From Candidatus Cryptobacteroides sp. (GTDB lineage Bacteria; Bacteroidota; Bacteroidia; Bacteroidales; UBA932), in contig JBJEJV010000043.1 in the NCBI GenBank assembly GCA_051878295.1, positions 10,022-74,021 on the forward strand: DNA of 64,000 nucleotides, given 5' to 3'. Below, in pieces: positions 1-64,000 of the stretch. Both the position numbers and the translations under genes were made by a program. The stretch's first letter is position 1. Every line of letters begins with the position of its first letter. The notes under the pieces are model-generated. The model saw only the letters and a program-made list of their open reading frames with translations, searched no databases and was not told the origin of the DNA.

Positions 1-2
1 AG

Positions 3-887
3 GCATTGGTGAACGCAGGCATCAACATCAACGACAAAATCTACCTCGGCGTCAACCTCGGAGCAGTCACGATGAACTACAACTATGACGAGTACTTCAA
101 GGAGGCGGCAAACGACCCGGCGGACTTCGTCATTGAATATGAAGACGCCACCACCTGCTTCAAGGACTACCGCGCCCGCTATTCCTACTCGGCCGACGGC
201 GAGGGTGTCTATGCGAAGATAGGATTCATCGCCCTCCCTCTTCCGGGCCTCAGGATAGGTGCCGCCATCCAGACTCCGACCTGGATGAACATTAACGAGT
301 TCTGGCGCAACGCTTCGGAGGTCAACTACACGGACCAGAGATTCAACGGCTCGGCCATCTCGCCCGAGGGCAACTTCTCCTATATGCTCCGCTCCCCTTA
401 CAGGGTAAATGCCGGTGTCGCCTACACGGCCCTGGGCAGGCTGCTCGTCAGTGCGGACTACGAAATGGTGGACTACAGGACGATGAGGTTCAGCAACGAC
501 GATTTCAACTGGAACACCGACTTCTCCAATGTCAACGCCGACATCAGGGACTGTATGGGCGTATCGCACACGGTCAGGGTGGGCGCAGAGTACAAGCCGG
601 TCCCGGGCATGGCCGTCCGCGCGGGCTACAACTACTCGATGACTCCGGAATATTCCTACGCCACAGGCCTGAAGAGCACCATCAAGGATGTAGTCAATTC
701 CTATTCCATCGGTCTCGGCTACTCTTCCAAGAAGTCATTCTTCGCGGACATCGCAGCCCGTATGACCACATTCTGCGACGAGTACATCTACCCTTATCCT
801 GACTATCTGGACGACTACCTCTCGCCTGCGATTCTGAACAGGAGGGAAAGGTACAACATCACCGCCACGGTAGGCTGGAGGTTCTGA
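3..887 (+). CDS. OmpP1/FadL-family outer membrane beta-barrel protein (5' partial)
   Basis: Frame open from the window edge; alternating amphipathic strands, repeated GxAY/GAEY motifs, C-terminal aromatic barrel signal VGWRF. Confidence 0.75.
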   Translation, partial: ALVNAGININDKIYLGVNLGAVTMNYNYDEYFKEAANDPADFVIEYEDATTCFKDYRARYSYSADGEGVYAKIGFIALPLPGLRIGAAIQTPTWMNINEFWRNASEVNYTDQRFNGSAISPEGNFSYMLRSPYRVNAGVAYTALGRLLVSADYEMVDYRTMRFSNDDFNWNTDFSNVNADIRDCMGVSHTVRVGAEYKPVPGMAVRAGYNYSMTPEYSYATGLKSTIKDVVNSYSIGLGYSSKKSFFADIAARMTTFCDEYIYPYPDYLDDYLSPAILNRRERYNITATVGWRF

Positions 888-900
888 AAACGGAACTCTC

Positions 901-1575
901 CTACAGATTCTTCAGATAGGAAATCGAATCGGGACCTTCATTGAACAGAAGGTCGATGATTGAAAGATTGGAAATGAAACCGTGCTTCCGGGCAAAGACC
1001 TGGTAGTATGGTTTTTCCAGTCCCAGGTCGGCCAGGGTCGTGTCCGGCCTTTTGGGATGGAGCAGTTCCCGGTAATCCGCTCCGTAAAGGCCGGTCTCAA
1101 GAGCTTCCGTCCGGGAACGGACCGGAAGATACTCCTCCGTCAGCCTGATGTCGGCGACGATTCCGGTCTTCTTCAGGAAGAAGCGGACAAGGCTGAGATT
1201 CAGTTCGAAGAGAGTCTCGGGACGGGAATCCATTATGGCGAAGAGTTCATCCCGGTAGTGGTCGAAATAGGGAGTCCGGTCGTAGGCCGCGGAAATCGCG
1301 CGCTGGGTCCTCAGCACCCAGGGAGTCGAATAGTCCACCCGAACCTCGGTGATTCCGCAGTGCCCGGTTCCGGTGTGGACGACCGGGAAATTCAGGTCCT
1401 GCGGACCGTCAGCGGCGTAGAAACGGAAACGGTTGCGCCAGCTCTGCTTCTGGTAGTTCTCGCAGGCTTCAAGGTAAACCACAGACGGAATCACCCCGTC
1501 CGGAGACAGGGTGAAATCTTTCGCAATCAGCGCAAAAAAACTGACAGGCGGGAAATATGCCGTCGAAAGTAGCAT
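901..1575 (-). CDS. WbqC-like family protein
   Basis: LLSTAYFPP start, ENYQKQSWRNR, Y..TPYF..Y and C-terminal NLSIIDLLFNEGP motifs typical of WbqC family. Confidence 0.88.
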   Translation of the reverse strand: MLLSTAYFPPVSFFALIAKDFTLSPDGVIPSVVYLEACENYQKQSWRNRFRFYAADGPQDLNFPVVHTGTGHCGITEVRVDYSTPWVLRTQRAISAAYDRTPYFDHYRDELFAIMDSRPETLFELNLSLVRFFLKKTGIVADIRLTEEYLPVRSRTEALETGLYGADYRELLHPKRPDTTLADLGLEKPYYQVFARKHGFISNLSIIDLLFNEGPDSISYLKNL

Positions 1576-1580
1576 CTCCC

Positions 1581-2393
1581 CTATTCGAAATCAGTATGGT
1601 CCTTGGAATCGTTTGCCCTGATGATGCCTCTCTTGGAGCCTCTGATGAAATCGAGGATGACGTCCCTTTCCATACTCTGAGGGAAGCCGGCCTCAACCTT
1701 GGCACAGCCGTCGGAAATGTTCAGGCCTTCAAAATAGATGGTGTTGTAGATGTCCTGGATGTTCCTGATGACTTCTGAAGAGAAGCCCCTTCTGCGGAGT
1801 CCGACGATGTTCACGCCGCAGTAGCAGAGAGGTTCCCTTCCGCAAAGTGCGAACGGAGGCACATCCTTGTTGATGCGGGAAGCTCCGCCGACCATCGCAT
1901 GCATTCCGATTCTGGAGAACTGGTGAGCCTTGGTGCCGCCGCCGATGATGGCCCAGTCGGCCACTTCGGTCTCGCCGGCGATTCCGACGTAGCTCACGAG
2001 AATGCAGTGCTCTCCGACGACGCAGTCGTGGGCGATGTGTACGTAGGACATAATGAGGGTGTCGCTGCCGACCTTGGTCACTCCCTTGCCGCTTGCCTTG
2101 GTGCCGCGGTTGATGGTCGCGCACTCGCGGATGGTCACATTGTCGCCGATTTCAACATAGGTCACTTCCCCGTCGAACTTGAGGTCCTGCGGGACGGCGC
2201 CGACTACGGCTCCGGGGAAGACGGAGCAGTTCTTGCCCATCTTGACATATTCGAATATGACGGCATGCGGAAGAATCTTGCATCCGTCGCCGATTTCGAC
2301 ATTGTCGTCAATGTAGGCGTACGGACCTACCTCGATGTTGTCTCCGAGCTTTGCGTTCGGGCTCACTGTCGCCAGTGGAGATATTTTGTTCAT
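1581..2393 (-). CDS. lpxA: Acyl-ACP--UDP-N-acetylglucosamine O-acyltransferase
   Basis: Hexapeptide repeats, GAVPQDLKF, IRECATINRGT, HIAHDC, GVNIVGLRRRGF. Confidence 0.97.
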   Translation of the reverse strand: MNKISPLATVSPNAKLGDNIEVGPYAYIDDNVEIGDGCKILPHAVIFEYVKMGKNCSVFPGAVVGAVPQDLKFDGEVTYVEIGDNVTIRECATINRGTKASGKGVTKVGSDTLIMSYVHIAHDCVVGEHCILVSYVGIAGETEVADWAIIGGGTKAHQFSRIGMHAMVGGASRINKDVPPFALCGREPLCYCGVNIVGLRRRGFSSEVIRNIQDIYNTIYFEGLNISDGCAKVEAGFPQSMERDVILDFIRGSKRGIIRANDSKDHTDFE

Positions 2394-2440
2394 AATGCTT
2401 TTTTGTTTAGTTGCCTGAGTTACTAAATACAGTTAGCGGA

Positions 2441-3352
2441 TTATATTGCATCCAAAACTGCCTTCGCTGCACGGGTATTGATTCCGTGTCCGGGCTTGTA
2501 GGCGGTGACCTTTGCGGCGAGGGTTCCTCCGCACAGCATCAGGTCGCCTATCATATCCATCATCTTGTGCCTTCCGCACTCGTTCGGGAACCTCAAGGTG
2601 AGATTGTTGAGATAGCCGCCCTCGTTTACGGAAAGTTCCGGAACATTGAACAGCACCGAGAGTCTCTTGAGCTGTTCGCCGGAAACCGGATGTTCGACGA
2701 TTACAATCGCGTTGTCCACGTCTCCTCCCCTTACAAGGTTGTTCTGGAACAGGAATTCGATTTCATGGAAAAACACGAATGTCCTGCACGGACCGAGTTC
2801 CCCAGCAAAGTCAGTGCCAGAATCCCAGTGGGCGGTCTGTACACCGAGGACTTTGGAACCGAAATCCACAGTTATGTCGAAGGAAGGAGCGTCCGCAGGG
2901 CTTATCCTGATCCACGAACCGGACTTCTCGTCCGAAACGAGGATTTCCTCAGGCACTCTGACATATTCCTTGTCGGCATCCTGGACCGCGAGGCCGTCTT
3001 TCGCGAATGCCTCCACGTAGGCCCTGGCGCTTCCGTCCAGAATAGGGACTTCCACATTGTCAATGTCCACGAAGGCATTGTCAACTCCCATTCCGCAGAA
3101 TGCCGACATAAGGTGTTCGATGGTGGAGACGGAGACATCCCCGCAGCTTAGCGTTGTGCTCCGGGCAGTGGATGAGACGTTGGAAGCGAGAGCCTTGACC
3201 GAGGCGCCTTCGCCGAGATCCGTTCTCCTGAACACGATGCCCGTACCTGCGGGTGCAGGTTTGACCGTCATGTGCGAGTAGTTACCGGTATGGAGTCCTT
3301 TACCTTCAAAAAGATGTTCGGAAGACAGAGTCTTCTGTTTGATCGAAGTCAT
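2441..3352 (-). CDS. lpxC: UDP-3-O-acyl-N-acetylglucosamine deacetylase (LpxC domain only, no FabZ fusion)
   Basis: KQKTL, GKGLHTG, STIEHLMSA zinc motif, PILDGSA, RHKMMDMIGDL, PGHGIN; start placed at ATG 3352 (MTSIKQ) below a TAnnTTTG promoter. Confidence 0.95.
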   Translation of the reverse strand: MTSIKQKTLSSEHLFEGKGLHTGNYSHMTVKPAPAGTGIVFRRTDLGEGASVKALASNVSSTARSTTLSCGDVSVSTIEHLMSAFCGMGVDNAFVDIDNVEVPILDGSARAYVEAFAKDGLAVQDADKEYVRVPEEILVSDEKSGSWIRISPADAPSFDITVDFGSKVLGVQTAHWDSGTDFAGELGPCRTFVFFHEIEFLFQNNLVRGGDVDNAIVIVEHPVSGEQLKRLSVLFNVPELSVNEGGYLNNLTLRFPNECGRHKMMDMIGDLMLCGGTLAAKVTAYKPGHGINTRAAKAVLDAI

Positions 3353-3388
3353 AGCTATTGTTGGCTGCATCATTTTTAATGCAGTCTG

Positions 3389-3396
3389 CAAAGATA
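3389..3396 (-). promoter_or_regulatory. Bacteroidota sigma-A -7 element for lpxC-lpxA-wbqC
   Basis: TATCTTTG on minus strand matches TAnnTTTG, 36 nt upstream of the lpxC ATG. Confidence 0.65.
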
Positions 3397-3490
3397 TGTA
3401 TTAAATTGATTAATAGCAAAAGTACCTGAAGCAATTCCTTCCGTCCCAGCCCGGCGGAGTCCCCTGCTGCCGGAATGAAGAGGGGCGCCG

Positions 3491-4414
3491 TCATTTCTGT
3501 TCCGCATCGACAAGGTTGTTCAGGATGGCATAGGCGGTAAGGCCTGCAATGGTCCTGATTCCGGTCTTGCGGGCTATATTCTTCCTGTGGGAGATGACGG
3601 TGTGGATGGAAATGTTGTACTTGGAGGCGATTTCCTTGTTGAGGAGGCCCTGGGCGACACCTTTGAGAATCTCCACCTCGCGCGTGGAGAGCTTGTCCGA
3701 GGAATCGGAGGATTCCGCCACGCCTGCATCCTCCAGATGGTTCACGGCCGGAATCAGGATTCTGTCCTCGATGATGGTGTGCTTCAAGAGGTCCTTCTCC
3801 AGGCTGAATATCCCGGAGAGGGCGGAGCGTATCAGACTCTGGTCGCACTGGGCCGGGAGATAGGTCATTATCAGTTTCTTCAGCTCGTCCAGCTTTTCCT
3901 GCACGTCAGAGTGGTGCTGCTCATATTCGAGTATGGAGAAGTCATCCTGTGCGCCCTTGTCGAGCATCGCCTCGACATAGGGGAATACGACCGACTCTTC
4001 GTAGGCGAAGTGCCGCGACAGTTCCTGCGTGTAGTCGGAGAAGAATCTGGAGATTATCATCTTGTGGGTGTCTCCGCAGGGAGACAGCAGGGCGTCGAGG
4101 GAGAGGGAGAGGGATTTGACGGCAGTGTTCTCATAATAGCTGTGGGAACGGCGGAGATAGCGCAGCACATCCCTGAGGTCTATCTTGTCCAGGAGTTCCC
4201 TGGACGGAGTGTAGTCTTCGTACAGATACACATTGCAGATCAGGAGGAAACTTGCGGTGTTCACCCCCGCGGCCGAACAGACTTTGTCAACCGTCTTGTC
4301 TCCAAAACCGTAAGAGAGCCCTATCCTCTCCAGAACACCCGAGAGGGTGAAATCCCGGTCCATCAGATCCGACATTTTCATTTCAGGTGTCAACGCTTCC
4401 CAGTTTCGCATCAT
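3491..4414 (-). CDS. Hemerythrin/RIC-like domain fused to C-terminal LuxR-type HTH transcriptional regulator
   Basis: ScdA_N-like N-terminus (MKMSDLM...GDKTVDKVC), His/Glu motifs HSYY, HFAYEE, HHSDVQE, HTIIED; C-terminal LSTREVEILKGVAQGLLNKEIA...ISIHTVISHRKNI. Confidence 0.9.
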   Translation of the reverse strand: MMRNWEALTPEMKMSDLMDRDFTLSGVLERIGLSYGFGDKTVDKVCSAAGVNTASFLLICNVYLYEDYTPSRELLDKIDLRDVLRYLRRSHSYYENTAVKSLSLSLDALLSPCGDTHKMIISRFFSDYTQELSRHFAYEESVVFPYVEAMLDKGAQDDFSILEYEQHHSDVQEKLDELKKLIMTYLPAQCDQSLIRSALSGIFSLEKDLLKHTIIEDRILIPAVNHLEDAGVAESSDSSDKLSTREVEILKGVAQGLLNKEIASKYNISIHTVISHRKNIARKTGIRTIAGLTAYAILNNLVDAEQK

Positions 4415-4434
4415 ATTCTTGGTTTTTCCAAGTG

Positions 4435-4442
4435 CAAAGTTA
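4435..4442 (-). promoter_or_regulatory. -7 promoter element for the hemerythrin-LuxR regulator
   Basis: TAACTTTG on minus strand, 20 nt before the ATG at 4414. Confidence 0.65.
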
Positions 4443-4554
4443 ATGATTCTGACGATTCGGCGCATCCCCATTTATGGTGAGTCCGCTCCCCCGATGGCCG
4501 TTTTCCGGGAATATTTCCCACCATTTTGGGATTGCCGAGGACTCTTATGAGGCG

Positions 4555-4562
4555 TAATTTTG
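4555..4562 (+). promoter_or_regulatory. -7 promoter element for the porin-imelysin-diheme-ccsBA operon
   Basis: TAATTTTG, 24 nt before the ATG at 4587. Confidence 0.65.
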
Positions 4563-4586
4563 CAAAGTTTTTCAATGAAATGCACT

Positions 4587-5858
4587 ATGAAATCCAGACT
4601 CATCCTGATAGCGTCATTCCTGTTCATCTGCTTCGCCGCGAATGCCCAGCAGGCTAAAGAAGGCCGCCTTACCATCGGCGGTTACGGAGAGGTGGCGCTG
4701 ACCCGCAATTTCTACAGCGACAATGTTTACCGATACTCATCCGCGTCCTCCCACACCGGAGAGCAGCACGGACGCTTCGACATCCCGCACTCTGTCATCT
4801 ACCTCGGCTATGACTTCGGAAAAGGCTGGACGATGCAGACGGAAATCGAGTTCGAGCACACGGGTACGGGCAGTGCCGTGGAAAAGGAGTTCGAGGAAGC
4901 CGGAGAATGGGAGTCCGAAACCGAAAGGGGCGGAGAAGTGGAGCTGGAGCAGTTCTGGCTGCAGAAGAGCTTCTGCCGGGAGTTCAACATAAGAATGGGG
5001 CACATAGTCGTCCCTGTGGGCGGACTGAACAATGCGCACGAGCCGCTGAACTTCTTCACTGTTTACCGTCCGGAAGGAGAATACAACATCCTGCCGAGCA
5101 CCTGGCACGACACGGGAATCAGCCTTTGGGGCAGAACCGCGCACTGGCGCTACGAGGCGATGGTCGTGGCGGGACTTGACGCCTATATGTTCAGCACGGA
5201 GAATTTCATCAAGGACGGAGCGGGTTCTCCCTTCGAGTTCAAGGTCGCCAACCAGCTCGGATTCGCCGCACGCATAGACAATTACTCAGTAAAGAATCTG
5301 AGAATGTCCCTGAGCGCTTACTACGGAAGGTCCTTCAACAACACCTACCCCTACGAGGTGATTTCCGAGGAATCCCGTTATTACGGAGTGGTCGGGCGCA
5401 CCGCAGTCGGAGCCTTTGATTTCGCCTACACCGGAAAGCGTTTCATAGCCAGGGGCAATCTGGATTATGGATATGTCGGCGACGCGGCCCTCATCAGCAC
5501 GATGAAGCGCAACCGCAGCGCGAACAACGCCCCGTACGAAAAATCGGCCGTGGGCAAGGGTGCCTTCGCGGCCGGCGTCGAAGCCGGCTACGACCTGCTG
5601 TCCCTGTTCCGCCAGAAGGAAGACGAGAAACTGTTCCTGTTCGGCAGGTACGAATATTACAACTCATACATCCCGGACACGGGACAGGAGGCTGCCGAGT
5701 GGACGGCCAAGCACAGGATCGCCGTGGGTGTCAACTACTACCCCCTGCCCCAGATTGCAGTGAAGGCGGAATATTCGCACCGCTTCCTCAAGACCGGCTA
5801 CAACCCGGAGCCATCCATAAGCCTCGGCATTTGCTATATGGCCTTCTTCAAGAAATAA
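4587..5858 (+). CDS. Outer membrane porin-like beta-barrel associated with imelysin loci
   Basis: Sec signal ending ANA-QQ, TIGGYGE, FEIEFEH...GGEVELEQFW, HEPLNFFTVYRP..E..ILPSTWH, terminal aromatic residues. Confidence 0.8.
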   Translation: MKSRLILIASFLFICFAANAQQAKEGRLTIGGYGEVALTRNFYSDNVYRYSSASSHTGEQHGRFDIPHSVIYLGYDFGKGWTMQTEIEFEHTGTGSAVEKEFEEAGEWESETERGGEVELEQFWLQKSFCREFNIRMGHIVVPVGGLNNAHEPLNFFTVYRPEGEYNILPSTWHDTGISLWGRTAHWRYEAMVVAGLDAYMFSTENFIKDGAGSPFEFKVANQLGFAARIDNYSVKNLRMSLSAYYGRSFNNTYPYEVISEESRYYGVVGRTAVGAFDFAYTGKRFIARGNLDYGYVGDAALISTMKRNRSANNAPYEKSAVGKGAFAAGVEAGYDLLSLFRQKEDEKLFLFGRYEYYNSYIPDTGQEAAEWTAKHRIAVGVNYYPLPQIAVKAEYSHRFLKTGYNPEPSISLGICYMAFFKK

Positions 5859-5879
5859 TCAATCAAAACAGCAACGATA

Positions 5880-7094
5880 ATGAAAAAGTATCAAATCCTT
5901 CTTCTGGCGACGGCCTTCATCCTGAGCGCAGCATCCTGCGAGAAGACCCCCGCTCCAGATACGGACAGCGAGCAGGACAGAGCCCTGCAGGCCGCTGTGG
6001 AACAGTATGTACCCCAGGTAATCTACAATATCTACGGCAATCTTGCCGATGCTTCGGAATCCCTGTACAATCAGCTTACGGAATTGAAGGCCTGCAGCAG
6101 CTACAGCCAGTCCCAGATAGACCAGGTTTGCGCCACCTTCCTGGAGGCACGCAGATGGTGGGAACTCAGCGAGGCCTTCCTCTACGGTGCGGCGACTGCG
6201 TATGGCATCGACGCCCACATCGATTCCTGGCCGCTGGACAAGGACAAGCTCGCAAAGAGTCTGTCCAATGCCGAGACCATCGCCGACCTCGACGCTGAAG
6301 GTGCCGGAGCCGTCGATGAGGTGGGAGCCGCTTCTTTGGGCTTCCACGGAATAGAATTCATCATATTCAGAGGCGGTAAGAACCGCTCTGCGGAAGCCCT
6401 CAACGGAATGGAAGACGACGATGCCTTCTCCGGCCGCAATGTGAGCGGAAAGAGTGAAATCATATTCGCCACCGCAGTGGCCGAAGACCTCCGCAACTAC
6501 TGCTTCGAGCTTCAGGCCTCCTGGGACCCGGACTGCCCGCAGGAGCGCGTGGAACTGGTTGAAGACCTGGAACTCAACACCACAATGGACAGCGGACTGA
6601 CTTACGGCGAGAATCTGCTCCGGACCGGCAATGCCGGCAGCACCTACCGCAGCTGGCCGGAAGCCGTTTCAAGCATCCTCGTGGCAGGCTGCTCCAACAT
6701 CAGCAACGAGGTGGCGAACACCAAAATCGGCACCGCCCACTATGTCAGCAGTTCGAACTATGATCCGGACTACATCGAGTCCCCATATTCAAAGCAGTCC
6801 TACCAGGACTTCAAGGACAACATCCTCTCGATTCAGTACAGCCTCTACGGCGCCCTGAATGCCACTTCCGCCCGCAGCGCATCCATCGCCTCCTTCCTGA
6901 AAACCTACAGCTGGCCGAAGGCTGCCGAGCTGGAAAACGCTCTCCAGGCCTCAATCAAGGCTTTGGACGAGGCTATGGCGAAAGGGGCTTTCGTGGACAA
7001 CCCGACTTCTGCCGAAGCGGAGAACTGCATCACCAAAATCAATGCGCTGGACGCCCTTCTGAATGAGGCGGCAGACTGGATTTCAAAACTTTAA
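5880..7094 (+). CDS. Imelysin-family (peptidase M75 / IrpA / EfeO-like) lipoprotein, putative iron-binding
   Basis: Lipobox AASC; WELSEAFLYG, HIDSWPLD, GFHGIEF (GxHxxE metal motif), EVANTKIG, IESPYS. Confidence 0.9.
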   Translation: MKKYQILLLATAFILSAASCEKTPAPDTDSEQDRALQAAVEQYVPQVIYNIYGNLADASESLYNQLTELKACSSYSQSQIDQVCATFLEARRWWELSEAFLYGAATAYGIDAHIDSWPLDKDKLAKSLSNAETIADLDAEGAGAVDEVGAASLGFHGIEFIIFRGGKNRSAEALNGMEDDDAFSGRNVSGKSEIIFATAVAEDLRNYCFELQASWDPDCPQERVELVEDLELNTTMDSGLTYGENLLRTGNAGSTYRSWPEAVSSILVAGCSNISNEVANTKIGTAHYVSSSNYDPDYIESPYSKQSYQDFKDNILSIQYSLYGALNATSARSASIASFLKTYSWPKAAELENALQASIKALDEAMAKGAFVDNPTSAEAENCITKINALDALLNEAADWISKL

Positions 7095-7099
7095 GCTCA

Positions 7100-8872
7100 A
7101 TGAACACAAAAATGTTTCTCTTTGCCGCAGCCGCCGTCGTTTTGGCTGCGGCCGCCTGCGAAAACAACGAGGAGGCGCCGCTTGCCGTCATTGAATCAGA
7201 TGCCAAGTATGTAGGCCAGGCAGTAGGCAACTTCTCGGCGGAAGAATGGTATCCCGGAGGTCTTCTGGGCACCACCGACAATGTGACGGAAGGCTGCTAT
7301 GAAGACGAGGCACCGGCAGTGGAAGAGCAGGGTCTTCTCACCCAGTTCAACCACGGGGAGATGTTCTTCGAGCGCAATTTCACCCTGAATTCGGCTCCGT
7401 TCAAGGGACTCGGACCGGCCTCAGTGCGCAAATCCTGCCTGGACTGCCATCCGGCATACGGCCACGGCAAATGGCAAAGCAGCTATGAAGCCAACACGGC
7501 CCGCGCTTTCGGCAACGGCTACCTGCTGGTGGTCTATTATGCCGAAGAGCCGGGGAGCAACGACGGAAGCTATGTTTCGGAAGTGACGGGAATGCCGCAG
7601 ACAATGGCTGCGGAGCCTTTCCTCCCTCCTATCGATGAGAAAGGAATCTCGCTGTCCTGGATTCCGGTAAGGGAAATGGAAAGCGGATTGCCGATGCAGT
7701 TCCCGGACGGAGAATCCTACAGCCTCCAGTACCCTGAGCTGACCATAGCCAGGGAGGCTTTCAACACCGACCCCAATCCTTATGAAACCGCCCAGCAGAA
7801 AGGCCTCACGATGGGTTTCCGCCTGGAATCCACCATCGGAGTGATCGGAGCCGGGCTGATAGATGCCATTCCTGACGACGCCCTGCGCGAGCAGTACCGG
7901 GCAGAAGCCCCTTATGTGGAACTGAATCCGTCCTTCTGGGACAAGGGCAGGAATGACTTCGCCGAGACTGCCTACTACTCCAACTGGCAGGCCGGAGAGA
8001 ACGGAGCGGGAATCCTTGCCGACGGGACCCGGGTGGCCCGCGGAGAGTTCAAGCCCGTCAAGCGATACACCTATGCTTTGACCAGAGGCTCCTTGCAGGA
8101 CGGTGCTGGAGCCAATGCAATATGGAACATTACGAACGTAACCCGTCCGGACCGTCCTTACCTGTACACCACGGTGGCTTGGGCGAAGAAAATGAGTGAG
8201 ACGCCATCAGTGATTGCAGCCATACGTGCCGAAAAAGAGGCTTCGCCTTACTACGTGGATGTGAACAAGGACGGTACGGTTACGGACGAGGAAATATCCG
8301 AGGCGGTTCTGGCTCTCCTGAGCCCGACCACCAACCAGTTCGACAATCCTTACCACAACTTTGAAGCGGAGATGAGCGCCGACCAGTTCTACGACTTTAT
8401 GGTCTGGCACCGCGGACTTTCCATTCCGAGGGCCCGCAACCTGCACGAGAAAGACGTGCAGAGGGGCAAGGAGCTCTTCATCGAAATGGGCTGCGCGACC
8501 TGCCACAAGCCATCCTGGAAAACCGGCGACGACAACTACTGGAGCCCTGCCATGAACGAAGGCAAGCCGCTTCCGCGCTACGCCAACCAGACAATCTGGC
8601 CATATTCAGACTTCATCCAGCACCGCCTGTACATGAAGAACGACATCCACGGCACCTGGTGCAGGACCACCCCGCTTTGGGGACGCGGTCTTTCATCCCA
8701 GAACACCGGAGCCTCCGACAGGCTTCACGACTGCAGGGCCCGGACCGTGGTGGAGGCCATAATGTGGCACGCCTATTCCAAGAAGAGCGACGCCTATTCC
8801 TCAGGGGAGAAGTTCTACAACCTCTCCAAGGAGGACCGCGACGCCGTGGTGAGATTCATCGATTCAATCTGA
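7100..8872 (+). CDS. Di-heme oxidoreductase (DHOR/DUF1111-like) c-type cytochrome lipoprotein
   Basis: Lipobox AAAC; two CxxCH motifs (CLDCH 7436-7450, CATCH 8492-8506); GLGP...SC, IGAGLIDAIPD, WRT-like RTTPLWGRG, LHDCRART..EAIMWH. Confidence 0.9.
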   Translation: MNTKMFLFAAAAVVLAAAACENNEEAPLAVIESDAKYVGQAVGNFSAEEWYPGGLLGTTDNVTEGCYEDEAPAVEEQGLLTQFNHGEMFFERNFTLNSAPFKGLGPASVRKSCLDCHPAYGHGKWQSSYEANTARAFGNGYLLVVYYAEEPGSNDGSYVSEVTGMPQTMAAEPFLPPIDEKGISLSWIPVREMESGLPMQFPDGESYSLQYPELTIAREAFNTDPNPYETAQQKGLTMGFRLESTIGVIGAGLIDAIPDDALREQYRAEAPYVELNPSFWDKGRNDFAETAYYSNWQAGENGAGILADGTRVARGEFKPVKRYTYALTRGSLQDGAGANAIWNITNVTRPDRPYLYTTVAWAKKMSETPSVIAAIRAEKEASPYYVDVNKDGTVTDEEISEAVLALLSPTTNQFDNPYHNFEAEMSADQFYDFMVWHRGLSIPRARNLHEKDVQRGKELFIEMGCATCHKPSWKTGDDNYWSPAMNEGKPLPRYANQTIWPYSDFIQHRLYMKNDIHGTWCRTTPLWGRGLSSQNTGASDRLHDCRARTVVEAIMWHAYSKKSDAYSSGEKFYNLSKEDRDAVVRFIDSI

Positions 8873-8921
8873 GCGGGGGGGGACTGTCCTCCCTCATCCT
8901 GCCCCAGTATTTCCGGAGAAA

Positions 8922-11009
8922 GTGAAGAATCTTCCCAAATATCTCAGTTTCGGCACGCTCGCCCTCCTTGTGGCAATGATGATGGCGGCTACCGTGATTG
9001 AAAAGGCCGAAGGGTCTCCGGCGGCATTTTCCGCCGTCTATCACCACCCGCTGTTCATCCTCCTGTGGTCGGTGGCCGCAATCAGCGGCATCGTCTGGCT
9101 TTGCAGGAGGGGCGTGGTGCGGAAATCCTTCACTTTTTCCCTTCACCTGTCCTTCGTCCTGATTCTGGCCGGAGCTCTGACGACTTTCCTCTGCGGGGAG
9201 AAAGGGAGCATCCATCTGAGGGTCGGCGAGCAGGGCGACAGCATCGTCCTGGAAGGAGGAGGGACGAAATCCCTGCCTTTCAGCCTGAGACTGGATGAAT
9301 ATGCGGTTGAGTGCTACCCGGGGTCCAAAGCGGCTGCCGATTACAGAAGCACAGTGACGGTCCTCCCCGAGGGGACGGAGCACTGCATTTCAATGAACCA
9401 TATTCTCCGCCACAAGGGCTACCGTTTCTACCAGGCGGACTTTGACGAGGACCTCGGAGGCAGCACCCTCGCCGTGAGCCACGACCCCTGGGGCATTGCG
9501 GTCACCTACACGGGCTATGTGCTGCTCCTGCTCTCCATTCTGGGCTTCTTCTTCCAGAAAGGGACGGCCTACCGTGCAGCCCTTGAGCGTCTTGCGCCCG
9601 TGGCCGTCATCCTGGCTGGGCTGACCGTTCCGACAAGCCTGGATGCCAGGAACCTCAGGTGCGAAAGGCCGGAAGTGTTGCCGGAGGAGGTCGCGGAAGC
9701 ATTCGGGGATTTGTACGTCTATTACAATGAACGCGTCTGTCCCCTCTCCACCCTCAACCGCAGCTATTGCCTGAAAGCCTACGGCAAGGCCGGTCCTTTC
9801 GGTTTCACCGCCGACCAGACTGTCAGCGGCTGGCTGTTCTACTATGACTGGTGGCGGGTGGTCCCCTTCAAGGTCAAGGCCAAGGACAGAGGGACGGCCC
9901 GGGAAGATGAACTGGAGTACCTCCAGCGTTCCGCCGCCTCGGGAGATGCCTTCAAGATATTCCCGATAAGGTCTTCCGACGGGACTGTCTCCTGGTACGG
10001 CTGCAACGACCCGCTGCCGGAAGAGGTGACGGACAACTACGACCTGTGGGTGTTCGTGCGGAAAGCCCTCGACCTGGTGGACGAGTCGGTCAGGCAGGAG
10101 GACTGGGATGAGGTGCTGCGCCTGGTCGGGAAGATAAAGGCCTATCAGGAGAAGACGGCGGCAGAGGTCCTGCCTTCCGCACTGAAGGTGAAGGCCGAAA
10201 GACTCTACAACAGCATTTCGAGGCCGATGATTCCATTCATGTCGTCGATAACTATAGGAATCATCCTTTTCATCCTCTGCGGAGCCCTGATGGCCAGGGG
10301 GAAAAGGCTGCCCTCACCCGTTCAGCACGTCACGGCATGCCTGACGGCCCTGCTCTGGTGTTACCTGACACTCGTGCTGGGCCTCCGCTGGTTCGTGTCC
10401 GGGCATGCACCCTTCTCCGGCAGCTACTGCGTGATGATGCTGATGGCCTGGCTGTCCTCGCTGAGTTCGCTGCTCCTGTACAGGAAATTCCCCCTGATAC
10501 TTCCGACCGGGCTCCTGCTGGCCGGGTTTACTATGCTGATGGCTTCCCTGGCCAGCGCCAGTCCGCAGATCACCCGGCTGATGCCGGTGCTCCAGAGCCC
10601 GCTGCTCAGCATACACGTGCTGAGTATGATGCTTTCCTACACTCTACTCGGATTGGTGGCCCTGTGCGGCATTCTCGGCCTGTGCATGCCGACCCAGGAC
10701 CAGGCCGCGAAATTGAAGGACCTTTCGACGACGGTGCTATGCCCCGCAGTCTTCCTGCTCGCTTTCGGGACCTTTCTCGGGGCCGTCTGGGCCAACATTT
10801 CGTGGGGCAGTTACTGGGGCTGGGACCCAAAGGAGACCTGGGCGCTGGTCACCCTGCTCGTATATTCATTCGCCCTGCACGGCGGCAGCCTGGAAATATT
10901 CCGCCGGCCGAAGTTCTTCCACGCCTACTGCATCATCGCCTTCCTTTCGGTTCTTGTCACCTACTTCGGTGTGAACCTCATTTTGGGAGGGATGCACTCT
11001 TATGCCTGA
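8922..11009 (+). CDS. ccsA: Fused cytochrome c biogenesis protein CcsBA (System II, ResB+ResC)
   Basis: GTG start; HLSFVLILAG, YRFYQA, HDPWG, HVLSMMLSY, tryptophan-rich WANISWGSYWGWDPKETW, terminal GMHSYA. Confidence 0.92.
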   Translation: MKNLPKYLSFGTLALLVAMMMAATVIEKAEGSPAAFSAVYHHPLFILLWSVAAISGIVWLCRRGVVRKSFTFSLHLSFVLILAGALTTFLCGEKGSIHLRVGEQGDSIVLEGGGTKSLPFSLRLDEYAVECYPGSKAAADYRSTVTVLPEGTEHCISMNHILRHKGYRFYQADFDEDLGGSTLAVSHDPWGIAVTYTGYVLLLLSILGFFFQKGTAYRAALERLAPVAVILAGLTVPTSLDARNLRCERPEVLPEEVAEAFGDLYVYYNERVCPLSTLNRSYCLKAYGKAGPFGFTADQTVSGWLFYYDWWRVVPFKVKAKDRGTAREDELEYLQRSAASGDAFKIFPIRSSDGTVSWYGCNDPLPEEVTDNYDLWVFVRKALDLVDESVRQEDWDEVLRLVGKIKAYQEKTAAEVLPSALKVKAERLYNSISRPMIPFMSSITIGIILFILCGALMARGKRLPSPVQHVTACLTALLWCYLTLVLGLRWFVSGHAPFSGSYCVMMLMAWLSSLSSLLLYRKFPLILPTGLLLAGFTMLMASLASASPQITRLMPVLQSPLLSIHVLSMMLSYTLLGLVALCGILGLCMPTQDQAAKLKDLSTTVLCPAVFLLAFGTFLGAVWANISWGSYWGWDPKETWALVTLLVYSFALHGGSLEIFRRPKFFHAYCIIAFLSVLVTYFGVNLILGGMHSYA

Positions 11010-11030
11010 GCAAGGCGGGAGGGAAAGGGG

Positions 11031-12017
11031 CTACTGCCCCTGTTTCTTGAATATGGCGTAGCTCCGCAGATAATTCTTAAGAGGGATGGCCGGCGAGCCC
11101 ATCAGGACCTGTCCCTCGGTCTTTATGCTGCTGATGACTCCCGACTGGGCGGCGATGGTGGTGTTGTCCGGGATGGTGATATGTCCGACGATTCCGACCT
11201 GGCCGGCTATGACGCAGTTCTTGCCGATTTTCGCCGAGCCGGCGATTCCGGTCATCGCGGCCATCACCGTGTTGTCGCCGATGACCACATTGTGGGCAAT
11301 CTGGCAGAGGTTGTCGATTTTGACCCCGTTCCCGATGATGGTGGATTCCATCTCGGACTTGTCGATGGTGGTGCCGGCGCCGATTTCGACGTTGTCGCCG
11401 ATGATGACGTTGCCGATGTGCTCGATTTTCTCCCAGGTCCCGTCAGGAAGAGGGGCGTTGCCGAAGCCGTCGGAGCCGATGACCGCATTGGCGTGGATGA
11501 TCACGTTGTTGCCGATGACCATTCCGGGATAGATTACCACACCCGGATAGATTATGCAGTGGTCGCCGATTACGGTGTTGTCCCCGACATAGACATTTTC
11601 GTAGATTTTGGTATAGTTGCCGATTCTGGCGTGGTGGCCGACATAGGAATGGCTGCCCAGATAGACCTTCTTGCCGAATTTGGAAGTCAGGAACCAGGAT
11701 GAGCGGAATCCCCTGTGCCTGCGGTCAGTCCGTTTCTGGACGGTGACATATTTCAGAAGGTCCGCCAAAGCCTTGTAGGCGTCGTCCACCCTTATCAGGG
11801 TTGAAGCGACCGGCTGCTTGGGCTGGAAATCCTTGTTGACCAGGAGAATGCTCGCCTTGCAGGTGTACACGTACTCTTCGTACTTGGGGTTGGCGAAAAA
11901 ACATAGTTGTTCGGGTTTGCCGTGCTCGATCTTGGCAAAAGAAGTAACTTTGGCTTGTGAATCTCCCTCCACTGTTCCTTTCAGTATCTGAGCCAATTGT
12001 TTAGCAGTAAATTCCAT
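11031..12017 (-). CDS. lpxD: UDP-3-O-(3-hydroxyacyl)glucosamine N-acyltransferase
   Basis: [49 protein letters not shown]; start at ATG 12017. Confidence 0.97.
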
Positions 12018-12180
12018 CTTGATTGTCTGTCTGGCTATGTTATTTGTCTGATGCGGAAAAATCCGGGGCACCGGTATTCCAAATGCCGGTTTCCCTGAAA
12101 ACTTGCACGGGATACGTGCAAATATTCAGCCATCGCTTCGCAAAGAAAACAATAAATTTTCATTTACGCCAAAGTTTGCT

Positions 12181-12188
12181 TATATTTG
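12181..12188 (+). promoter_or_regulatory. -7 promoter element for rimP-nusA-infB
   Basis: TATATTTG followed by CAGC. Confidence 0.7.
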
Positions 12189-12200
12189 CAGCGTTGTGAG

Positions 12201-12235
12201 AGATAGGTGACGGTCGCGTCTCCTATCTTTTTTTT
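12201..12235 (+). terminator. Intrinsic terminator-like hairpin in the rimP-nusA leader (attenuator)
   Basis: AGATAGG-T-GACG/gtcg/CGTC-T-CCTATCT ending in a T8 run (12228-12235), between promoter and rimP ATG. Confidence 0.65.
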
Positions 12236-12249
12236 AAGGACAAACGGAA

Positions 12250-12717
12250 ATGGACAGAGAAAAGGCACTTGGGGCAATCGCTCCGATACTCTCCGAATCA
12301 GGTTGTTTCCTGGTCGGGATGGTCATCACCAAGGACAACGACATCACCATCACCATCGAGAAGGAGCACGGTGAGGTTGACCTCGATGACTGCGTCAGAA
12401 TCAACGACGTGTTCGTCCAGACCTTTGACAGGGATGTCGAGGATTATTCCCTGACCGTGACTTCGGCGGGGCTCGACCAGCCTTTCAAGGTGGAGGGACA
12501 GTACCTCAAGGCCATCGGCTCGGCAGTGGATGTCCTGTTCAAGGGCGGCAGGAAACTCACGGGAATCCTGACCGCAGCCGACGGGAACGGGATAAGCCTC
12601 AGATACTCACAGAAGGAAAAATCCGAAGGGAGCAAGAGGAAGGTCACCGTGGAGCACGAGGACAGTTTCCCTTTCACGGAGATAAACGCCGTGATGCCGC
12701 ACGTGGAATTCAAGTAG
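12250..12717 (+). CDS. rimP: Ribosome maturation factor RimP
   Basis: VDLDDC, DYSLTVTSAGLDQPFK; first gene of the nusA-infB operon. Confidence 0.93.
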   Translation: MDREKALGAIAPILSESGCFLVGMVITKDNDITITIEKEHGEVDLDDCVRINDVFVQTFDRDVEDYSLTVTSAGLDQPFKVEGQYLKAIGSAVDVLFKGGRKLTGILTAADGNGISLRYSQKEKSEGSKRKVTVEHEDSFPFTEINAVMPHVEFK

Positions 12718-12760
12718 CGGCCGTCCGACAGAAGGAAAACAAACAATAACAGAAACATAC

Positions 12761-14026
12761 ATGGAAAAGAAAGAAGAAATCACTCTGATTGATGCCTTCA
12801 AGGATTTCAAGGAAGAAAAGAACATCGACAGGCCTGTAATGATGGGTGTCCTCAAGGACGTGTTCCTCACCCAGATTACCAAGACTTTCGGCTCCGCAGA
12901 CAATTTCGACGTGATTATCAATGTCGACAAGGGAGACTGCGAGATTTACCAGAACTTCGACATCGTCGAGGAAGTCGAGAACCCGAACACCCAGATCACT
13001 CTCGACCAGATCTTTGCCGAGACCGGCGAAGACGACTACGAAATCGGGGATGTCTATACCAAGAAGCTGTCCCTGGCTTCCTTCGGCCGCAGGGGAATCC
13101 TGAACATCAGGCAGAACCTCCAGGGAAGAATTATGGACATCGACAAGGCCAACATATTCAAGGCATATTCAGACAGGGTCGGTGAAATATTCACGGGCGA
13201 AATCTACCAGACCTGGTCGAAGGAGGTCATCATCCTCGACGAGGACAGCAACGAACTGCACCTCCCGAAGTCCGAGCAGATTCCGGGAGAGCGTTTCAAG
13301 AAGGGCGACACCATCCGCGCCATCATCAAGAGCGTGGAGATGAAGAACAACACCACTCCGTTCATTACCCTTTCCAGGACCACCAACGAATTCCTGGAGA
13401 AGCTCTTCGAACTTGAGGTTCCGGAAATCTACGACGGGCTCATCACCATCAAGAAGGTCGTCCGCGTACCGGGCGAGCGCGCCAAGGTGGCCGTCGAATC
13501 CTACGACGAGAGAATCGACCCTATCGGAGCCTGCATCGGCGTGAAGGGTTCGAGAATCATCGGCATCGTCCGCGAGCTCCGCAACGAGAACATCGACGTC
13601 CTCCAGTGGACCAACAACACCCAGCTGCTCATCCAGAGGGCTCTCAACCCTGCAAGGGTCTCTTCAATCGACCTCGGATCTTCCGACACGGACAAGATCA
13701 AAGTCTTTATGCAGCCTGAGGAGGTCAAGAAGGGCATCGGCCGCGGCGGTTGCAACATCAAGCTTGCAGGAATGCTGGTAGGCAGGGAAATCGAGGTCTG
13801 GAGGGAGCTTCCTGAAAATGAAGGTTCCGAGGAGGAAGACGTCCTGCTCAGCGAGTTCTCCAACGAGATTGACGACTGGGTAATCGACCGTCTCGAAGCC
13901 ATCGGTTGCGACACCGCCAAGAGTGTCCTGGCCTTCACTCCGGAGGACATCGCCAAGAGAGCCGATCTCGAGGACGAGACCGTAGCCGAGGTGTTCCGCA
14001 TCCTCAAAGCAGAATTTGAAGACTAA
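12761..14026 (+). CDS. nusA: Transcription termination/antitermination factor NusA
   Basis: S1/KH domains, [35 protein letters not shown]. Confidence 0.98.
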
Positions 14027-14052
14027 ACGAATATAATAAGAAAGGGGTTGAT

Positions 14053-16956
14053 ATGGCAGAAATCAGACTGAACAAACTAATCAGAAAATACAACATCGGG
14101 CTTCAGAACCTTGTGGATTTCCTCAAGAGCAAAGGAGCCGACATAGAGGAGAATCCGAATGCGAAGATCGGCGAGGAATACCTCCCCGCCATCGAGAAGC
14201 AGTTCGGCAAGGATCTCGAGATGAAGGAAGCGTCGGAGAAAATCGACATCAAGCTCACCGAGATCCTCGAAAAGACATCCCGCAAACAGAAGGAAGAGGC
14301 CGAAGAGGAATATGACGAACTCGACAGGGAGACTGTCATCAAGTCATCCATCTTCACTCCGGCCCTCCAGGAAAAACCTGCCCAGCAGGAAGCTCCTGCC
14401 CGGAAGACCGCCGAGGCGGAAGAGACTCCGGAAACGGCTCCTGCAGCCGTGAGCCAGGAACAGCAGGTCCCTGAGAAGGAGACGCCTGCGGAAGAGCCTG
14501 CAACGGGGAAAGCCCCTGAATATTCAGATACGACAGAATCGGAAGAAAAGGATACAACGGAGGAACAGGCAGCTCCGACCCCGGCTGCCGTCGAGTCCGT
14601 TCCTGAAAAGGAAGAAGAGCCGCACACCGCCATCGCTTCGGACGAGGCCGATTCAGAAGAATCCGACAGTCAGGAGACCCGGGATGAGGATGCCGCCGGA
14701 GAAGACGGGACAGGCTCCGACCGGGAAGAGAGCGCAGGAAATGCCGAAGGAGAAGCCGATGCCGCAGATGACGGCAACGGCCTGAAGATTCTCGGCAAGA
14801 TTGACCTCTCCCAGTTCGACCGCAAGCACGGCAAGAAGAGGGAAAGGATTTCCAAGAGCTCCCAGAAGGTGGATGTCGCCAAGGAAGGAAAGAATGCCGA
14901 CAACAGCAGTTCCCGCAATGAAAAGCGCGAGGCCGGCAAGGCCGGAGGAAACGGCAAGGCTGTCCAGGAGCAGGGCAAGGGCGGTAAGAAGCGCCAGCGC
15001 GGTTCCGAGAAGTTCAAGCCTGTGATGTCCGAAGAGGAGCAGGAGGCGATGAAGAAGGAAATCCAGAAGCAGGTCAAGGAGACCTACGCCCGGATGAACG
15101 ACAACAAGAAGAGCAACTTCGGTGCCAAATACAGAAAGGAGAGAAGGGAACTTGCAGCCGCCAGGACCCAGGAGGAGATGGAGAATCTGATGGCCGAGAA
15201 ACAGGTCCTCAAGGTTACTGAATTCGTGACCGTGAACGACCTGGCGACCCTTATGGACAACACTCCTGTCAACGAAGTCATCAAGGCCTGCATGGATCTC
15301 GGGCTTATGGTCTCCATCAACCAGAGGCTGGATGCCGAGGCGCTGGTCCTCGTCGCCGAGCAGTTCGGCTACAAGGTCGAATTTGTGACCGCCGAACTGA
15401 CCGAAGAACTCAACACCCAGGAAGACAAGGAAGAGGATCTCGTTCCGCGTCCTCCGGTCATCACCGTGATGGGCCACGTTGACCACGGCAAGACTTCCCT
15501 TCTTGACTACATCCGCAAATCCAATGTCATCGCCGGAGAGGCGGGCGGTATCACCCAGCACATCGGAGCCTACAATGTCAAGCTCCCTGACGGAAGAAGA
15601 ATCACCTTCCTCGACACTCCGGGCCACGAAGCATTCACTGCAATGCGTGCCCGAGGCGCCCAGCTAACGGACCTTGCGATCATCATCATCGCCGCAGACG
15701 ACGCAGTGATGCCGCAGACTGTAGAGGCAATCAACCACGCGCAGGCCGCCGGTGTCCCGATGGTCTTTGCAATCAACAAGATTGACAAACCGGGAGCGAT
15801 GCCTGAGAAGATCTACCAGCAGCTCTCGCAGATGAACATCCTCACCGAGGCCTGGGGAGGAAAATACCAGAGCCAGGAGATTTCAGCCAAGAAGGGCATG
15901 AACGTGGACAAGCTCCTCGACAAGGTCCTCCTCGAGACCGACCTCCTCGAACTCAAGGCCAATCCGGACAAGAACGCTGTCGGAGCCGTGATCGAGTCCT
16001 CTCTTGACAAGGGCCGCGGCTATCTCGCCACCGTCCTGGTCCAGGAAGGCACCCTCAGGGTCGGGGATATGGTGCTGAGCGGCAGCTACTACGGCCGTAT
16101 CAGGGCTATGTTCAACGAGCGCGGAATGAAGGTCAAGGAAGCCGGCCCTTCCACTCCGGTTTCGATTCTCGGCCTTAACGGCGCGCCGAGCGCAGGCGAG
16201 AAATTCAATGTGATGTCCGACGAGAAGGAGGCCAAGGCCATCGCCAACAAGCGCGAGCAGCTCATCAGGATCCAGGGTATCAAGACCCAGAAGCACATGA
16301 CCCTCGACGAAATCGGACGCCGAATCGCCATCGGCAACTTCAAGGAACTCAATGTCATCGTCAAGGGTGACGTGGACGGTTCCGTGGAAGCCCTCGCCGA
16401 CTCCCTCATCAAGCTCTCCACCGAACAGGTCAGGGTAAACGTCATCCACAAGGCTGTCGGAGGAATCTCCGAATCCGATGTCATCCTGGCCGAGGCTTCG
16501 GATGCAGTCATCATCGGTTTCCAGGTACGTCCTTCTACCGATGCCAGGAAGAGCGCAGAAGAGCAGGGAATTGAAATCCGCCTCTATTCAGTCATCTACG
16601 ATGCAATCAATGATGTCAAGGACGGTATCGAAGGTATGCTCGAGCCTATCAAGAAGGAAGAGATCACAGGTACTGCCGAAGTCAAGCAGACCTTCAAGAT
16701 TTCCAAGGTGGGCACCATCGCCGGCTGTCTCATCAGGGAAGGAAAGATCTCGAAGAGTTCGCACTGCCGCCTGATCCGCGACGGAATCGTCATCTACACC
16801 GGAGACCTGTCATCTCTGAAGAGAGGCAAGGACGATGTCAAGGAGGTTTCTGCCGGAATGGAATGCGGTATGGGCATCGAGAAGTTCAACGACATCAAGG
16901 AAGGCGACGTAATCGAAGCCTTCGTAGTGACCGAAATCAAACAGAAACTCGAATAG
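14053..16956 (+). CDS. infB: Translation initiation factor IF-2
   Basis: [44 protein letters not shown]; long acidic N-terminal linker. Confidence 0.99.
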
Positions 16957-16971
16957 AAGACCCCCTGAAGG

Positions 16972-18195
16972 TCAGAGCAACAGAAGGATGGCTGAGATGT
17001 TGAGGATGAATCCCTCGAATTGAAGCCGTCCTTTTGTGCTGTAGTCTAGCATCTCCTCGGCCGGGTCGGCTCCGGAACGGGAGAGGAAATAGTCCCCGTC
17101 CGGAAGGGCTCTTGAACTGAACTTCCTGATCAGCTGGCCGTCCGAGAAACAGGTGGCGCCTCCGTTGGCGCGGTTGAGGGAAAGGAGGACCTTGCGGTCG
17201 GCATAATAGGTGCAAGGCTCGATTTTCTCCCTGGCCTCCGGAATGATTGAAGACAAGCCGGACATAGCCTCCCGGGTGGAATTGACGAGCAGCAGAGGAG
17301 TGAATCCCGCCGTCTTCGCCCCGTGGAGGGATTCGGCTATCTCGACCCAGTCTTCGCCCTTTATCCCGGACGGGTCATAGACCGAAATCACGAGCACATT
17401 GCCCTCGACTGCAAGAGCGTCCTTGCTGACCCCGAGAGAATCGTGGAAAGGCAGGGCCGGAGTGGCGTCCGACACCTCGGAACGGTTGAAATGCATAGTC
17501 TCGGTACGCACGAAATGCCAGGTGGAATCCGGCAGATTGTCCAGAGTGAATACACCCTGCTGCCCGTTCTTCTCGTAAACGAAGACGGATGAATATTCCT
17601 CCTGGGCATCGTGTTCGCCCGAAGAAGCGAGCAGTTCGCAGCCCGGAGCGAAGGCGGTGAAGTCAACCATAGGAATGCCTACCCAGGAATATATCAGGAG
17701 AGCGACCAGCAGCGCGGCGGCGATGCCGAAGGATATGTCCTTGCGGACCTTGTTGGTGCCAAGATTCCTGTAAGGATAGAAGGCGAAGAGGGAGAGAGCC
17801 ATCAGCAGGACATTCTTCAGGAAGGACTGGAGATGGGTCAGATGGATGACCTCCCCGAAGCAGCCGCAGTCGATGTCCGGATTGAAAATCGCGAGGACAA
17901 GGGTGAGAAGGGTGTAGAAAGCGAGCATCACGGTGGTGATGAAGGCCACGGGGACCCTCGTGATTCCGCTGATGAGCGCGGCACCTACCAGGGATTCGAA
18001 AAAGGCAAGGGCAACGGCTACAGGCTTTGCGGCCGGCAGAAGAAAGTTCAGGTGCGCAAGTTTGAAATATTCTTCAAGCATAAGACCTGCCCCGACCGGG
18101 TCGAATATTTTGAATATCCCCGCCAGGAGAAACACAAGGCCGACAATGATGGCGCACAGCCTCTGCAATTTGCCGAAAGTTCTGCCTATTTCCAT
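16972..18195 (-). CDS. DoxX/MauE-type membrane protein (BT_3928-like)
   Basis: VFLLAGIFKIFDPVG, DCGCFGE, SFLKN, followed by a periplasmic domain; ATG at 18195 just after the tmk stop. Confidence 0.8.
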   Translation of the reverse strand: MEIGRTFGKLQRLCAIIVGLVFLLAGIFKIFDPVGAGLMLEEYFKLAHLNFLLPAAKPVAVALAFFESLVGAALISGITRVPVAFITTVMLAFYTLLTLVLAIFNPDIDCGCFGEVIHLTHLQSFLKNVLLMALSLFAFYPYRNLGTNKVRKDISFGIAAALLVALLIYSWVGIPMVDFTAFAPGCELLASSGEHDAQEEYSSVFVYEKNGQQGVFTLDNLPDSTWHFVRTETMHFNRSEVSDATPALPFHDSLGVSKDALAVEGNVLVISVYDPSGIKGEDWVEIAESLHGAKTAGFTPLLLVNSTREAMSGLSSIIPEAREKIEPCTYYADRKVLLSLNRANGGATCFSDGQLIRKFSSRALPDGDYFLSRSGADPAEEMLDYSTKGRLQFEGFILNISAILLLL

Positions 18196-18197
18196 AA

Positions 18198-18878
18198 TCA
18201 ATGTAAATGTTCGTCAACAACCGATCTGATTTTTCCGGAAATGACATCCGGAGGGAGCATCCGTCCATCGGCATCGGAGCAGTCAACCCTGATGAAAGTG
18301 GGATCCAGCTCCGTCTGCTTCAGATAGATGGACCTGACGCATTTCTGGAAACTGATGTCGGCTTCGTGGATGTCCCGGCCTCCCATCAGGTACTCCCTGT
18401 CGTTGCCGTTCCTCGAAGACTCCAGCCTGTCCTCGACAAAGGAAATCGGCACGTCGAGGAATATGTTGAGGTCCGGCTTCGGAAGACCGAAGCAGCCGTA
18501 TTCGGTGCGGAGAATCCATTCCCGCAGCGCCTCCCTTTCCTGCTCAGGGCCGAGCTTCGCGCACTGGTAGGCGATGTTGGAATAGACATAGCGGTCCAGA
18601 AGCACCGTGCCCCCCTCTTCAAGAGTCCTTTTCATGGAAGGTGCCGCCCCGTGACGGTCCTCCGCGAACAGCAGCGCCACAAGCTGCGGATGCACAGCCT
18701 CGTTCGAGCCGAATTCTCCACGGAGAAAACGGCTGATGAGGTCGCCGTACACCGGAGCATCGTACCTCGGGAAGTGAATATATTCCAGACGGGCGCTGAC
18801 AGTTTCGAGATATTCTTTAAGCCGTCTGACTTGAGTGGACTTGCCGGCTCCGTCCAGGCCTTCCAATACAACTAACAT
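18198..18878 (-). CDS. tmk: Thymidylate kinase
   Basis: VLEGLDGAGKSTQ P-loop, LDRYVYSNIAYQ, PKPDLNIFLD. Confidence 0.95.
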   Translation of the reverse strand: MLVVLEGLDGAGKSTQVRRLKEYLETVSARLEYIHFPRYDAPVYGDLISRFLRGEFGSNEAVHPQLVALLFAEDRHGAAPSMKRTLEEGGTVLLDRYVYSNIAYQCAKLGPEQEREALREWILRTEYGCFGLPKPDLNIFLDVPISFVEDRLESSRNGNDREYLMGGRDIHEADISFQKCVRSIYLKQTELDPTFIRVDCSDADGRMLPPDVISGKIRSVVDEHLH

Positions 18879-18920
18879 CGGTTTTGTGGTTTGCTTTGGA
18901 TTCTGAATGTTCCTGAATCG

Positions 18921-18928
18921 CAAATATA
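18921..18928 (-). promoter_or_regulatory. -7 promoter element for tmk
   Basis: TATATTTG on minus strand, divergent from folP promoter. Confidence 0.6.
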
Positions 18929-18941
18929 TTCATTTTTTTCA

Positions 18942-18949
18942 TAATTTTG
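18942..18949 (+). promoter_or_regulatory. -7 promoter element for folP
   Basis: TAATTTTG, only 6 nt before the ATG. Confidence 0.6.
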
Positions 18950-18955
18950 CAGAAT

Positions 18956-19810
18956 ATGGAGAAGGGGACAGCGGGACGCGCCGCGATAATGGGAATCGTC
19001 AACCTGACCGACGATTCGTTCTACCCGGGCAGCCGCTGCCTGGGAGAGGGAGGCAGCTTCGACGAGGAAGCCTTCCGGACAAGGCTCAGGAATATGGTGG
19101 AAGAGGGTGCGGACATCCTTGACCTGGGCGCCTGCTCCACAAGACCGGGCTCGCGTGCGGTCAGCGGAGAAGAAGAGTGGGCAAGGCTGAAGCCGGGTCT
19201 GCTCGCCGCCGCCGGAGAATGTCCCGGAGCCAGGCTTTCCATCGACACCTTCCGCCCGGAGATAGTCAGGAAGGCCTACGACCTCGTCGGCCCCTTCATT
19301 GTGAACGACGTCAGCGGCGGATGCGGGGATATGTGGTCCCTCGTCGGGGAGCTCGGACTTGAATATGTCGCGATGCACACCAGAGGCACTCCCGAGAACA
19401 TGCAGCAGCTCACCGACTACGACGACGTCACCCTCGAAGTCCTGCGTTTCTTCGACGGAATCGCCGCGACCGCAGAACGCCACGGAGTCACAGAGTGGAT
19501 TCTCGACCCGGGATTCGGCTTTGCGAAGACGGTGGAACAGAACTGGGCGCTGCTCAGGGAAATGGGAGCATTCCGGAGATTCGGGAAGAAGATTCTTGCG
19601 GGGCTTTCAAGGAAGAGCTTTCTCTACAGGCCGCTCGGCATCACTCCGGATGAAGCCCTGACCGCCACGCAGATTGCCGATTTCGTCGCCCTCCGGGAAG
19701 GTGCGGACATCCTCAGGGTCCACGATGTCGCGGAGGCATCACGGACAATCACTCTCTTCTCTCTCTACAGGGATTCCTCCGGAAGCGGCACTTCTCAGAA
19801 ACCGGTGTAG
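18956..19810 (+). CDS. folP: Dihydropteroate synthase
   Basis: MGIVNLTDDSF, DLGACSTRPG, SIDTF, NDVSG, LDPGFGFAK, GLSRKS, LRVHDV. Confidence 0.96.
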   Translation: MEKGTAGRAAIMGIVNLTDDSFYPGSRCLGEGGSFDEEAFRTRLRNMVEEGADILDLGACSTRPGSRAVSGEEEWARLKPGLLAAAGECPGARLSIDTFRPEIVRKAYDLVGPFIVNDVSGGCGDMWSLVGELGLEYVAMHTRGTPENMQQLTDYDDVTLEVLRFFDGIAATAERHGVTEWILDPGFGFAKTVEQNWALLREMGAFRRFGKKILAGLSRKSFLYRPLGITPDEALTATQIADFVALREGADILRVHDVAEASRTITLFSLYRDSSGSGTSQKPV

Positions 19811-21165
19811 TTCCACGGGGTTACGGAACGCAGTTCCTGCTTGACTTCCTCTGAAACATCCAGACTTTCGACAAACCTGGCGATGGTGTCCTCATCGATG
19901 GCGGCGCCGGTCCGGGTGAGGTTCTTCAGCGTCTCGTAAGGATTCGGATAGTTCTCCCGCCTGAGTATGGTCTGCAGAGCCTCGGCCACGACCGCCCAGT
20001 TGCGGTGCAGGTCTGCGTCTATGGCCTCACTGTTGAGGATGAGCTTGCCGAGACCTTTCTTGAGCGAGGCGAAGGAAATCAGGCAGTGGGCCACAGGAAC
20101 GCCGATGTTCCTCTGGACCGTGGAGTCCGTAAGGTCGCGCTGGAGCCTGGAAACCGGAAGTTTCATCGAAAGGAAGGTCAGGACGGCGTTTGCGATTCCG
20201 AGATTCCCCTCGGCATTCTCGAAGTCGATAGGGTTGACCTTGTGCGGCATCGCCGAGGAGCCGACTTCGTTCTTGGTGACCTTCTGGCGGAAATATTCCA
20301 TCGAAATGTAAGTCCACAGGTCCCGGCAGAGGTCGATGAGCACGGTGTTTATCCTGCGCATGCAGTCGAAGATTGCCGCGAGGTTGTCGTAATGCTCTAT
20401 CTGGGTGGTCGGGAAGGACCTCTTGAGCCCCAGCGAGGCGACGAAGGAATCGGCGAAGGAAGGCCAGTCGATGTCCGGATAGGCGATTTTGTGGGCGTTC
20501 ATGTTGCCGGTGGCCCCTCCGAACTTGGCGGGATAGGTCAGGAGTCCGAACTGGCGTATCTGCTCCTCCAGGCGGACGGCGAACACCTCTATCTCCTTTC
20601 CGAGCCTGGTCGGCGTGGCGGGCTGGCCGTGGGTCTTGGCGAGCATAGTCACATCCTTCCACTCGAGGGCGTCGGCCCTGAGGATGGAGAGGATTTCGAG
20701 GAGTCCGGGCATATATTCATTCTCGACAGCCTCCTTGAGCATCATCGGCTGGGCGGTGTTGTTGATGTCCTGGGAAGTCAGGCCGAAATGCACGAATTCC
20801 TGCCAGGCGGAGATTCCCAGGGCCTTGAAATGCTCCTTGATGAAATACTCGACAGCCTTGACGTCGTGGTTGGTGACCTTCTCTATTTCCTTGACGCGTC
20901 CGGCCTCCTCGGGAGTCAGATTCCTGTAGATGTCACGGAGCTTCGCAAAGAGCTCGTCAGCGGACATCCCCGTCCCCTCCCCGAAATCAGCGAGCTGCGG
21001 AAGAGGAATCCGGCACAATGCGATGAAATATTCTATCTCGACCTTGATTCTGTTGCGGATGAGGGCATATTCGCTGAAATATTCCCTGAGCGGGGCAGTC
21101 TTGGAAGCATAGCGCCCGTCAATCGGGGAAACCGCCGTCAAAGAGTTGAAGTCCATATCTGTCAT
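19795..21165 (-). CDS. purB: Adenylosuccinate lyase
   Basis: SPIDGRY, TNHDVKAVEY, HFGLTSQD, GSSAMPHKVNPIDFEN, RLQRDLTDST. Confidence 0.98.
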   Translation of the reverse strand: MTDMDFNSLTAVSPIDGRYASKTAPLREYFSEYALIRNRIKVEIEYFIALCRIPLPQLADFGEGTGMSADELFAKLRDIYRNLTPEEAGRVKEIEKVTNHDVKAVEYFIKEHFKALGISAWQEFVHFGLTSQDINNTAQPMMLKEAVENEYMPGLLEILSILRADALEWKDVTMLAKTHGQPATPTRLGKEIEVFAVRLEEQIRQFGLLTYPAKFGGATGNMNAHKIAYPDIDWPSFADSFVASLGLKRSFPTTQIEHYDNLAAIFDCMRRINTVLIDLCRDLWTYISMEYFRQKVTKNEVGSSAMPHKVNPIDFENAEGNLGIANAVLTFLSMKLPVSRLQRDLTDSTVQRNIGVPVAHCLISFASLKKGLGKLILNSEAIDADLHRNWAVVAEALQTILRRENYPNPYETLKNLTRTGAAIDEDTIARFVESLDVSEEVKQELRSVTPWNYTGF

Positions 21166-21494
21166 TTCTTTTCTTCTATCACGAAAACGTCATCCCCGGG
21201 CTCGGCGAAAAGGAAAGTCTCGCGGGCGAAACGCTCGAGCGAATCCTTGCTGGAAGTCAGGGAGCGGATGCGTCCGTCCATCTCCTCTATTTCCCGGGTG
21301 TACTGCTCGATCTGCTTCTCCTGCCTGCGGATTTCAAAGCCGGCCTTGACCCAGCGGACGATGTTGTTCTGGTTGAAAAAGCCCAGGAAGAGGATGAATG
21401 CGGCGGTTATCACGACCGCATAACGGATGAAAGAACGCTGCTGGGCATTCTTTCCGTCCCTGTCTCGGTTCCAGATGTCTTTGAAATTTTCCAA
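21162..21494 (-). CDS. Septum formation initiator (FtsB/DivIC family)
   Basis: Single TM plus coiled coil ending LERFARETFLFAEPGDDVF; TTG start at 21494 chosen because a TAATTTTG promoter lies at 21524-21531; overlaps purB start by 4 nt. Confidence 0.8.
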   Translation of the reverse strand: MENFKDIWNRDRDGKNAQQRSFIRYAVVITAAFILFLGFFNQNNIVRWVKAGFEIRRQEKQIEQYTREIEEMDGRIRSLTSSKDSLERFARETFLFAEPGDDVFVIEEKK

Positions 21495-21523
21495 TTTGCG
21501 GAATATCGGGAAGATTGTTTCTG

Positions 21524-21540
21524 CAAAATTACTATTTTTG
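21524..21540. promoter_or_regulatory. Back-to-back divergent -7 elements (ftsB-purB on minus; nucleotidyltransferase on plus)
   Basis: TAATTTTG (minus, 21524-21531) and TATTTTTG (plus, 21533-21540). Confidence 0.55.
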
Positions 21541-21573
21541 TCAAAATACTCAAAAGCAAACATACATTATATC

Positions 21574-22509
21574 ATGAAACCTACTCTTCTTGTTCTCGCA
21601 GCCGGAATGGGCAGCCGTTATGGCGGCCTCAAGCAGATGGACGGACTCGGTCCGAACGGTGAGACCATCATCGACTATTCGATTTACGACGCTGTCGCCG
21701 CCGGCTTCGGCAAAGTGGTTTATATCGTAAGAAACGCCTTCCTGGATGTCTTCAAGGAGACTGTCAGGAAGAAATATTCAGGCATCACCTGCCCTGACGG
21801 CGCTCCCCTGGAGTTCGAGTTCGTCACCCAGGAGCTTGACAAGATACCCGCAAGATTCACCCTCAACCCGGAAAGGCAGAAGCCGTGGGGCACCGCCCAC
21901 GCCGTCCTGATGGCGAAGGATGTCATCAAGGAGCCTTTCGCAGTCATCAACGGGGACGACTACTACGGCAGGAGCTCTTTCAGGATTCTCGCGGACTGGC
22001 TCAATGCCCACAGCGACACCAAGGGCAGCTGCGCAATCGTAGGCTTCGAGCTTGACAACACCCTCTCCGAGAACGGCACCGTCTCCAGGGGAATATGCTC
22101 CTACGACAGCGGAATGAAGCTCTCCGGCATCACCGAATGCGTCAACATCGGCAAGGAGAAGGACGGCAGAATCTACGGCGACAACACCGTCACGGGCGAA
22201 ACCCGCGTGCCGATTGAAGGGACGAACCTCTGCTCAATGAATATGTGGGGCTTCACCCCGGACTACTTCGAGCAAAGCGGCAGAATCTTCGAGGAATTCC
22301 TCGAGGCCAACATCAATGAACTGAAGAAGGAGTTCTACATCCCGTTCGCCGTCGATACCCTCATCAACCGTGAAGGCTACAGCTGCGAAGTGCTCTCGAC
22401 CGACTCGCACTGGTTCGGAGTCACCTTCAAGGAAGACCGTCCGGGAGTGGTCGGGAAGTTCGCCGCTCTCGTCAGGGAGGGAGTCTATCCTACGCCGCTC
22501 TGGAAATAG
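21574..22509 (+). CDS. Sugar-phosphate nucleotidyltransferase family protein
   Basis: LVLAAGMGSRYGGLKQ, KPWGTAHA, VINGDDYYG, SMNMWGF, WFGVT. Confidence 0.9.
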   Translation: MKPTLLVLAAGMGSRYGGLKQMDGLGPNGETIIDYSIYDAVAAGFGKVVYIVRNAFLDVFKETVRKKYSGITCPDGAPLEFEFVTQELDKIPARFTLNPERQKPWGTAHAVLMAKDVIKEPFAVINGDDYYGRSSFRILADWLNAHSDTKGSCAIVGFELDNTLSENGTVSRGICSYDSGMKLSGITECVNIGKEKDGRIYGDNTVTGETRVPIEGTNLCSMNMWGFTPDYFEQSGRIFEEFLEANINELKKEFYIPFAVDTLINREGYSCEVLSTDSHWFGVTFKEDRPGVVGKFAALVREGVYPTPLWK

Positions 22510-22521
22510 GAGGAGGACGGA

Positions 22522-23469
22522 ATGGGTTTCTTCAATCCTCGCAAAGTGGAGAAGAGCTTCGACATCATCGGAGCCTTCTCGTGGTACACCCCGGGCATCT
22601 CCGGCCTGTTCTCCGTCCTCGGATGGTTCCTCGTCGGGATGCTGCTGTCGATGTTAATAGCCGTTCCGCTTACCCTGTCGGGAATGCAGATGTGCTATCT
22701 GATGCTGATAATCTATCCGCTGCAGTTCATGCCCGTACTGATTTACGCAAAGGTCAAGAGTTCGCGCAACGCCACTTTCGACCGAGGCTACAGGCTTGAC
22801 AGCAACCACTTCGGTTCCAAAGGCGGACTGGTGACCGGGCTTCTCGCCGCCGTGGCGATGATAGCCGCATCGATGATGCTGGAACTGGTCAACAGTTTCC
22901 TGCCGGAAATGTCCGAACAGCTGAAATCCACGATGGAGATGATGACGGGAGGACCCCTGATTCCGAGCCTGGTCTGCGTGGGGATTTTCGCGCCGCTGTT
23001 TGAAGAATGGATGTGCAGGGGCATAGTCCTCAGGGGACTGCTCAACTACAACAGGGTGAGACCCGGCAAGGAACAGAACGGCAAGGGCATTTCGCCGGCC
23101 CTGGCGATTGTCATCTCCGCCCTCTTCTTCGCCGCCATCCACGGCAACCTCTGGCAGGGCGTTTCAGCCTTCCTTATCGGCTGCCTCTTCGGCTACGTCT
23201 ATTACCGCACCGGCTCGCTCAAGCTCACGATGCTGATGCACTGCGTCAACAACACCTTCAGCGTCCTGCTCGCCCATTTCGGCAGCGAGGCCATCAAGGA
23301 AGCCGATACCATTCTCGACGTCCTGCCCGGTTGGGAATATGCAGTGGTCTTCGCCGTCAGCGCCCTTGTGGTCTGGTACTTCATCAGGACCCTCTCAAGG
23401 ATTGCCGCCGTCAATCCCAACGGCAACAACTGCGACATCATTCCGAGCCCGGAGGACGAACTCGCCTGA
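22522..23469 (+). CDS. CPBP-family intramembrane glutamic endopeptidase (CAAX protease/Abi)
   Basis: Multiple TMs; PLFEEWMCRG, FAAIHGN, HCVNN motifs. Confidence 0.9.
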   Translation: MGFFNPRKVEKSFDIIGAFSWYTPGISGLFSVLGWFLVGMLLSMLIAVPLTLSGMQMCYLMLIIYPLQFMPVLIYAKVKSSRNATFDRGYRLDSNHFGSKGGLVTGLLAAVAMIAASMMLELVNSFLPEMSEQLKSTMEMMTGGPLIPSLVCVGIFAPLFEEWMCRGIVLRGLLNYNRVRPGKEQNGKGISPALAIVISALFFAAIHGNLWQGVSAFLIGCLFGYVYYRTGSLKLTMLMHCVNNTFSVLLAHFGSEAIKEADTILDVLPGWEYAVVFAVSALVVWYFIRTLSRIAAVNPNGNNCDIIPSPEDELA

Positions 23470-23481
23470 AGGGAATGACTC

Positions 23482-24414
23482 CTACACGAATTTCCTGAAA
23501 TATTCAATCGTCCTCGCCAGGCCGTCTTCCAGACTGACCTCCGGCTTCCAGCCGAGCTTTTCTCCGGCGAGGCTGATGTCCGGCTTCCGCTGTTTCGGGT
23601 CGTCGCCCGGGAGCGGCCGGAAGACTATTCCCGAATGCGAACCCGTCAGCCTGATGACAAGCTCGGCGAGAGAGAGCATCGTGTGCTCGACCGGGCAGCC
23701 GAGATTGACCGGACCGGTGAATGACTCGTCGGAGTCCATCATCCGCTCCATTCCCTCGAGCAGATCGTCCACATACTGGAAACTGCGAGTCTGTGAACCG
23801 TCGCCATAGACGGTGATGTCCTCGCCGCGGAGGGCCTGCATAATGAAGTTGCTGACCACCCGGCCGTCAGAGGGGTGCATCCCGGGGCCGTAGGTGTTGA
23901 AAATCCTGATTATCTTCGTCCGGACATTGAACTGGCGGTGATAGTCCATGAAAAGGGTCTCGGCGCATCTCTTCCCCTCGTCGTAGCAACTGCGGATTCC
24001 GACAGGATTGACATTGCCCCAGTAGGATTCCTCCTGCGGATGGACGGCCGGGTCCCCGTAGATTTCGCTGGTCGATGCCTGGAGAATCCGGGCCCCTGTC
24101 TTCGCGGCCAGTTCGAGGGCGTTGATCGCTCCCAGGACGGAGGTCCTGACGGTCCGGGTCGGATTGGACTGATAGGCCGGAGGAGAAGCCGGGCAGGCCA
24201 GGTTGTAAATCAGGTCAACTTCCGCCCGGAAAGGCTCGGTCACGTCGTGGCGGAACAGTTCGAAATGGCTGTTGCCCACCAGGTGGCGGATGTTGTCCTT
24301 GCTGCCGGTAAAGAAATTGTCCAGACAGATTACATCGTGCCCTTCCAGCAGGAGACGTTCGCAAAGGTTGGAACCGATGAAGCCGGCCCCTCCGGTTACC
24401 AGGATTCTGCTCAT
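23482..24414 (-). CDS. UDP-glucuronate decarboxylase (UDP-xylose synthase-like SDR)
   Basis: [54 protein letters not shown]. Confidence 0.93.
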
Positions 24415-24445
24415 AACGCGCTTGTGAAATGGAATTTGGTCGGAG

Positions 24446-24453
24446 CAAAGTTA
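24446..24453 (-). promoter_or_regulatory. -7 promoter element for UDP-glucuronate decarboxylase
   Basis: TAACTTTG on minus strand. Confidence 0.6.
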
Positions 24454-24557
24454 GTTTTTTGCATCGGTTTGTCAAGATGACCCGGACCGAATTTGACAAT
24501 CTTTGAGGAATCGGCACAATTTTGCGACAATTAATTTGTTAATCGCAAATAAATGAT

Positions 24558-24565
24558 TAAATTTG
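24558..24565 (+). promoter_or_regulatory. -7 promoter element for rpsO-pnp
   Basis: TAAATTTG followed by CAG. Confidence 0.65.
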
Positions 24566-24623
24566 CAGGCTTTCTGCAAGTAGCGGAAAGGTATTTTATT
24601 AACAATAACAGATTTTTTGCGAA

Positions 24624-24899
24624 ATGGCAGAGTATTTAATGGCCGACAAGAAGCAAGAGATTTTCGCAAAGTACGGGAAGTCTAATACAGACACCGGCTC
24701 GCCAGAGAGTCAAGTTGCTTTATTTTCCTACCGTATCAACCATCTTACCGAACACCTGAAGAACAACAAGAAGGACACCGTTACCCGTCGTTCCCTTCTT
24801 CGTCTTGTAGGTAAGAGACGTTCAGTTCTGGACTATCTCCAGAAGACTGACATCGAGAGATACAGAAAGATTGTCAAGGAGCTCGGTCTCCGTCGATAA
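24624..24899 (+). CDS. rpsO: 30S ribosomal protein S15
   Basis: [37 protein letters not shown]. Confidence 0.99.
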
Positions 24900-24918
24900 T
24901 CCAGCTATAGGAAAAAAT

Positions 24919-24958
24919 GAAGGGGATGGCTGTGACAGAGTTGCGGCCCTCCCTTTTT
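24919..24958 (+). terminator. Long stem-loop with T-tract between rpsO and pnp (terminator / processing site)
   Basis: GGCTGTGAC/aga/GTTGCGGCC 9-bp stem (with G-U pairs) extended by AAGGGGA/TCCCTT, then TTTTCGTTT. Confidence 0.55.
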
Positions 24959-24996
24959 CGTTTGAACGAAGATTAAGACGTTATAGAAAAACAGTA

Positions 24997-27354
24997 ATGA
25001 ACATTATCAACAAGAAAATCGAATTATCCGACGGAAGGATAATCGAAATCGAGACCGGAAAGCTTGCAAAGCAGGCTGACGGCTCCGCTGTCGTCAGGAT
25101 GGGCAACACTATGCTTCTTGCCACAGTCTGCGCAGCCAAAGAGGTCAAGGAAGGCACCGATTTCATGCCGCTCACAGTTGACTACAAGGAAAAATTCTAC
25201 TCTGCCGGACGTTTCCCGGGAGGTTTTATGAAGAGGGAAGGCAAGTCTTCCGATTACGAGATTCTCATCTCCCGCCTCATCGACCGCCCTATCAGGCCTC
25301 TCTGGCCTGAGGATTTCCACCTCGAGGTATTCGTCAATGTAACCCTCATCTCAGCAGACAAGGACATCCAGCCAGACGCGCTTGCAGGACTTGCAGCCTC
25401 CTGCGCCCTCGCCACTTCAGACCTGCCTTTCGGAGGTCCGATTTCAGAAGTCAGGGTCTGCAGGATTGACGGCGAGTACTGCATCAACCCTACCTTCAGC
25501 GAAATGGAGAATGCAGACCTCGAACTTATGGTCGCAGCAACCGAAGAGAACATCATGATGGTTGAAGGCGAGATGAAGGAGGTCAGCGAGGAAGTGATGC
25601 TCGGCGCCATCAAGTTCGCCCACGAAGAAATCAAGAAGCACTGCCGTGTCCAGAAGGAACTTATGGCCGAACTCGGTACCGACCAGAACAAGAGGGACTA
25701 TCCGCACGATGAAGAGGACGAGGACCTGAAGCAGAAGATTCACGATTTCTGCTACGACAAGTGCTACGCGCTGGCCAAGTCCGCAAAACCGAAGCACCAG
25801 AGGGAAGAAGGCTTTGAGGCCATCAAGAACGAGTGCATCGAATCCCTCGGCCTTACCGACGAAGAGAAGGAAGCCAAGAAGATGATGATAAGCCGCTACT
25901 TCGGCAACGACCAGAGGGATGCCCTGCGCAACCTTCTCCTTGACGAAGGGCTCCGCGTTGACGGAAGAAAGACTACCGAGGTCCGTCCTATCTGGTGCGA
26001 GACCGACTGCCTGCCTTGCGCACACGGTTCAGCCATTTTCACCCGTGGAGAGACCCAGGCCCTCGCTTCAGTCACCCTCGGAACCAAGATGGACATGAAG
26101 CAGACCGACGAGGTACTCATCCAGGACAACCAGCAGTTCGTCCTCCACTACAACTTCCCTCCTTTCGCAACCGGCGACGCAAAGCCGCAGAGAGGAGTGG
26201 GCCGTCGTGAAATCGGCCACGGAAACCTCGCCTTCAGGGCTCTCAAGGCTGTAATGCCGAAGGCTCCTGAATTCCCTTACGCAGTCCGCGTCGTTTCCGA
26301 CATCCTCGAATCCAACGGTTCGTCATCACAGGCTTCAATCTGCGGCGGCTGCCTCGCGCTTATGGACGCCGGCGTACAGATCAGCAAGCCGGTGGCCGGT
26401 GTCGCAATGGGACTCATCACCGACGAGAAGAATCCTAACGGCCGCTACGCCATCCTCACCGACATCCTCGGGGACGAGGACCACCTCGGAGATATGGACT
26501 TCAAGGTCGCAGGTACGAAGGACGGCATCACCGCCACCCAGATGGACATCAAGGTGGACGGCCTCTCATACGATGTTCTCGCCAAGGCACTCCAGCAGGC
26601 CAAGGAAGGCAGGATGCACATTATGGGTGAAATGATGAAGTGCATCGACAAGCCTCGCGAGGACTACAAGCCGTTCGTTCCAAGAATCAAGTCCTTTGAA
26701 ATCGACAAGGAATTCATCGGAGCCGTCATCGGCAAGGGCGGCGAGACCATCCAGAAGATTCAGGCCGAGACCGGAGCTGTCATCACCATCGACGAGGTTG
26801 ACGGCAAGGGTGTCGTTGACATCGCCACCAACGATGCCGAGGCAATGCAGAAGGCCTACGACTGGATTCAGTCCATCTGCGCTGTTCCGGAGGTCGGGGA
26901 AACCTACCACGGCAAGGTCGTCTCAATTCTTGAATTTGGAGCCTTCGTCGAGATTCTTCCGGGCAAGGAAGGCCTTCTCCACGTCTCCGAGATTGCCTGG
27001 ACCAAGACCGAGAAGGTCGAGGATGTCCTTGCAGTAGGACAGGAAGTCGATGTCAAGCTTCTTGAAATCGATGCCAAGACCGGAAAGATGAGGCTTTCAA
27101 TGAGAGCTCTCGCCCCGAAGCCGGAAGGCTATGTGGAGCCTGAGCGCAGGCCTCGCGGAGGTGACCGCGGCGACCGCAGGAACAACGACCGCAGGGGCGA
27201 CCGCGGCGACCGCAGGAACAACGACCGTCACGACGACCGTAGAGGCGAGCGCAGGAACGACCGCCACGACGAGCGCCGCAGCAGTTTCCGCGAGAGGAGG
27301 AATCCTGAGCCGAAGCCGGTTGAAGAGAACACTACCAACGAGGAGTTCTTTTAG
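24997..27354 (+). CDS. pnp: Polyribonucleotide nucleotidyltransferase (PNPase)
   Basis: [58 protein letters not shown]+S1; ATG at 24997. Confidence 0.99.
27160..27231 (+). repeat. 36-bp tandem duplication in the PNPase C-terminal tail
   Basis: GG(T/C)GACCGCGGCGACCGCAGGAACAACGACCG repeated at period 36, encoding [11 protein letters not shown] twice. Confidence 0.85.
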
Positions 27355-27398
27355 GATTTCCCCGGATGATACGGGAATTGTCTGACGATTCCCCACAT

Positions 27399-27442
27399 AA
27401 AATGGAGGAGGCAGTGCAAGATAATCCTGCCGCCTCCATTTT
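27399..27442 (+). terminator. Intrinsic terminator downstream of pnp
   Basis: AAAATGGAGG-AGGCAG...CTGCC-GCCTCCATTTT inverted repeat followed by T-rich tail. Confidence 0.7.
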
Positions 27443-27501
27443 GTATTCTGTGTTCCGCCGTCCCGGGGCGGCTTACTTGTACAGAATTGACGAAAAAACA
27501 G

Positions 27502-27509
27502 TATATTTG
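27502..27509 (+). promoter_or_regulatory. -7 promoter element for cotH
   Basis: TATATTTG, 4 nt before the ATG. Confidence 0.6.
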
Positions 27510-27513
27510 TAGA

Positions 27514-28788
27514 ATGAACAAATTAACCGCAGCATTGATGACATCGGCCTTGCTGGCCTTCCTCTTCTCCGGATGCAAACCGGAAGAAGCCACCAAGACG
27601 AACGAATACCGCCAGAGTTACGGCATTCCGACAGTTTCGATAGTCACTCAGAACAAGGCCCCCGTCGTCACAAGGGAAGACCATATTCCCTGCACCGTGA
27701 AATTCTTCAAGACAGGATCTTCCGAACCTGAATTCATCTCCGAAGGAATCATCCACACCAGAGGCAACGCCACCGCCAGTTACCCCAAGAAGCCCTACAA
27801 GATCAAGCTCGAGGAAAAGCACAGCATGTGCGGATTCCCGGCCAACAGGGACTGGGTGCTGCTCGCGATGTACTGCGACCATTCCCTTTTGAGGGAGTGC
27901 TATATGTACACTCTCGCCGAGAAAGTGGGGATGCCTTTCACCGTCCGCCACCAGCATGTCAGCGTCAGCCTGAACGGGGAGCAGATGGGTGTCTATCTGC
28001 TCGTGGACCAGGTCGAGAAGGCTGCGGACAGGGTCGTGCTGGACGACGACGGCTTCATCATAGAAAGGGACGGCTACTACAGCAGGGAGCCTCTGTACTT
28101 CATGACTGACAGAGGGACTCCTTTCACCTTCAAGTATCCGGATGCGGACAATGGGAAAATCGTGAACGGAGACCCCGAGTACAACTTCATCAGGAACTTC
28201 ATGACGGAGTTCGAGAACGCCTTGTACGGCAGCGACTACACCAATCCGGAGACGGGCTACCGCAAGTACATCGACGTCCGGACCTGGGCGAAGTGGTATC
28301 TCGTGCAGGAACTGTCCGGCAATATGGACACCAACCACTATTTCATCCTCCGGAACCACAACAGCAAACTCGAAAGAGGACCCGTCTGGGATGCAGAGTG
28401 GAGCTATGGACTCGCGGCTACCGGGCAGAACGGCTGGGCCACTCCGAGCGAAGGCATCAAGCCTGTCGTGAACGGTTCCTACCGCGGGCACTGGCCTTAT
28501 ATGTCGCAGGTCTTCTCCGACCCGTACTTCGTCGGCATAGTCAAGGACGAATGGGCCAAGCTCAAGCCTCAGATGGATGCGGTCCACAAGGAGATGACAG
28601 ACCTCGCGGCCTCGATCCAGACAGCCCAGAACTACAACTTCAAAATCTGGCCTATTCTCAATGAATATACCAGCGTCGGCCTCGTCTATTTCGGAGACTG
28701 GAAGAAGGAGGTTGAATATGTGGACAACTTCCTGACGGAGCACATGGCCTGGTTCGACGAATGGCTCAAGAACAAGCCGAGCATCTGA
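27514..28788 (+). CDS. CotH kinase-family lipoprotein
   Basis: Lipobox FSGC; RGNATASYPKKPYKIKL, WVLLA, YLLVDQVE, GPVWDAEWSYG. Confidence 0.9.
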   Translation: MNKLTAALMTSALLAFLFSGCKPEEATKTNEYRQSYGIPTVSIVTQNKAPVVTREDHIPCTVKFFKTGSSEPEFISEGIIHTRGNATASYPKKPYKIKLEEKHSMCGFPANRDWVLLAMYCDHSLLRECYMYTLAEKVGMPFTVRHQHVSVSLNGEQMGVYLLVDQVEKAADRVVLDDDGFIIERDGYYSREPLYFMTDRGTPFTFKYPDADNGKIVNGDPEYNFIRNFMTEFENALYGSDYTNPETGYRKYIDVRTWAKWYLVQELSGNMDTNHYFILRNHNSKLERGPVWDAEWSYGLAATGQNGWATPSEGIKPVVNGSYRGHWPYMSQVFSDPYFVGIVKDEWAKLKPQMDAVHKEMTDLAASIQTAQNYNFKIWPILNEYTSVGLVYFGDWKKEVEYVDNFLTEHMAWFDEWLKNKPSI

Positions 28789-28796
28789 CGGAATAT

Positions 28797-29594
28797 TCAG
28801 ACATCGAATTCTTTGACAATGCAGCCCGGGAAACGGGCTGCAATCGTTTCCGCCTGCCGCCTGCCGGCAATCATCAGGGCCGTGCTGAGGACCTCCGCGT
28901 CGAGGGCGTCCTCCGAGACGACGCTGAGCTGCCTGCGGACGTTGACATATTCACCGCTGAAAGGATTGATGATGTGGGAGCCGTAGGAAGGGGTGTTCCC
29001 CGAGGTGGACATCGCCTGATTCCGGAGTTCCACCTCCTCGAGCACTCCGGGCCGGTAGGGATTCCTAACCCCGACAGTCCAGCAGTCGCCGTAGGGATGA
29101 CGGCCGAGAGCAAGGATGGAACTGCCGCCGAAATCCGCAAAGAGGTTGCATACTCCCTCCGACAGGGCCGCCGAATGCAGGCTGCGCAGCAGAAAGCCTT
29201 TGGCCATCCCGCCGAAATCGAGCCCGTGGCCTTTCAGGTCCACAAGGTCCGAATCATCAATGGAAACTTCCTGAAGCCCTCCCTTCGCGACATCGAAAAG
29301 CCCGTCGGTGAGGCGATGGTAACGGAGCGCGGTCCGAATCATCAGGGAGAGAGTCCCGCTTGCCCGTACAGCCCCCTCGGAACGGTTGAGAAGCGAAAGT
29401 TCGCTGCCCGGATCGAAACGGTCGAGAACCCGCTGGAGAAGGCCGGCTTCGACAAGAAGCCAGTCCCAGAGGCGGGAAACGGCCTCCGGGGAAGCGTCGG
29501 CGAGAACAATCTCCAAGCGGGTCCCCATCAGGGCGTCAATGCTGCCGTGAAAGGTCCGGGAGGGGCCGACATACTCTGTTCGGGCGTGAAGCAT
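28797..29594 (-). CDS. apbE: FAD:protein FMN transferase (ApbE family), no signal peptide
   Basis: MGTRLEIVL, RFDPGSELSLLN, DFGGMAKG, DFGGSS, MSTSGN, HIINP, DAEVLSTAL; real start ATG 29594, not the 30824 start in the ORF track. Confidence 0.88.
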   Translation of the reverse strand: MLHARTEYVGPSRTFHGSIDALMGTRLEIVLADASPEAVSRLWDWLLVEAGLLQRVLDRFDPGSELSLLNRSEGAVRASGTLSLMIRTALRYHRLTDGLFDVAKGGLQEVSIDDSDLVDLKGHGLDFGGMAKGFLLRSLHSAALSEGVCNLFADFGGSSILALGRHPYGDCWTVGVRNPYRPGVLEEVELRNQAMSTSGNTPSYGSHIINPFSGEYVNVRRQLSVVSEDALDAEVLSTALMIAGRRQAETIAARFPGCIVKEFDV

Positions 29595-29600
29595 AGCGGA

Positions 29601-29608
29601 CAAATATA
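29601..29608 (-). promoter_or_regulatory. -7 promoter element for apbE
   Basis: TATATTTG on minus strand, 6 nt before the ATG. Confidence 0.6.
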
Positions 29609-29735
29609 GCAAATTGGCGACAAAGGGAAGATTATCGGATGAAAGAAACGGCATTTTTTGTAATTTTAGGGTTTGAATATGCCCGGTGACCCGACAATCC
29701 CCGGCCACTACGCAAAAAAGACTGCCAACCAGAAC

Positions 29736-31067
29736 ATGAAAACTGAAAAGACAGACGCCCAGGTCGATCTGGGACTCAGAAGTTTCATCAAGAATCTCGC
29801 TTACGTCACAGGCGGAGCCGCCTTCCTCGCTTCGACCGCTCCCTGGCTGACGTCCTGCACACCGGAGAAACTGGACGAAATCAAGAAGGAGAAGGCAAGG
29901 ATAGCCCTGATCGGGGCAGGCTCGCGCGGACAGTACCATATTCACAATCTGCTGAAAATCGAGCACGCCACCCTGGCTGCTATCTGCGACACCTATCCTG
30001 CAAACCTTGAAGCGGCAGGCAGCCTCTGCCCTGGGGCGAAGACCGTGAGCGACTACCGCGAGATACTGGAGGACAAGGACATCGACGGAGTGATCATAGC
30101 CACTCCCCTGCACCTCCACGCCCGAATCACCCTGGATGCCCTCGCCGCCGGCAAGCACGTCTTCTGCGAAAAGGCGATGGCTCTCCGGATGGAGGACTGC
30201 AAGGAGGTTTACGAGGCCTACAGGAACTCCGACAGGGCTTTGTACTACTGTATGCAGAGGATGTACGACAAGAAGTACATCAAGGCGCTCGGACTGATCA
30301 AGGAAGGGCTTATCGGAGATGTGGTGGGGATGAGATGCCACTGGTTCAGGAATGCCGACTGGCGCAGGCCGGTGCCTTCCCCGGAACTTGAGAGGCATAT
30401 CAACTGGAGGCTGTACAAGGAATATTCCGGAGGCCTGATGACCGAACTTGCCTCCCATCAGCTGGAGGTCTGCAACCTCGCCATCGGCAAGATTCCTTCC
30501 CGGGTCACGGGAATGGGCGACATCGTCTATTGGAAGGACGGCAGGGAGGTCTATGACAGCGTCAACGTCATCTACCGCTACTCCGACGGACGCAAAATCA
30601 ACTACGAATCCCTCATCTCCAACAAATACAACGGGATGGAGGAACAGATTCTGGGGAAAGACGGGACAATGGACCTTTCCCGGGGAATATACTACCTCGA
30701 GGAGGACAACACAATCCCCGGAATGAGGCAGCTGCTCGACCAGATCAAGACAGGAGTCTTCGCCTCGATTCCCACTGCCGGGCCGAGCTGGAGGCCAGAA
30801 CTCAAGTCCGAATACCATCCGCATGCGGTAATCGAGGGCCAGGTCAGCGTGAACGGCGGCCAGAGCATGGTCTCCTCGGACAACGACGGTTCGGACGAAA
30901 TCCTCTCGGCCTTCTGCCAGTCCTGCATCACGGGAGAGAAAGCCTCCAACGTGGTCGAGGAGGCCTACTATTCGAGCATCCTCTGCCTTCTGGGCAACCG
31001 GGCGATGGAAGAAGGCAGGACCCTTGATTTCCCGGAGGAATACAAAATCCCTTATCTCACTTTCTGA
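29736..31067 (+). CDS. Gfo/Idh/MocA-family NAD-dependent oxidoreductase, Tat-like lipoprotein signal
   Basis: GLRSFIK...WLTSC leader; IGAGSRG, IATPLHLH, HVFCEKAMA, WRLYKEYSGGLMTELASHQ. Confidence 0.9.
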   Translation: MKTEKTDAQVDLGLRSFIKNLAYVTGGAAFLASTAPWLTSCTPEKLDEIKKEKARIALIGAGSRGQYHIHNLLKIEHATLAAICDTYPANLEAAGSLCPGAKTVSDYREILEDKDIDGVIIATPLHLHARITLDALAAGKHVFCEKAMALRMEDCKEVYEAYRNSDRALYYCMQRMYDKKYIKALGLIKEGLIGDVVGMRCHWFRNADWRRPVPSPELERHINWRLYKEYSGGLMTELASHQLEVCNLAIGKIPSRVTGMGDIVYWKDGREVYDSVNVIYRYSDGRKINYESLISNKYNGMEEQILGKDGTMDLSRGIYYLEEDNTIPGMRQLLDQIKTGVFASIPTAGPSWRPELKSEYHPHAVIEGQVSVNGGQSMVSSDNDGSDEILSAFCQSCITGEKASNVVEEAYYSSILCLLGNRAMEEGRTLDFPEEYKIPYLTF

Positions 31068-31069
31068 AC

Positions 31070-31291
31070 ATGAAGGACATCATCATAACCTCACGCCATA
31101 TCCGCAGGGAGCTGTGGTATCTTCTCGCTTCATTCGCAGCAGCCTTCGGGATGAACATCTATGCCATCGTCAGATACGCCAGACCGGCAACCGAGCTTTT
31201 TTCGATGATCGGCTATGTGATTGTCACAGCCCTTGTCATCTACCTGCTCCTGCTGCCGGTCCGATGGATAATATGTCTTGTCAGACGCCTG

Positions 31292-31306
<15 letters not shown>
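31070..31306 (+). CDS. Small two-TM membrane protein, hypothetical
   Basis: Starts 2 nt after the oxidoreductase stop; two hydrophobic helices; MKDIIIT...RREL pattern seen next to such oxidoreductases in Bacteroidales (recollection, unverified). Confidence 0.7.
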
Positions 31307-33136
<1,830 letters not shown>

Positions 33137-33196
33137 GCTTTATCTATAAGTTATTAGTGTTCAGTATCGGCCGTTGGCCTGCGTCAGCAGTCAATA

Positions 33197-33204
33197 CAAA
33201 TATA
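33197..33204 (-). promoter_or_regulatory. -7 promoter element for GH2
   Basis: TATATTTG on minus strand. Confidence 0.6.
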
Positions 33205-33257
33205 CCCAGACAAACGCAATTCTCAAAAAAAAGAACGGTTCAATGTGAATTAATGAT

Positions 33258-33265
33258 TACATTTG
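33258..33265 (+). promoter_or_regulatory. -7 promoter element for cstA
   Basis: TACATTTG, 29 nt before the ATG. Confidence 0.65.
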
Positions 33266-33294
33266 CAGACACTTGTAAAACGAACCCTGACAAT

Positions 33295-34770
33295 ATGTAT
33301 TCATTTCTCATCAGCATTGCCGCCCTCCTCCTGGGTTACTTCCTCTATGGAAAGACGGTGGAACGCTTTTTCGGTCCGGAAGACGGCCGCCCCACTCCTG
33401 CCATAGCCAGGAAAGACGGGATTGACTTTGTCCCGATGCCGACCTGGAAGGTCTTTATGATACAATTCCTCAACATCGCCGGCACAGGACCGATTTTCGG
33501 TGCCATAATGGGAGCCAAGTTCGGGCCTTCATCCTACCTCTGGATAGTGTCCGGCTGCATATTCGCAGGTGCCGTCCACGACTATCTTTCAGGTATGCTT
33601 TCCGTCCGCCGCGAAGGCGCCGGACTGCCCGAGCTGGTCGGGACCTATCTGGGGAAAGGCACGAAGAGGGTGATGCTGGCCTTCACTGTCTTCCTTTTGG
33701 TCCTTGTGGGCGCAGTGTTCACCTACAGCCCCGCAATCATTCTCGGAGACCTCCTCGGGGACGGAAGCGCCTCATCGATGATGCTGTGGGTCATCGTCAT
33801 ATTCGCCTACTACATTCTGGCCACGATGCTCCCAATCGACAAGATAATCGGAAAGATCTATCCCCTTTTCGCCTTCGCCCTGCTCTTCATGGCGACTGCC
33901 CTGATGGTGATGCTCTTCATCAAATGGCCGAGCCTGCCCGAATTCTGGGACGGTCTCACCAACAGGGGCCCTTCTGTGGGAGAGACGGGACAGCCGATTT
34001 TCCCCTGCCTCTGCATCACAATAGCCTGCGGCGCGATAAGCGGATTCCACGCGACCCAGAGCACGATGATGGCCAGATGCCTCAAGAAGGAGTCTCTCGG
34101 CAGGCCCGTATTCTACGGTTCGATGATCACGGAAGGTCTGGTGGCCCTTGTCTGGGCGACCATCTCATCCTACTTCTTCTTTGACGGAGGCGCGGCCGAG
34201 GTCGGTTCGGACATCGGCGCTGCAGCCCCGGCGATAGTGACAGCGGTGTCCAGGAAATGGCTCGGCACCTTGGGCGGAATCCTTGCCGTCCTCGGAGTGG
34301 TCGCAGCCCCAATCACCAGCGGAGACACCTCCCTGAGAAGCGCCAGGATGATTGTGGCCGAGACTCTCCACATCAACCAGACCCCTATCCGGAACAGGCT
34401 GGTAGTCAGCATCCCGATATTCATCATCTCCGCGATGCTGCTCTGGTTCAACATCGCCGACAAGGACGGATTCAACACCATCTGGAAATACTTCGGGTGG
34501 GCTAACCAGACCCTGGCCGTCTTCACCCTCTGGGCCTTGACGGTCTTCCTCGCCACGGAGAGAAGCGGGATGAAATACCTCGTGACGCTGATTCCCGCCT
34601 CATTTATGACAGCGGTCTGCGGCACCTTCATCCTCGTTGACAAGGTCGGCTTCGGAGTCAGTGCCTCGGCCGCCCCGTGGATCGGGCTGCTGTTCTTCTT
34701 CGTCTCCGCCGGCCTGTTCTACCTCTGGAAATTCCGCAGGAAAAGAAAGCACGACAAACAAACAATATAA
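33295..34770 (+). CDS. cstA: Carbon starvation protein A family transporter
   Basis: [59 protein letters not shown]; ATG at 33295. Confidence 0.93.
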
Positions 34771-34774
34771 GAAT

Positions 34775-36373
34775 ATGTACGATTCAAACTACGGGCTCCG
34801 GATAGCCCACTGCCCGGACGGGCCGCTCTCAATAACAGGCAAGATGGCGAACAGGCACGGTCTGATCGCAGGCGCCACCGGTACAGGAAAGACCGTCACC
34901 CTCCAGGTCATGGCCGAAACCTTCTGCCAGGCCGGAGTGCCCTGCTTCATGGCCGATATGAAGGGGGACCTTTCAGGAATATCCCAGGCCGGAAGGATGA
35001 GCGGCTTCATCGAAAAGAGAATGCCCGAGTTCGGAATCGGCGAAGTGAAGTTCCAGAGCTGCCCGGTACGCTTCTTCGACGTCTTCGGGGAGCAGGGGCA
35101 TCCGATGCGCTGCACCATCTCCCAGATGGGCCCGCAGCTCCTTTCGAGAATCCTCGGCCTGAACGAAACCCAGGAAGGCGTGCTCAACATCCTTTTCAGG
35201 ATAGCCGACGAGAGAGGCCTTCTGCTCATCGACATCAAGGACCTGCGTTCAATGCTCAACTACGTATCCGAGCATGCTTCTGAATATACCGCCGTTTACG
35301 GCAACATAGCCCAGGCCTCCATCGGAGCCATCCAGAGAGCCCTGCTGACTCTCGAGAACGAGGGGGCGGCCAGCTTCTTCGGAGAGCCATCCTTCGACAT
35401 CTGCGACCTCCTCGCCACGGAAGGCGGCAAGGGAGTGATGAACGTACTGGCCGCCGACAGGCTGATGCTCAAACCGAAGGTCTATTCCACCTTCCTGCTC
35501 TGGCTCCTGTCCGAACTGTATTCGACCCTTCCCGAAGTCGGGGACTTGGACTTCCCGAAACTGGTATTCTTCTTCGACGAGGCCCATATGCTCTTTGACG
35601 GGACCGGCAAGGCCCTTACCGACAAAATCGAGCAGGTCATCCGCCTGATCCGAAGCAAGGGAGTCGGAGTCTATTTCGTCACCCAGAGCCCGACCGACAT
35701 TCCGGAATCGATTCTCGGACAGCTCGGAAACCGTGTCCAGCACGCCCTGAGGGCCTACACCCCGAAGGACCAGAAAGCCGTCAAGGTCGCTGCGGAGACT
35801 TTCCGCGCCAATCCGGCCTTCAACACCTCAGAAGCCATAATGAACTTGGGTACGGGAGAGGCCCTCGTCTCTTTCCTGGACGAGAAGGGCGCACCTTCAG
35901 TCGTGCAGCAGGCGAAGATTCTCTTCCCTCTCAGCCAGATCGGAGCCATCAACGAATCCCAGAGAAGCCAGCTCATCAAAGGCTCGAAGATTTACGGGAA
36001 ATATGACAAGGCCGTTGACCGCGAAAGCGCCTTTGAAGTGCTGCTGGCAGAAAAGGAGCAGCAGATGAAAGAAGAGGCGGAAGCCCTGGAGGAACAGGAG
36101 AGGGAGAAGGAAGGCTCAAGGAAGTCCGCCAAGGGCGGTTCATCGGTCTTGGGCAAGGTGGCCAAAGCCGTATTCACTGCCGTCACCGCAACAGTCGCGA
36201 CATCGGTGGGCAATGCAGTTTCAGACAAGGTCAGCGGCAAGTCCAAGTCCGGCAAGAGCAAGACCACAAAGACCAGCGGGACTTCCAAAGTGGTGAAGAA
36301 TGCCACCTCGGCGGCCACAAGGACGCTCACAAGGGAACTCACGCGGTCGATTCTCGGCAACCTCGTGAAATAG
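34775..36373 (+). CDS. HerA-like ATPase, DUF853/YjgR family
   Basis: [61 protein letters not shown]. Confidence 0.92.
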
Positions 36374-36391
36374 CGGAGTCAGGAAGAATTA

Positions 36392-36928
36392 CTACTCAGC
36401 GGCAAAGAAAGAGAAGTGGACGCGACCGTACCGCTTCTCTTTTTTGAAACAGCGGTGCCCGGTGAAGGAATGTTCGTCGCCGTGCTCGAGGATGAAATAG
36501 TTGCCCGGATAGAGGATGTCCAGGGCGAAAATCCGGTCCGGAAGCGTTTCCAGGCCCTGCAGGGCGTAAGGAGGGTCTGCGAATATCAGGTCAAACTTCT
36601 CGTGGCAGATCGGAAGGAAATCGAATACATTGTCCCTCACCATAGTCACATTGTCCAGACCGAGCCGGGCGGCCTCGGACTTGATGAAGGAAGCGTTCTC
36701 CCTCGACATCTCCACCGAGTAAACCCTTGCCGCTCCCCTGGAAGCAAATTCGAAAGCGACCGCCCCGGTGCCCCCGAAGAGGTCGAGAACCTTCAGGTCC
36801 TCGAATTCATATTCATTGTTCAGGACATTGAACAGGCCCTCGCGCGCGAAATCGGTTGTCGGGCGGGCGGAATAGCCCGCAGGCGGGTTGATGGTCTTCC
36901 CTCCCAGCCGTCCTCCTATGATTCTCAT
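36392..36928 (-). CDS. rsmD: 16S rRNA (guanine966-N2)-methyltransferase
   Basis: MRIIGG, RPTTDFAREGLFN, LDLFGGTG, FADPPY, ILEH, YG. Confidence 0.93.
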   Translation of the reverse strand: MRIIGGRLGGKTINPPAGYSARPTTDFAREGLFNVLNNEYEFEDLKVLDLFGGTGAVAFEFASRGAARVYSVEMSRENASFIKSEAARLGLDNVTMVRDNVFDFLPICHEKFDLIFADPPYALQGLETLPDRIFALDILYPGNYFILEHGDEHSFTGHRCFKKEKRYGRVHFSFFAAE

Positions 36929-37593
36929 AGTTTTTCGACGCCTTTGAAATACCTGTAGAGGGACATCTCCTGCTCTTCCGTGAGAGGAGTCCTGAAATGG
37001 ATTACGGAAACCTCAGGATTGAGCTGGAGTTTCTTCATCGAAAGGAATATGTAATATTCGGCAGTGGTGAAATCAGGAGCCTCGAAGACGTTAGAAAGAA
37101 GCAGGTTCGTACCCTGGGCGACAGTCAGGTGGAGAAAACCGTCGGCGAAAGAGGCGGCAATCCTGTTGTACTGGTTGATGTTCCTGATGCCCTTCAGCAG
37201 GTAGTACATTTCAGGAAGCGGCACCGGGACATCCAGGCCCGGCAGAAGCACGTCCGGATGGGTGAAACCGTCGAGGGAATACACCAGAAAGGCCTGGTAC
37301 TCCTCCAGACGGACGCAGTCCACCTTGTCCGACGGCGAGAGTTCGACAGTGCGCGAAAGGATTCCGGCCGCGCCCTGAGGACTGAAGAAGGCTTCCGGCA
37401 CCAGGGTGACTTTTGGCGTCAGCACAGAGTGAAGCACCTCGTCATAGCCGCCGTTCAACTCTGCGGCGGACCCGACCTCTCCGGGAGCGTACCACCCGGA
37501 GCAGGAAGAGAGACCTTCCGTCCCGTATATTCTAAAAGAATATCCACTCAAGCTGACTTGAATGGATATTCTCTTCAATGGTGTCTGATCCAT
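36925..37593 (-). CDS. DUF3822 family protein
   Basis: SIQVSLSGYSF, KVTLVPEAFF, LLLSNVFE...AEYYIF, LYRYF; conserved position upstream of rsmD. Confidence 0.8.
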   Translation of the reverse strand: MDQTPLKRISIQVSLSGYSFRIYGTEGLSSCSGWYAPGEVGSAAELNGGYDEVLHSVLTPKVTLVPEAFFSPQGAAGILSRTVELSPSDKVDCVRLEEYQAFLVYSLDGFTHPDVLLPGLDVPVPLPEMYYLLKGIRNINQYNRIAASFADGFLHLTVAQGTNLLLSNVFEAPDFTTAEYYIFLSMKKLQLNPEVSVIHFRTPLTEEQEMSLYRYFKGVEKL

Positions 37594-37602
37594 CAGCTTT
37601 TC

Positions 37603-38295
37603 CTACTCCCAGTTTCCTGCATTGTTGTTCGGAGCGGTGATGCTGCCGACCTGAAGGCCTTCGTAGCGGCCCTGATCCCTGCGGTCTGCGTCAAGGTTGA
37701 TTCTCAACTGATTGTCAAGACCGTTGAGGAGAGCCTTGTAAGGGAGCTTGGCCTCGAAGAGAGGGACGTCCACACCTGAAACCTTCTTGACAATGGCGTC
37801 CATCTCGATCTTTTCACCGTCGGTGAAAGGAATGATGTCGATGTTGTCAATGTTGAAATTCTCCCTGGTGCGGAAGAGGGTGTCCTTTACGGCAATCTTG
37901 TTCTGGATGGAGAACACGAGGTTCTTGTCACCGGCTTTGTAAAGATTGAAAAGGCCTTCGTCAGTAATCTTCTTGTGGGCCTTCTTGACGGCATTGGTGT
38001 GAGCCACTGCAGCTGAATCGTCAAGGGAACCGATCTGCATAAGGACGCTCATCTGGCCTTCCTTGTAGAACTGCTTGAGTGTGTCGAAAGAGGCGGTGTA
38101 CCTGTTGTTAACACTCTTGTAAGCTACCTGCAGCTCACGGATGTCCTTGAGCTGCTGGATGGCCACCTTCTCCCTTGCAGCTTGTTCCTTGTTGAATCTG
38201 ACAGGCTGCATGACGCTGTCATAAATGAGGTAAACGAGACCGCAGATGCAGCAGAGAAGCACCAGGCTGATAATCGTTTTCAGTGTCTTGTTCAT
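37603..38295 (-). CDS. Conserved Bacteroidota hypothetical protein with N-terminal membrane anchor
   Basis: N-terminal TM, QLKDIRELQVAYK, YTASFDTL, VPLFEAK, LQVGS; codon usage like host genes. Confidence 0.75.
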   Translation of the reverse strand: MNKTLKTIISLVLLCCICGLVYLIYDSVMQPVRFNKEQAAREKVAIQQLKDIRELQVAYKSVNNRYTASFDTLKQFYKEGQMSVLMQIGSLDDSAAVAHTNAVKKAHKKITDEGLFNLYKAGDKNLVFSIQNKIAVKDTLFRTRENFNIDNIDIIPFTDGEKIEMDAIVKKVSGVDVPLFEAKLPYKALLNGLDNQLRINLDADRRDQGRYEGLQVGSITAPNNNAGNWE

Positions 38296-38355
38296 TATTC
38301 CTTGTGTTTTAGTTTTATTTCAATCAGGGGGAAAAGACTCATAGTCAATTCTGGA

Positions 38356-38403
38356 CAAAGTTAGAAAAATGATTTATGAAATGCAATATAATTTGTAATT
38401 TTG
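38356..38403. promoter_or_regulatory. Divergent -7 elements (hypothetical-DUF3822-rsmD on minus; nrnA operon on plus)
   Basis: TAACTTTG (minus, 38356-38363) and TAATTTTG (plus, 38396-38403). Confidence 0.6.
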
Positions 38404-38412
38404 CAAAAGCTT

Positions 38413-39447
38413 ATGGACAAGATCAAGAACCTTGAAAGACTGATAGCCGAATCTTCGGTCATAACTGCCGTAGTCCACACCCATCCTGACGGAGACGCCC
38501 TCGGGAGCGGTCTGGCTCTTTCGGCATTCCTCAGGGAGTGCTGCGGGAAGGATGCGGTGCTGGCCCTGCCGGACAGCATCCCGGCTTCGTTGCTTTTCCT
38601 GACGGAGGAAAATCCTTCCGTCCCGGTTCTCTACCATCAGGAATCACCCGAGGCCGCGGAAGGGAGAATCCTCTCCAGCGATCTTGTCATCTGCCTCGAC
38701 CTGAACGCCTTCGACAGGGCGGGGGCCCTGAAGGAGGCCCTGCTTGCCTCGACTGCGCCGAAGGTTCTCATCGACCACCACCTCAACCCGGACCTGGACG
38801 CCTTCGACCTGGTCTTTTCGACCATCGAGTCTTCCTCCGCCAGCGAAGTGCTCTTCCATCTGCTGATGCAGACCGCCCTTGTCGGCGGAAAGGCTGACAG
38901 ACTTCCCAAACAGTGCCTCAACTCACTGATGACGGGTCTGACCACCGACACGAACAATTTCGCCAATTCCGTCTTCCCTTCCACCCTTGAAATGGCATCC
39001 CTGCTCATCGGGGCCGGAGCCGAGAGGAACCGCATCCTGAACTCCCTCTACAACTGCTACAGGGAAAACCGGATAAGGCTGATGGGCTACTTGCTCGGGG
39101 AGAATCTGCAAATCACGGAAGACGGAGTCGCCTACATGATTCTCGACAAGAGAATCCAGGAAAGGTTCGGATTCCAGCAGGGGGAGGCCGAAGGTTTCGT
39201 GAATATGCCGCTCGCCATCAAGGAAGTCCGGATGAGCATCCTCCTCACGGAGGACGAAGGCCGTTTCAGGGTGTCCGTCCGTTCAAAGGAAGGCACCTCT
39301 GCAAACAGCTTCGCCAGGGAGTACTTCAACGGGGGCGGACACGAACTTGCGGCAGGGGGCAAGCTGCTGATTCCGGAGGATATTCCGGAAGCGGGAGCCG
39401 CTCAGGCATACATCTTGAATACAACCTCGAAGTTTTTCAGCCGATGA
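38413..39447 (+). CDS. nrnA: DHH-family phosphoesterase (bifunctional oligoribonuclease/PAP phosphatase)
   Basis: HTHPDGDALGS, IDHH, TDTNNF, GGGHELAAGG. Confidence 0.92.
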   Translation: MDKIKNLERLIAESSVITAVVHTHPDGDALGSGLALSAFLRECCGKDAVLALPDSIPASLLFLTEENPSVPVLYHQESPEAAEGRILSSDLVICLDLNAFDRAGALKEALLASTAPKVLIDHHLNPDLDAFDLVFSTIESSSASEVLFHLLMQTALVGGKADRLPKQCLNSLMTGLTTDTNNFANSVFPSTLEMASLLIGAGAERNRILNSLYNCYRENRIRLMGYLLGENLQITEDGVAYMILDKRIQERFGFQQGEAEGFVNMPLAIKEVRMSILLTEDEGRFRVSVRSKEGTSANSFAREYFNGGGHELAAGGKLLIPEDIPEAGAAQAYILNTTSKFFSR

Positions 39448-39995
39448 AGAAGACTGTACTCCAATTCCTCTACGCCCTCACAGCGCTCATCCTTGCAGCA
39501 TCCTGCTCCAAGGACACAGATGCGATGTACAGCAAACAGGAAAAGTACATCGAAGACATCGTAAGCAGCCTCATCACGAATTACCCGGAGGCATCGGTCG
39601 ATTATCCCGGAGGAATAGTGAAGGTCACTCTCGCCCCAGGACAGGGAGAAGCCCTTGCCGACGACGGAAAGGTGAGGCTCTATTACGCGGGATTCCGCAT
39701 CACCTCCGGCTCGATTTCAAATTCGAACCTCTTCGTGACCAACCTTGAGGAAATGGCGACGGAGGCGAAATGGACGACCACGAACCCGGAAGCCTTCGAC
39801 GAACTCTGCATCGACCTTGCCGAAGACCGCCTCGTCGAAGGGCTCAGGACAGGCCTGAAGGGGGCCAAAGCGGGCGACCAGCTCGTGGTCCTGTTCAACA
39901 GCAAGTACGGATTCGGGAAAAAGGCCGTAGGCAACGTACCTTCAAATTCCGCCCTGCTCTACCAGCTCTGGATCACGGGCGTGGAAAACAGATGA
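39444..39995 (+). CDS. FKBP-type peptidyl-prolyl isomerase lipoprotein
   Basis: Lipobox AASC; LVEGLRTGL, SKYGFG, VPSNSALLY. Confidence 0.8.
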   Translation: MKKTVLQFLYALTALILAASCSKDTDAMYSKQEKYIEDIVSSLITNYPEASVDYPGGIVKVTLAPGQGEALADDGKVRLYYAGFRITSGSISNSNLFVTNLEEMATEAKWTTTNPEAFDELCIDLAEDRLVEGLRTGLKGAKAGDQLVVLFNSKYGFGKKAVGNVPSNSALLYQLWITGVENR

Positions 39996-40021
39996 GACAA
40001 ACACGGAATTGACACACGAAT

Positions 40022-41056
40022 ATGAAAAGGACAAACAGATACCACTCCGGAGCGGCCCTGCTTGCAGCATCCCTGCTCCTCATTGCATTCTCCTGCGCCA
40101 AGGAAGCGTCTTCGGGAACCAACGACGACAGCAAACTGTACTTCGATTCCTGGATGAAAGTCCACTACCCTGAGGTCAAGCCGACAGGGCTCGGAGTCTA
40201 TATTCTTGAAGACACGCCGGGCAGCGGGGAGGCCCTCACCGACGAAGACAACTACATATTCCTGCGCTACACCATCACCGACCTCGACGGCAGCATCACA
40301 GGGACCACCGAGGAAGATGTTGACAAGCAGCTCGGAAACTATTCCCTGGGCAACTACTACGGTGACGAGGTGTTCCTCAACGACCCCGCATCCACTTCCG
40401 CCGGCCTGATCGAACTGGTCAGGGGAATGAAAGTGGGAGGCGTTAGGAAGGGCGTGATTCCGGGATGGCTAAACGTCGCCGAGGCGCACGACACCGAACA
40501 GGAGTATCTGGACAATTGCACCGGTTCGGACATAATCTGCTCCATCACCCTGACCGACAAGATTGACGACATCTACAAATGGGAAATCGACACCCTGGAA
40601 AGGTTTGTGGCCCGCCACATGGACGGAGTTGATTCGACCGAGTTCGGCTACTATTACAAACAGCTCAGGGCCCCGGAGGACACCGCCTCCATCCCGCTCG
40701 ACAGCACCATCTGCATCAACTACATCGGCCGCCTGATGAACGGGCAGGTCTTCGACACCACCATCAAGGACACGGCCAAGGTCTGGGGAATCTACAGTTC
40801 CTCCAAGGAATATGCCCCTGTCTATATCACCTTCGAAAGCGACTTTGAGGACATCACGATGTCTTCCGAAAAGGGCGAGGAAGGTTCCACGATGGTCACC
40901 GGTTTCTCGTACTGCCTGAGCAATATGAAGAAGAACGAGAAAGGCATCGTGGCATTCTACTCCGTACACGGCTACGGGACGAGCGGCAAGGGAGTGATTC
41001 CGAAATATGCCCCGATTTCCTTTGAAATAGAACTGGTGGAAGACCCGGAGGACTGA
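40022..41056 (+). CDS. Two-domain FKBP-type peptidyl-prolyl isomerase lipoprotein
   Basis: Lipobox AFSC; GMKVGG...IPGW, YIGRLMNGQVFDT, HGYG...IPKYAPISFEIEL. Confidence 0.85.
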   Translation: MKRTNRYHSGAALLAASLLLIAFSCAKEASSGTNDDSKLYFDSWMKVHYPEVKPTGLGVYILEDTPGSGEALTDEDNYIFLRYTITDLDGSITGTTEEDVDKQLGNYSLGNYYGDEVFLNDPASTSAGLIELVRGMKVGGVRKGVIPGWLNVAEAHDTEQEYLDNCTGSDIICSITLTDKIDDIYKWEIDTLERFVARHMDGVDSTEFGYYYKQLRAPEDTASIPLDSTICINYIGRLMNGQVFDTTIKDTAKVWGIYSSSKEYAPVYITFESDFEDITMSSEKGEEGSTMVTGFSYCLSNMKKNEKGIVAFYSVHGYGTSGKGVIPKYAPISFEIELVEDPED

Positions 41057-41075
41057 TTCAATCCCGATTCCGCCG

Positions 41076-42371
41076 ATGCACCTTAAAAAAGGAATAACGC
41101 TTCTGACGGCAGCGCTTGCGACAGCGCTGTTCTTTCTTGCAGTCTCCGCTTTCAGCAAAAAGTCAGGAAGCGAAGATGAGGAAATGGCCGCAAGATTCCC
41201 CGTCAATCTCAACGAGACCCTTTCCAACGAGATGTCCGACACCTCGATTCTTGCGGGCATCGACACCAAAGTCAAGGAATATATGACCTACTGGGGGCTC
41301 AAGGGCGTGTCGCTCGCGATGATGAGGAACGATTCCCTCCTCTATGCCAAGGGCTTCGGCCAGGCGGACACCGACAGGCCGATGGAGCCGGGGAACGTCC
41401 TCAGGATAGCCTCCGTCTCCAAACTCGTGACCGCAGTAGGGATAATGGTGCTCCAGGACAGGGGCCAGCTCAGCATCAAGGACACGGTCTTCGGTCCGCA
41501 GGGCATCCTGAACGATTCGATCTATGTCGCAGCCTTGAGGGACCCGCTCTACAAGACCATCACCGTCGAGGACCTTCTGCGCCACCGGGGAGGATTCTCA
41601 AGGAAAGGGGGCGACCCGATGTTCTCCACGAGATGGATAATGATGCAGCACGGGCTGGACAGCGTCCCGACCCAGGAGCAGCTGATGGAGATGCAGCTCA
41701 AGAGGCCTCTCAAGTTCGCCCCGGGCACTTCCCACGACTATTCCAACTTCGGCTACCTGGCCCTTTCGATGATCATCGAGAAAGTCTCCGGTACGGACTA
41801 CGAAGACTTCATGCAGGAGAATGTCCTGCGCCCGGCAGGCTGCCGCGGCTTCCATATCGCCGGAAACTACTACAAGGACAAGTTCCCCGAGGAGGTGAGA
41901 TACTATGTCCAGCACGATGACGAGCCTGCGGATGAGTTCAACAACAGCGGCAGGAAGGTGACAAGGTGCTACGGAGGCAACAACGTCACGGGCCTTTCCG
42001 GAGCCGGAGCCTGGGTGGCTTCCGCTCCCGAACTCGCCCTGCTGGTAGCATCCATCGACGGCAGGCCGGAAGTCCCCGACATCATCAGCCCCGAAAGCGT
42101 GGCCGCGATGACTGAATATGTCGATGAAAACACCTACTCCCTCGGCTGGAACGACACCAAACCCGACAATGGATGGACGAGGACCGGGACTTTTGCGGGC
42201 ACGAGCGCCCTTGTCAAGTATTTCCCTGACGGGGAATGCTGGGTGTTCATCACCAACACCAGCACCTACAAAGGGCCGGGACTGGCACGCTACACCGGCG
42301 AGCTGTTCGACAGGCTGAGGGCTTCATATTCAGACAAATTCCCGAAAAGGAATCTTTTCTACGAAGACTGA
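41076..42371 (+). CDS. Serine hydrolase, beta-lactamase-related family
   Basis: N-terminal anchor; IASVSK (SxxK), LLRHRGG, YSNFGY, RTGT. Confidence 0.85.
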   Translation: MHLKKGITLLTAALATALFFLAVSAFSKKSGSEDEEMAARFPVNLNETLSNEMSDTSILAGIDTKVKEYMTYWGLKGVSLAMMRNDSLLYAKGFGQADTDRPMEPGNVLRIASVSKLVTAVGIMVLQDRGQLSIKDTVFGPQGILNDSIYVAALRDPLYKTITVEDLLRHRGGFSRKGGDPMFSTRWIMMQHGLDSVPTQEQLMEMQLKRPLKFAPGTSHDYSNFGYLALSMIIEKVSGTDYEDFMQENVLRPAGCRGFHIAGNYYKDKFPEEVRYYVQHDDEPADEFNNSGRKVTRCYGGNNVTGLSGAGAWVASAPELALLVASIDGRPEVPDIISPESVAAMTEYVDENTYSLGWNDTKPDNGWTRTGTFAGTSALVKYFPDGECWVFITNTSTYKGPGLARYTGELFDRLRASYSDKFPKRNLFYED

Positions 42372-42413
42372 CGACTATTTTTGCTATCTTTACACGACAA
42401 CAGAAGTGTAGAG

Positions 42414-43535
42414 ATGGTTGAGGAGAGAGATTTCGCCTGGATAGGCATTCCCTTCGCGGCAGGTACGGCCGCAGGTTTCATTTTGTCGGACACGGCCGAT
42501 GCCGGCCATATCCGTTCAGCAGCATCACTGACATATTCCGCGACAATCGTGATTGCATTGTTCCTGCTCTCACGCAGAGGACGCGGCCGCCCCCTGTCCC
42601 CTGCCCCGAGGCTGGAGACCGCGCTGATGTTCCTCGTCTGCGGACTGTTCTGCGCCTTCAACTCGACCCTGTGCGGGCTCGTCCCCGAAGTCCGGGAACA
42701 CGGCAGGCGTCTGGCGGAGGCCCTGGCCGGATTCACGGGCCTCATCGACAGGATTCCTTTCGCCGACAGCCGGACTCCCGCACTGGTTAAAGCCCTCCTG
42801 ACCGGAGACAGAAGCGGGCTCTCCCGTGAGACCGTCCAGTGCTTCCGCGAAGCCGGGGCCTCCTACATCCTCGCCCTGTCAGGACTCCATCTCGGGATAA
42901 TCTACCTGTTCCTGTCCAGGATGACATCGCCTTTGGGCAACAGCCCTTCCGCACGAGTCCTGAGATATTTCCTGACGACCGGCGCCTCACTCGCCTACTG
43001 CATTGTCACCGGCGCCGGGCCCTCCCTTGTCCGGGCCTTCCTGTTCATCCTGGCAGGAGAGACGGCAGGGATTCTGCACAGGGTGAAAGTCCCGGCATTG
43101 ACCCTGATGGCCGCGATGACAATCCAGCTGGCAATCAAGCCGGAAGTGATAGCCTCCCTCGGCTTCCAGCTTTCCTATCTCGCGATGACGGGCATCCTGC
43201 TGGTCTATCCCCGCCTGGAGAGAATCTATCCGGAAAGCAAGTCCCGCGTCCTGAAAAAGGCGGACCCGGCGAGGAGAATATGGCAGAGCGCGATGCTCTC
43301 CGTCTCCTGCCAGCTTTTCACCGGTCCTTTGGTATGGCTTCGCTTCCACACCTTCCCGAGCTATTTCATCATCACCAATCTGACGGCGCTGCCCCTGACG
43401 AGCGCGGTGATGCTGCTCTCCGTCTCGGCCGTCATCCTCTCGGCGGCCGGACTGTGCCCGGACTTCCTGGTCAGGCTGGATGAATATGCCGTCACGGCCC
43501 TGGTTTTCTGCCTGAAAACCATAGCTTCGTTATAG
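42414..43535 (+). CDS. comEC: ComEC/Rec2 competence membrane domain
   Basis: ALLTGDR, LALSGLHLG, PSLVRA, GFQLSY, FIITNL. Confidence 0.88.
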   Translation: MVEERDFAWIGIPFAAGTAAGFILSDTADAGHIRSAASLTYSATIVIALFLLSRRGRGRPLSPAPRLETALMFLVCGLFCAFNSTLCGLVPEVREHGRRLAEALAGFTGLIDRIPFADSRTPALVKALLTGDRSGLSRETVQCFREAGASYILALSGLHLGIIYLFLSRMTSPLGNSPSARVLRYFLTTGASLAYCIVTGAGPSLVRAFLFILAGETAGILHRVKVPALTLMAAMTIQLAIKPEVIASLGFQLSYLAMTGILLVYPRLERIYPESKSRVLKKADPARRIWQSAMLSVSCQLFTGPLVWLRFHTFPSYFIITNLTALPLTSAVMLLSVSAVILSAAGLCPDFLVRLDEYAVTALVFCLKTIASL

Positions 43536-43551
43536 GGAATATGTCCGGGGA

Positions 43552-44220
43552 CTATCTGAAGAGGGAACGGACAGCCCTTGCCGCCTCCTGGAAAACGGTG
43601 ACGATGAAAGCCTCGATTCTTTTGGCGAGGGACAGGGACGGGTCCAGCATCGCAGGAATCTGCTTGGCATCGGAAGTGCTCGCCAGGATTCCCGGGGCGA
43701 GGACACGGGGAACGCCGGCGCGGCAAGGCTTCTCGCCGCAGCCATAGTCGAAGAAGGACTGTGTGAATATGTCGGAAGGTATCGCCACCCTGGCGAAAGC
43801 GTCATACGGCACGAACAGCATCGCGGTATCATACAGATGGCAAGGGACCGGGATGGTGGAATCCGGCTCAAGCAGCTTTCCTCTCTTCAAACGCCCGCCG
43901 TACAGAGGCTTGCCGTCCTGGTCGGCCACAGTACAGGCGATTATGGCCTTGTGGCGCAGGAAGCCCGAATTCAGCATCAGCGAGCTGACCGCATTCTCCT
44001 TCAGGAGCACGGGCCGGCCGAGCCAGAGGCAGAAATCCGGGATGTTCTCCGGACAGGAATCCCAAAGGCTACAGCCTGCGCTGCCCTTTTCGTTCAGAAT
44101 GATGTCGATGGAGTCACCTTCCCTGGTCACCAGCTGGTCGCACTGCCTGCGGCATTCCTCCACACAGGCGGAGACTGCCTCGGGGCTCCCTTCGGAGTTC
44201 ACAACAATCCGCAGTTTCAC
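43552..44220 (-). CDS. Degenerate glycosyltransferase family 2-like protein
   Basis: DFCLWL, LYGGR...GKLLEP, LFVP, FDYG, LAPG, DPSLSLAKR recall GT2 rhamnosyltransferase-like proteins; DxD and DDGS motifs absent. Confidence 0.6.
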   Translation of the reverse strand: MKLRIVVNSEGSPEAVSACVEECRRQCDQLVTREGDSIDIILNEKGSAGCSLWDSCPENIPDFCLWLGRPVLLKENAVSSLMLNSGFLRHKAIIACTVADQDGKPLYGGRLKRGKLLEPDSTIPVPCHLYDTAMLFVPYDAFARVAIPSDIFTQSFFDYGCGEKPCRAGVPRVLAPGILASTSDAKQIPAMLDPSLSLAKRIEAFIVTVFQEAARAVRSLFR

Positions 44221-44222
44221 TT

Positions 44223-46010
44223 CTATTCGAGTTTTAGAACAGCCATAAACGCGCTCTGCGGAACCTGGACGGTACCGATCTGGCGCATCCGTTTCTTTCC
44301 TTCCTTCTGTTTCTCAAGAAGTTTTCTCTTTCTGGTCACATCGCCTCCGTAACACTTGGCGGTCACGTCCTTCCTGACCTGCTTGACGGTCTCCCTTGCG
44401 ATGATTTTGGCGCCGATTGCGGCCTGGATAGGGATGTCGAACTGCTGTCTCGGAATCAGGTCCTTGAGCTTCACGCACATCTTCCTGCCGAAATCGTAGG
44501 CATTGTCCTCGTGGATGAGGGATGAAAGGGCGTCGGCCGGTTCTCCGTTCAGGAGGATGTCCAGACGCACCAGCCGGGCCGGCCTGTAGCCGGTGATGTG
44601 GTAGTCGAAAGAGGCATAGCCCTTGGAAATGGTCTTGAGGCTGTCATAGAAGCCGAAGACTATCTCGGAGAGAGGCATATCATAGTTGAGTTCCACACGG
44701 TCGGCATTGATGAAGTGCTGGCTGACAAGAGTCCCCCTCCTGTCGAGGCAAAGTTTCATTATCGCTCCGAAGAAATCGGATTTGGAGATGATCTGCGCCC
44801 GGATGAAAGGCTCTTCGATGTGGTCTATGAGAGTCGGGGCAGGCATTCCCGAAGGATTGTGCACCTCCAGCACCTCGCCCTGGGTCGTGAAGACCTTGTA
44901 GGAGACGTTCGGCACAGTGGTGATGACATCCATATTGAATTCGCGGAAAAGCCTTTCCTGCACGATTTCGAGATGGAGCAGGCCGAGGAAACCGCAGCGG
45001 AAGCCGGAGCCCAGGGCCAGAGAAGATTCCGGTTCATAGACAAAGGAGGCGTCGTTGAGCTGGAATTTCTCGAGGACAGAACGCAGTTCCTCGAACTTGG
45101 AGGCATCCACCGGATACATACCGGCGAAAACCATAGGCTTCACTTCCTCGAAACCGGAGATTGCCTTGTCGCAAGGATTCGCGACGTGGGTGATCGTGTC
45201 TCCGACCTTGACCTCGGAAGCGCTCTTGATTCCGGAAATGATGTAGCCCACGTCGCCGCAGCTTATCTCTTCCGCAGGCTGGAGCTTCAGTTTGAGGATT
45301 CCCACCTCGTCGGCGGTATATTCCTCTCCCGTGCTGACGAACTTCACCTTGTCCCCGGCTCGGACCGAGCCGTTGACGACCTTGAAGTAGGCTATCACGC
45401 CCCTGAACGAATTGAAGACGGAGTCGAAGACCAGCGCCTGCAGAGGCCCGTCAGGATTGCCCTTCGGAGAAGGAATGCGGTCAACGATGGCATCCAGGAT
45501 AGGCGCCACTCCTTCCCCGGTCCTCGCCGAGACGCGGAAAACCTCTTCCGGACTGCAGCCGAGCAGGTCGCAGACCTCGTCGCAGACGACATCCGGCCTG
45601 GCGGAATCCATATCTATCTTGTTCAGGACCGGGATGATTTCCAGCCCGTGGTCTATCGCGAGATAGAGATTGGAAATTGTCTGCGCCTGAATACCCTGGG
45701 AGGCATCCACGACAAGCAGCGCCCCCTCGCAGGAAGCGATTGAACGCGACACTTCATAAGAGAAGTCCACGTGCCCGGGAGTGTCGATAAGGTTGAGGAT
45801 GTACTTCTTGCCATCCTTGTGATGCTCCATCTGGATTGCGTGGCTCTTGATGGTGATTCCCTTCTCCTTCTCAAGGTCCATATTGTCCAGCACCTGGGCC
45901 TCCATATCCCTGGAGGACAGAGTCTTGGTAAGTTCGAGCAATCTGTCGGCAAGGGTGCTCTTGCCGTGATCGATGTGTGCTATTATGCAGAAATTCCTGA
46001 TTTCTTCCAT
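44223..46010 (-). CDS. lepA: Elongation factor 4 (LepA)
   Basis: [51 protein letters not shown]. Confidence 0.99.
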
Positions 46011-46027
46011 ACTTTCTAACTGGTTTA

Positions 46028-46064
46028 CAAAAATAAATAAAAGCCGTCAAAAATCATAAGTTTG
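46028..46064. promoter_or_regulatory. Divergent -7 elements (lepA on minus; ECF sigma on plus)
   Basis: TATTTTTG (minus, 46028-46035) and TAAGTTTG (plus, 46057-46064). Confidence 0.55.
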
Positions 46065-46098
46065 GCAAAATACTTGCTAACTGGGGACATCGGCTGCC

Positions 46099-46665
46099 AT
46101 GACAGACAACGAGATTATTTCAGCAATCCGCAACGGGGAGTTGCAGGAAGCCTTCCGGGCGATAGTGGACAACTATTCCGAAAGGCTGTATTGGCACGTC
46201 CGCAGGTTCCTCTGTTCGCACGAGGACACCGACGACCTCCTCCAGGACATATTCATAAAGGTCTGGAACTCGCTGCCCTCGTTCAGGGGAGAGTCCAAGC
46301 TCTTCACCTGGCTGTACCGCATCGCCACCAACGAAGTCCTCAACCACCTCAGGAAGATGAAGATAAGGGGCATCCTGAACTTTGAAAGACTCGAAACCGT
46401 TCAGGCCGACATAATCGACAACGACCCCTGGTTCAACGGAGACGCCCTCGAGCGGAGCCTTTCAAAAGCGATTGCCTCCCTGCCTGAAAAACAGAGGCTC
46501 GTCTTTATGATGAGGTATTATGAGGAGCTGGACTACAGCCAGATTTCACAGATTCTCGGCACTTCGGAAGGCGCGCTCAAGGCATCGTACCACATTGCAA
46601 GGAAGAAGGTCGAGCAATATTTCAGGGAAAAAGGCGGACAGGACATTAAACCTCCGGAGGAATGA
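46099..46665 (+). CDS. ECF RNA polymerase sigma factor
   Basis: DLLQDIFIKVW, TWLYRIATNE, LPEKQRLVF..RYY, GALKASYH. Confidence 0.95.
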   Translation: MTDNEIISAIRNGELQEAFRAIVDNYSERLYWHVRRFLCSHEDTDDLLQDIFIKVWNSLPSFRGESKLFTWLYRIATNEVLNHLRKMKIRGILNFERLETVQADIIDNDPWFNGDALERSLSKAIASLPEKQRLVFMMRYYEELDYSQISQILGTSEGALKASYHIARKKVEQYFREKGGQDIKPPEE

Positions 46666-46702
46666 GGTGTCTTAATAGTGAAGTTTTCGAGTTATTGACA
46701 GA

Positions 46703-47068
46703 ATGGACAATAAAGACATATACAGAGTACCGGACGGCTATTTCAGCGACCTGAAATCCAGATTGTACACGATTTCTGAAGAATCCGTACCTGAGCGCAG
46801 AGGTTTCATCTCCGCGATAATGCCGTATGCGGCTCTTGCGGCCTGCTTCGCAGCTCTGGTCATCGCGGGCAACACGATTCTGAGAAAGACCGCCGGCGGA
46901 TATGTCCGCGATCCCGAGACCGAATACTATGCGGACCTTCTCGCATCCCATTCCAGCATATTCTATCAGGAAGGCGACTATTCCGACGAAAGCGCATCCG
47001 AAGACGACATAATCGACTACCTCATTGAATCAGGCACCTACGCAGGTGAATTGTTGATCGGACAGTAG
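46703..47068 (+). CDS. Single-TM protein, candidate anti-sigma factor
   Basis: YRVPDGYFSDL N-terminal motif, one TM, acidic C-terminus (DDIIDYL); directly after the ECF sigma. Confidence 0.65.
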   Translation: MDNKDIYRVPDGYFSDLKSRLYTISEESVPERRGFISAIMPYAALAACFAALVIAGNTILRKTAGGYVRDPETEYYADLLASHSSIFYQEGDYSDESASEDDIIDYLIESGTYAGELLIGQ

Positions 47069-47097
47069 CAGTACCAAAACATATATAAAGTAAAGTT

Positions 47098-47589
47098 ATG
47101 AAGAACCATTTCAGCATATTCATTTCAGCAGTTCTGCTTCTGCTCGCGTCATCGACGGTGAGCGCACAGGAGAACCGCCCCAACAACCGCAACAAAGGAG
47201 ACTGGGAGGACAGCATGAAGGCGGAGAAAATCGCCTTCTTCACCGACGCCCTCGAACTTACCAGCGAAGAAGCCGAGAAGTTCTGGCCGGTTTACAACAA
47301 ATGCGACAAAGAGAAGCGCAAGGCTTTCGACGCACAGATGAAAGCATTCGGCGAGCTTGACGAAGCTGTAAGGAACAACAAGAGCGCAGGCGAGATTTCC
47401 ACTCTGCTCGATGCCTACATCAATTCGATGGACAAAAGGAATGAAATCGACAGACAGTACATCGCCGAATACAAGAAAATCATTTCTGAACAGAAAATCG
47501 CAAAACTTTTCCTGACTGAAGAGACGTTCAGGCGTCATCAGCTCAACAAACTGAAAAAGGGGGAAAAAGGGTCCAACGGCGGCAGATGA
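47098..47589 (+). CDS. Periplasmic helical protein (Spy/CpxP-like)
   Basis: Sec signal VSA-QE; EKIAFFTDALELTSEEAEKFWPVYN, helical charged body. Confidence 0.7.
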   Translation: MKNHFSIFISAVLLLLASSTVSAQENRPNNRNKGDWEDSMKAEKIAFFTDALELTSEEAEKFWPVYNKCDKEKRKAFDAQMKAFGELDEAVRNNKSAGEISTLLDAYINSMDKRNEIDRQYIAEYKKIISEQKIAKLFLTEETFRRHQLNKLKKGEKGSNGGR

Positions 47590-47605
47590 TGCCGGTCCGG
47601 CATCA
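47587..47605. terminator. Short perfect inverted repeat between convergent genes
   Basis: TGATGCCGG-T-CCGGCATCA at the junction of two stop codons; no long U-tract. Confidence 0.45.
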
Positions 47606-48400
47606 ATCCTGCCTGTCGAGCAGATAGGCGTAAACGAGGGAAGCGTACTCAGGAGTACGTTTCCCTTTTTCGTCGCAGAGGGTCAGGCTACCGACGCTCT
47701 GTCCGTGGACTTCCTTGCGCCTGCGGAACTGGACTATCAGCCGGGAAGGCTCCTTGCGTTCGACAGTCTTGACTCTCAGGGTTTTCCACGGAGAGAAACC
47801 ATACATCGCAGCATAGCGCAGGAGTGTCTTCTCCTGATCGGCAGGCAGCACCAGACAGACGCGGCCTCCGGGACGGAGGGCCTTTTCTGAATATTCAAGG
47901 ACTTCCCGGAAAGAGAGCGCTTCGGTGCCTGGGTCACTTTCCGGGTCGGCCACGTGGCGGGCATTGTTCCGGCGTTCCTCGGGGGCTTTCAGGGAACTGT
48001 CGAAATACGGCGGATTGGAGACGATGAGGTCATAGCCCCTGTCTTCCTCCGTCCCGCCCGGCGCGGAGGAGGGCAGGCCGTCTGATTCCGCGAAGGAGGC
48101 GAGGCCGGTTTCTTTTGCAAAGAGGCGGTCCTTCCAGGGTGAGGAAGCGAAGTTGGCGGCTGCTTCCGCTGCCGAAGGAGCGTCGATGTCGATGGCATCT
48201 ATCCGGAAGTCGGGAGTCAAGAAGGCAAGGCGCTGGGCTATCATCAGGGCGACTGTACCAGTGCCCGTACCTATGTCCAGGACATTCCGGTCCGTGGGAA
48301 GGACTTCCGTGACGGCACCCAGAAGAACCCCGTCAGTATTGACCTTCATCGCGGAGTTCTCATTCCTTACGGCAAACTGTTTGAAGCGGAAAACGCCCAT
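47603..48400 (-). CDS. trmN6: tRNA1(Val) (adenine37-N6)-methyltransferase
   Basis: FRFKQF, AMKVNTDGVLLG, LDIGTGTG, IVSNPPYF; ATG 48400. Confidence 0.9.
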   Translation of the reverse strand: MGVFRFKQFAVRNENSAMKVNTDGVLLGAVTEVLPTDRNVLDIGTGTGTVALMIAQRLAFLTPDFRIDAIDIDAPSAAEAAANFASSPWKDRLFAKETGLASFAESDGLPSSAPGGTEEDRGYDLIVSNPPYFDSSLKAPEERRNNARHVADPESDPGTEALSFREVLEYSEKALRPGGRVCLVLPADQEKTLLRYAAMYGFSPWKTLRVKTVERKEPSRLIVQFRRRKEVHGQSVGSLTLCDEKGKRTPEYASLVYAYLLDRQD

Positions 48401-48462
48401 ATTCCTACATATTGACATATTCAGTTCCCGGATTCACCCTTCGGGACGGGTCGCCACTGTCA

Positions 48463-49128
48463 TCATTCCCCGACGAAGAGGCCGTCACGCATAAAGAGGG
48501 AGCGGTCGCACATCGCTGCGAGTTCGGGATCGTGGGTCACGATGACCACAGTCTGGCCGTGGGACTTCCGCAAATCGAAGAAAAGCTGGTGGATTTCGGC
48601 CTTGGTCCGTGTGTCGAGGTTGCCGGAAGGCTCATCCGCGAAAAGGATGGCGGGTTTGTTGACCAGAGCCCTTGCAATCGCGACCCGCTGCTGCTCTCCG
48701 CCGGAGAGTTCGGACGGCTTGTGGTCGAGCCTGCCGGAAAGTCCCATCTCGTCGAGGAGACGCAGAGCTTCGCTCCTTGCCTCCTTCTCGTGGCGGCCTG
48801 CGACAAGAGCGGGTATCATCACGTTTTCGAGGGCGTTGAACTCGGGCAGAAGATGATGGAACTGGAACACGAAGCCGATTCTCCGGTTACGGAAGGAGGA
48901 CAGTTCCCTGCTTCCAAGATGGAGGACATCGGTCCCGTCTATGCACAGGCTGCCGCTGTCCGGGGTCGAAAGGGTGCCCAGAATCTGCAGGAGGGTGGAT
49001 TTGCCCGCTCCTGAGGCTCCCATAATGGAAACCACCTCAGCAGGAGCGACCTTGAAGTCAATCCCCTTGAGAACCTCGAGGTCCCCGAAACTCTTCTTTA
49101 TGCCTTCCGCATTGATTATCATATTCAT
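48463..49128 (-). CDS. lolD: ABC transporter ATP-binding protein, LolD-like
   Basis: [49 protein letters not shown]. Confidence 0.85.
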
Positions 49129-49176
49129 TTGTCTTTCTTCCCGTGGATTCCGGCGCAGTCCGCTCCACTGCATTTC

Positions 49177-49184
49177 CAAAGATA
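49177..49184 (-). promoter_or_regulatory. -7 promoter element for lolD-trmN6
   Basis: TATCTTTG on minus strand. Confidence 0.55.
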
Positions 49185-49266
49185 GAGGTTTTTCCGCAAA
49201 AGAGGAATCAGTTCAAAAAAAAGGTGAAAAAATCAGGAGAAAATTTGAATATTCAAAAAAATGCAA

Positions 49267-49274
49267 TAACTTTG
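49267..49274 (+). promoter_or_regulatory. -7 promoter element for tRNA-Pro
   Basis: TAACTTTG, 41 nt before the tRNA 5' end. Confidence 0.65.
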
Positions 49275-49315
49275 TAGTCCTTTCAGATGGGAGGGCACTC
49301 CCGGATGAGGCAAAT

Positions 49316-49389
49316 CGGGGTGTGGCGCAGTTGGCTAGCGCATCTGGTTTGGGACCAGAGGGTCCAGTGTTCGAGTCACTGTACCCCGA
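49316..49389 (+). tRNA. tRNA-Pro(TGG)
   Basis: CGGGGTG acceptor, GCGC D-stem, TCTGG-TT-TGG-GA-CCAGA anticodon arm, TTCGAGT T-loop; CCA not encoded. Confidence 0.96.
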
Positions 49390-49390
49390 C

Positions 49391-49422
49391 AAAAAGGATG
49401 ATCTTCGGGTCATCCTTTTTTT
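49391..49422 (+). terminator. Intrinsic terminator after tRNA-Pro
   Basis: AAAAAGGATGATC-TTCG-GGTCATCCTTTTTTT. Confidence 0.85.
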
Positions 49423-49564
49423 GGTTTTCCCCCGCCTTAATTATTGCAATTCTTACATACAAAAATGGACTCCGTCATACGGACGCTATTTTCTGCTCAA
49501 TATTCAATACCAGTTCCGAAAGCTACGCTAAGCTACCGCTCTGGCACGACGCAAAGCCTCTGAA

Positions 49565-49615
49565 GACACTTCTGCGGGGAAAATGTCCATTATACCGACA
49601 CTTCTGCGGGGAAAA
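49565..49615 (+). repeat. Perfect 19-bp direct repeat, two copies
   Basis: GACACTTCTGCGGGGAAAA at 49565-49583 and 49597-49615, separated by 13 nt (TGTCCATTATACC). Confidence 0.9.
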
Positions 49616-49616
49616 C

Positions 49617-49652
49617 AAAGAAGGAGATGACCGATGCGGTCATCTCCTTTTT
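49617..49652 (-). terminator. Intrinsic terminator after tRNA-Val
   Basis: AAGGAGATGACC-GATGC-GGTCATCTCCTT flanked by A/T tracts (bidirectional shape). Confidence 0.85.
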
Positions 49653-49653
49653 G

Positions 49654-49728
49654 TGGGAGCTGAGGGATTCGAACCCCCGACCCTCTGCTTGTAAGGCAGA
49701 CGCTCTGAACCAACTGAGCTAAGCTCCC
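49654..49728 (-). tRNA. tRNA-Val(TAC)
   Basis: Reverse complement GGGAGCTTAGCTCAGTTGGTTCAGAGCGTCTGC-CT-TAC-AA-GCAGAGGGTCGGGGGTTCGAATCCCTCAGCTCCCA. Confidence 0.97.
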
Positions 49729-49745
49729 GAGCGATTTTGCGAATG

Positions 49746-49753
49746 CAAAGATA
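49746..49753 (-). promoter_or_regulatory. -7 promoter element for tRNA-Val
   Basis: TATCTTTG on minus strand, 17 nt before the tRNA. Confidence 0.7.
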
Positions 49754-49831
49754 CGGAACTTTTTCATATTTCCAAAAACAATTCTCATTTTTCCCGAAAA
49801 TTGTAGCTGGGATGAGGTATATGTTCCGCTG

Positions 49832-52800
49832 TCAGAAGGATGTCCGTATGATGCCGGAGAAAGCGTCATTGGCGCGGTAGTGAGGGGCATAGAGCGACTC
49901 GACGGTAAGGACAGGGGCTTTGAAACTGCCCTCCCGGGTGACGAAAAAGGCCTCGGTGATGACGGTCTTTTCTTCAGGGCAGACATCGAAATAGTACTCC
50001 GTGCAGTCGGACTTGACATTCCTGTAAGCCTGCGGGACAAGTAAGAACGACCCGCCCGGACGGAGCACTCCGACCTGCAGGCCGCAAAGTCCGGAAAGTT
50101 GCCCGACAGGCCGGAAGGCAGCCTCACGCGGGGCGGTGAGTCTGACGAAACTCCGGTTCTCGTCACTCCGGATGCGGTACTCGGCGAAAATCCTGTCACC
50201 GACTCCGAGGATTTCTCCTTCTGCGATTTCCTCACGGACAGAGCCTTCTTGTGAAGGAACTTCCCGGAAGAAGCGGCGCTCGACCGAAAAACCGTTGCCG
50301 GCAGCCCCGATTCCTGCAAATTCCTTCCTGTAGGTCTTGGACAGGGAGACGACACGGGTGTCCAGCACCGACTCGCCGCCACGGAGGACTGTCCCGACCG
50401 CATCGGTGAAAGCAGGGTCTATGCCCCAATTCTGCGTTTCCTTCTGGAGCATGATCCAGAGGCGGATGCCTTCGGAGAGTTCGGAAGGCGACGGAAGAGC
50501 GGCGGAGGTGGAGATGGTCCTGACATAGTCGTCATCGAATATGTCGCACAGGAGCGTGTGGGCATAGAGTTCGTTTTCGAGGAGCCCTCGAGACGGCATT
50601 ACGGCATCGGGATAGTACCAGCCTCCGCCCGGATGGCTGACGGCATATTCAACAAGCGAGAGGACATCGGCGGAAAGGGAGGCACGCAGTTTCGCTTCCG
50701 TGCCGGACTTTACTCCCCACGCAGCCGCCAGGGCAGCCCCACCCTCCGACGAAGTCAGGTTCAGCAGGGTGGCGACCCTCCTCGCCTTCTGGAGAATGCG
50801 GCCCTGCAGACCGCGGCCGTCAGAGCCGGAAGGAGCCAGATACTGCGAGGCGAAAGTCTTGAATTCCTTGAAGTTGCGACTTGCCGCAAGTTGTCCGGAA
50901 GCCGTATCGGAAGACAGTTCAAAGGCGATTTCCGGGAAGAGGGAGCGGACAAAGATGTACTGTTCGGCGGAGAGGACACCGCTCCAGTATGGCATACCGG
51001 ATTCATACAGGAACTGGGTCCGGTCCAGATAGCTGACGGAAGGGGCCGGGTCGAAAGAAGAGGTGGCGAGACCGAGCCCGGAAAGCCTTGAGTACCTTTC
51101 CAGCACGATGGCCGTCATCACAGGAGAAGATTTCATCCCAGGGAACCATCCGAAGCCGCCGTCGGCATTGCGGCAGGAGGCCGCCATCTCAAGAAGCTTC
51201 TCGTCGGAATACTCGCCGGAAACTTCCGCCCCGAGGCTTGCGGCGACCCTGCGGACATAGAGTGCCCCGGTGACGCTGACAATGTCCTTGCAGTCGGGGT
51301 CAAGCTTGTCCGGAAGGGCTGCCAGAAGCATTTCGCGGATGTCAGTTTCCGAATATGAGGCCCCGTAGGAGCTCGTCCCCGTGAATCCGGAACGGAGCTG
51401 CTTCAGAAGCCCGTCCCTGTCCATATCAGGCAGCAGGACGGCGGAATGGGATTCAGTTATGACCTGGCTGTCGTCTTTCACAGGAAGTTTCACGAAGACC
51501 CGGTCGGAGAATTCCCCTCCCGGCTTCCCGGAGGCCTGCGGGGCTGCGGTGAAGGAGAGAAGAATCCCGAGGCTGTCCCCTTCCGCAGGCCTGAGGTCGA
51601 AGGAGAGAGGCAGGACAGAGCCTGCAGGAACATTGACTTTCTTTGAATATGTCCGGAAAGGCTTCCCGCTCCGCCAGTCTCCGGAGTCGAAGAGCGAAAG
51701 GGTCACGACTCCGTCCACAGGCTCTGCGGCCTGTGAAGTCACAGTGGCGCCGAGGGTCAGTCTGTCGCCCTTGTAGAGGTAGTCCGGCTGCGCAAGGGCG
51801 ACCTTGACCGGCAGGGAGACGATGAATTCCCTGCGGAGAAGGGTATCCCGAAGGGACTTGTCGTGGGCATAGACCTGGACGACGAAAGTTGACAACTTGC
51901 CGGAGGTCTCGAAACTGAATCCGAGCTTTCCTTCGGCATCAGGCCGCAGGAAAGGCTCGAAAGCGAGGCTGGTCGAGAAATCGGAGCGCACTGTTCCGGG
52001 CTCCGTTTCGTCCGGCTCAGTATCGGACTCGAGGGATAAGGCACCCCCTGCCGCAGGAGCGGCATCAAAGACGCCGCTCTTTGTCAGCCTCGGCTTATCC
52101 ATAGCCAGGGCCATCAAAGGAAGCCCGTTGCCGATGTAGGTTCCAGAGCAGACGGTACGGCCGCACCAGTAGCGGACCGGAACCCGGTCCGCTCCGCTTT
52201 CGAGCTTCAGCGAACGCCTCCAGACATTGGAACAGATTTCTTCGCTGCTCTTGTCGAACACGGCGGCGACCGCCTCCAAATCATTCCCGGCCGAAAGCGA
52301 AACCTCATACCTGGCATTCGGCAGAGCCTTGTCCTCGAACCTTGAGAATGAAAGCCCCACGGCAGGCTCCCTGCGCTTCGCGGTGAAGCTTTCCGAATAG
52401 GTGAACGCTTCTCCTTTCCTGAAATAGAACACGTTCAGGAGCAAAGCGTCAGGGTAGTCTTCCCTGTACTTGAAAACGACATCTTCGACCGAGCCTTCCC
52501 TGCCCTGCACGCCGTCAAGGCGGACGAATCTCTTTTCGAGGAGCTGCTTCCTGTCTCCGAAAAGTTCGACCAGCATCCAGACCGGGCCGTCTCCGGCTCC
52601 GATTTTCAGGCGGATGTCCCCGCCCTTTTCCAGAACCCCGTCCCGGCAAGGCCCGACGAGGCTGAACACATTCTCGAAGGGAGCGTCCAGAACCTCTGCG
52701 GTATCATCGAACCTGAGCAGCCGGACGCTGTTGGAAGTCCTGACGGTATCGCCCCTGAGGCTCACGGCTTCGGCTTCCATTTTCAGTGAATATGCTCCGG

Positions 52801-55162
52801 CGGAAGGAAGGCCGAGCACAAAGGCCTCGCCGGAGATGACGGTCCCGGAGGCGACTGTCCTGCCTCCGGAGTCACAGAGAGTGTAAGCTACCGGAAGAGG
52901 GAAGGTCGTGCCGTCCGGATTCGTGCAGGAGAACAGCACCTCCGCCTCCGGGCCGGACACGGTCCTGACATCAGTCCAGTCCCCGGAAGAAACCCTCACC
53001 CGGGCCCGGGACTCGTTGAGTATATCAACAGAAAGGCCCGGCATCCCGTAAACCGGAACGTAGCTGCTTCCTTCGACGGTTTCACCGGTCGAATCGGTGA
53101 CCCGGACGACGACCGAATACGGACTCACTTTGCGGGAGGCATCGGACGGGAAGCGGATCAAGAAGGAACCTTCGTCGTCCAGCGGGAGAGAGCCTGAAAG
53201 GAGGGTCCTGGAATACTCCCTGACTTCATAGGCGGCAGAGGCCGCGGCGAGCCTGTGCCCGGTGAGACTCCGGACGGAGCCTCGGACGGAAACAGTGTCT
53301 CCTGCCAGACGGAGTTCCTCCGAAGGTTCAAAAACAACCAGATAGTTCGGAAGCACGAATTCATCGACTACGACAGTCCTCGAATGCACGGTCCGCGCAG
53401 TGGAGCCCGGAGCGGAGAAGGAGACTTCCACACGGAAGCTGCCGTTGCGGCGCCCCTCCGGAAGGAGGAACCCGCCCGCTACGGAGCCATATTCATTGGT
53501 CATCAGCTGCAATGAGCCTGCCTCCTTGCCCTCGGAGTCCTTGAGCGTCACCGTGACAGGGCAGTCCTGCCCTATCACCCTCGGATTCACGGCATCGGCC
53601 AGATAGAGGACGGCCTTGAAGCGGAGTGTTTCCCCGGGATTGTAGGCGGCCTTGTCCGTGAATATGCTGCATCCCGGAAGGGACTTCCCTCCATCACGGG
53701 AGGACGGGGACGGATAGAGCATTCCCCACTCAGGGGACTTCCTCAGGAAACCGTCCGGGCCGGTGAAGGAGGCAACGACAGTCCCCGGGGCGGCGTCGCC
53801 GTCCCTCTTCCGGAACGAATCCGGCAGAGGAGTGAAGCCGTCAAGTACGAAGCCTTCCGCCTGACAGACAAGCTCCCCGGAACGGAAGTACTCCAGGCCG
53901 ACCGTCTCCAGCGGTTCCCCGGTCCGCGAATCGGCCACGAAAATCCTGTCCTTCCCGTCGGCCTCCTGCCTTGCAGCAATGGAAAGGCTGCGTCTTGAAT
54001 ATGCCGAGACATCCTTGACGCCTCCGCCACGGACTTCAATGAGATAGTCCCCGTCATCCATCCCCGGAAGGGCGACGCTGACCGTGTCGGGGACATACAG
54101 CCTCCTTCCGGAAGAAGCGAGGGTTGTCTTGAAGATGGTCAGAGGCTTGGAGCTGTCAGTTCTGATGTTCAATGAAGCCGATGGGACATTGCGCAGAATC
54201 ACCTTCAGGCTGTCCTGCACGGCCTCGCAGGCGACAGCCTTGCGTTCAAGGATTTCCGTCATTTTCGAGAAAGCGTCCACCCCTGAGGCGAGCAGACGGT
54301 CCGCTCCGGAACGGAAGGCCTTCCTTTCAGCCTCGCAGCTACGGCAAAGCCGCAGGAGGTCCTCATAGGCCTCGGAAGGGGCGTTCTCCCGGTCGAGGCT
54401 GTCCTTCAGGCAGAAGACATATTCACCGAGAGCCAGCAGGCGCAGGGCCTGCCCCCTGTGTTCTTCCGCAAATCCGGGAAGGGCTTCACAGCAGCGGTCA
54501 CGGGACTTTCCGAAGAGCAGGCTCCGGTACTCAAGATACTGTTCCAGAGGGTAGCGCCCTGAGCACAAACTGTCGAGGGTCCTGAACGCCTTCCCTTCGG
54601 GATTGAAATGTTCGCTGCGGGCGCAACGGTCCCACAGACAGTACTCGAAATCATCCTTGACAAGGTCGGGGACGAGCTGCTCCACAGCCCTGTCGGGAAG
54701 AGACAGCCCGGAGTAGAAGGCCGTGTTCCTGCCCGTACGGAGACGGGATTCGGAGGCAAGCACGAAGTCAGTCAGGCCGTTCTCGCCGCTCCTGCTCCTG
54801 AAGGAATATGTCACTATCGGTTCGTCATATTCGTAGATTCTCCTCTCAAGATCCTTCCTGAGGCTGTCGGAGTCCTTCCAGTTGCGGGAGATGCCGACTT
54901 CGACGGCCAGCGTGGCCGCGTCGAAGAAGTCCCGGTGGAGGCGGCGGGCCGCTGCCTGTACGCGTATTCTGTCAAGAACGGCAAGCTGGCGCAGAGGGAG
55001 GTCTGCTTTCTCACAGTCACGGTATTCCTTCCAGAGCTGCGTCAGCACGTGTCCCTCGGAATCGGGGACCGCCCTGTCTGAAGAATCGTTCCGGGAGGGA
55101 ATTGAAAATGCTGCGATGAGGGCCGCAGCCGACAAAAACAGGATGATGAGGATTCTTTTCAT
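49832..55162 (-). CDS. Bacterial alpha-2-macroglobulin family protein
   Basis: 1776 aa; IFTDKAAYNPGETLRFK (MG2), TNEYGSVAG.F, VRSDFSTSLAFEP, NADGGFGWFPG, WIMLQKETQNW, V.SLYAPHY. Confidence 0.92.
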   Translation of the reverse strand: MKRILIILFLSAAALIAAFSIPSRNDSSDRAVPDSEGHVLTQLWKEYRDCEKADLPLRQLAVLDRIRVQAAARRLHRDFFDAATLAVEVGISRNWKDSDSLRKDLERRIYEYDEPIVTYSFRSRSGENGLTDFVLASESRLRTGRNTAFYSGLSLPDRAVEQLVPDLVKDDFEYCLWDRCARSEHFNPEGKAFRTLDSLCSGRYPLEQYLEYRSLLFGKSRDRCCEALPGFAEEHRGQALRLLALGEYVFCLKDSLDRENAPSEAYEDLLRLCRSCEAERKAFRSGADRLLASGVDAFSKMTEILERKAVACEAVQDSLKVILRNVPSASLNIRTDSSKPLTIFKTTLASSGRRLYVPDTVSVALPGMDDGDYLIEVRGGGVKDVSAYSRRSLSIAARQEADGKDRIFVADSRTGEPLETVGLEYFRSGELVCQAEGFVLDGFTPLPDSFRKRDGDAAPGTVVASFTGPDGFLRKSPEWGMLYPSPSSRDGGKSLPGCSIFTDKAAYNPGETLRFKAVLYLADAVNPRVIGQDCPVTVTLKDSEGKEAGSLQLMTNEYGSVAGGFLLPEGRRNGSFRVEVSFSAPGSTARTVHSRTVVVDEFVLPNYLVVFEPSEELRLAGDTVSVRGSVRSLTGHRLAAASAAYEVREYSRTLLSGSLPLDDEGSFLIRFPSDASRKVSPYSVVVRVTDSTGETVEGSSYVPVYGMPGLSVDILNESRARVRVSSGDWTDVRTVSGPEAEVLFSCTNPDGTTFPLPVAYTLCDSGGRTVASGTVISGEAFVLGLPSAGAYSLKMEAEAVSLRGDTVRTSNSVRLLRFDDTAEVLDAPFENVFSLVGPCRDGVLEKGGDIRLKIGAGDGPVWMLVELFGDRKQLLEKRFVRLDGVQGREGSVEDVVFKYREDYPDALLLNVFYFRKGEAFTYSESFTAKRREPAVGLSFSRFEDKALPNARYEVSLSAGNDLEAVAAVFDKSSEEICSNVWRRSLKLESGADRVPVRYWCGRTVCSGTYIGNGLPLMALAMDKPRLTKSGVFDAAPAAGGALSLESDTEPDETEPGTVRSDFSTSLAFEPFLRPDAEGKLGFSFETSGKLSTFVVQVYAHDKSLRDTLLRREFIVSLPVKVALAQPDYLYKGDRLTLGATVTSQAAEPVDGVVTLSLFDSGDWRSGKPFRTYSKKVNVPAGSVLPLSFDLRPAEGDSLGILLSFTAAPQASGKPGGEFSDRVFVKLPVKDDSQVITESHSAVLLPDMDRDGLLKQLRSGFTGTSSYGASYSETDIREMLLAALPDKLDPDCKDIVSVTGALYVRRVAASLGAEVSGEYSDEKLLEMAASCRNADGGFGWFPGMKSSPVMTAIVLERYSRLSGLGLATSSFDPAPSVSYLDRTQFLYESGMPYWSGVLSAEQYIFVRSLFPEIAFELSSDTASGQLAASRNFKEFKTFASQYLAPSGSDGRGLQGRILQKARRVATLLNLTSSEGGAALAAAWGVKSGTEAKLRASLSADVLSLVEYAVSHPGGGWYYPDAVMPSRGLLENELYAHTLLCDIFDDDYVRTISTSAALPSPSELSEGIRLWIMLQKETQNWGIDPAFTDAVGTVLRGGESVLDTRVVSLSKTYRKEFAGIGAAGNGFSVERRFFREVPSQEGSVREEIAEGEILGVGDRIFAEYRIRSDENRSFVRLTAPREAAFRPVGQLSGLCGLQVGVLRPGGSFLLVPQAYRNVKSDCTEYYFDVCPEEKTVITEAFFVTREGSFKAPVLTVESLYAPHYRANDAFSGIIRTSF

Positions 55163-55223
55163 GTCGGATTCTCTTCTTGTTCACTGATGCTCCGGACTTG
55201 CCGGAGCAAATACCATACCGCCA

Positions 55224-56588
55224 TCACCTTGCCCCGGAGGGCTTCAGGATGGCCATAGCCTCGCTGACGAGATAGGTGCTCCCGCCCACGAAGACCAGAG
55301 GTTCCGGCGCCCCCCTCCTTTCGGCCGCCCTGGCCAGGGAGAAGGCCATATTCAGGGCGGTCCTCACGTCGGCTGCTTCGTGGACGCGCGCCTTGCTCCT
55401 TCCGGTACGGGTGCAGAAATCCAGATAGCGGGCGGCAAGCTCCTTGGCGGGCAGGGAGCGGGCGATGCCCGGATTGGTGAATATCCAGGTGGCATTCTGC
55501 GGCATCGAAGGCATTATCCCGTCGAGGTCCTTGTCGGCCATCACGGCATAGACGACGATGAGGGAGGAGAAGTCCCCTCCGGCAAGCAGGGATTCCAGCT
55601 GGGAGAAGTTCTCCTTGAGGGCTGCGGGGTTGTGGCCGATGTCCGCAATCACGGCCGGATGGTGGGACAGGATTTCCCAACGCCCGTGGAAATCCATCCT
55701 CGCCGCCGTCCTGCATAGAGCGGGGACGACGGACTCCGGATTCTTCAGGGATGCGTAGAAGGGAATCCGCGAAAGGATGTCCAGAGCCGCAAGGACGGTC
55801 CTGAGATTCTTCTGCTGGTACTCTCCCCGCAGGTCCATGGCCCGGACGATGCTCCTGTGCCTGTCCCAGAGCGGAGGTTCGGTGTCACAGGCGAATTCCA
55901 GAGGACAGAGGCCTGCAGCGGCGGCTTCGAAGACCGGACGGGTCTGCGGAAGGCACTCCCCTACCAGAGCCGGCACGCCGCGTTTGAATATTCCCGCCTT
56001 CTCCGAAGCGACCGCTTCGAGAGTGTTCCCGAGCAGGGCGCAATGGTCCAGAGCGATGAGGGTGACGACAGAAAGGTCGGGGGTGATGATGTTCGTGCTG
56101 TCCAGGCGGCCTCCCAGTCCCACTTCTATTACCGCCACATCGACTTCCCTGTCGGCGAACCACTTGAAGGCCATCCCGGTGGTGATTTCAAAGAAGGAAA
56201 GGTCGAGTCCGTCCATCAGCGTGCCGTAGCCGCAGAGGAAAGAATATGCCTCCTCTTTGGAAATCAGCTCCACAGGCTCTTCTCCGTCCTTGATTCTCAT
56301 CCGTTCGCGGAAATCGAGAATGTGAGGAGAGGTGTACAGCCCCACTTTGAGTCCCCTGGCGGACAGCACGGAGGCCAGCATATTGGCCACGGAACCTTTT
56401 CCGTTGGTGCCTGCGACGTGAATCGAGCGGAACTTCCCTTGAGGCTCTCCCAGAGCTGCGCAGAAGCGTTCCATATTCTCCAGGCCGGGTTTGTAGGCAT
56501 CGGCGAAGGGGACCTTCTGGACTGAGGGGAATCTGGAATATATCGACTCTATTTTTTTGTTGTACCTTTCTTCAGAAAAACTGTCCAT
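55224..56588 (-). CDS. folC: Bifunctional folylpolyglutamate/dihydrofolate synthase
   Basis: IHVAGTNGKGS, GLYTSPH, SFFEITT, EVGLGGRLDSTN, DIGHN, GGSTY; ATG 56588. Confidence 0.96.
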   Translation of the reverse strand: MDSFSEERYNKKIESIYSRFPSVQKVPFADAYKPGLENMERFCAALGEPQGKFRSIHVAGTNGKGSVANMLASVLSARGLKVGLYTSPHILDFRERMRIKDGEEPVELISKEEAYSFLCGYGTLMDGLDLSFFEITTGMAFKWFADREVDVAVIEVGLGGRLDSTNIITPDLSVVTLIALDHCALLGNTLEAVASEKAGIFKRGVPALVGECLPQTRPVFEAAAAGLCPLEFACDTEPPLWDRHRSIVRAMDLRGEYQQKNLRTVLAALDILSRIPFYASLKNPESVVPALCRTAARMDFHGRWEILSHHPAVIADIGHNPAALKENFSQLESLLAGGDFSSLIVVYAVMADKDLDGIMPSMPQNATWIFTNPGIARSLPAKELAARYLDFCTRTGRSKARVHEAADVRTALNMAFSLARAAERRGAPEPLVFVGGSTYLVSEAMAILKPSGAR

Positions 56589-56617
56589 GTGTGTCGGTGT
56601 TCTTTTTGAACTGTTTT

Positions 56618-56625
56618 CAAATTTA
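56618..56625 (-). promoter_or_regulatory. -7 promoter element for folC
   Basis: TAAATTTG on minus strand. Confidence 0.6.
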
Positions 56626-56653
56626 CATATATTTACAGACAATTTGCCGACCG

Positions 56654-57817
56654 ATGAAGGAAAATAAATCCGCTCTTCATTCAACCTACATCATCGACGG
56701 GGTACAGATGAAGCTGACCCCTGCCGAAATACTCGACGCCTGCCTGCCCTGCGCCGGGGAGAGAAGGCAGGCGAAGACAGACTACGCCCCGATTGTCGAT
56801 GAAAGCACGGATCCCACCCCTTCCGCAGCGAAGTTCGACGCATCCAGAGCCGGCGAATACCTGAAAGGCATCGAAGGCCTGGCCGCTCTGCGGGAGGACT
56901 GCCCGATGGAATATTCGGACCAGTACACAAGGAGCCGCATCGCGGGAGCGCTGCTCGACGCGATCTGGAGGAAAGGGCATTTCCGTCTTGACGACCTTTC
57001 GCTCTATGCGGAATGGAAATGGAATCCCGGCAGGCTCGGGAATATGGCGGCCTTCTATTCTTCCGCAGAAGCCGCGGCGGACCATATCGACAGTCTGGGA
57101 ATATGCCTGAGCGGGTATGCATATTCACAAAGCGCCTCGCTCAGCCGCGTCACTTTCAAGGTCAAGGCCGCCGGCAGGGGCAGGGAGGAAGTCCAGGACG
57201 ATTCCGAGGAGGAACTCCTCTCCCCTTCTCCGTTCGGCAGCGAGAGCCCTTCCATCGGCCGCAGCAGGCTTGCGCCGGCCACGATTGTCCCGGACCCCGA
57301 AAGCTGGCTGATCTACATTCCTTTCGACTCCTGCGATTTCCGTCTCGGCAGTTCCCTGTTGTGCAGGGCCTACGGGAACAACGGTGACACCTACCCGGAA
57401 ATCGGCGACGCGGACTATTTCATCGACTGCTACGAGGTCGTCAGGGAGTTCGTGGAGGACAAGGTGGTCATTGCGGGGGCAAGCGTGGGCGAAGGCGGAC
57501 TGATGGCAGCCCTGGACAGGATGCTTCCGGAGGGGACACAGGTCCTGCTGGACATCGGCGGAATAATGAGCGCCTATGGGGAGAAGGACCCGGTCAGGGT
57601 GCTGTTTTCCGAAATCCCCGGAGCCCTCATACAAATCAGGGACATCGATTACGACTATGTGGATGCGGAGCTTCTGCTCCAGGACATAGTATATTACCCG
57701 ATAGGACATCCCCGGACGGGCAAGGGAGGCATAATGTTGAAGACCGGAGGAGAAAGCGGCATCTGCGGCATTCTCCAGTCCCTGCTCAACAGCCAGGCCT
57801 CGGAAGGGGAAGATTGA
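56654..57817 (+). CDS. Stand-alone divergent PurL (FGAM synthase) half-domain-like protein
   Basis: LSLYAEWKW, FRLGSS, DADYFIDCYEVVREFV, GGLMAAL, LFSEIPGALIQI occur in the same order as Bacteroidota PurL segments recalled from memory; no glutaminase domain. Confidence 0.65.
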   Translation: MKENKSALHSTYIIDGVQMKLTPAEILDACLPCAGERRQAKTDYAPIVDESTDPTPSAAKFDASRAGEYLKGIEGLAALREDCPMEYSDQYTRSRIAGALLDAIWRKGHFRLDDLSLYAEWKWNPGRLGNMAAFYSSAEAAADHIDSLGICLSGYAYSQSASLSRVTFKVKAAGRGREEVQDDSEEELLSPSPFGSESPSIGRSRLAPATIVPDPESWLIYIPFDSCDFRLGSSLLCRAYGNNGDTYPEIGDADYFIDCYEVVREFVEDKVVIAGASVGEGGLMAALDRMLPEGTQVLLDIGGIMSAYGEKDPVRVLFSEIPGALIQIRDIDYDYVDAELLLQDIVYYPIGHPRTGKGGIMLKTGGESGICGILQSLLNSQASEGED

Positions 57818-57835
57818 TTTCATTCTGTTTCAGAA

Positions 57836-59209
57836 ATGGCAAAATACGCAAACGTACCTTCCGGAAGGAAGGCGGGCGACAAGCCCAAGATTTTCGTTCT
57901 TGACACGAATATAATCCTCCACGACCACAAGGCAATCCGGAAATTCAAGGACAACGACCTTGTGATACCTATAGTAGTGATAGAGGAACTTGACAAGTTC
58001 AAGAAAGGCAACGATGCCCTGGCGCTCAACGCGAGAGGCTTTATGAGGGACATCGACAGAATCACCGAAGGCCGTTCCTTCGGCAGGGACGGTGTACCTA
58101 TCGGGAAGGATCACGGCAAAATCAAGATAGAGCCTTGCCATCCTTTCCCGGAAGAACTGGCCGGGCTGTTCTATGACGACATCCCGGACCACAGGATTCT
58201 TTCCACCGCAATCTGGGTCAGGGACAACCACCCGGACAGGTTCGTGGCTCTGGTCACGAAGGACATCAACCTGAGGATGAAGGCCAAGGCCGCCGGGATG
58301 GAGGTCCAGGACTATCTGACGGACAGGGTCGAGGAGGAGAAGGTGGAGAACTCCGCGAAGGAAGTCATATTCCTTGACCCGCCGGCTTCAGAGGCCGTCG
58401 CCGCGCTTGCCTACAGCCCCGACTCGTCGGTTGACTGGCAGAAAGTGAGCGACAGGGAGCCGAAGCCGAACCAGCTCTACAAGGTCAGGAACGACAAGAG
58501 CACCATCTGCGCCAGATACGACGCCTACGCCGGAAAAATCGTCCTCGTCAGGACAAGGTCGGCCTACGGCATCAAACCGAGGAACGACGAACAGAAGTTC
58601 GCCATCGATGCCTGCCTCAATCCGGACATCCAGCTCGTGTCGATGACAGGCGGGGCCGGAACGGGAAAGACCCTGATAGCCCTCGCCGCCGCGCTGGAGC
58701 AGGCCAGGGACTTCGACCAGATCATCCTGACCAGGCCTACCGTGGTTCTCGGCAACCAGGAAATCGGATTCCTGCCGGGAGACCAGAAGACCAAGATGAG
58801 TCCTTTCGTGCAGCCTCTGATGGACAATCTCAATGTGATAAAAGCCCAGTTCCGGCCTTCCAGCAAGGAGGCCCTGAAAATCGAGGAGATGCTCAAGAGC
58901 GAGAAACTCCTGATCTCCCCGCTGGCATACATCAGGGGAAGGAGCCTCGGGAACGTGTTCTTCATCTGCGACGAGGCTCAGAATCTCACCCCGAACGAGG
59001 TCAAGACCATCATCACCAGAGCGGGCGAAGGCACCAAGATGGTGTTCACCGGCGACATATTCCAGATTGACCAGCCTTATCTGGACAAATGGTCCAACGG
59101 CCTGACCCATCTCGGGGAGAAGATGGACGGGCAGAAACTGTTCGAACACATATTCCTCAAGATAGGAGAAAGGAGCGAGCTTTCGGATATCGCTTCAAAA
59201 TTGCTATAA
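57836..59209 (+). CDS. PIN-PhoH fusion protein (PhoH2/YlaK family)
   Basis: FVLDTNIILHD, VIEELDKFK, PDHRIL, LVTKDINLRMKA (PIN); GGAGTGKT, LAYIRGRSL, DEAQN, GDIFQID (PhoH). Confidence 0.93.
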   Translation: MAKYANVPSGRKAGDKPKIFVLDTNIILHDHKAIRKFKDNDLVIPIVVIEELDKFKKGNDALALNARGFMRDIDRITEGRSFGRDGVPIGKDHGKIKIEPCHPFPEELAGLFYDDIPDHRILSTAIWVRDNHPDRFVALVTKDINLRMKAKAAGMEVQDYLTDRVEEEKVENSAKEVIFLDPPASEAVAALAYSPDSSVDWQKVSDREPKPNQLYKVRNDKSTICARYDAYAGKIVLVRTRSAYGIKPRNDEQKFAIDACLNPDIQLVSMTGGAGTGKTLIALAAALEQARDFDQIILTRPTVVLGNQEIGFLPGDQKTKMSPFVQPLMDNLNVIKAQFRPSSKEALKIEEMLKSEKLLISPLAYIRGRSLGNVFFICDEAQNLTPNEVKTIITRAGEGTKMVFTGDIFQIDQPYLDKWSNGLTHLGEKMDGQKLFEHIFLKIGERSELSDIASKLL

Positions 59210-59223
59210 CCGATACTTTTTAT

Positions 59224-59231
59224 TAAATTTG
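59224..59231 (+). promoter_or_regulatory. -7 promoter element for ppdK
   Basis: TAAATTTG followed by CAAC. Confidence 0.65.
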
Positions 59232-59297
59232 CAACTTATTCCGGCCCGGCCGGGCCGTCAGGACCTGACTCTTCAAATTCAAAAACAGATAACTGAT

Positions 59298-62018
59298 ATG
59301 TTCGACAACAAGAAACGCGTTTATCGCTTCGGAGGAAAGACAGCCGAAGGCGATGGACACATGAGAGAGCTTCTTGGAGGCAAGGGTGCCAACCTTGCAG
59401 AGATGAGCAAGCTCGGCATGCCTGTTCCTGCAGGTTTCACCATCACCACTGAATGCTGCGCAGAGTACTACTCCCTCGGCGGAGGTTACACCGAGGAACT
59501 CAAGAGAGACGTTGCGGAAGCCATGAAGGCAACCGAGACCATCATGGGCAAGAAATTCGGAGACCCGTCCGATCCGCTCCTCGTCAGCTGCCGTTCAGGT
59601 GCGAGAAGTTCGATGCCGGGAATGATGGACACCATCCTCAACATCGGTCTCTGCTCGGAGACCATCCCCGGAATGATTCAGAAGACCGGCAACCCGAGAT
59701 TCGTCTATGATGCCTACAGACGTCTCATCATGATGTATTCCGATGTCGTAATGGAGAAGGCCGAAGGCATCGAGCCTGAGGACGGCCAGGGCATCCGCCA
59801 GCAGCTTGACAGGATGATGATGGACCTCAAGGAGGCAAAGGGCTACAAGTCCGACACCGACATCACCGCCGAAGAGCTCAAGGATCTCTGCGACAAATTC
59901 AAGGTCAAGGTGAAGGAAGTGCTCGGAGTCGAGTTCCCTGACACCGCCCAGGACCAGCTCTGGGGCTCCATCGGTGGCGTTTTCAAGTCCTGGAACGGAA
60001 AGAGGGCCATCGCCTACAGAAGAATCGAGAAGATTCCTGATGACTGGGGCACAGCCGTCAACGTACAGTCAATGGTGTTCGGAAATATGGGCAACACCTC
60101 GGCTACGGGTGTGGCATTCTCCCGCAACCCTGCCAACGGTGACAACAAGTTCTACGGCGAGTGGCTCATCAATGCCCAGGGAGAGGATGTAGTTGCAGGT
60201 ATCCGTACCCCTAACCCTCTCAACGAGGCCACCAAAACAGAAAAGAACAAGGATCTCGAATCCCTCGAGTGCGCCATGCCTGAGGTTTACAAGGAGCTTG
60301 ACGGCATCCGTCTCGCCCTCGAACAGCACTTCCAGGACATGCAGGACATCGAATTCACCATCCAGGAAGGACATCTCTGGATGCTCCAGTGCCGTATCGG
60401 CAAGAGAACCGGCCTGGCTGCCCTCCAGATGGCAATGGACATGGTTGACGAGAAGATGATTGACGAAAAGACAGCCGTGATGAGGGTATCCCCTTCACAG
60501 CTCGACGAGATTCTGCACCCTATCCTTGACCCTGCTTCAGAGAAGAAGGCAAAGGTACTTGCAATGGGTCTTCCTGCTTCTCCGGGTGGAGCTGTCGGAC
60601 AGATTGTGTTCACCTCCGAGGCTGCAATGGAAGCCGCTGCAGGCAAGAAGAAGGTAATCCTCATCCGTGAGGAGACCTCTCCTGAAGACATCGAAGGCAT
60701 GCGCGCTGCTGCAGGAATCCTCACGACCCGTGGCGGCATGACCTCACACGCTGCCCTCGTGGCCCGCGGATGGGGCAAGTGCTGCATTGTCGGCTGCGAA
60801 TCAATGAAGATCAACTTCGCACAGAAGACTGTTTCGTTCGGGGACATCGTCCTCAAGGAAGGCGACTGGATGAGCCTCAACGGTACCAAGGGTCTTGTCT
60901 ATGGCGAGCAGATTGCAACTATGGACGCCACCGAGAATCCTCTCTTCGTCAAGTTCATGGCAACCGTTGACAAGTTCCGCAAACTCGGTGTCAGGACCAA
61001 TGCCGACACACCTGAGGATGCAAAGAAGGCTCTGAGCTTCGGTGCCGAGGGCATCGGCCTCTTCCGTATTGAGCACATGTTCTACGGAGCCAATTCTGAA
61101 CTTCCTCTTGCAAAGCTCCGCAAGATGATTCTCTGCGACACTGACGAGGAAAGGAAGAGCGCCCTGGCAGAGCTCGAACCGTTCATCAAGGCAGCTGTCA
61201 AGAGCACTATGAAAATTATGGACGGCAAGCCGGTTGTATTCCGTCTTCTCGACCCGCCTCTCCACGAGTTCGTTCCGAAGTCCGAGGACAAGAAAGAGGA
61301 ACTTGCCAATGAGCTGGGAGTCAGCGTCGCTGAAATCGAGAAGCGCGGTGAGGCCCTCCACGAGGTCAACCCTATGATGGGTCACCGCGGAGTACGTCTC
61401 CATATGTCTTATCCGCTCATCGCCGAGACCCAGTACAGGGCTATCTTCACTGCCGCTGCAGAGCTTATCAACGAAGGATTCAATCCTCATCCGGAGATTA
61501 TGATTCCTGTCACGATTTCCGCCCGTGAACTCAGCTTCCAGAAGGCTATCTGCGAGAGAGTAAAGGCTGAGGTTGAAGGCACTACCCGCCAGTTCGTCTC
61601 CTACCAATTCGGTACCATGATCGAGATTCCTCGCGCTGCCCTGACTGCTGACCGCATGGCACGTGCCGCCGAGTTCTTCTCATTCGGTACCAACGACCTT
61701 ACCCAGATGACCTTCGGATTCTCACGTGACGATGTCGGAACATTCATGGGTGAGTACCTCGGCAACAAGATCCTGGATGCAGATCCGTTCCAGACCATCG
61801 ACACCAAGAGTGTCGGCAAGCTGGTCGAGACCGGAATCCAGGGCGGACGTTCAAAGAGGCCGGACCTCAAGTGCGGTGTCTGCGGAGAGCATGGCGGAGA
61901 TCCTGATTCAATCAAGTTCTTCAACCAGATCGGTGTGGACTACGTTTCCTGCTCGCCTTTCCGCGTACCGATTGCCCGCCTCGCTGCCGCCCAGGCCGCA
62001 ATCCAGCAGAGCAAATAG
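59298..62018 (+). CDS. ppdK: Pyruvate, phosphate dikinase
   Basis: LGGKGANLAEM, SMPGMMDT, GEDVVAGIRTP, GGMTSHAALVARG (phospho-His), NPMMGHRG, SFGTNDLTQ, CGEHGGD; ATG 59298. Confidence 0.99.
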   Translation: MFDNKKRVYRFGGKTAEGDGHMRELLGGKGANLAEMSKLGMPVPAGFTITTECCAEYYSLGGGYTEELKRDVAEAMKATETIMGKKFGDPSDPLLVSCRSGARSSMPGMMDTILNIGLCSETIPGMIQKTGNPRFVYDAYRRLIMMYSDVVMEKAEGIEPEDGQGIRQQLDRMMMDLKEAKGYKSDTDITAEELKDLCDKFKVKVKEVLGVEFPDTAQDQLWGSIGGVFKSWNGKRAIAYRRIEKIPDDWGTAVNVQSMVFGNMGNTSATGVAFSRNPANGDNKFYGEWLINAQGEDVVAGIRTPNPLNEATKTEKNKDLESLECAMPEVYKELDGIRLALEQHFQDMQDIEFTIQEGHLWMLQCRIGKRTGLAALQMAMDMVDEKMIDEKTAVMRVSPSQLDEILHPILDPASEKKAKVLAMGLPASPGGAVGQIVFTSEAAMEAAAGKKKVILIREETSPEDIEGMRAAAGILTTRGGMTSHAALVARGWGKCCIVGCESMKINFAQKTVSFGDIVLKEGDWMSLNGTKGLVYGEQIATMDATENPLFVKFMATVDKFRKLGVRTNADTPEDAKKALSFGAEGIGLFRIEHMFYGANSELPLAKLRKMILCDTDEERKSALAELEPFIKAAVKSTMKIMDGKPVVFRLLDPPLHEFVPKSEDKKEELANELGVSVAEIEKRGEALHEVNPMMGHRGVRLHMSYPLIAETQYRAIFTAAAELINEGFNPHPEIMIPVTISARELSFQKAICERVKAEVEGTTRQFVSYQFGTMIEIPRAALTADRMARAAEFFSFGTNDLTQMTFGFSRDDVGTFMGEYLGNKILDADPFQTIDTKSVGKLVETGIQGGRSKRPDLKCGVCGEHGGDPDSIKFFNQIGVDYVSCSPFRVPIARLAAAQAAIQQSK

Positions 62019-62041
62019 TTCTCCGAACAAGCACATGATGA

Positions 62042-64000
62042 ATGAAAAAAAATAAGTAAAATATTCATTATCGGTATCTTGACAATGGTCTGCGCAATTG
62101 CCAATGCGCAGACCATTGTTGTTTCAAAAGCGACATCAAACACTGTCACAATTGCTGTCAGGGATTCCGCCAGCACAGATCCTATTTGGGGAGCCGCCGT
62201 AACTGTCTATGACCAGAAAGACTCATTGATCAACATTACGGATGCCAATGGCCTGGCGTTTTTCAACAAAGACAAGATAAAGTCCGACAGCATCACCATC
62301 AAAGTGAGGCAGATGGGGTATTTCGAGAAAACGCTTCGACAAGCGATTTCAAGGCACGGGAGCACCGACATCACAGTCCTGATCAAAGAAGACCCGATGA
62401 TGTTGAACGAAATCATCATCAAGGCAGATGCTGTCGCGATGGTGATGCGGGGAGACACCACAGTCTTCAATTCAGCAGCTTTCAAGACCATGGAGGGGGA
62501 TGTCCTCAGGAATATGCTGGAGCAGTTTCCCGGTGTAAAGATCGAAGGCGACAACGTGATGTTCAATGGCCAGAAAATCAATCGAATCCTCTTGAATGGC
62601 AAGAACATGTTCGGGAAAGACATCGGAAACGCAATGGACATGGTCCTTTCCAAGGAAGTCAAGTCCATCAAGATTTACAACATGGATTCTGTTGAAGACT
62701 TGACCAACAACAAGACAGAAGCCAAAGAACGCGTCATTGACGTCCAGACCTGGAACCCGATCAAGAATATCAGCGAAATAAACAACACACTCCAGGCGGG
62801 AATCATAAATGGCAACCAGTCTGAGTTCAACGAAAGAAACAGTTTCAAGGAAAGTCTGAATTTGGGGTATTACTCGCTTTCCAAAATGCCAAGAATCACC
62901 GCAGATTTTCTGGCTCAGAACAACTCTAGCGAATCTCCCACACCTCTGAGGCAGTACTCCGGGGCCCTTTCCATTGCGAAAGAGTTTGGGCAGAAAGGAG
63001 GTTATTCTGCGAACCTTTCATTCAACTCGCAAAAGGAAAGGAGCCATTCGGAAGAAAGCATTGTCCATTCTGCACTCAGTGCCTGGCCCGACAGGAAGGA
63101 CTCTACGATGAAAGATGACAGGAACAACGGCAAAAACCTGAACCTGACCGGCAGGGCCTACAGGATTTCGGGCAAGAATATCTTCGAAGTCTCGGGGGTT
63201 GCTTCCTATTCGGATGAAGACACCTTCAACCGCAATCTTGCGACCATCGACAATAACGGAGAAATTACCGGCTATGACAGAATCAGGTCCAACAATCAAA
63301 CAGGTGCGACTGTCAGCCTGAATGCAGGATACACAAGGAAATTCGCCAAAAGGAAAAGGACCTTGAAAGTGCAGCCGTCCATTTCTTTCTCATCAGCAAA
63401 AGGAAACGGGCTTTCCATCGACACCACGGCATACACAATAAGCCGGGAATGGCTGGTACGCGACAAGCAATCATCTTCGCTTGTTCCGGCAATCAACATA
63501 TACTGGACAGAGCCTTTGGCCAAGAATACACTATTGGAACTTTCCACAAAATGCAGCTACCGGCAGGTTGACATGCAAGACCTCAACACTGACATGCAAT
63601 CCGGCAGGCTGGACCTGAACCGGACTCAGGATTTCGTGCAGAAGAATCTGAAACAGTCCGTGACGGGAAGAATCAAATACGGAAGGCTCAATGACGGACT
63701 GTTCATCAGCTCCGGCATTTCTCTGGTAAGGAATGCGATGAATGTCAACGAAAGAGAGTCCCTGATGAAGGACTGGAGCAAAGATTACATCATTCCTGCA
63801 GCAACCCTCATTATCGGATACACGAAGAAGAGTTTCAACTTGCAGGCAGAGTACGTGGAAGAGGACAATATGCCCACCCTTTACCAGCTGAGAAACGTCC
63901 TGGACTATGCAAACCCGCTGTATCTCTCCGCAGGTAACAACGATTTGAAGATGCCGGTCAAGAGGACATTGGACCTTAGCGCGGGCATTTCATTCCCGAA
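62042..64000 (+). CDS. Outer membrane beta-barrel / TonB-dependent-like protein with carboxypeptidase-regulatory N-domain (3' partial; frameshifted at 5' end)
   Basis: Hand translation: frame starting 62052 open to the window end (ISKIFIIGILTMVCAIANAQ...GDTTVFNSAAFKT...LEQFPGV...LDYANPLYLSAGNNDL); ATG at 62042 is out of frame because of an A8 run. Confidence 0.8.

Follow-up and report, generated by a model that had tools for sequence, protein, structure and literature searches.

A hemerythrin–LuxR regulator beside a porin–imelysin–di-haem cytochrome–CcsBA operon: a probable iron-starvation module of the Cryptobacteroides envelope

The window, the whole stretch of DNA analysed here, is 64,000 nt of Candidatus Cryptobacteroides sp. 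(assembly GCA_051878295.1, contig JBJEJV010000043.1, positions 10,022 to 74,021, forward strand). Between its lpxC and lpxD genes lies a five-gene divergent unit. A sequence-only reading had described such a unit with two TAnnTTTG boxes, and the observation is confirmed: all five genes and both boxes are present, at these positions of the window.

2441–3391, minus strand: lpxC, flanking the module
3392–11030: five-gene module between lpxC and lpxD, the extent of the inserted block
3491–4471, minus strand: hemerythrin–LuxR regulator (PF01814 and PF00196), a ScdA_N/RIC-like di-iron domain with a GerE/LuxR HTH
4435–4442, minus strand: −7 box TAACTTTG of the regulator promoter, a TAnnTTTG match, with ATGATG (4414–4409) 20 nt downstream
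4464–4482: predicted operator O2, ATCCCCATTTATGGTGAGT, palindrome-like, over the regulator promoter's −33 element region, with 21 nt to the −7 box
4515–4534: predicted operator O1, TTCCCACCATTTTGGGATTG, palindrome-like, overlapping the operon −33 element, 20 nt to the −7 box
4555–4562, plus strand: −7 box TAATTTTG of the operon promoter, a TAnnTTTG match
4587–5858, plus strand: dedicated 16-strand outer-membrane porin by AF2 and Foldseek (ORF from 4560, 432 aa), signal peptide ...FAANA/QQ
5880–7094, plus strand: imelysin (M75) lipoprotein, PF09375 2e-32, lipobox ...SAAS/C20
7100–8872, plus strand: DHOR/DUF1111 di-haem c-type cytochrome lipoprotein, PF06537 4.2e-31, lipobox ...AAAA/C20, then ENNEE
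8922–11009, plus strand: fused system II cytochrome c synthase CcsBA (ResB + CcsA), PF05140 6e-20, PF01578 3.8e-32
11026–11041, plus strand: terminator-like hairpin after the CcsBA stop, between the convergent CcsBA and lpxD ends
11031–12071, minus strand: lpxD, flanking the module

The plus-strand genes are separated by 21, 5 and 49 nt, in keeping with the 5–49 nt first claimed, and no plus-strand terminator-like hairpin was found within the four-gene operon. The open reading frames originally called are real, but the porin and regulator starts had to be moved inward. We discarded TTG 4560 as the porin start because it sits within the promoter, and place the predicted start at the ATG at 4575 or 4587; for the regulator, whose promoter falls within the longest ORF, M20 at 4414 is the most likely start. 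The families proposed for the other genes, PF09375, PF06537, PF05140 and PF01578, were all matched where expected.

The porin ORF had no match among Pfam and NCBIfam profiles, and it was structure prediction that backed a porin fold where the HMMs gave none. Its AF2 model (pLDDT 72, pTM 0.75) has 16 strands and finds OmpF, Omp38 and OmpK36 as best Foldseek matches (E 1e-13 to 1e-11, TM 0.55–0.67). An invariant acidic hairpin, EKEFEEAGEWESETERGGEVELEQ, makes up loop L2; loop L3, with many His and Glu (..NAHEPLNFFTVYRPEGE..STWH), hardly varies. Of the more than 7,000 family members none is named, and only a few match PF07396 or PF13505, weakly.

The imelysin has the canonical, non-permuted topology, with PDB matches to 3n8u (PIBO of B. 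ovatus, 2.5e-28) and 4ecg (9e-15). The GxHxxE motif attributed to it is there as GFHGIE; its invariant motifs are WExSE, DxHxDSWP, GFHGxE and IESPYS, and its metal-site signature is intact. DHOR scores 108 bits against PF06537 (cut-off 22) and carries the two CxxCH sites noticed earlier, found as CLDCH and CATCH: C113xxC116H117 and C465xxC468H469. Both sites are present in 98/98 homologues, whose alignment shows invariant columns. Its AF2 model has a pLDDT of 81.5; a search for a solved structural relative found none, the best Foldseek matches being bacterial di-haem peroxidases at E 0.07–1. The CcsBA shows its WWD motif as WGSYWGWD and is the third such system in the genome, with paralogues on contigs C12 and C21; the genome also encodes a tri-haem CcP with its own ResB/CcsA. 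As had been said, the cluster lacks an inner-membrane permease: FeoB lies elsewhere in the genome, and EfeU/FTR1 is found nowhere in it.

Do these genes belong together? The order porin–imelysin–DHOR (one to three copies)–CcsBA is kept in essentially all of 80 related Bacteroidales loci, spread over at least five families. CcsBA follows DHOR, in long or short form, in 70 of the 72 loci with sufficient sequence. An even sample of 201 genomes from the order has DHOR in 17 of them and a full-length porin in exactly those 17, co-located in 16, so that the conserved order and the shared 17/17 genomes bear out the idea of one functional unit. The supposition that all five genes travel together held for the four-gene core; the regulator is adjacent in only about one-fifth of loci. 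In Prevotella, two or three tandem DHOR copies stand beside a single imelysin. Segatella bryantii DSM 11371, a strain in culture, is among the carriers of the locus. In 14 congeners, and in other families too, lpxD, lpxC and lpxA follow one another with about 100 nt between them. Here the lpxD–lpxC spacer, unbroken in those congeners, holds all 7.6 kb of the unit, and the lpxC promoter TATCTTTGcagactgc is conserved at the lpxC side of the junction. Relative to the 14 congeners, the five genes were inserted as one block.

The regulator combines a hemerythrin domain (PF01814, 5.7e-11) with a GerE domain (PF00196, 2.2e-14), and its PDB matches are the C-terminal domain of YtfE and LuxR-type HTHs. 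It matches TIGR03652 (RIC) over nearly its full length, at 59 bits against a cut-off of 204.7, and is therefore not a RIC equivalog. With RIC/YtfE/ScdA it shares an ScdA_N-like N-terminus, a four-helix hemerythrin-like domain and the His4Glu2 ligands, the di-iron pattern being formed by H110, H154, E158, H187, H231 and E235, invariant in 13 homologues. Unlike them it has a DNA-binding domain, which makes it a sensor rather than, or besides, a repair enzyme. From its architecture we assign it to the 'hemerythrin–CdhR' type, the fused form of the PG1236–CdhR pair of Porphyromonas gingivalis. It stands upstream and divergent in 12 of 65 loci, and two more have a downstream copy in other orientations, giving three different arrangements in about 20% of loci. 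Among 15 operon genomes with no adjacent regulator, an intact fused gene lies elsewhere in nine, fragments in three and a split pair in three. The fused form occurs in only 9 of 201 randomly sampled genomes, and 4–5 genomes have it without DHOR, so it has other targets.

The two promoters gave us the main new element of the analysis, a predicted operator. TAnnTTTG is enriched in the window (29 matches against 12.1 ± 3.8 expected), and the box just 5′ of the porin gene is kept in nearly all related loci. A ATCCCCAnnnnTGGGGAT-type palindrome sits at a fixed position on the operon −33 region in about 55 of 60 aligned loci, and its half-sites covary (4.9/7 complementary positions against 3.56 ± 0.17 with shuffled partners). 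Many related loci also have distal, O2-like copies. The window has two predicted operators, placed symmetrically on the two divergent promoters; in a genome scan O1 scores 21.4 with the PWM and O2 18.9, the third best in 2 Mb. In at least 5 of 9 genomes whose regulator gene is unlinked, the same motif stands 5′ of that gene, in three of them with the operon's operator-to-(−7 box) spacing, and this common operator links regulator and operon. With adjacency in three arrangements and phyletic co-occurrence, it upholds the earlier proposal that a di-iron sensor-regulator is tied to the unit. Beyond operon and regulator gene, the operator search gave a single other well-placed site, at the gene for a TonB-dependent receptor in one genome, and none near feoB in the window's genome.

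Parts of the module are familiar from other bacteria. BT2473–BT2482 of B. thetaiotaomicron has the same parts: porin BT2477, DUF1111 protein BT2478, M75/imelysin BT2479 and CcsA genes. We take BT2478, a 'thiol oxidoreductase', to be DUF1111 by way of COG3488, and our control search found a PF06537 gene in that species; the homology of BT2475–79 is thus at family level, drawn from annotations and that control match, not from an alignment. Larger than the window's, the B. thetaiotaomicron locus adds a fimbrillin-family gene, three hypotheticals and another HTH regulator, BT2482; hemerythrin and CdhR are in that species two genes, BT0519-20, away from the locus. By comparison the window's module comes down to a minimal core of four genes, next to a fused regulator. 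Bacteroides imelysins are circularly permuted (PMC3143127), unlike the one here, and the signal peptide of the imelysin from the B. thetaiotaomicron locus drives surface display and secretion (bioRxiv 10.64898/2026.05.12.724727). In low iron BT2473-82 rises 63–324-fold in anaerobic culture, the hemerythrin–CdhR pair rises in three Bacteroidota, and an nrfHA–ccsBA locus falls 30–36-fold (PMC10434189).

Other relatives lie further off. PA4370-4373 of P. aeruginosa and VC1264-1267 of V. cholerae likewise pair an imelysin lipoprotein with DUF1111, have no EfeU and are iron-regulated, but they carry a DUF1513 gene and a pair of imelysin-family genes, one of them with GxxxxE, and answer to Fur (PMC3143127). 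They are without porin and CcsBA, whereas the window's single imelysin is accompanied by a porin and a CcsBA of its own and by the hemerythrin–LuxR regulator. PG1236 with CdhR (PG1237) and PIN17_RS10465 of Prevotella intermedia resemble that regulator in joining a hemerythrin-like di-iron domain to a GerE/LuxR HTH. Low iron and NO both induce PG1236–CdhR, which controls genes for acquiring iron or haem; PIN17_RS10465, likened by architecture rather than alignment, is fused as here and induced by low iron (PMC10434189). CdhR's known targets are hmuYR, mfa and luxS, with no operator defined, whereas here a predicted palindrome would serve a porin–imelysin–DHOR–CcsBA operon; CdhR has been reported as repressor and as activator in different P. 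gingivalis strains (PMC11018363). EfeUOB/M also joins an M75 metal-binding protein to an extracytoplasmic haem enzyme and couples iron redox to uptake. Its haem enzyme is the DyP b-haem EfeB, not a c-type di-haem DUF1111, and the window's imelysin and DHOR are both lipoproteins, found in a diderm and alongside a porin dedicated to the module. With EfeU, DyP EfeB and the cupredoxin domain all missing, calling the unit an EfeUOB analogue went too far, and we keep only an analogy.

The novelty first claimed was also overstated. A 2011 study had described imelysin–DUF1111 operons, under Fur or iron control in Pseudomonas and Vibrio (PMC3143127), and in 2023 a porin+CcsA+DUF1111+M75 locus and a hemerythrin–LuxR (CdhR) regulator were placed in an iron stimulon (PMC10434189). 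The unit is a real, coherent system, belonging not to a new kind but to one whose induction by iron starvation is known from gut Bacteroides, and its iron-acquisition role is well supported and already partly published.

We think it reasonably likely that the module serves siderophore-independent iron acquisition at the cell envelope and is induced by iron starvation. Induction by low iron comes from the literature on homologues, and every biochemical step we infer. The regulator most likely binds as a dimer to the two palindromic operators, one per divergent promoter −33 region. In the logic we prefer, the filled di-iron site would let it bind DNA and repress both promoters; if the site were lost for want of iron, or destroyed by NO or oxidants, the protein would be released and both regulator and operon induced. 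One promoter would drive porin, imelysin, DHOR and CcsBA, the private CcsBA maturing DHOR while respiratory cytochrome loci and their synthases are shut down. Metal would enter through the acidic porin, with its invariant Glu and His in L2 and L3. By analogy with what is proposed for EfeB, DHOR would most likely carry out a peroxide- or oxidant-driven oxidation of Fe2+ to Fe3+, the reverse direction being less likely, and the imelysin would bind the product. An unlinked inner-membrane transporter would finish uptake, FeoB being present and FTR1 absent. A two-haem protein is costly to build under iron or haem shortage, which counts against reading the module as iron acquisition, as does a regulator that is non-adjacent in about 80% of loci and has other targets. 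The single further promoter that the operator search added and the Cu and Zn binding of M75 proteins (PMC9174327) weigh on the same side.

MbnH converts a Trp of MbnP to kynurenine, building a copper site. In that pair, too, a periplasmic di-haem c-type enzyme gene lies beside a metal-binding protein gene in a metal-acquisition operon. DHOR might similarly be a MauG/MbnH-type maturase that leaves iron itself alone, using peroxide to modify a residue of the imelysin (or porin) and so create a metal site, the acquired metal being iron or another such as copper. DHOR does look like a remote relative of the bCcP/MauG superfamily: its only Foldseek matches are di-haem peroxidases, and its C-terminal TPLWGRGL...RLHD parallels TPSLRNV...YHDG of the genome's own CcP. 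The imelysin always precedes it (5 nt here), has invariant W94, W117, W215, Y298 and Y303, and belongs to a family that binds Cu and Zn besides Fe (PMC9174327). Yet PF03150, the MbnH family, has no match to DHOR, hhalign gives DHOR against CcP 19% probability, no MbnP-like gene is present, and a porin stands in place of the TonB-dependent transporter. Imelysin structures 3n8u and 4ecg were solved without such a partner and with no modification reported (PMC3143127), and the two or three tandem DHORs per imelysin in Prevotella better fit catalysis or electron transfer than a one-off maturase. We consider a maturation pair unlikely.

Equally doubtful is a defence of the envelope against peroxide or NO, with DHOR a periplasmic peroxidase, the imelysin sequestering released iron, and the RIC-like regulator sensing NO or H2O2 damage, low-iron induction being a by-product of di-iron site loss. 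Pfam labels the DHOR family 'putative peroxidase', the sensor domain is RIC-like, NO induces PG1236 and CdhR about 12-fold and cdhR mutants are NO-sensitive (PMC11018363), and BT2473-82 of B. thetaiotaomicron rises in colitis as well, under oxidative and nitrosative conditions (PMC10434189). Against this, iron depletion alone gives the full anaerobic induction described above, imelysin relatives are tied to iron uptake across several phyla (PMC3143127), the genome already has its tri-haem CcP, and detoxification gives little reason for a dedicated porin whose acidic pore is lined with His and Glu.

Many Bacteroidales require exogenous haem, and the module might belong to a CdhR hemin regulon that takes up, processes or strips iron from haem or protoporphyrin rather than free iron. 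In P. gingivalis, hemin uptake through hmuYR is under the control of CdhR (PMC11018363, PMC10434189), and the single additional promoter with an operator belongs to the gene for a TonB-dependent receptor. We hold this improbable: profile searches found no HmuY-like haem-binding, CobN/HmuS-like chelatase or TonB-dependent component in the module, a 16-strand acidic porin suits small cations rather than anionic tetrapyrroles, and the metal site of the imelysin is made up of carboxylates and His (PMC9174327). That these are neighbours with no shared function, their promoter and operator motifs there by chance, has in its favour only a porin outside any HMM family; it is refuted by the locus survey, with gene order kept across at least five families, porin and DHOR together in 17/17 genomes, an operator at a fixed position with covarying half-sites, and a block inserted as a unit, and we give it next to no credence.

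Five open reading frames lie exactly where the sequence-only reading had placed a redox-coupled iron uptake system: a regulator gene on the minus strand, divergent from a plus-strand operon that encodes a porin candidate, an imelysin, a di-haem c-type protein of the DUF1111 family (DHOR) and CcsBA, a fused ResB and CcsA cytochrome c synthase. The features of the unit, including two predicted operators, O1 and O2, are as follows.

3491-4471, minus strand: regulator, PF01814 (5.7e-11) and PF00196 (2.2e-14)
4435-4442, minus strand: TAnnTTTG box of the regulator promoter
4464-4482: O2, predicted operator on the -33 region of the regulator promoter
4515-4534: O1, predicted operator on the -33 region of the operon promoter
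4555-4562, plus strand: TAnnTTTG box of the operon promoter
4560-5858, plus strand: porin candidate, a 432-aa open reading frame with a signal peptide and without an HMM match
5880-7094, plus strand: imelysin, PF09375 (2e-32), GFHGIE
7100-8872, plus strand: DHOR, PF06537 (4.2e-31), CLDCH and CATCH
8922-11009, plus strand: CcsBA, PF05140 and PF01578, WWD motif

The plus-strand genes are separated by 21, 5 and 49 nt. A search of the operon interior for plus-strand terminator-like hairpins found none, and one such hairpin lies 3' of the operon at 11026-11041. TAnnTTTG is over-represented in the window (29 matches against 12 +/- 4 expected), and the positions of the two boxes shift two of the starts: that of the porin is put at ATG 4575 or 4587, and that of the regulator is most likely M20 at 4414, which makes it a 307-aa protein and agrees with the N termini of its homologues.

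Much about such loci is already known. Imelysin-like structures, including PIBO of B. ovatus, were solved by Xu et al. in 2011, in work that also found a DUF1111 di-haem protein beside nearly every imelysin and described 'outer-membrane' imelysin clusters without EfeU, such as the Fur-regulated PA4370-73 (PMC3143127). In gut and oral Bacteroidota, few genes respond to iron starvation as strongly as those of imelysin-DUF1111 loci, which are also widespread in Proteobacteria. A 2023 study of the iron stimulon reported a 63-324-fold rise of BT2473-82 of B. thetaiotaomicron under low iron, and raised expression in colitis as well (PMC10434189). That locus comprises two CcsA genes, a porin, a 'thiol oxidoreductase', a peptidase M75, an HTH regulator and hypotheticals; in our control search, this species has a PF06537 gene. 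The same study found that a hemerythrin-domain protein and CdhR (PG1236-37, BT0519-20) are induced by low iron in three species, that the two are one fused protein in P. intermedia, and that nrfHA with its ccsBA falls 30-36-fold (PMC10434189). Nitric oxide induces PG1236 and CdhR, the DNA-binding mechanism of CdhR being still to be defined (PMC11018363); in published work its DNA site is undefined and its iron binding yet to be shown. With the connection to iron, the set of parts and the type of regulator all in print, the novelty claimed by the sequence-only reading was overstated. Its outline of an iron-linked, self-contained, sensor-controlled unit stands, and the mechanism it drew is unproven. 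We found no paper that connects the module with a hemerythrin-LuxR regulator or defines an operator. New here are the operator with its regulon link, the strict coupling of porin to DHOR and a natural five-gene 'transplant'.

The unit had also been likened to EfeUOB, and here the likeness is one of analogy only, since three defining parts are missing. EfeU/FTR1 (PF03239) is absent from the genome (91% complete), control genomes having been detected by the same search; none of the five proteins has the DyP domain of EfeB; and the imelysin lacks the cupredoxin domain of EfeO, PF09375 being its sole match, so that it is M75-only. FeoB is present in the genome.

How well does the unit hold together elsewhere? 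A scan for DHOR proteins, one genome per species, gave 80 loci from Cryptobacteroides-like rumen MAGs, Muribaculaceae, Prevotella/Segatella, Alloprevotella, Marseilla and one Bacteroidaceae MAG. By tblastn with the window's proteins, the order porin-imelysin-DHOR-CcsBA recurs wherever the contig is long enough, with one to three DHOR copies in tandem in Prevotella; the four plus-strand genes are one module. Cultured carriers of the locus include S. bryantii DSM 11371, S. baroniae DSM 16972 and S. hominis (L053, L058 and L067). The fifth gene is a looser companion than had been supposed: the regulator lies upstream and divergent in 12 of 65 loci and downstream, in either orientation, in two more. 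Other genes upstream of the porin vary from locus to locus, and divergent ORFs of ~340-410 aa, considered as diverged regulators where no regulator matched, turned out to be PfkB kinase, Asd, esterase, CDF transporter, sigma-70 and similar. Among 15 operon genomes without an adjacent regulator, nine have an intact fused gene elsewhere, three have assembly fragments and three a split hemerythrin and HTH pair. Prevotella-like copies also turned up in 'cleanbin' assemblies named Clostridia, Lachnospiraceae, Faecalibacterium prausnitzii, Escherichia coli, Bifidobacteriaceae and so on (loci L048, L052, L059, L060, L069-L071 and L074-L080); the cause is almost certainly mis-binning of contigs, not horizontal transfer.

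The porin candidate was the least recognizable of the five. It has no Pfam match of its own, although a few relatives at 72-81% identity carry precomputed PF07396 or PF13505 matches, and a PDB sequence search returned no informative match. An AlphaFold2 model built with 35 orthologues is a 16-strand barrel (pLDDT 72, pTM 0.75) with strands 5 and 6 joined by a helix-bearing loop, the inward-folded L3 of OmpF-like porins; Foldseek aligns it with OmpF, Omp38, OmpK36 and PorB at probability 1.0 and TM 0.55-0.67. The model thus bears out the porin identity first proposed, at the confidence its pLDDT allows, and the ORF is predicted to be a general diffusion-type, OmpF-like porin of a dedicated family, unnamed and more than 7,000 members strong. 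Its L2 is an acidic hairpin, EKEFEEAGEWESETERGGEVELEQ, invariant across orthologues, and L3, the predicted constriction loop, is near-invariant, with many His and Glu residues (NAHEPLNFFTVYRPEGE...STWH). Such a lining suggests a cation- or metal-selective pore.

The family also keeps strict company. Of 201 genomes sampled evenly across the order, 17 have DHOR, and a full-length porin match (E <= 1e-89) occurs in exactly those 17, on the same contig and within 3 kb in 16 of them; 24 other genomes have only a weaker, partial relative. The full-length form is thus found only with DHOR, and its invariant acidic and His-rich loops would point to a metal-selective pore. The weaker paralogues match only profile positions ~123-433 and so miss the acidic L2 region. 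In three genomes without DHOR, such a paralogue lies less than 2 kb from a stand-alone hemerythrin/RIC-like gene (G189:C2:26230-28740, G070:C35:27969-30368 and G087:C56:3188-5571). Porins of this superfamily may often be under the control of the hemerythrin-CdhR system.

The imelysin is a clear family member, matching PF09375 at 113.4 bits against a cut-off of 23.5 over profile positions 3-286 of 288, with 3n8u (2.5e-28) and 4ecg (9e-15) as PDB matches. Its GxHxxE motif, G154-F-H156-G-I-E159, is invariant in 29 orthologues, as are W94-E95-x-S97-E98, D111-x-H113-x-D115-S-W117-P118 and I299-E300-S-P-Y303-S, so both the family and the motif were correctly read. Imelysin and DHOR each have a lipobox with an invariant Cys20. 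In the Prevotella orthologues of both lipoproteins, the lipid-modified Cys is followed by an acidic export signal (C-SDDD.. and C-TDED..), and surface exposure is therefore likely in some clades; it is uncertain in the window, where the residues after this Cys are C-ENNEE in DHOR and C-EKTPA in the imelysin.

DHOR, whose relatives go by 'CxxC motif-containing protein (DUF1111 family)' in the sources, matches PF06537 at 108.4 bits (cut-off 22), with only the C-terminal third of the profile aligned (334-498 of 499). The two CxxCH sites that had been noticed, C113/C116/H117 and C465/C468/H469, are invariant, with two per protein in 98 of 98 homologues. A place among the bacterial di-haem cytochrome c peroxidases or MauG finds little in its favour: there is no match to PF03150 (CCP_MauG), PDB searches with the single sequence and with a profile gave nothing informative, Foldseek of the model returned only sub-threshold di-haem peroxidases (best bCcP, E 0.07, TM <0.3), and hhalign against the genome's own CcP was weak, at 19% probability. 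DHOR is at most a remote relative of bCcP/MauG. Tandem copies number three in L071 and L074 and two in L032, L040, L044, L047, L060, L062, L068-L070 and L076-L079; the duplicated Prevotella-type paralogues share 47-52% identity with the window's protein, each with two CxxCH.

CcsBA matches PF05140 (6e-20, residues 62-176) and PF01578 (3.8e-32, residues 502-692), the latter with the WWD motif WGSYWGWDPKETW, and falls below the cut-off of TIGR03144 (133.6 against 187.6). By domain content it is a system II synthase, a ResB-like part and CcsA (WWD) in one polypeptide. It lies downstream of DHOR in 70 of 72 loci; its apparent absence from ~10 loci was an artefact of the coverage filter, a short form being present. 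This form, seen in about 8-10 loci, lacks residues ~220-550. Comparison of L001, L015, L016, L017, L020, L023 and L064 with the window (8922-11009) shows that, relative to the long form of about 695 aa, the large periplasmic region and neighbouring helices are gone, even among the window's close relatives. The genome has two further, split ResB/CcsA pairs (C12:9247-12496 and C21:64479-66394). One adjoins a tri-haem peroxidase (Haem_bd + CCP_MauG); the other has FeoB and a LysR regulator nearby and no adjoining cytochrome gene. Each cytochrome c locus of the genome seems to own its synthase, which, with the shutting off of the respiratory synthase of B. thetaiotaomicron in low iron, would account for a private CcsBA here. 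Outside the window, C24:93969-95582 encodes an unusual 537-aa fusion of a NapC/NirT-type tetra-haem membrane cytochrome (PF03264) with a formylglycine-generating-enzyme/sulfatase-modifying-factor domain (PF03781), with no cytochrome synthase gene adjoining.

The regulator joins two domains in one protein, PF01814 at residues 137-242 and a GerE HTH (PF00196) at 260-314, and is by this make-up like the fused P. intermedia protein. Full-length fused relatives occur in Prevotella, Segatella and Alloprevotella loci; among the 201 sampled genomes only nine have the fused form, a split pair or a stand-alone hemerythrin protein being common. It is not a member of RIC/YtfE, scoring 59 bits against the 204.7 cut-off of TIGR03652, though positions 6-215 of 216 align. 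H110, H154, E158, H187, H231 and E235 are invariant among homologues and align with YtfE. Hemerythrin-like di-iron sites have this pattern of ligands, four His with two Glu, and the diiron sensor proposed at the outset is upheld to the extent that these residues predict one.

The operator emerged when promoters were aligned on their -7 box, the general repeat search having reported no imperfect palindromes. A palindrome sits at a fixed promoter position, ending in a -33-like TTG 20 nt before TAnnTTTG, and its sequence depends on the clade: that of the window has ATCCCCAnnnnTGGGGATTG, another has ATCACCAnnnnTGGTGAT, and Prevotella has TTACCnAttttTArGTATTG. Its half-sites covary, with 4.9 of 7 positions complementary against 3.56 ± 0.17 for halves paired across loci (maximum 4.19 in 2,000 shuffles), a signal somewhat inflated by kinship of the loci. 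Many loci have a second copy about 50 nt further upstream. In the window, O1 and O2 are placed symmetrically over the two divergent promoters. The clade-specific palindrome also stands upstream of unlinked regulator genes in at least five of nine genomes, with the same -7 spacing in three. We read the shared palindrome as the predicted operator of the hemerythrin-LuxR regulator, which would be autoregulated; it would tie this CdhR-type protein both to the operon and to its own gene. At L086 (G208:C63), at least three tandem copies of a ~22-nt unit, cacctgcgacactttgccctac, stand upstream of the unlinked regulator in place of a palindromic operator.

Does the regulon reach further? A PWM scan of the window's genome found no site near feoB and, beyond O1 and O2, a single strong one: ATCACCATTTTATGGGATT at C3:199674-199692, intergenic, which at 22.2 is the best operator-like site outside the locus. 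It adjoins a 100-N scaffold gap, which makes its target gene unreadable, and the nearby promoter, some 100 nt away, belongs to a 716-aa secreted protein that looks unrelated. The other matches were set aside, lying inside genes or beside tRNA and rpsP. A pattern search of four Prevotella/Bacteroidaceae genomes returned the operon and regulator sites and one TonB-dependent receptor with the correct promoter geometry: in a Bacteroidaceae MAG (L101, G211:C23:2892-2909), operator-like ATACCTATTTTTGCGTATTG lies 20 nt before a TAATTTTG box and then a 1002-aa receptor, a candidate extra member of the regulon. An unannotated 447-aa ORF from this search is not a porin paralogue, and the remaining matches looked like chance.

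The reading as an iron-starvation module, controlled by a LuxR regulator that senses through a di-iron site, is well supported. For its control we lean, by a little, towards a Fur-like model over activation: holo regulator would bind O1 and O2 and repress, and loss of the di-iron site would release them. Repression explains the induction of regulator gene and targets alike by low iron and by NO, and symmetric palindromes over a -33 element suit it. Were it so, hemerythrin-based iron sensing would have a bacterial counterpart in this regulator. As for the chemistry, DHOR may oxidise Fe2+ with peroxide and the imelysin then bind Fe3+, by analogy with EfeB and EfeO. A more elaborate scheme makes the module a TonB-independent, redox-gated surface metal importer, in which surface DHOR and imelysin dock on the Glu/His-lined porin and hand over iron after a haem-driven redox or protein-modification step, while a Fur-independent, FBXL5-like LuxR repressor binds the palindrome only with its di-iron site filled. 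The canonical acidic export signals of the Prevotella orthologues speak for it, as does the BT_2479 lipoprotein signal peptide, described in a 2026 preprint as a high-efficiency secretion and surface-display signal (10.64898/2026.05.12.724727); even so, we think the whole scheme unlikely. If true, it would have one protein read iron starvation, NO and oxidants.

The iron-starvation module came to its place in the window as a whole. Here the five genes stand between lpxD (11031-12071) and lpxC-lpxA (2441-3391 and 1581-2393), three genes that follow one another without interruption, the spacer being about 100 nt, in 14 genomes of the genus and in genomes of other families, and the lpxC promoter, TATCTTTGcagactgc, is kept on the lpxC side of the junction. 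A 7.6-kb block of regulator and operon was therefore inserted at lpxD-lpxC as a unit; no mobility gene is visible at the insertion. This minimal version, naturally transplanted, argues that its parts suffice as a unit and offers a clean construct for tests in a heterologous host. Among the compared loci (L107-L130), only the window's genome has lpxD-lpxC-lpxA split, and lpxC behind the insertion retains its own TATCTTTG promoter. LpxC of the genus is a stand-alone protein of about 300 aa with lpxA directly after it, and of the 464 positions of the bifunctional LpxC/FabZ model it covers only 3-298, which means that FabZ must have a gene of its own elsewhere.
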